A program made the translations under genes and the position numbers. From Macrostomum lignano (lineage: Eukaryota), in NCBI GenBank assembly GCA_002269645.1, contig NIVC01002860.1:70575-134574 (forward strand): 64,000 nt of DNA. Direction: 5' to 3'. Under the pieces are notes generated by a model. It was not told the DNA's origin, did not search any database, and saw nothing but the letters and a program-made list of their open reading frames with translations. Positions 1 to 64,000 of the stretch are shown here, in pieces. The first letter of the stretch is position 1. Each line of letters starts with the position of its first letter.

Positions 1-1110
1 CCCGCCGGAGACTGGGAGGGCGGCCTCCGGAGTAGGGGGGGGGGATAAAATGAGAAGAGCAAACAGCCACGAAAGCAAATTTTGCCCTTTTTTCCCTTTT
101 CTTATTTTGCTTTCGCTTTCCACATCCCCGCGCAGATGCCGCCCTTCTCACGGAGCGGCCAGGCGGTTGGAGAAAGGGAGAGAAAGCCGCTAGATGAGGC
201 GTCAGAGAAGCTGGGACCAGTTAGACTTTTCCTCCAGCCTCCCGATCCTTGGGATGAAGATTAGCCCGTGCAGCAGGGCGAACAAGTCAGTGAATTATTC
301 AGCAGCCTTTCAGACCAATAATGCAATAAAATATAATATTTCCTTCGACCTGCAGCAGCAGCCAAAGCAATCTTCCCTGTCATTATATTTTTGTTTTAAT
401 AAACCTTGCACTAATTGGGACTCAGGTTTCTTAACTGGTCCTGCCGGCCTCGAGCAGAAAGTTTTGCCGTGAGCTCACGGCTGAGCCCAAATGAATTGCT
501 CAACTTCTGTCTTACTAGCTCTCGATTTTCACTCTTAGCGACAGGCCAGAGACGCTGATCCTCCTCCGAAATTCTAATAGCTGCACGCGGTGGCCACTGC
601 ATCGCCCAGTTGCATTATGCCCTTCACTTCCATGCTGATGGATGGAGCATGCATCATTTATGGCGCTCTGCTGCACCCCCCATGACTGACTCCGCGCCTC
701 CTTCGGGCCTCCTCAGCTGGCTGCGTCTCCAGTCAGCCGGCCACCTTCGCCGCAGCCCCCGCCTTCTCCTCGCACGATAAAAGGAGAAGATAAAAGGGAA
801 GCGCGATCCCCAGCCCCGAAACAGAAGTGGAAAGAGACACAGCAAGGTCAGTGGGGACCACCCAAAGATGAAGTGGCTGAGCCGCTCCCAGCCTCCTCTT
901 TCTGTTTAAGTTCGGGCGTATCGCATGGGACTCGATCAAAAGAGGAAAATGGCCAGCCGGGACGCTGAGGGGATCTGCTGTCCCCAGCCAAGCCGAGGAG
1001 CTTTTCCTGCTCTGATCCTCTGAGAGGCCGCCCACTGCCCCAGCGACTGGTCGTGTGTTCCTGGCGGGGCCGGCTGCCCCCACCATCCCCATCATCTTTG
1101 CGGCCTGATC

Positions 1111-1495
1111 CCACTGCCACTGCAGATCTCCCTCCACTCTGCCACTGCAGATCTCCCTCCACTCTGCCACTGCAGATCTCCCTCCACTCTGCCACTGCAG
1201 ATCTCCCTCCACTCTGCACTGCAGATCTCCCTCCACTCTGCCACTGCAGATCTCCCTCCACTCTGCCACTGCAGATCTCCCTCCACTCTGCCACTGCAGA
1301 TCTCCCTCCACTCTGCCACTGCAGATCTCCCTCCACTCTGCCACCGCAGATCTCCCTCTACTCTGCCACTGCAGATCTCCCTCCACTCTGCACTGCAGAT
1401 CTCCCTCCTCTCTGCCACTGCAGATCTCCCTCCACTCTGCCACTGCAGATCTCCCTCGAATCTGCCATCGCGGACCTCCCTCCAATCTGCCACTC
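1111..1495. repeat. Minisatellite, 25-bp unit GCCACTGCAGATCTCCCTCCACTCT (~15 copies)
   Basis: Direct inspection. Confidence 0.9.
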
Positions 1496-1647
1496 ATTCC
1501 GCCTCTCACTCCGCCTCTCACTCGGCCTCTCACTCTGCCTCTCACTCTGCTACTCTAACTTTCTTTTTGCCTCCCAGTCTCTCTATCTCAGATATAATAG
1601 AAATCGAGATGTAGTGATTTGCAGAGTGATGCGGAGAATGGGACGCA

Positions 1648-2083
1648 AAGTGAGACGGAGAGTGAGACGGAGAGTGAGACGGAGAGTGAGACGGGGAGTG
1701 AGACGGAGAGTGAGACGGAGAGTGAGACGGAGAGTGAGACGGAGAGTGAGACGGAGAGTGAGACGGAGAGTGAGACGGAGAGTGAGACGGGGAGTGAGAC
1801 GGGGAGTGAGACGGAGAGTGAGACGGAGAGTGAGACGGAGAGTGAGACGGAGAGTGAGACGGAGAGTGAGACGGAGAGTGAGACGGAGAGTGAGACGGAG
1901 AGTGAGACGGAGAGTGAGACGGAGAGTGAGACGGGGAGTGAGACGGAAAGTGAGACGGAGAGTGAGACGGAGAGTGAGACGGAGAGTGAGACGGAGAGTG
2001 AGACGGAAAGTGAGACGGAGAGTGAGACGGAAAGTGAGACGGAGAGTGAGACGGAGAGTGAGACGGAGAGTGAGACGGAGAGT
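1648..2083. repeat. Minisatellite, 12-bp unit GTGAGACGGAGA (~36 copies)
   Basis: Direct inspection. Confidence 0.92.
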
Positions 2084-3169
2084 GCGATGTCATCCTATTC
2101 CATCTCCTAAGTTTCTGTTTGTCATCAGTTCCAACTTTCAACTCTCCCATTATCGCTTCTCCTTCTTCGCCTTCTCGCCAGGGATAATTCGAAAAGAGAT
2201 TTCCAGCTGGGCCCATCAAATTCTAATGCACGAAAATGTATATTTTTTCGACCAGCTTAAGAAAAGATTTCGCTTTGTCAGTCCGGGCAGTCCAACAAAT
2301 CAATTCATGTCGCCCTCGCTTCTGCCTCTGGGCATCGATTTTCCTGTGGAATGAAGAAAGTCTGCAAATCCGAGACCCCGAGCCCAGACCGAGCAGCATT
2401 TAGCGACACTTTGAGCGCAGCAGAAATTCTTTGCCCATCTCGGACTCGGACACGAATTCGCCCGGCCGAATTCGCCTGATCTCAGTGTACTTTTGGCCTA
2501 GATTGGCCCGGTCGGACTTTCCAGTTTTGGAATCCTCGCTGCGATGCCAATTTCAATGAGAGAAACAGAGAGGGGTGGCCCCCCCTCAGTCACCTGCTGC
2601 CTGCGCTGTTGCTATGCCGGAAAGATAGTGAAAACGGGCTTCGAGTTTGCCTGCCCTTGCCGTGCCTGTCAGGCTGCGGTTTAGCTGCAGTTTGGGGGCG
2701 ATAAACACTCGCGAAACACTCTGTGTAGCCCAGCTCCCCCCGACTGCCACACGGCACCTTTTCATTATTGCTATCAATTGGGCAGCTTAGTATTAACTGT
2801 GGCTTCACTGACAGTCTGACATTTGGGGAGAACCCTGCCTCCCTCCTGCGCCCTACTAATGTTCCACTACTTCTCTCATTATCTCTCATTTCTATTCTCC
2901 TTCTCCCCGGCTTCTCTATCTGCTTCTTCATCTCATCTTCTCCCTCTCTCTACCCCTCTCCATCTCCCTCTCTCTTGGCATCACCCTCTCCCTCTCCCTC
3001 TCTACTCATTCTTCGTCTCACTCTACATCTTCCTCTCCCTCTCCCTCTCCCTCTCCTTCTCCCTCTCCCCCTCCTTCTCTCTCCTTTTCTCCCTCTCCCC
3101 CACTATCATCCTCTCCTTCTCCCTCACCACCACCCTCTACTTCACCCTCTCCTCTCCTCTCTCCTTTTC

Positions 3170-3795
3170 TCCCTCTCCCTCTCCATCTCCCTCTCCATCT
3201 CCCTCTCCATCTCCCTCTCCATCTCCCTCTCCATCTCCCTCTCCATCTCCCTCTCCATCTCCCTCTCCATCTCCCTCTCCATCTCCCTCTCCATCTCCCT
3301 CTCCATCTCCCTCTCCATCTCCCTCTCCATCTCCCTCTCCATCTCCCTCTCCATCTCCCTCTCCATCTCCCTCTCCATTTCCCTCTCCATCTCCCTCTCC
3401 CTCTCCCTCTCCATCTCCATCTCCCTCTCCATCTCCATCTCCCTCTCCCTCTCCATCTCCCTCTCCATCTCCCTCTCCATCTCCCTCTCCCTCTCCCTCT
3501 CCATCTCCCTCTCCATCTCCCTCTCCATCTCCCTCTCCATCTCCCTCTCCCTCTCCCTCTCCCTCTCCATCTCCCTCTCCCTCTCCCTCTCCATCTCCCT
3601 CTCCCTCTCCCTCTCCCTCTCCATCTCCCTCTCCATCTCCCTCTCCATCTCCCTCTCCATCTCCCTCTCCATCTCCCTCTCCCTCTCCCTCTCCCTCTCC
3701 CTCTCCCTCTCCATCTCCCTCTCCATCTCCCTCTCCAGCTCCCTCTCCCTCTCCCTCTCCCTCTCCATCCCCCTCTCCATCTCCCTCTCCTTTTC
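3170..3795. repeat. Pyrimidine repeat CTCTCCATCTCC / CTCTCC
   Basis: Direct inspection. Confidence 0.9.
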
Positions 3796-4164
3796 CTTCT
3801 CCTTTTTCCTCAACATCTCCTTTCTTTCCTTCTGTTTCTGCCCCGTCTTCCCAGTAAACCATTTCCTGTCGAATAATTAGACTTTTACGGGAAATTTTCT
3901 ATCCTAAACGCTCTCAAGCGGCTTCCGTCATCAAATCAGTCTGGTTTCAAAGCTTTTGGCGAATTTCAAAAGTCTGCCGACTAAAATCCCCACTGAGGGC
4001 GCCTGAGGTACCCTGGGGAATTCCATAGCAGTGTCTGTCAACCTGACCCGCCACAAACTGGCCCTTGTGAGCCAGGCGGAATCCAATTATGAGCATCTTT
4101 TGTAGGTAAAGGAGCTGTGAGCAGTCTTACTGAACAAGAGCTGCTGAGTGACAGGCAGATTGAT

Positions 4165-4683
4165 TTATTGACAGTTTGATTGACAGGTTGATTTATTAGA
4201 TGGCAGTTTGATTGACAGGTTGATTTATTAGATGGCAGTTTGATTGACAGGCTGACTGGTTTGTTGGCAGTTTGATTGACAGACTGATTGGTTCATTGGC
4301 AGTTTGATTGACAGACTGATTGGTTTGTTGGCAGTTTGATTGACAGACTGATTTAGTTCATTGGCAGTTTGATTGACAGGCTGATTGGTTTGTTGGCAGT
4401 TTGATTGACAGGCTGATTTATTAGATGGCAGTTTGATTGACAGGCTGATTAGTTCATTGGCAGTTTGATTGACAGGCTGACTGGTTTTTTGGCAGTTTGA
4501 TTGACAGGCTGACTGGTTTTTTGGCAGTTTGATTGACAGGCTGACTGGTTTGTTGGCAGTTTGATTGACAGGCTGACTGGTTTGTTGGCAGTTTGATTGA
4601 CAGGCTGATTGGTTTGTTGGCAGTTTGATTGACAGGCTGACTGGTTTGTTGGCAGTTTGATTGACAGGCTGACTGGTTTGTTG
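4165..4683. repeat. Minisatellite, 32-bp unit GGCAGTTTGATTGACAGGCTGACTGGTTTGTT
   Basis: Period 32 (e.g. 4561/4593). Confidence 0.88.
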
Positions 4684-5411
4684 CGTTGCGCTAGGTTGCC
4701 TTTTTTGATTATTTCTTTCTTTCTGACACTTGACTGATTGACTGATTAGGAGGCTGCAAGTTGGCTGAAACAGCTTGACAGTTCTACTCTAATCAGTTTC
4801 AAGCTCATTGTGCAATTAATCTACTCAATTTGAAATAATTTGCGAAAACTCTTGTTCAACACCGACTGCGATAAAGCGGATATCCGTGCTTATAAGATGG
4901 TGCTACGGAGCAGACGCTCATCCGGGAATTTCCTATGCGCTCGGGCCCTAATTAATTATTAATTATTTGGACGCGCAGGAAGGCAGGCGCAGCTGCACTC
5001 CAGAGCCCCCCCCCGTCCGCCAAGGCTGCCGCCTTCCCAGCCATTGATATAATTATCCCATTACTGGGCGCCTCCGGCGCAGGCGGCCTCAATTCAGGTT
5101 AATTGAAGGCAGCCGACGTTCACCTATGAGGCTGGGAATCTGATTAGCGAGGAGGCGAGCCCGGCAAACCGGGAGAGTTGAGGGGACGCGGAAGCGGCAG
5201 AATTGACAGCAAAGATTGGACGAATTTTAAAGCTGAAAAAATTGCCCGACAGGAAGTCATTGCCGGGATAATTTCTGCCAGCGTTTTCTCCGCGTCTGCT
5301 TTGAACACTCGGGCGACTGATCACTTTTTATGCGGGGCTTCAAGTGAAAAACCTTGCCATCACACTTCTTCCGCCCCTGTCTGATCTGCTTCTGCTGCTC
5401 GCAATACCACC

Positions 5412-7015
5412 CTCTCCTCCCTGTCCCCCTCCCTGTTCTCCTCCCTGTCCTTCTCCCTGTCCTTCTCCCTGTCCTCCCTGTCCTCCTCCCTGTCCTCCTC
5501 CCTGTCCTCCTCCCTGTCCTTCTCCCTGTCCTCCCTGTCCTCCTCCCTGTCCTCCTCCCTGTCCTTCTCCCTGTCCTCCCTGTCCTCCTCCCTGTCCTCC
5601 TCCCTGTCCTTCTCCCTGTCCTCCTCCCTGTCCTTCTCCCTGTCCTCCCTGTCCTCCTCCCTGTCCCCCTCCCTGTCCTTCTCCCTGTCCTTCTCCCTGC
5701 CCTTCTCCCTGTCCTCCTCCCTGTCCTTCTCCCTGCCCTTCTCCCTGTCCTTCTCCCTGTCCTTCTCCCTGTCCTTCTCCCTGTCCTCCTCCCTGTCCTC
5801 CTCCCTGTCCTTCTCCCTGTCCTTCTCCCTGTCCTTCTCCCTGTCCTCCTCCCTGTCCTCCTCCCTGTCCTCCCTGTCCTCCTCCCTGTCCTCCTCCCTG
5901 TCCTCCTCCCTGTCCTCCCTGTCCTCCTCCCTGTCCTCCTCCCTGTCCTTCTCCCTGTCCTCCTCCCTGTCCTTCTCCCTGTCCTCCTCCCTGTCCTCCT
6001 CCCTGTCCTCCTCCCTGTCCTTCTCCCTGTCCTCCTCCCTGTCCTTCTCCCTGTCCTCCCTGTCCTCCTCCCTGTCCCCCTCCCTGTCCTCCTCCCTGTC
6101 CTTCTCCCTGCCCTTCTCCCTGTCCTCCTCCCTGTCCTTCTCCCTGTCCTTCTCCCTGTCCTCCTCCCTGTCCTCCTCCCTGTCCCCCTCCCTGTCCTTC
6201 TCCCTGCCCTTCTCCCTGTCCTTCTCCCTGTCCTTCTCCCTGTCCTCCTCCCTGTCCTTCTCCCTGTCCTCCTCCCTGTCCTCCTCCCTGTCCTCCTCCC
6301 TGTCCTCCTCCCTGTCCTCCTCCCTGCCCTTCTCCCTGTCCTCCTCCCTGCCCTTCTCCCTGTCCTCCTCCCTGCCCTTCTCCCTGTCCCCCCTGTCCTC
6401 CTCCCTGTCCTCCTCCCTGTCCTTCTCCCTGCCCTTCTCCCTGCCCTTCTCCCTGTCCTCCTCCCTGTCCTCCTCCCTGTCCTTCTCCCTGTCCTCCCTG
6501 TCCTCCTCCCTGTCCTTCTCCATGTCCTTCTCCCTGTCCTTCTCCCTGTCCTCCTTGTCCTCCTCCCTACCCTTCTCCCTACCCTTCTCCCTGTCCTTCT
6601 CTCTGTCCTTCTTCCTGTCCTTCTCCCTGTCCTCCTCCCTGCCCTTCTCCCTGTCCTCCTCCCTGTCCCCCTCCCTGTCCTTCTCCTGCCCTTCTCCCTG
6701 TCCTTCTCCCTGTCCTCCTCCCTGCCCTTCTCCCTGTCCTTCTCCCTGTCCTTCTCCCTGTCCTTCTCCCTGTCCTTCTCCCTGTCCTCCTCCCTGCCCT
6801 TCTCCCTGTCCTTCTCCCTGTCCTTCTTCCTGTCCTTCTCCCTGTCCTCCTCCCTGCCCTTCTCCCTGTCCTTCTCCCTGTCCCCCTCCCTGTCCTTCTC
6901 CCTGTCCTTCTCCCTGTCCTCCTCCCTGTCCTTCTCCCTGTCCTTCTCCCTGTCCTTCTCCCTGTCCTTCTCCCTGTCCTTCTCCCTGTCCTTCTCCCTG
7001 TCCTTCTCCCTCTCC
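5412..7015. repeat. Minisatellite, 12-bp CCCTGTCCT(T/C)CT with 9-bp variants
   Basis: Direct inspection. Confidence 0.9.
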
Positions 7016-9382
7016 TTCTCCTTCTCTCCCTCTCTCTCCCTCTCTCTCTCTCTCTCTTTCTCTCTCTTTCTGTCTTATTGTCTCATTTCTTAATTTCTAT
7101 ATTCCTTCATCTCCCCCTTACTACCATTATCTCTTCTCCATTCGCACCCCTTCTGCCTCTGAACTTCCTTTCCACCCCAATCCTCCGCTCCCTCCATCCA
7201 TATAGATATCTCTCATTCTCTTAATCTTCCAATCTGTTAATCAGTAGTCAGATTCTCTTCAAAAATCCACTTTCCCGATCCCAAAAACTCCTCACTTGCC
7301 CCTCAATCCAATCGATGGTGACGCAATCCGCGGCAGCGTATAAACTTCAAAGAGCGATCGACCAGCAGAAACGCAGAAATGCAGCGGCCGAGCTTTGCCG
7401 CTTTTGCAACAACAAAGACATCAATTTACTGGTTCACTCGCTGTGCTCAGGGGAGGCAATCGGATTAAAATTAATGAGAAGGGCGGATAAACAAATCGGA
7501 TTTGCGCGCGCGGGGCTGAGGCAGGACGGTGAGGGATTAACGGCTGCGGTGCGGACCGGCTCTCAGATATCCCCACCGCGCAGAGCTGCCTCAGATAGCG
7601 GCAAAAATGCATTTGTATCGCAGTAGCGACTTCCCAGAAAAATGGTTAGCCAAAATCGGTGGGTTCGATTCTCTGCTGCAGTCGCAATGGCTACCCACTG
7701 TCATCGGAGAATCTGGGAGCAAATAATTAAACTTATGAATTCAAAACCGCGCCAAAATAACGCGTTAGAATAAACCCGGAAGTCGTAGGCGGCGGCATAG
7801 GCGGCCGTTTCGATTGTCGCCTCCGAGATGAAATTCGTTTCCGCCAATCATCTGCCAGGGCGATGGCCGGCGGGGTCAATCAGGCACCCTTTGACTGCTC
7901 TGTCTGCTCTGGCCCGGCAGGCCAGGGCCCTTCATTGGCTTCTCAAAGCCGGCCCAGAGCCGGGCTCAGGCATGACGCTGCTTGAGCTATCGCGAAATTA
8001 AGGAGCGGCCTCCGTGTCCCGGAATGCCGGAAAATTCCCTTATTATTATTTCCTTATTTGCCCGCCTCCCAATTCTCGGGAGCCGAGCAGCCCAGCCTCA
8101 TTTCATGCCAAATCCCCGGCAGTCCGGGGGGCGCTGGCTGGGAAGGCAGGACAAAAAATTGGGAGCTCCCCAAGCAGCTTGTAGCAGATGGGGAAACGGG
8201 GAAATGGATACGTGAGAAGAGGGCGGATCTTATCCTCTGCATCTCATCCGATCCTCATCAGCCTGTAAGCCTGTCTGCAGTCTCTTCTGCCCCTCTTGCT
8301 GCGGCAGGCAAAGTGTGGCTGCTGGCAGGGCCTGCGGATCTGGGAGATTGCTAAATAAGCTGCTGTTGTCTTCTGGAAGCGGCCAGGCAGAACTGTTCTG
8401 GTCGAATTGCCAGGCTCCGCTGCATCTGCCGCTGGAGTCGTTGCCAGGGCGGCCGGAGCAGCTCAGCACTTTCCCCCCAGCCTGCCAGCTCGCTGGATGG
8501 CCGACTGCGCACTTCGCTGTCCCACGGCAGCTGTCCCAGCGGCCTCGGCTCGCTAATCCCCGGGCCCGACTTCCCAGCCAGGGGAGAGAATTAATTGTCC
8601 CCTTAGAGAGCGGGGAGAGGAACTAAAAATTGCCCCCCATCACCCTGTGCGAGTGAAAGCCCGGCACTTCTTGAAGTTGGAGAAACTCGACTGCTCCCCA
8701 GATGTACTTTTCATTTCTCATCCTTGATTATTAACCTTCCCCGGACTGACGCCTGCAATTCGGCCAGCTTTCGGACAGCATTTCCTAATATAAAAAAACT
8801 TATTTTTAACAACTAGAAGCATAAAGTCCGTGTAAACCATTTTGTAAAAATGGATAGCAAATTTTTTCACATTGCTACTGATGGCAGTAGTGTATTTGGA
8901 AATTTATGCGTACGAAAACTTTATTTTTAAAGCACTTCCCCTACGGCTTGACATCAGATTGCATTTAGCTCGCATCCAGTGGCTGCCGGACAAGACTAAG
9001 CACTTAAGCTATGGACCACCTTGCGGGCAGCCGGGCAGCCTGCGGCCGCTCACCCTTCATCAAGGCCTGGGGAAACTGACTGATCAAAGTGGCCGTACTT
9101 GAAGTCTGCGGCTTCACCAAAACTGCCCTGTTCGGCTGACGGCTGCAAATCACTGCGCCGCTTACGTGCCAGTTTTGCTCTTGACAAGCTAACTTGGCCG
9201 AAATTTATTGAGTTCAAAACCAGCTTTCATCAATTTTTCACTCATATTCGATGAGGCTTTCCTCAGACGATTGTTAGATAAGATTTGCACCTGTCAGTTG
9301 TCCCACTCGGTGAGTGGCCGCCAAATTCCTGCGACATGCGATTAGATTAGCTTATTTGACTGGCAACCTGCTGAGCTGCTCG

Positions 9383-10109
9383 AATGGATTGCTAATCTAG
9401 CCTATCATGGGTGCAGGAATAGAATGGATTGCTAATCTAGCCTATCATGGGTGCAGGAATAGAATGGATTGCTAATCTAGCCTATCATGGGTGCAGGAAT
9501 AGAATGGATTGCTAATCTAGCCTATCATGGGTGCAGGAATAGAATGGATTGCTAATCTAGCCTATCATGGGTGCAGGAATAGAATGGATTGCTAATCTAG
9601 CCTATCATGGGTGCAGGAATAGAATGGATTGCTAATCTAGCCTATCATGGATGCAGGAATAGAATGGATTGCTAATCTAGCCTATCATGGGTGCAGGAAT
9701 AGAATGGATTGCTAATCTAGCCTATCAGGGCTGCAGGACTAGAATGGATCGCTAATCTAGCCTATCATGGGTGCAGGAATAGAATGGATTGCTAATCTAG
9801 CCTATCATGTGTGCAGGAATAGAATGGATTGCTAATCTCGCCTATCATGGGTGCAGGAATAGAATGGATTGCTAATCTAGCCTATCATGGGTGCAGGAAT
9901 AGAATGGATTGCTAATCTAGCCTATCACGGATGCAGGAATAGAATGGATTGCTAATCTAGCCTATCATGAGTGCAGGAATAGAATGGATTGCTAATCTAG
10001 CCTATCATGTGTGCAGGAATAGAATGGATTGCTAATCTAGCCTATCATGGGTGCAGGAATAGAATGGATTGCTAATCTAGCCTACCATGGATGCGGGAAT
10101 AGAATGGAT
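9383..10109. repeat. Minisatellite, 40-bp unit GAATGGATTGCTAATCTAGCCTATCATGGGTGCAGGAATA (~18 copies)
   Basis: Period 40; the same unit recurs at 62456-63034. Confidence 0.93.
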
Positions 10110-10435
10110 TTCCAGTATACTCCGCCCCTAACTCAGTCACCCCAGCCGGCTGTCCAGTCGGACACTGGCAGTTTTGGCTAGAAGTCTGTCAGCCAATCAG
10201 CAGTCTCGCAGGGCAGGCCAGGCTGTTCAATCAACTGATAAAGGGGCCTTTCTGACGCTCTCAGCGCTCCATTCAAACCACAAAATTCCACAAAGTTCGC
10301 GAGGAAGGAATCATGAATTTAAAAAAATTCGTCTTTTAACAAAACTTGACTGATTTTAAAACTATCAGATGGCGCCGAGGCAAACTATTTAAAAGTGCAA
10401 CTCAGAGTTGGCTGAACATCTATTAGAGCTCGGCG

Positions 10436-46038
<35,603 letters not shown>

Positions 46039-48095
46039 CCCGCTGACCTCTGCCGCTCCTCCGACCCAACGCCGTCCCTCTTGAGCTACCGTTTCGCCTT
46101 TCTCCACACACGTGGATGGACCTCTCCAAGGCCATTATTTGCACAACATAGACTGAGCTTAGCCCTGACAAATCAGCCAGGAACTGCCAATATCGACATC
46201 TACTTAGTCGGAATCACTTGTTGAGTAAAAGCATCACAAAGCATTGACTTATAGAAGAACTTACATGCACTGCATGGAAACTTCTTGTAGCATTTAATTA
46301 CGAGTCTCTTTAATTACGAGACTCTTCGTAGCAGTCTCTGTACTATAATTCTAGGGAGATAAACCCTCACTTTCGTACCTGTTACCGATAATAAATTGCT
46401 GTTATCCGCACTTTATCCAAAAGTCGATCCCAAAGTCACTAACCAACCCAGCTGTCAATGCATTTTTTATTAGCTAAGACTTGACCGCACAGCCCCAGCA
46501 GACCTTCATTCTCGCAATAGCTCCGCAATGTGTCAACCTCTGACCCCGGGTTTCCACCGCCGCAAACCATTGCAAAGTTGAACGATTTCCTCAATGCGCC
46601 CGACCGCCCACGCAATTGCGAAACCATGCTGGCTCTTGAACTTGCTCAATAAAAAATAGCAATCTGACTGACCATGACCTTGAATTTCATTAACCTAATT
46701 TGTCTGCTCTTATTACACCTATAAAAGTACTTTATCATGTCACGGATGTACAGTTTAAGGCACGTGTACTCTAACAGCAACTTTCTAAATGCATAAATAT
46801 ACACTTATTGATTCCGGATGTAACTTCAAATGCATTAAAAACTACTTATACAAGTAGTATAGAGTATCTGTTTCGGTATAGATTAATAACTGAAAAATAT
46901 CAGAAAGATTCAATTTTTCTAGATCAACGTGATCGACAGGACTCACACGAGAAGAGAAATAACTTTATTTATTTAGGAATTTTACATCTAGTGAACAGTT
47001 GCAATTACTAGCATAGTTATAAGTTTTTAATTAATTAATAATGTTAATTATCAGCTACGCAACACAACACTGGCTGGGGAGTTGCTCAGGTGACATGTGT
47101 TGCATATTGATTCAGTGCAGCAGCAGCAGCTAGTGGCTACGAAGATGCAAAGCACAGCTATGACTCATCAACTATCAGCCAAAAGCTGACGTGGACAGCA
47201 GGTGCATAAAATGAAGCGACGGGAATCCTGGATTAAAAAGAGCATTTAAAATTAATATGGATAAATTATTGAATAAAGGAGCTTGTTTTTCATTGACAGA
47301 CTAGATAAGCAGTGCGTTAAAAATAGGAAAGCAGTGACTCCAGACCACTCTAAAACGACAAGATGTCACGGCACGATTCACCAAAACGTCGCCAAAGAAT
47401 CGCCTCCGACTCTGGCGCCGTGGAGTCGCTGTAGAATCAGTGAGTTGCGGCTGCCTCACATTATGAATTTGAAATCGCATTTCGCATTTTTAACAACTCT
47501 CCGTATTCAGCCTACTTGAGTTAGTAGAAAGTTAAGCGCCAACCACAACGACTCTTTGACAGTCATTTGAGTCGTTAAAAAGTCGCAAGAGTCGCCCCCG
47601 GAGTCATCGCTGTGACGAATTTCCCAGCGGCCTGCTGAGGTGACTAGGGCAGCTTAGTGACTCATAAAAATCTGCATATATTACTCAATCTAACTATACT
47701 ACTACATCTGTTGAATTGCACAAGTAGAGAGCGAGAGTAAAGTTCGTACAAATACGGGTGTAAAATGTGTATCGCACAGTCTATAGCAGGCTTATAAGCG
47801 TCATAATAATAATAATATTGATAATATATAATAACGAAACGTAAACGCGAACACGAGCCTGATTATCTTGGGCCTAATTGACCGAATCTCCTAAGTGAAC
47901 AGCGGAGACGCGCAGGCCAAACAATTATGCAATTTTTATCTGGACAGGCGGGCAGCAGGTGAGAGCGGAGGAAAGAGGGGGGGGCACAGCGGGGAATGCA
48001 GAGTGCCGGACAAAAATAGAGACAGATATCATTAGTTTGAATTTGCATGACAGCCCAGCAGACCAGCTCAACCTGTCAATCAAATCGCCAGATGC

Positions 48096-48263
48096 TCAGT
48101 CCTCGGCCTTCGTGCCGCGCACCTGGCCGGAGGCGATCTGGCTGTCCAAATCGCGCTTGGTCCGCTCCTCCAGCTGGCGGATGTCCTCCATGGTGAGGCC
48201 GAACCACTGGTCGGTGAGGCAGAACACCTGCCTGTGGAAGTTCGTGAAGATGCGGCGCTCCAT
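48096..48263 (-). CDS. PITPNA: PITP exon 4
   Basis: CAG|[47 protein letters not shown]. Confidence 0.94.
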   Translation of the reverse strand: MERRIFTNFHRQVFCLTDQWFGLTMEDIRQLEERTKRDLDSQIASGQVRGTKAED

Positions 48264-51200
48264 CTGCGGGTGGTTTGAGGGCGGTTGGCGTCAGCATGGG
48301 TCAGTGTTGGTGTCAGCATGGGGTCAGTGTTGGTGTCAGCATGGGGTCAGTGTTGATGTCAGCATGGGGTCAGTGTTGGTGTCAGCATGGGGTCAGTGTT
48401 GGTGTCAGCATGGGGTCAGTGTTGATGTCAGCATGGGGTCAGTGTTGATGTCAGCATGGGGTCAGTGTTGGTGTCAGCATGGGGTCAGTGTTGGCGTCAG
48501 CATGGGGTCAGTGTTGGTGTCAGCATGGGGTGAGTGTTGGCGTCAGCATGGGGTCAGTGTTGGTGTCAGCATGGGGTCAGTGTTGGCGTCAGCATGGGGT
48601 CAGTGTTGGTGTCAGCATGGGGTCAGTGTTGGCGTCAGCATGGGGTCAGTGTTGGCGTCAGCATGGGGTCAGTGTTGGCGTCAGCATGGGGTCAGTGTTG
48701 GTGTCAGCATGGGGTCAGTGTTGGCGTCAGCATGGGGTCAGTGTTGGCGTCAGCATGGGGTCAGTGTTGGCGTCAGCATGGGGTCAGTTTGGCGTCAGCA
48801 TGGGGTCAGTGTTGGCGTCAGCATGGGGTCAGTGTTGGCGTCAGCATGGGGTCAGTGTTGGTGTCAGCATGGGGTCAGTGTTGGTGTCAGTGTTGGTGTC
48901 AGCATGGGTCAGTGTTGGCGTCAGCATGGGGTCAGTGTTGGTGTCAGTGTTGGAGTCAGCATGGGTCAGTGTTGGCGTCAGCATGGGTCAGTGTTAGTGT
49001 CAGCATGGGGTCAGTGTTGGTGTCAGCATGGGGTCAGTGTTGATGTCAGCATGGGGTCAGTGTTGGTGTCAGCATGGGGTCAGTGTTGGCGTCAGCATGG
49101 GGTCAGTGTTGGTGTCAGCATGGGGTGAGTGTTGGCGTCAGCATGGGGTCAGTGTTGGTGTCAGCATGGGGTCAGTGTTGGCGTCAGTATGGGGTCAGTG
49201 TTGGTGTCAGCATGGGGTCAGTGTTGGCGTCAGCATGGGGTCAGTGTTGGCGTCAGCATGGGGTCAGTGTTGGCGTCAGCATGGGGTCAGTGTTGGTGTC
49301 AGCATGGGGTCAGTGTTGGTGTCAGCATGGGGTCAGTGTTGGTGTCAGCATGGGGTCAGTGTTGATGTCAGCATGGGGTCAGTGTTGGTGTCAGCATGGG
49401 GTCAGTGTTAACGTCAGCATGGGGTCAGTGTTAACGTCAGCATGGGGTCAGTGTTGGTGTCAGCATGGGGTCAGTGTTGGTGTCAGCATAGGGTCAGTGT
49501 TGGTGTCAGCATGGGGTCAGTGTTGGTGTCAGCATGGGGTCAGTGTTGGTGTCAGCATGGGGTCAGTGTTGGTGTCAGCATAGGGTCAGTGTTGGTGTCA
49601 GCATGGGGTCAGTGTTGGTGTCAGCATGGGGTCAGTGTTGGAGTCAGCATGGGGTCAGTGTTGGCGTCAGCATGGGGTCAGTGTTGGTGTCAGCATGGGG
49701 TCAGTGTTGGTGTCAGCATGGGGTCAGTGTTGATGTCAGCATGGGGTCAGTGTTGGTGTCAGCATGGGGTCAGTGTTGGTGTCAGCATGGGGTCAGTGTT
49801 GGCGTCAGCATGGGGTCAGTGTTGGTGTCAGCATGGGGTCAGTGTTGGCGTCAGCATGGGGTCAGTGTTGGCGTCAGCATGGGGTCAGTGTTGGTGTCAG
49901 CATGGGGTCAGTGTTGATGTCAGCATGGGGTCAGTGTTGGTGTCAGCATGGGGTCAGTGTTGGCGTCAGCATGGGGTCAGTGTTGGTGTCAGCATGGGGT
50001 GAGTGTTGGCGTCAGCATGGGGTCAGTGTTGGTGTCAGCATGGGGTCAGTGTTGGCGTCAGCATGGGGTCAGTGTTGGTGTCAGCATGGGGTCAGTGTTG
50101 GCGTCAGCATGGGGTCAGTGTTGGCGTCAGCATGGGGTCAGTGTTGGCGTCAGCATGGGGTCAGTGTTGGTGTCAGCATGGGGTCAGTGTTGGTGTCAGC
50201 ATGGGGTCAGTGTTGGTGTCAGCATGGGGTCAGTGTTGATGTCAGCATGGGGTCAGTGTTGGTGTCAGCATGGGGTCAGTGTTGGTGTCAGCATGGGGTC
50301 AGTGTTAACGTCAGCATGGGGTCAGTGTTGGTGTCAGCATGGGGTCAGTGTTGGTGTCAGCATGGGGTCAGTGTTGGTGTCAGCATGGGGTCAGTGTTGG
50401 TGTCAGCATGGGGTCAGTGTTGGAGTCAGCATGGGGTCAGTGTTGGTGTCAGCATAGGGTCAGTGTTGGTGTCAGCATGGGGTCAGTGTTGGTGTCAGCA
50501 TGGGGTCAGTGTTGGAGTCAGCATGGGGTCAGTGTTGGCGTCAGCATGGGGTCAGTGTTGGTGTCAGCATGGGGTCAGTGTTGGTGTCAGCATGGGGTCA
50601 GTGTTGATGTCAGCATGGGGTCAGTGTTGGTGTCAGCATGGGGTCAGTGTTGGTGTCAGCATGGGGTCAGTGTTGGCGTCAGCATGGGGTCAGTGTTGGT
50701 GTCAGCATGGGGTCAGTGTTGGAGTCAGCATGGGGTCAGTGTTGGTGTCAGCATGGGGTCAGTGTTGGTGTCAGCATGGGGTCAGTGTTGGTGTCAGCAT
50801 GGGGTCAGTGTTGGCGTCAGCATGGGGTCAGTGTTGGCGTCAGCATGGGGTCAGTGTTGGCGTCAGCATGGGGTCAGTGTTGGCGTCAGCATGGGGTCAG
50901 TGTTGGTGTCAGCATGGGGTCAGTGTTGGCGTCAGCATGGGGTCAGTGTTGGCGTCAGCATGGGGTCAGTGTTGGCGTCAGCATGGGGTCAGTGTTGGTG
51001 TCAGCATGGGGTCAGTGTTGGTGTCAGTGTTGGTGTCAGCATGGGTCAGTGTTGGCGTCAGCATGGGGTCAGTGTTGGTGTCAGTGTTGGAGTCAGCATG
51101 GGTCAGTGTTGGCGTCAGCATGGGTCAGTGTTGGTGTCAGCATGGGGTCAGTGTTGGTGTCAGCATGGGGTCAGTGTTGATGTCAGCATGGGGTCAGTGT

Positions 51201-54200
51201 TGGTGTCAGCATGGGGTCAGTGTTGGCGTCAGCATGGGGTCAGTGTTGGTGTCAGCATGGGGTGAGTGTTGGCGTCAGCATGGGGTCAGTGTTGGTGTCA
51301 GCATGGGGTCAGTGTTGGCGTCAGCATGGGGTCAGTGTTGGTGTCAGCATGGGGTCAGTGTTGGCGTCAGCATGGGGTCAGTGTTGGCGTCAGCATGGGG
51401 TCAGTGTTGGCGTCAGCATGGGGTCAGTGTTGGTGTCAGCATGGGGTCAGTGTTGGCGTCAGCATGGGGTCAGTGTTGGCGTCAGCATGGGGTCAGTGTT
51501 GGCGTCAGCATGGGGTCAGTTTTGGCGTCAGCATGGGGTCAGTGTTGGTGTCAGCATGGGGTCAGTGTTGGCGTCAGCATGGGGTCAGTGTTGGCGTCAG
51601 CATGGGGTCAGTGTTGGTGTCAGCATGGGGTCAGTGTTGGCGTCAGCATGGGGTCAGTGTTGGCGTCAGCATGGGGTCAGTGTTGGTGTCAGCATGGGGT
51701 CAGTGTTGGTGTCAGCATGGGGTCAGTGTTGATGTCAGCATGGGGTCAGTGTTGGTGTCAGCATGGGGTCAGTGTTGGCGTCAGCATGGGGTCAGTGTTG
51801 GTGTCAGCATGGGGTGAGTGTTGGTGTCAGCATGGGGTCAGTGTTGGTGTCAGCATGGGGTCAGTGTTAACGTCAGCATGGGGTCAGTGTTGGTGTCAGC
51901 ATGGGGTCAGTGTTGGTGTCAGCATGGGGTCAGTGTTGGTGTCAGCATGGGGTCAGTGTTGGAGTCAGCATGGGGTCAGTGTTGGTGTCAGCATAGGGTC
52001 AGTGTTGGTGTCAGCATGGGGTCAGTGTTGGTGTCAGCATAGGGTCAGTGTTGGCGTCAGCATGGGGTCAGTGTTGGTGTCAGCATGGGGTCAGTGTTGG
52101 TGTCAGCATGGGGTCAGTGTTGATGTCAGCATGGGGTCAGTGTTGGTGTCAGCATGGGGTCAGTGTTGGCGTCAGCATGGGGTCAGTGTTGATGTCAGCA
52201 TGGGGTCAGTGTTGGTGTCAGCATGGGGTCAGTGTTGGTGTCAGCATGGGGTCAGTGTTAACGTCAGCATGGGGTCAGTGTTGGTGTCAGCATGGGGTCA
52301 GTGTTGGTGTCAGCATAGGGTCAGTGTTGGTGTCAGCATGGGGTCAGTGTTGGTGTCAGCATGGGGTCAGTGTTGGTGTCAGCATGGGGTCAGTGTTGGT
52401 GTCAGCATGGGGTCATTGCGGATTCAGAATAGGGTGTGGGCATACGGGGTCAGCATGGGGTGTAGGATCACATGGGGTCATTGTGGTGGAATCAGAATGG
52501 GTCGTGGGGTCACGTGGGGTCAGTGCGGGGTCAGCATGGGGTGTGGGGTCACATGGGGTCAGTGCGGGGTCAGCATGGCTTGTGGGGTCACACGGGTCAG
52601 TGTCCTGAGTCACTGAGCAGTCCACAATCGATGAAAAGCAGTCGCACCGTGTGAATGAAGCTCTCAACCCGGGTCTGCAGGCCGAACCACTTGAACTCGC
52701 AGGTGACGAGCTTGTAGGCGCACATGACCGGCCCATTGTAGTTCTGCCACCAGGGATTGTTCACCAGCGGCCCGCGGTCGGTCTTCTCCGACTTGAACAG
52801 CTTGGGGTCGAACTCGCGCTTGTAGTCAGAGTTGGAGTACAGCTTGTCGTTGGCGATGTCGATGTACACAACCTCCCGCTTGCTGAGCAGATCTGGCGGC
52901 AGCTGGTGCACATTCTGCTGCGTGCCAGCGTCCTGCACGTGCATGGACTCGATCTTGATGAAGAAGTTCTCCTTCATGTAGCCGGGGTTCTCCACCACAG
53001 TGCGGCAGTAGGGGTAGGCGTTCCAGGCCGTCTCCGTCATCTCCAGCGAGCCCGACGGCGCCAGCAGGCGGATGAACTTCGGCACCTTGCTGGAGAGGTT
53101 GAGGGCCGGGTCCAATAGTAGCAGATGGAGAGGCTTATGGGTAGGATGCAATTCAAATGGGTGCGTGGCGATTAGGGGCAGAAGTTCTCTCTGGCTGGAG
53201 GGGCCATTTAGGAGCAATTCTAAAAGGGAATTTAGGGCGATTCTCGAAGGAAATTTAGGGCGATTCTAAAAGGAAATTTAGAGGCGATCTAGAAGGGAAT
53301 TTGGGGGCGATTCTAGAAGGGAATTTAGGGGCGATTCTAGAAGGGAATTTAGGGGCGATTCTAGAAGGGAATTTAGGGACGATTCTAGAAGGGAATTTAG
53401 GGCGATTTTAGAAGGGAATTTAGGGCGATTCTAGAAGGGAATTTAAGGACGATTCTAGGAGGGAATTTAGGGGCGATTCTAGAAGGGAATTTAGGGCGAT
53501 TCTAGAAGGGAATTTAGGGGCGATTCTAGAAGGGAATTTAGGGGCGATTCTAGAAGGGAATTTAGGGGCGATTCTAGAAAGAAATTTAGGGCGATTTTAG
53601 AAGGGAATTTAGGGGCGACTCTAAAAGGAAATTTAGGGGCGATTTTAGAAGGGAATTTAGAAACGATTCTAGAGGGGAATTTTGAGAATTTTAAAAAAGG
53701 AATTTAGGGGCAATTCTAGAAGGGAATTTAGGGGCGATTATAGAGGATCTAGAAGGGAGATATGGAGATATGTCCACGCACTTCTGCAGCTTGTAGATCT
53801 TGTACGTGTACTGCCCATTCGCTCGGTTGCCTAGCAGAGGCGTCTTAGGCGGCCACTTGTTGGCCTTGACATCGAAAGGCTCGTTGTGCACCACCATGAT
53901 GCCCTCGCCGCCGCCAGTCTCCTGCTTGGATGCTTCGGCAACAGAAAAGAGCTGAGCGCAGTGGTACTCCTCCACTGTCATTGGCAGGATAACTCGGCTA
54001 GACAAAAAAGTAAAAAAAAATTGGCAAATAAGGTCAAGGCAAAAGTCAATGAGAAATCTGAGAACTAAGCCAGTTGGTCAAAAGGATTTTGTGCACTATC
54101 TACTGATTAGGACTGTTTTATAAGACACCTTTTTTAGTCATTGAAGTCCAAATCCATTATCTCTACAAACATATAGTATAGATGTAGTCAGAAAATGACT

Positions 54201-57200
54201 TTTAATAAAAATTTGACTATTATGAATTCAAATATAAACACTAAAAGATATTTTATAAACTAAAAATATTTTACATTGCACAAATGTTTAGAAGTGTACA
54301 ATGTTGAATAAATTTGTTAGAATAAGAGTTCTGCTATAGCTATAGATCTATGGCTATAAGAATTTTTAGATACTGATATTTTTAGACAAAACATATAGAT
54401 ATAGATATGGTTATAGGAATATATACCTCCTATATCTATTTGACATTCAATAAAAGAGAATTAAAAGACTCAAAGGACCATTGGAACCCTTGATTTTTTA
54501 GGAAGGGTAGAGAATAGAAATGAATGAATGTTGCTAATTTTAAAGCTTTTGTAAAAAGAGGACTTCACATCTCAACAAAGATTTTAACAAAGGATAATAC
54601 ATGATTGTAATCCTAGCTATTCTTAATAAATTAATTAGACCAATTTATAAATGATAAGTTAAATTATTTTTATCATTTTAACTTTATCATTATATTACAA
54701 TAAATGATAGAAAAATTTGCTTATGTTTATATTTATAATATGAATATGATAATATAAATATATCTAACAAGTCTAGTTTAAATAGATAGATTTTTTCTAT
54801 GCAATCACATCATATAAGAATTTCTTGAAATCATACCAGAGCAGATGTTATCTACAAAAAAGGGATATATTTATATCTGGAAAACAATTTTGAAATATAG
54901 CTTTGTTTTATATAAATGAAAATATAGTTTATAGATATTTTGTCTGTTATATTTAAACATCTAGTCATAGAAAGGATCTAACTAAAATTAATAAAATGGC
55001 TAAATGAATCTAAAGTTAAAACAATTATAAATAATATTCGATATAATGTTTAATATATCTTAGTATAAATATGGCAGTTGGTATTGTTACAGTGACTATA
55101 TAATTATAAATATTAAATCGCAAAAAGATTACCTAAAATAAGCTAGGTTAAGTCAATGACAAGAGCCACTAGAAGCCTTATAATCAATATATAACAGTAG
55201 GAATGCCAATCCATTTTTCTGCCTGTCAAACTACCAAGAGGGGGGGGGAATTTACCCCTCCCTGACAATTTTTTTGCTGCACCAGAATGGAGCAACACAG
55301 CCACACAAAATTTAGGAACACAAGCTAAATTTTTGTTGTGCACCTTCTCAAACAAAAATCAAGTCGCCAGCCTTCTGGACCATTGAGATATTTGATGATT
55401 CTGCCAGAAGGTCAGATTTTTCCAATAAGCTCCAGTGTATTCAATACAACCCCTATGTACCAATCAGCACTGCCCCTTAGTGCAGCCTTGCCAAGCCTCT
55501 AAATTTCATCAGCACCTCGACCACATGTGTTTGCATCAGCTCTGACTTTTTTTAGTCACTGGCCTTCACCAAGATGGAGCTTCTAGACCTTCAACAGGTG
55601 GCACCAGGTGACTATGAATGCCCTGATACAAATTTCTTGAGTTTTGCTGATCAAGCCTTGACAGTGGGCAAAATTCAACTGCTAGGTATCCTCAGCTATT
55701 CTCTCAAGCATTCTGTCATCACCCAGACGCCATCGGCACCTTCAATAGATTACACTAGCTGACTATAGATAGTCTGATGCAAATTTTTATAGTTTCTCTG
55801 ATCAAGCCTTGACAATGGGCAAGCATCAACCGTGGGGCATTCTCAGCTTGTCTTTCAAGCATTCAGTCATCACCCGGATGCCATCGGCACCTTTAACAGA
55901 TTACACCAGGTGACTATAGACATCCTATTGCAACTATATCAGGTTTTTCTTATCAAGCTTCAATATGGGCAAGCCTCAACTGCTAGACATCTTGAGTTAT
56001 CAGCAACAACTCCAGGCCTAGAAGTTCTTGGCCTTAGTCAGGTCAAGGCTTTGGTCAAGTCCAAGGCTAAGGCCAAGGCCTTGACCATAAGATGAAATTA
56101 GACAAAATGAGAAATGGACAATGAGACAAAACCATAAGCCATATGATTAGTAGGCAGTTGCTCAAACTAAAAAATTGACTCTAGTCTGCATGAATAAAGT
56201 GAGCAAGAGCTCATTGGCATTTGCTTAGAAGTTCTTGCTCCTGAGCTGTTGCTCAGTAATTTCAGAAATTTTCAAAGTCTAAGCATTTACTTTTGTCAGT
56301 ATAAATAAAAACTAGACCATAAATAAATTTTAGTACTTTTTACTTAATATTCAGTCTACACAGTAAATTAGCAAGCTTTTTTTGTAATTTCTTCTCTTGG
56401 CAAACATTTGGTTCAGTTTACAGTTCAATTAACTTATTATATCATCATGTTTATGTCATCACATTGGGTGATGATAGACTAAGAGTCTAATTGAGAATGA
56501 CCAAAAGTTAAAATTTGCCTATAATTGATGCTTGTGCAGCTACATTAAAGAAATTCATAACAGGGTATTCATAGTAACTTGGTGCTACCATGGACAACTA
56601 GAGTATTTTAGTTGTCTAAGGGTGCCATCTGTTCAAGGTGCTGACGGCATCAGGGTGATGACGGGATGCTTGAAAGACTAGCTGAGGATGTCTAGCAGCT
56701 GAGGCTTGCCCACTGTTGAGGCTTGATCAGCAAAACTCAAGAAATTTTTATTAGACACTTATAGTCACCTGGTATAATCTGTTGAAGGTGCCGATGGCAT
56801 CGGGGTGATGACTGAATGCTTGAGAGACTAGCTAAGAATGTCAAATAGTTGAGGCTTGCCTATTATCAAAGCTTGATAAGAAAAACCTAACATAGTTAGA
56901 ATAGGATGTCCATAGTCACCTAGTATAATCTATTGAAGGTGTCAATGGGCAATGGCATAGGGGTGATGACTGAATGTTTGAGAGTCCAGCTGAGGATACC
57001 CAGCAGTTGAGTTTTGCATATTGTCAAGACTTGATCAGCAAAACTTGAGAAAAAAATAGTATCAGGGTGTCTATAGTCATTTGGTACCACCTGTTGAAGG
57101 TCCAGAAGCTCTGCCTGGCTAAAGGCCAGGTACCAATGAAGTCAGAGCTGATACAGACATATGTGGTTGATGTGCTGATAAAATTTGGAGACTTGACAAA

Positions 57201-57917
57201 GCTGCACTAAGGCACAATGCTGATTGGTACATAGGGATATACTAAATACACTGGCGCTATAGGAAAAATCCAACCTGGCAGAATCATCAAATATATTGAT
57301 GGTCTAAAGGGCTGGAAACTTGATTCTTGTTTTAAAAGGTACACAACAAAAAGTTAACTTGTGTTCTTGAATTTCATGCACCTGTGTTGCTCCACTCTGG
57401 TGCAGCAAAAAAATTGTTGAACTCCCCCTCTTGGTAGTTCTACCATTAATGTCATAAATAAATCATAGATAAATTTGTAATTTTGTCATTGAATTTTTCT
57501 TGTTTTTTTAATTTAATTATCTCTTATTAGTTTATTTGCATTGCAAGTTTGTTATTTAATTTAGATAATATTTGTTTTATATGCTGACCATAAAAATAAC
57601 CATCTTGCTATTTATGGTCCTTTTAACAATAACAACTGCCTTTAAATATATTTTTAACTTATATTACTCACATTTTTAGTTAGATAATGCTTATTCCAAT
57701 CAAGCATTGATTAAAACTAAGCCTAAGGCCTAATAAAAAGTTCTTACCTAATGATTTTTAGGAAAAAACTTTATTTGTGGCAAATTTTTAGACATGATAC
57801 TAAAAAGCATAAAAGATTAAATAAAGCCAATGTCAATGACATGCAGATTAGGAATATGTCTAGTACAATCAAGACAAAAACAAATTAAAAAATTACTTAC
57901 TATTCCTTAATTAACAT
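48096..57917 (-). CDS. PITPNA: Class I phosphatidylinositol transfer protein (PITP alpha/beta-like, vibrator-like); complement(join(48096..48263,52648..53089,53782..53997,57901..57917)), 843 nt = 280 aa
   Basis: [82 protein letters not shown]-binding residues equivalent to T59, K61, E86, N90, C95 are present. All introns GT-AG, phases 2,2,0. The alpha/beta split is vertebrate-specific, so the symbol is nominal. Confidence 0.95.
48288..52600. repeat. Minisatellite, 23-bp GTCAGCATGGGGTCAGTGTTGG(T/C) (~185 copies; PITP intron 3)
   Basis: Direct inspection; degenerate at the 52400-52600 end. Confidence 0.95.
52648..53089 (-). CDS. PITPNA: PITP exon 3
   Basis: [29 protein letters not shown]; donor GTGCGA. 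Confidence 0.95.
53210..53745. repeat. Minisatellite, 23/24-bp CGATTCTAGAAGGGAATTTAGGG(G) (PITP intron 2)
   Basis: Period 24 (53521/53545). Confidence 0.88.
53782..53997 (-). CDS. PITPNA: PITP exon 2
   Basis: T-rich tract+TAG acceptor; [22 protein letters not shown]; donor GTGCGT. Confidence 0.93.
55229..57439. mobile_element. Foldback-like non-autonomous inverted-repeat element (~2.2 kb) in PITP intron 1
   Basis: Left end AACTACCAAGAGGGGG..TTTTTTTGCTGCACCAGA matches the reverse complement of ..TCTGGTGCAGCAAAAAAA..CCCCCTCTTGGTAGTT. Diverged ~750-800 bp arms, each with ~3 copies of a ~151-bp subrepeat; AT-rich spacer; no TSD or transposase seen. Confidence 0.65.
57901..57917 (-). CDS. PITPNA: PITP exon 1 (17 nt, MLIKE-Y)
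   Basis: Minus strand ATG TTA ATT AAG GAA TA|GTAAGT; phase 2 matches exon 2 and the vertebrate KEY|RV intron position as I recall it. Confidence 0.85.
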
Positions 57918-59446
57918 GATTCTTGTACCGGTCTAAGATAGTTGTCAGTTTTTTTAAATACAGAAGTTCGGAAAAGAAAAATTTAAATAAGAAGGTAGAC
58001 GAGTATTTGGGAGTAATAATGACTAGTGTTCTTGACTAGTGTAGTCACTAAAAAGGCAATTGCAAAATAAAATTAATATTAATCGGCCTATTTCAAAACA
58101 GTAATAATAAATCAATTGTGTATAATATCTCACTAAAATACTAATTTTAAAGTATGATCCCAATAACAATACAATATAAAATACAGTACCCACTAAAGTC
58201 AGGCTAATCGTGTCCAGCGAAGCAAGAAGAGAACTGCAGTGAGCAATGAGAAGTTAAAATAACAAAAAGAAGCTTTTTTGAATAACGATATTAAAGCAAG
58301 ATTAAGAAAGTCTAAAAAAAAATACAACGTGCTTCAGACTTTTTTAAATAAATAACTAAGCGTTAACATTAACTATTAGGACTATAATAAGAAGCATATA
58401 TTTTAAAAAGTTCTGCTAGCCTTGATATTATCAATAAAATATATTTGATTTCGTAAAAATCGACGAGATATTTTTAGCGGCGCCCGCAAACTGCTGTTTA
58501 ACTATTCTAACCCTACACTGGCTACAGTTTAGCTAGTGGAGCCTGGTTTTCTATGTCGTGGGTTTATCAATGTGTTTTGTGTGCTTAATTTTTTAAGTGC
58601 TTTTATAAAACTTCAGTCTATACTTTTCTATTTAGATCAATTTTTATTACCAGCAGCATTGTACTTCAAAAAATCTTAAAATAGGCCTAGTATATCTCTA
58701 TAGAGAAGCTACTCACCATCAAAATTGTAACAAGTTTTGTATGTAATGTCAATTAGTAAAAATCTATTGCAAAAGGCTCCTTTCTATGTCATATGTGTTA
58801 CACCTATTATGCTTTTGTGGTGCAGCTAGAGGAATGTTTTTTTAAATATTTTAGAAAGCAATACATATTTTTTTACCTGAAAAATGTTTCTTCTATGAAA
58901 ACTATCACTTTTTTCTCTAACATTTTCTTTAGGCTTAATGTAAATTATGCATGTAAATTAAATTATGTAAAAAAACTTTCAAATTAAAGCAGTATGCAAT
59001 GAATGCCTGCAGGCTTATAGGCAAAGTATTGAATTTTTGTATTTTCACTAATATACTCATAATTTTTAGGGATGTTTGAAGAAAATCGCTTGAGGGCTTT
59101 TTTCTCTAACCAATCACATAGATGTATAAGCACAGACAGACCATTTTTAGTATATAGATTATGAAAGTGAAAGCTTTTTAAAATAAAAAAATACATTAAA
59201 ATTCTGAAACTGAACTTTTAGTTTATTTTCTATACTCTTCACTATAGGGCCTATATTGACATGCAAAAGCTTCTCTAATACATTGCTAACAAATTTAAAG
59301 ATTGGTGCTCTTTTTAATGCCAAACCAGTATACACAATTCGTGAAAAGACTCTGAATGACCATCAGTGACATGCCATTTAGTTGCTTTGTCAGATAGATG
59401 TCAAATTCTTCAAAAAGACTTGAACCTGAACCACTGCAGCTGACAA

Positions 59447-59956
59447 ATGGGCAACGAACTGAGCGCGCCCATTCGATCAACTCCCGAGAGTCTGTTCTCC
59501 ATCACCATGCGCTCATCCAATCAGCTGTTGGTGCTGAACGCGGGCAGCGAGCTGGGCCGGCAGCTGAACAGCCTCGTCAACAAAGAGTATGACAATGGCG
59601 TCAAGCACGAGTCCGCCTACCCGCACGACCTGCGCATCTTCCACCTCAACGATGCGCCGTTCCACGCCGACAGCGGCCAGGAGGCCGGCGTGGCCGCCAA
59701 GCGGCTTCTCTGTGTCCTGCTGCGCCACCTGCTGTCGACCGGCTTCCAGCCTGTGGTGGCCACCGACCTCTGTCGCAAGTACGAGGTATCCTCGCTGTGC
59801 TTTGCCACCGGCTCAGCGGCCGGTGCCGCCGCTGCCGCATCCGCCGCTCCTCCGTGCGACGGTCCGGTCGCCTGCGTGGCATTCAGTGACGGCTGCCTGC
59901 TGCAGCTTATCGAATGCGACAACCCGCTGATTCAGGCCATCCAACGCTGCGTCCAG
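59447..59956 (+). CDS. Four-repeat protein exon 1
   Basis: MGNELSAPIRS..AIQRCVQ; ends at CAG|GCAAGT (GC donor). Confidence 0.82.
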
Positions 59957-61269
59957 GCAAGTCATCTGGCCTGCTCTGATTGATGCAGCTCCCCAGCTCT
60001 GGTTTGGCCTCTGTGTTTCCCATTCTGGTGCTCTGCTGTTCTAAATTCTTCGAATGGTCGCTTCAAATTTTTGAGCTCATCAGCGGCTCAACCGCTTCAT
60101 CCTGATCTCCTCAGTGGGTCAACCGCTTCATCTTGAGCTTCTCGTTGGGTCAACCGCTTCATCTTGAGCTTCTCGTGGGTCAACCGCTTCATCTTGAGCT
60201 TCTTAGTGGATCAACCGCTTCATCCTGATCTCCTCAGTGCATGGGTCAACCGCTTCATCCTGATCTCCCCAGTGGGTCAACCGCTTCATCTTGAGCTTCT
60301 CGTTGGGTCAACCGCTTCATCTTGAGCTTCTCGTTGGGTCAACCGCTTCATCTTGAGCTTCTTAGTGGATCAACCGCTTCATCCTGATCTCCTCAGTGCA
60401 TGGGTCAACCGCTTCATCCTGATCTCCCCAGTGGGTCAACCGCTTCATCTTGAGCTTCTCGTTGGGTCAACCGCTTCATCTTGAGCTTCTTAGTGGGTCA
60501 ACCGCTTCATCCTGAGCTCCTTGGTGGATCAACCGCTTCATCCTGATCTCCTCAGTGCATGGGTCAACCGCTTCATCCTGATCTCCTCAGTGCATGGGTC
60601 AACCGCTTCATCTTGAGCTTCTTAGTGGGTCAACCGCTTCATCTTGAGCTTCTTAGTAGGCCAACCGCTTTATCCTGAGCTCCTCAGTGGGTCAACCGCT
60701 TCATCCTGATCTCCTCAGTGGATCAACCGCTTCATCCTGATGTCCTCAGTGGGTCAACCGCTTCATCTTGAGCTCATCAGTGGGTCAACCGCTTCATCCT
60801 GATCTCCTCAGTGGATCAACCGCTTCATCCTGATGTCCTCAGTGGGTCAACCGCTTCTTCTAGGAACTCCCAAGTCCCCCTAGTCGCCAGAGACTCTGTA
60901 CTCATTGCCATTAAACATTCACCTGGCCGCAGGCTCTGTGGCCCAACTGCCGCATCTGCACGGAGGGCTGCTACCAGTTCGAGCTGGACGGCGCGCCCTG
61001 GACTGCCGTCATCGGTGACGTGTCAGCCAGGGCTCGGCAGCTGCTGGTGCAGATCGTCCGGGAAGCCACCGGCCTCGGCTGGCAGCTGCTGCTGGCCACG
61101 CACACCAAGGACACCGACTGCTGCCTGTTCTTCCAGCACGTGGCTGAGAAGGTTGAGCTGCCGCAGCCGTTCCTCACCAATCAGACGTTCGCTGTTAGCC
61201 TGAAGGGCAAAGATATGCTGACTGTGATTGGCGCGCAGACTAACACACAGGAGTACATCATTCATAAGG

Positions 61270-61309
<40 letters not shown>

Positions 61310-62166
61310 CACCTGTCTCTAACTCTTGCCCCCCCTCCTCCTCAAAGGTGTCGCAGCTGTGGCGGCCGGGAGTGTCCCGCAGCGGTGTCACGGGCGGCAG
61401 CGCTGACTGCAGCTTCATGGCGCTGCAGCTGAAGGGCAGCCCGTGGTACTGCATCGGGGAGGAGAGCGCGCACGCCAGGCTGCTGGTGATGGGGCTGCTG
61501 GCCGCCCTGCGCAGCAAGGGCTGGCGACTGCTGAGCGCTGTGGAGCTGGCTCGCCGGTCCAACGACAAGGTGAGAGCTGCAGAGCGTAGAGTGCCTGGGG
61601 TGCTTTCAAAGGAGTTTTGGATTGTAACGTAGGAGATGGTGAAGTTTTTGGGTTCATTTGGGGTTGAAAACTTTGGGGATTGTGGAACTTCCCTGAGAGG
61701 ATCATATTTTCCCAACGCTCCCGCGCCCCTCAGGCCACGCTGGTGTTCGTGCGCGTCCCTGCGAGGAGCGGCCGCACTGCTGCGTGGCTCCGGTCAGCGC
61801 CAACCGGCTGTGGCTGCTGCAGGTGCCGTCAGACCTTCAGCAGGCCACCACGGAGCTGGTGAAGCAGAGCTACCAGTTCGGCGTGGAGGAGACTCGCGAG
61901 CGGCCGTCTTACTTGGAGCTGCGGCTGCGCCAGTCGCCTTGGGGCAGCGGCAAGAGCGGCATGGCCGGCCACGGCAGGCAGCTGATGCTGTGCGTGCTGG
62001 ACCTCTTCATGCGGCGCGCTGGCTGCCCGTCTGCTCCGTGGACGTGTCCTCGACATTCCACGACGACGACGACAGCTCGTACCCGCTGGACGTGCACAGC
62101 TGGTGGTTTGCCGGGCCGGCGGCGGCCACCCCCAGAGCTTCGAATTCGTTCAAGGGCCTGGCCTGA
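59447..62166 (+). CDS. Uncharacterised four-repeat-domain protein, putative N-myristoylated; join(59447..59956,60933..61268,61348..61569,61734..62166), ~500 aa after correcting two 1-nt deletions in exon 4
   Basis: GC3-rich exons, phase 0 at all three introns, MGNELS start, four internal repeats sharing P[WF]..A..LL..L...G[WF]..(S/T).D..L.F. Exon 4 needs two frameshifts (~61758, ~62018) to keep the repeat. Confidence 0.8.
60088..60856. repeat. Minisatellite, 30-35-bp GGTCAACCGCTTCATC(C/T)TGA.CT.CTC.GTG (intron 1 of four-repeat gene)
   Basis: Direct inspection. Confidence 0.9.
60933..61268 (+). CDS. Four-repeat protein exon 2
   Basis: ALWPNC..FELDGAPW..LGWQLLLAT..EYIIHK; phase 0/0. Confidence 0.82.
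61269..61308. repeat. (GTCT)n microsatellite at start of an 79-nt intron
   Basis: Direct inspection. Confidence 0.85.
61348..61569 (+). CDS. Four-repeat protein exon 3
   Basis: VSQLWRPG..LKGSPW..KGWRLLSAVELARRSNDK; donor GTGAGA. Confidence 0.82.
61734..62166 (+). CDS. Four-repeat protein exon 4 (contains two apparent 1-nt deletions)
   Basis: ATLVFVRV / CEERPHCCVAPVSANRLWLL..RQSPW..DLFMRR / WLPVCSVDVS..SWWF..KGLA-TGA, spread across three frames. Confidence 0.7.
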
Positions 62167-62455
62167 GCTGCGCTGAGCCTCCGGTGCTTCAGCGGCTTAT
62201 CTCTCACTCTGTCACTCCCGTTCTCTAATCTGGCGGCGCTTATCTGTAAACAAGCGCAGCGCTTTTCAACTGGCCGGAGCCATCTGGAGTTTTTTTATCG
62301 ATTCGCGATTGACTTGTAAATCAGATGCAGTTTGCCAGGCCGCTCTGAATTTCAGATTGGTTGCTAACGCTTGCGGCTCTGGTACTGAATTATTTAAACC
62401 AGATTCTAAGGACTTTACAGCTCTACGATTGTGGATAAGAAATTCGAGGGTTCAT

Positions 62456-63034
62456 AATAGCATGGATTGCTAATCTAGCCTATCACGGGTGCAGGAATAG
62501 AATGGATTGCTAATCTAGCCTATCATGGGTGCAGGAATAGCATGGATTGCTAATCTAGCCTATCATGGATGCAGGAATAGAATGGATTGCTAATCTAGCC
62601 TATCATGGGTGCAGGAATAGAATGGATTGCTAATCTAGCCTATCATGGGTGCAGGAATAGCATGGATTGCTAATCTAGCCTATCATGGTGCAGGAATAGA
62701 ATGGATTGCTAATCTAGCCTATCACGGGTGCAGGAATAGCATGGATTGCTAATCTAGCCTATCACGGGTGCAGGAATAGCATGGATTGCTAATCTAGCCT
62801 ATCATGGGTGCAGGAATAGAATGGTTTGCTAATCTAGCCTATCACGGGTGCAGGAATAGAATGGATTGCTAATCTAGCCTATCATGGATGCAGGAATAGA
62901 ATGGATTGCTAATCTAGCCTATCATGGGTGCAGGAATAGAATGGATTGCTAATCTAGCCTATCATGGATGCAGGAATAGAATGGATTGCTAATCTAGCCT
63001 ATCATGGGTGCAGGAATAGAATGGATTGCTAATC
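62456..63034. repeat. Minisatellite, 40-bp GAATGGATTGCTAATCTAGCCTATCATGGGTGCAGGAATA (~14 copies)
   Basis: Same unit as 9383-10109. Confidence 0.93.
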
Positions 63035-64000
63035 AAAGCGAATCATGAATGCATAGTAATTTTCAACATTTTGTAGTAATTTTTGAGCTCCACATTTATA
63101 AATTTGTTAATGTTTAATCGGAACAGTGCAATAGCAGGCCTCGTCTCGTGCAATTTTATTTCAGAATTCTGTTTTTGCATCGTTTTGTAAGCTGCGTTAA
63201 CTCGGAACCGGGCCTGCTCGGGCGATTCTGAAGTAGCACTTTTAAGCCAGTGCCAAGCCGTGTTACCCTGGTTGCAATACGCGTACTGCTGATAAGCGGG
63301 AGAGTTTTCTATTTGCTTGTTTGCTTTTGTTATAGTCAGCAATGTTTTTAAGTTTTTCTGTTGCTATATTAGCTTTAGAGCGGCGAGCTTTTCTTAGAAA
63401 TCCACATTTTCTACAATAAGATTAGAATTACAAAACTTTCTAGTGCCCTTTTTGGATTTAACAGTCGCATTATATGCAGTTGTGATAAATTGGCGACATC
63501 TAAAACTGTGGCAATTAAATCTTGTATCTTGTTTAAGCCTTCAGCCTATTTCCTTCTACATTTGTGTATGCTTACCTCTTTTTTGTTTGTTCTCTTTCAC
63601 CTTTCAGTATTTGCCGTGTGCTATGTTTCTTTTGATCTTTTAATCGCTTTTATCAACAGGGTTGATCGAATCGGAGAGAGGCGGGCACGGATTTGTTTGA
63701 ATCAAATATTGGACTGTTGTCTTTTTTAAGATAGCATCGAACATTGAATTTAAACAAATCCGAATTTCCAGGTTCGAATTTCTGAAAACTTTGACGATCT
63801 TTTTTACGCCGAGTGACTGAAAAGTTAACCTGCTGTAAATATATACACGTCAAGACCAAGGACACTGTAGTATAACAACGTAAAACTGAAACATTTTCAT
63901 CACAAATCAATGATTGCATTTGATCTGGGCCAGTGAAGATTAGCATTGTCTCAATTTGCATACACAACACGTTACTCTGTTGTATTTTATATAGTTGTGC

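What the first reader, a model, noticed from the sequence alone, without database searches (positions are those of the whole stretch)
59447..62166. Uncharacterised, putatively myristoylated protein made of four copies of an unnamed ~100-aa alpha/beta domain
Seen: MGNELS (M-G-x-x-x-S). R1 FSITMRSSNQLLV..FHLNDAPF..AKRLLCVLLRHLLSTGFQPVVATDL..SLCF. R2 ACVAFSDGCLLQL..FELDGAPW..ARQLLVQIVREATGLGWQLLLAT..CLFF. R3 FAVSLKGKDMLTV..LQLKGSPW..ARLLVMGLLAALRSKGWRLLSAVEL..TLVF. R4 CCVAPVSANRLWL..LRLRQSPW..GRQLMLCVLDLFMRRGWLPVCSVDV..SWWF. I cannot assign a named family. Inference: the helix-G[WF]-strand ending resembles the GFRP/KCTD C-terminal fold, which oligomerises into rings, so four fused copies might form a single-chain pseudo-symmetric ring anchored to a membrane.
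Basis: partly seen in the sequence, partly recalled or inferred. Interest (0 to 1): 0.78.

Follow-up and report, generated by a model that had tools for sequence, protein, structure and literature searches.

The report
Myristoylated four-domain ring protein, uncharacterised family
This flatworm gene encodes an unstudied 500-residue protein, probably lipid-anchored, made of four fused copies of a small domain that in other proteins forms rings from separate subunits. It belongs to a widespread unnamed eukaryotic family whose members usually carry a docking motif for Nedd4-type ubiquitin ligases.

Summary
The window is Macrostomum lignano DNA, 100% identical to GenBank NIVC01002860.1. The finding is a real four-exon gene at 59447-62166 on the + strand. 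Its intact product is the 500-aa 'hypothetical protein' PAA53345.1.

**Repeats.** The four ~110-aa repeats are real. Shuffle z-scores are 5.9-13.5 for five of six pairs. Family-level hhalign gives 99.7-99.9% probability for all six pairs.

**Frameshifts.** This copy lacks one G at 61755 and one at 62018, so exon 4 is frameshifted twice. A sister contig differs only by homopolymer-length indels, so these are probably PacBio assembly errors.

**Family.** No Pfam family matches. An exhaustive HMMER search finds 466 relatives, all unnamed where a name exists. They come from cnidarians, a ctenophore, nematodes, fungi, Perkinsus, an oomycete and a diplonemid.

**Structure.** AlphaFold2 gives pLDDT 89.8 and pTM 0.91. 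Each repeat has ββαββαββ topology. The best PDB neighbour is T. cruzi Q4D6Q6, a homotetramer, followed by five T. brucei mitoribosome-assembly chains, KCTD12 H1 and GFRP.

**Motifs.** The N-terminal MGxxxS myristoylation consensus is conserved. PPxY motifs are about tenfold enriched in the family but absent from this paralogue.

**Verdict.** This is a new architectural variant of a known fold, and its function is untested.

The parts
59447..59956 (+). Exon 1 (codons 1-170). Holds the MGNELS start, repeat 1, an Ala-rich linker and the first part of repeat 2.
   Evidence: An in-frame stop lies two codons upstream. The same boundaries on L001 and L002 give a 1503-nt CDS that translates exactly to P0001.
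59447..59464 (+). M-G-N-E-L-S, the N-myristoylation consensus (Gly2, Ser6).
   Evidence: Fits PROSITE PS00008, G-{EDRKHPFYW}-x(2)-[STAGCN]-{P}. 60 of 126 full-length homologues fit the pattern at their N-terminus.
59483..59815 (+). Repeat 1 (residues 13-123), ββαββαββ.
   Evidence: DSSP on the AF2 models. The domain model has pLDDT 93.7.
59957..60932 (+). Intron 1, 976 nt, GC-AG (donor GCAAGT). Holds a 31-bp minisatellite at 60072-60857.
59858..61151 (+). Repeat 2 (residues 138-243), split by intron 1 into 59858-59956 and 60933-61151.
60933..61268 (+). Exon 2 (codons 171-282).
61269..61347 (+). Intron 2, 79 nt, GT-AG. Starts with (TGTC)10.
61176..61762 (+). Repeat 3 (residues 252-366), spread over exons 2, 3 and 4.
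61348..61569 (+). Exon 3 (codons 283-356).
61570..61733 (+). Intron 3, 164 nt, GT-AG.
61734..62166 (+). Exon 4 (codons 357-500 plus stop). In this copy it is read through only after restoring two missing G's.
61754..61755 (+). First 1-nt deletion: GG becomes G, giving CGCG-TCC where the intact copies have CGCGGTCC. It shifts the frame after ...ATLVFVR.
   Evidence: Window versus L001 and L002. The window's own reading equals the 398-aa GenBank product P0002.
62017..62018 (+). Second 1-nt deletion: GG becomes G, at the codon for Gly in ...LFMRR-G-WLPV.
61766..62124 (+). Repeat 4 (residues 368-487). It carries the family-typical insertion and the 'YPLDVHSWWF' ending.

Best explanation
A protein-coding gene of Macrostomum lignano encodes a 500-aa cytosolic protein.

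1. The protein is co-translationally N-myristoylated on Gly2 and so tethered to a membrane (inferred from motif and conservation).
2. It consists of four tandem homologous ββαββαββ domains of the Q4D6Q6/GFRP-like fold (shown by repeat statistics and confident structure prediction).
3. The four domains pack into one rigid body, the single-chain equivalent of the homotetrameric 'propeller' of T. cruzi Q4D6Q6 and of the ring oligomers formed by GFRP and KCTD12 H1. Compact packing is supported by pTM 0.91. Ring geometry is inferred.
4. The body acts as a membrane-tethered scaffold or adaptor. In most relatives a PPxY motif in a disordered tail would recruit Nedd4/Rsp5-type HECT ubiquitin ligases through their WW domains. 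This is inferred from about tenfold motif enrichment. The paralogue in the window has no PPxY, so it either works without the ligase or modulates its PPxY-bearing paralogue.

The two frameshifts in the window copy are most likely PacBio homopolymer errors in one of several near-identical duplicated contigs.
For: **Identity and gene model**
- 99% match to PAA53345.1. The window is identical to NIVC01002860.1.
- The same exon boundaries on two other contigs give exactly the 500-aa protein.
- The GenBank models derive from an RNA-seq-guided transcriptome assembly (PMC5730564). This is indirect evidence of expression.

**Repeats**
-.

**Family**
- 466 relatives at E<=1e-3, 188 at <=1e-10 and 28 at <=1e-30. 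Most are about 450-550 aa.

**Structure**
- Full-length model: pLDDT 89.8, pTM 0.91, with four units of ββαββαββ.
- Single-domain model: pLDDT 93.7.
- Best PDB neighbour is Q4D6Q6 (6xyb/6xyd): TM 0.61-0.63, probability 1.00.
- Next come five T. brucei mt-SSU assemblosome chains, KCTD12 H1 and GFRP.
- Q4D6Q6 is the only PDB sequence found by the repeat profile (E 0.18). hhalign gives 84% probability over 74 columns.
- Q4D6Q6 is a ββαββαββ homotetramer (PMC10899635).

**Myristoylation motif conservation**
-.

**PPxY**
- 51 of 126 full-length homologues carry it, 46 of them in the last 80 residues, against 4.8 ± 2.0 in shuffles.
- It sits at the N-terminus in many of the ~200-330-aa homologues, including the Beauveria protein.

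**Frameshifts as assembly errors**
- There are 0 substitutions in 3520 bp against L002. Every difference is a G-run or C-run length change.
- The assembly is Canu/PacBio with 180 Mb of >=95% identical duplicated blocks.
Against: - No experiment exists on any member of the family.
- Foldseek E-values (1e-3 to 1e-2) and the HMMER E-value to Q4D6Q6 (0.18) are individually weak.
- I could not obtain model coordinates, so 'ring' and 'pseudo-fourfold' are not verified.
- P0001 itself has no PPxY, so the ligase-adaptor idea does not apply directly to this gene.
- 59 of 126 full-length homologues do not start with MG. Many of these may be mis-called N-termini, but that is an assumption.
- The frameshifts could be real, in a decaying redundant copy.
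Confidence: 0.6

Rival explanations
1. The window copy is a true pseudogene. It would be a redundant duplicate (the DV1 line carries extra chromosome copies) that has acquired two real frameshifts in exon 4 and makes at most a truncated 398-aa product lacking repeat 4.
For: There are two independent 1-nt deletions in exon 4. GenBank annotates the truncated product PAA54793.1 on this contig. The assembly was Pilon-polished, yet the deletions remain.
Against: There are no substitutions at all against the intact copy on NIVC01003101.1 over 3520 bp. All six gap positions (five sites) are homopolymer-length changes, three of them in introns. This is the signature of PacBio error in duplicated sequence where short reads multi-map. 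A decaying copy should also carry substitutions.
Confidence: 0.2
2. The protein is a GFRP-like or ACT-like regulatory module. The ring would bind a small-molecule ligand and/or a specific enzyme or G-protein subunit, as GFRP binds GTP cyclohydrolase I and KCTD12 H1 binds Gβγ. It would regulate that partner at the membrane, with no role for ubiquitin ligases.
For: Fold-level hits to GFRP (probability 0.99) and KCTD12 H1, including 6m8s, the H1-Gβγ complex. The G-x-P-W loop is nearly invariant in the repeats (G57 and P59 in more than 90% of 90 repeats), as expected for a functional or interface site. This paralogue lacks PPxY.
Against: No sequence match to the GFRP or KCTD families. ACT-domain hits have very low TM-scores. 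Nothing identifies a partner. This view does not explain the strong PPxY enrichment in the family.
Confidence: 0.15
3. The protein is a secreted or extracellular factor like T. brucei Q586B2, the Q4D6Q6 homologue reported to be secreted and to induce IL-10, rather than a membrane-tethered cytosolic scaffold.
For: Q4D6Q6/Q586B2 is the closest structural relative, and Q586B2 is described as secreted (PMC10899635).
Against: The protein starts with a conserved myristoylation consensus rather than a signal peptide. The family carries cytosolic PPxY motifs. Its many free cysteines and lack of hydrophobic leader fit a cytosolic protein (read from the sequence).
Confidence: 0.05

Closest known systems
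Q4D6Q6 (T. cruzi, PDB 6xyb/6xyd) and Q586B2 (T. brucei), described as a 'conserved kinetoplastid-specific' family
   Same: Same ββαββαββ topology and similar size (~107 aa against ~110 aa per repeat). Best Foldseek hit for both the domain and the full model (TM 0.61-0.63, rmsd 3.9 Å, 17-20% identity). It is the only PDB sequence reached by the repeat profile, and hhalign gives 84% probability. It shares a collinear 'helix-GW-strand ... LFF' ending and an 'NPxxW' loop in place of 'GxPW'. It forms a tetramer, matching the four fused copies here.
   Different: The kinetoplastid proteins are single-domain and assemble from four chains, whereas here four diverged copies sit in one chain. The alignments here cover Q4D6Q6 only from residue 25, so its N-terminus and any myristoylation or PPxY motifs were not examined. 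Q586B2 is reported as secreted. The sequence similarity is sub-significant by HMMER (E 0.18).
GTP cyclohydrolase I feedback regulatory protein (GFRP; PDB 7acc, 7ala)
   Same: It works as a ring oligomer; that GFRP is a pentamer rests on my own knowledge, not a tool result.
   Different: 84 aa and a homopentamer. 11-12% identity and no Pfam GFRP match. It is soluble, with no lipid anchor and no repeats.
KCTD C-terminal / H1 domains (KCTD12 H1, PDB 6qzl and 6m8s; KCTD1, 9foi)
   Same: Related fold (probability 0.72-0.97). They are ring-forming oligomerisation and partner-binding modules. The GFRP-KCTD fold relation is discussed in PMC7618933 (listed and not read further).
   Different: TM-scores are only 0.34-0.51. 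No BTB/T1 domain is present here. There is no sequence similarity.
T. brucei mt-SSU assemblosome chains 6sga FQ-FU and 9hny FQ/FS/FU. These are probably the pentameric mt-SAF24; my inference from bioRxiv 10.64898/2026.08.02.742330.
   Same: A domain of these chains superposes on the repeat (probability 0.99-1.00, query-normalised TM 0.52-0.62). Five copies are present in one complex.
   Different: They are mitochondrial ribosome-assembly factors of 230-280 aa, with 10-11% identity. The chain identity was not verified here.
PPxY-bearing Nedd4/Rsp5 adaptors (ARRDC/ART arrestin-related proteins, NDFIP1/2). This is a functional analogy from general knowledge.
   Same: Membrane-associated proteins with PPxY motifs in a disordered tail. 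The family here shows 51/126 members with PPxY against about 5 expected.
   Different: Unrelated folds. The window's own protein has no PPxY. No binding data exist.

Membership tests
Q4D6Q6/Q586B2 family | ββαββαββ topology of a ~110-aa domain | tested here: met
   DSSP on the AF2 models shows this topology in each of the four repeats. The family's topology is taken from PMC10899635.
Q4D6Q6/Q586B2 family | Structural superposition on 6xyb/6xyd | tested here: met
   Top PDB hit, TM 0.59-0.63, rmsd 3.9 Å, probability 1.00, E 1.2e-3. Also the best domain-level hit of the full model.
Q4D6Q6/Q586B2 family | Significant sequence similarity | tested here: inconclusive
   hmmsearch with the repeat profile gives E 0.18, and with the full-length profile E 1.2. 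hhalign gives 84% probability and pairwise E 7e-6 against residues 25-118. phmmer with the diplonemid homologue finds nothing.
Q4D6Q6/Q586B2 family | Four subunits arranged as a propeller-like tetramer | not testable with these tools
   Four fused copies with pTM 0.91 fit this feature, but no coordinates are returned, so the arrangement could not be compared with the 6xyb assembly.
GFRP (Pfam PF06399) | Match to the family HMM | tested here: not met
   No hit for the protein, for 49 homologues or for 90 repeats.
GFRP (Pfam PF06399) | GFRP fold | tested here: met
   7ala_G and 7acc_C: probability 0.99, target-normalised TM 0.61-0.62, query-normalised 0.49.
KCTD proteins | N-terminal BTB/T1 domain | tested here: not met
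   No BTB hit in Pfam.
KCTD proteins | C-terminal/H1 domain fold | tested here: inconclusive
   6qzl and 6m8s: probability 0.72-0.97 but TM only 0.34-0.51. 9foi: probability 0.44.
N-myristoylated proteins | Met-Gly start fitting G-{EDRKHPFYW}-x(2)-[STAGCN]-{P} | tested here: met
   G-N-E-L-S-A at 59450-59467. The pattern is conserved in 60 of 126 full-length homologues; 67 start with MG.
N-myristoylated proteins | Covalent myristate on Gly2 | not testable with these tools
   Needs metabolic labelling or mass spectrometry.
PPxY adaptors of Nedd4/Rsp5 ligases | PPxY motif in an accessible region | tested here: not met
   P0001 has none. It is present in 51/126 relatives, including the M. lignano paralogue P0017 (PPSY at residue 521), and at the N-terminus in many of the ~200-330-aa homologues.
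DUF4177 (PF13783) | Match above Pfam's threshold | tested here: not met
   Only 3 of 49 proteins (best E 6.9e-4) and 1 of 90 repeats (E 0.013) match. None of these is P0001.
Raftlin (PF15250); a lead from memory | Match to the family HMM | tested here: not met
   No hit.

The most novel reading that the evidence does not exclude
This gene would represent an ancient, pan-eukaryotic and so far unnamed family of lipid-anchored single-chain ring scaffolds. The family has four fused Q4D6Q6/GFRP-like domains in animals and protists, apparently two in fungi and eight in Perkinsus. Its ancestral job would be to bring Nedd4/Rsp5-type ubiquitin ligases to membranes through PPxY motifs. The supposedly 'kinetoplastid-specific' Q4D6Q6/Q586B2 virulence-factor family would be a single-domain offshoot that rebuilds the same tetramer from separate chains.
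Probability: 0.3. Interest if true: 0.72.

Novelty: new variant of a known kind. Interest (0 to 1): 0.6.

Why it matters
- It would define a new domain family and architecture with no Pfam model. The family is present from fungi and protists to cnidarians, nematodes and flatworms. No vertebrate or arthropod appears among the named hits seen here.
- It gives a clean natural example of a homo-oligomeric ring turned into a single chain by tandem fusion. This lets the four positions diverge.
- It places the T. brucei virulence factor Q586B2 and T. cruzi Q4D6Q6, described as kinetoplastid-specific, in a much wider evolutionary context.
- The combination of a myristoyl anchor and PPxY motifs predicts a new class of Nedd4/Rsp5 adaptors. 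This is directly testable in Nematostella, nematodes, fungi or M. lignano, which has transgenesis and RNAi.

Tried and rejected
- **Pfam.** Scans of the protein, 49 homologues, 7 further diverse homologues and 90 isolated repeats gave nothing real, only scattered noise.
- **PDB sequence search with the protein.** Only an Ala-rich match to ribosomal protein P1 at E 0.13, which is an artefact.
- **Word-indexed homologue search.** With the flatworm protein and with the 49-sequence alignment it returned only the query itself. The candidate lists were probably swamped by low-complexity words. It worked only when seeded with the jellyfish homologue.
- **Raftlin / DUF4177 relationship.** My own idea from memory of 'helix-GW-strand' motifs. 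It is not supported beyond sub-threshold DUF4177 hits.
- **Viral structure library.** No meaningful match.
- **Literature search for the gene identifiers.** No papers.
- **Full Q4D6Q6 sequence.** The paper's supplement holds the alignment only as an image. I pieced residues 25-118 together from HMMER output instead.
- **mt-SAF chain identities.** A search of PMC8784144 found nothing.
- **UniRef names of relatives.** 'Fucose-1-phosphate guanylyltransferase', 'HET domain', 'RNase H domain', 'Calpain catalytic domain' and 'Mediator subunit 13' have no support from any Pfam scan. I treat them as automatic mis-naming or chimeric gene models.
Full report
**What the window is.** Translating the region and searching 5.8 billion protein clusters gave one hit at 99% identity. 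It is the 500-aa 'hypothetical protein BOX15_Mlig032350g1' of the free-living flatworm Macrostomum lignano, P0001 (PAA53345.1 = PAA86591.1). The window's gene region is 100% identical to GenBank contig NIVC01002860.1 (locus L003). It is 99.8% identical to NIVC01003101.1 (L002) and about 95% identical to NIVC01000272.1 (L001). The neighbours fit an animal genome. A phosphatidylinositol-transfer-protein exon lies upstream on the minus strand, and laminin-G/EGF exons lie further away. In the sister loci a kinase/CNH gene lies downstream. The window is extremely rich in minisatellites.

**Gene model.**
- The CDS has four exons: 59447-59956, 60933-61268, 61348-61569 and 61734-62166.
- Intron 1 is a 976-nt GC-AG intron (donor GCAAGT). 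Introns 2 and 3 are GT-AG, 79 and 164 nt.
- Applying these boundaries to L001 and L002 yields a 1503-nt CDS that translates exactly to P0001. This validates the model.
- An in-frame stop lies two codons upstream of the ATG.
- The GenBank annotation of this assembly was made from an RNA-seq-guided transcriptome assembly (PMC5730564). The model therefore has indirect expression support. I found no paper mentioning the gene identifiers.

**Frameshifts.** The window copy lacks one G next to 61755 and one next to 62018. Exon 4 therefore runs through three frames. GenBank accordingly annotates a truncated 398-aa product on this contig, P0002.

Against L002 there are no substitutions over 3520 bp. 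There are six gap positions at five sites, all homopolymer-length changes: four G-run sites and one C-run site, three of them intronic. The assembly is Canu/PacBio, Pilon-polished, with 180 Mb of duplicated blocks at >=95% identity. I therefore judge these to be assembly errors at about 0.75-0.8. A real pseudogenised duplicate is the alternative. L001 differs in the CDS by one synonymous change only.

**Repeat check.**
- Pairwise local alignment of the four segments against 300 shuffles gives z = 13.5 (R1-R4), 10.4 (R2-R3), 7.5, 6.1, 5.9 and 2.6 (R2-R4).
- The four segments align with 22-28% identity to R1 and share invariant Pro, Leu and Gly positions.
- At family level, profiles of each repeat position from 49 homologues match one another at 99.7-99.9% hhalign probability, with E 1e-27 to 1e-33 over about 100 columns.
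- The repeat consensus is ...SL..xDxLRxx..P......I...W..GIQ.E......EFKL.G.PW........R.L....L..L...GW......D.S........FF.

**Relatives.**
- Pfam has no model for the family.
- An exhaustive HMMER scan of 1.84 billion representatives found 466 proteins at E<=1e-3, 188 at <=1e-10 and 28 at <=1e-30. Most are 450-550 aa and align end to end.
- Named sources include two further M. lignano paralogue groups (Mlig033074, Mlig031305).
- Cnidarian sources are Rhopilema, Oculina, Montipora and Nematostella LOC5501260. The ctenophore is Mnemiopsis.
- Nematode sources are Anisakis, Steinernema and Plectus.
- Other sources are the fungus Beauveria (283 aa, apparently two repeats), Perkinsus (1038 aa, eight repeats), the oomycete Thraustotheca (fused in the model to an ABC transporter) and the diplonemid Lacrimia.
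- Every credible name is 'hypothetical' or 'uncharacterized'. A few UniRef names are mutually inconsistent and have no Pfam support.

**Structure.** AlphaFold2 with a 49-sequence alignment gives mean pLDDT 89.8 and pTM 0.91. It shows four consecutive ββαββαββ units joined by short linkers. Only the Ala-rich linker (127-131) and the last eight residues fall below pLDDT 50. A pTM this high for a 500-residue, four-domain chain means the relative placement of the domains is predicted with confidence.

A single repeat modelled with 90 repeat sequences gives pLDDT 93.7. Its Foldseek neighbours in the PDB, in order:

| Neighbour | PDB | Scores |
|---|---|---|
| T. cruzi Q4D6Q6 | 6xyb / 6xyd | TM 0.59-0.63, rmsd 3.9 Å, 17-19% identity, probability 1.00 |
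| Five T. brucei mt-SSU assemblosome chains | 6sga FQ-FU, 9hny | probability 0.99-1.00 |
| KCTD12 H1 | 6qzl, 6m8s | probability up to 0.97 |
| Human GFRP | 7ala_G, 7acc_C | probability 0.99, target-normalised TM 0.61-0.62 |
| KCTD1 | 9foi | probability 0.44 |

All E-values are only 1e-3 to 1e-1. The top group is nonetheless coherent: small α/β domains that work as ring homo-oligomers. Q4D6Q6 is described as a ββαββαββ monomer forming a propeller-like homotetramer (PMC10899635).

Independently, the repeat profile finds Q4D6Q6 as the only PDB sequence at E<=10 (E 0.18). hhalign against its residues 25-118 gives 84% probability. The alignment is collinear and includes the 'GW-strand ... LFF' ending.

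I conclude that the domain belongs to the GFRP/Q4D6Q6-like fold class and is probably, but not provably, homologous to Q4D6Q6. I could not check ring geometry because coordinates are not returned.

**Motifs bearing on mechanism.**
- *Myristoylation.* MGNELSA fits the PROSITE N-myristoylation pattern. Of 126 full-length homologues, 67 begin with MG and 60 fit the pattern, typically MG[GAN]xxS.
- *PPxY.* These motifs, the classical ligands of Nedd4/Rsp5 WW domains (general knowledge), occur in 51 of 126 full-length homologues. Forty-six of them lie in the last 80 residues, often as ...PPPSY[DE]EA at the very C-terminus. Composition-preserving shuffles give 4.8 ± 2.0. Many of the ~200-330-aa homologues, including the Beauveria protein, carry PPxY in their N-terminal tail instead.
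- *This gene.* The window's protein and its closest paralogue P0005 have no PPxY. The paralogue P0017 has PPSY.

**Mechanism proposed.** The protein would be a myristoyl-anchored, rigid pseudo-tetrameric scaffold. At family level it would act as a membrane adaptor that recruits HECT ligases. For this paralogue the role would be ligase-independent or modulatory.

- Shown here: the gene model, the repeats, the conservation and the motif statistics.
- Predicted: the fold and the compact packing.
- Inferred: lipidation, ring geometry, ligase recruitment and any cellular role.

**Novelty.** The gene is already deposited as a hypothetical protein, and the fold class is known. As far as the libraries and papers available here show, three things have not been described:
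- the four-fold fused architecture with an N-terminal lipidation signal and recurrent PPxY tails;
- the family's breadth across eukaryotes;
- its likely link to the 'kinetoplastid-specific' Q4D6Q6/Q586B2 proteins.

I rate it a new variant of a known kind, with interest 0.6.

Noticed in passing
window 60072-60857: Intron 1 is almost filled by a minisatellite: a 31-bp unit repeated about 25 times, with a higher-order 159-bp period, 86-92% matches. Most of the ~5% divergence between the paralogous contigs L001 and the window appears to fall in and around this array.
   Followed up: partly
window 59957-59962: Intron 1 uses a GC donor (CAG|GCAAGT ... CCGCAG|G). This is the only placement with near-canonical ends that reproduces the annotated protein.
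   Followed up: partly
window 61270-61309 and 62456-63034: A (TGTC)10 microsatellite sits at the very start of intron 2. A 40-bp tandem array (14.5 copies, 95% matches) lies about 300 bp downstream of the stop codon.
   Followed up: no
window 52597-53217 (-) and 52651-53118 (+): A large exon of a phosphatidylinositol transfer protein gene lies on the minus strand (Pfam IP_trans, E 7e-62). The UniProt entry A0A1I8ITV7 (P0004, 677 aa, named 'Fucose-1-phosphate guanylyltransferase') fuses the antisense translation of this exon to the repeat protein. It is a chimeric gene model with a spurious name.
   Followed up: partly
window 29092-29619 and 32171-32683 (+): ORFs with laminin-G and EGF domain matches. 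These are probably exons of a neurexin/laminin-like gene, interleaved with long minisatellites.
   Followed up: no
window 1-52600, e.g. 47959-52616, 5344-7224, 10518-14256: There is an exceptional density of long tandem arrays with strong strand skews (GC skew up to ±0.5). These create many long spurious ORFs, for example a 950-aa '[13 protein letters not shown]...' ORF. This fits the reported 15% simple and tandem repeat content of this genome (PMC5730564).
   Followed up: no
homologues P0075 (Perkinsus chesapeaki, 1038 aa) and P0131 (Thraustotheca clavata, 1863 aa): Perkinsus has an eight-repeat protein in which a second 'MGNNPLSS' appears mid-chain. This could be a tandem gene pair merged into one model or a true duplication. 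The oomycete model fuses two repeats to an ABC transporter, possibly a mis-joined model.
   Followed up: no
homologues P0009, P0017, P0156, P0175 (UniRef names): UniRef names for family members are mutually inconsistent: Mediator subunit 13, RNase H domain, HET domain and Calpain catalytic domain. The Pfam scan that included P0009 and P0017 found no such domains; P0156 and P0175 were not scanned.
   Followed up: partly
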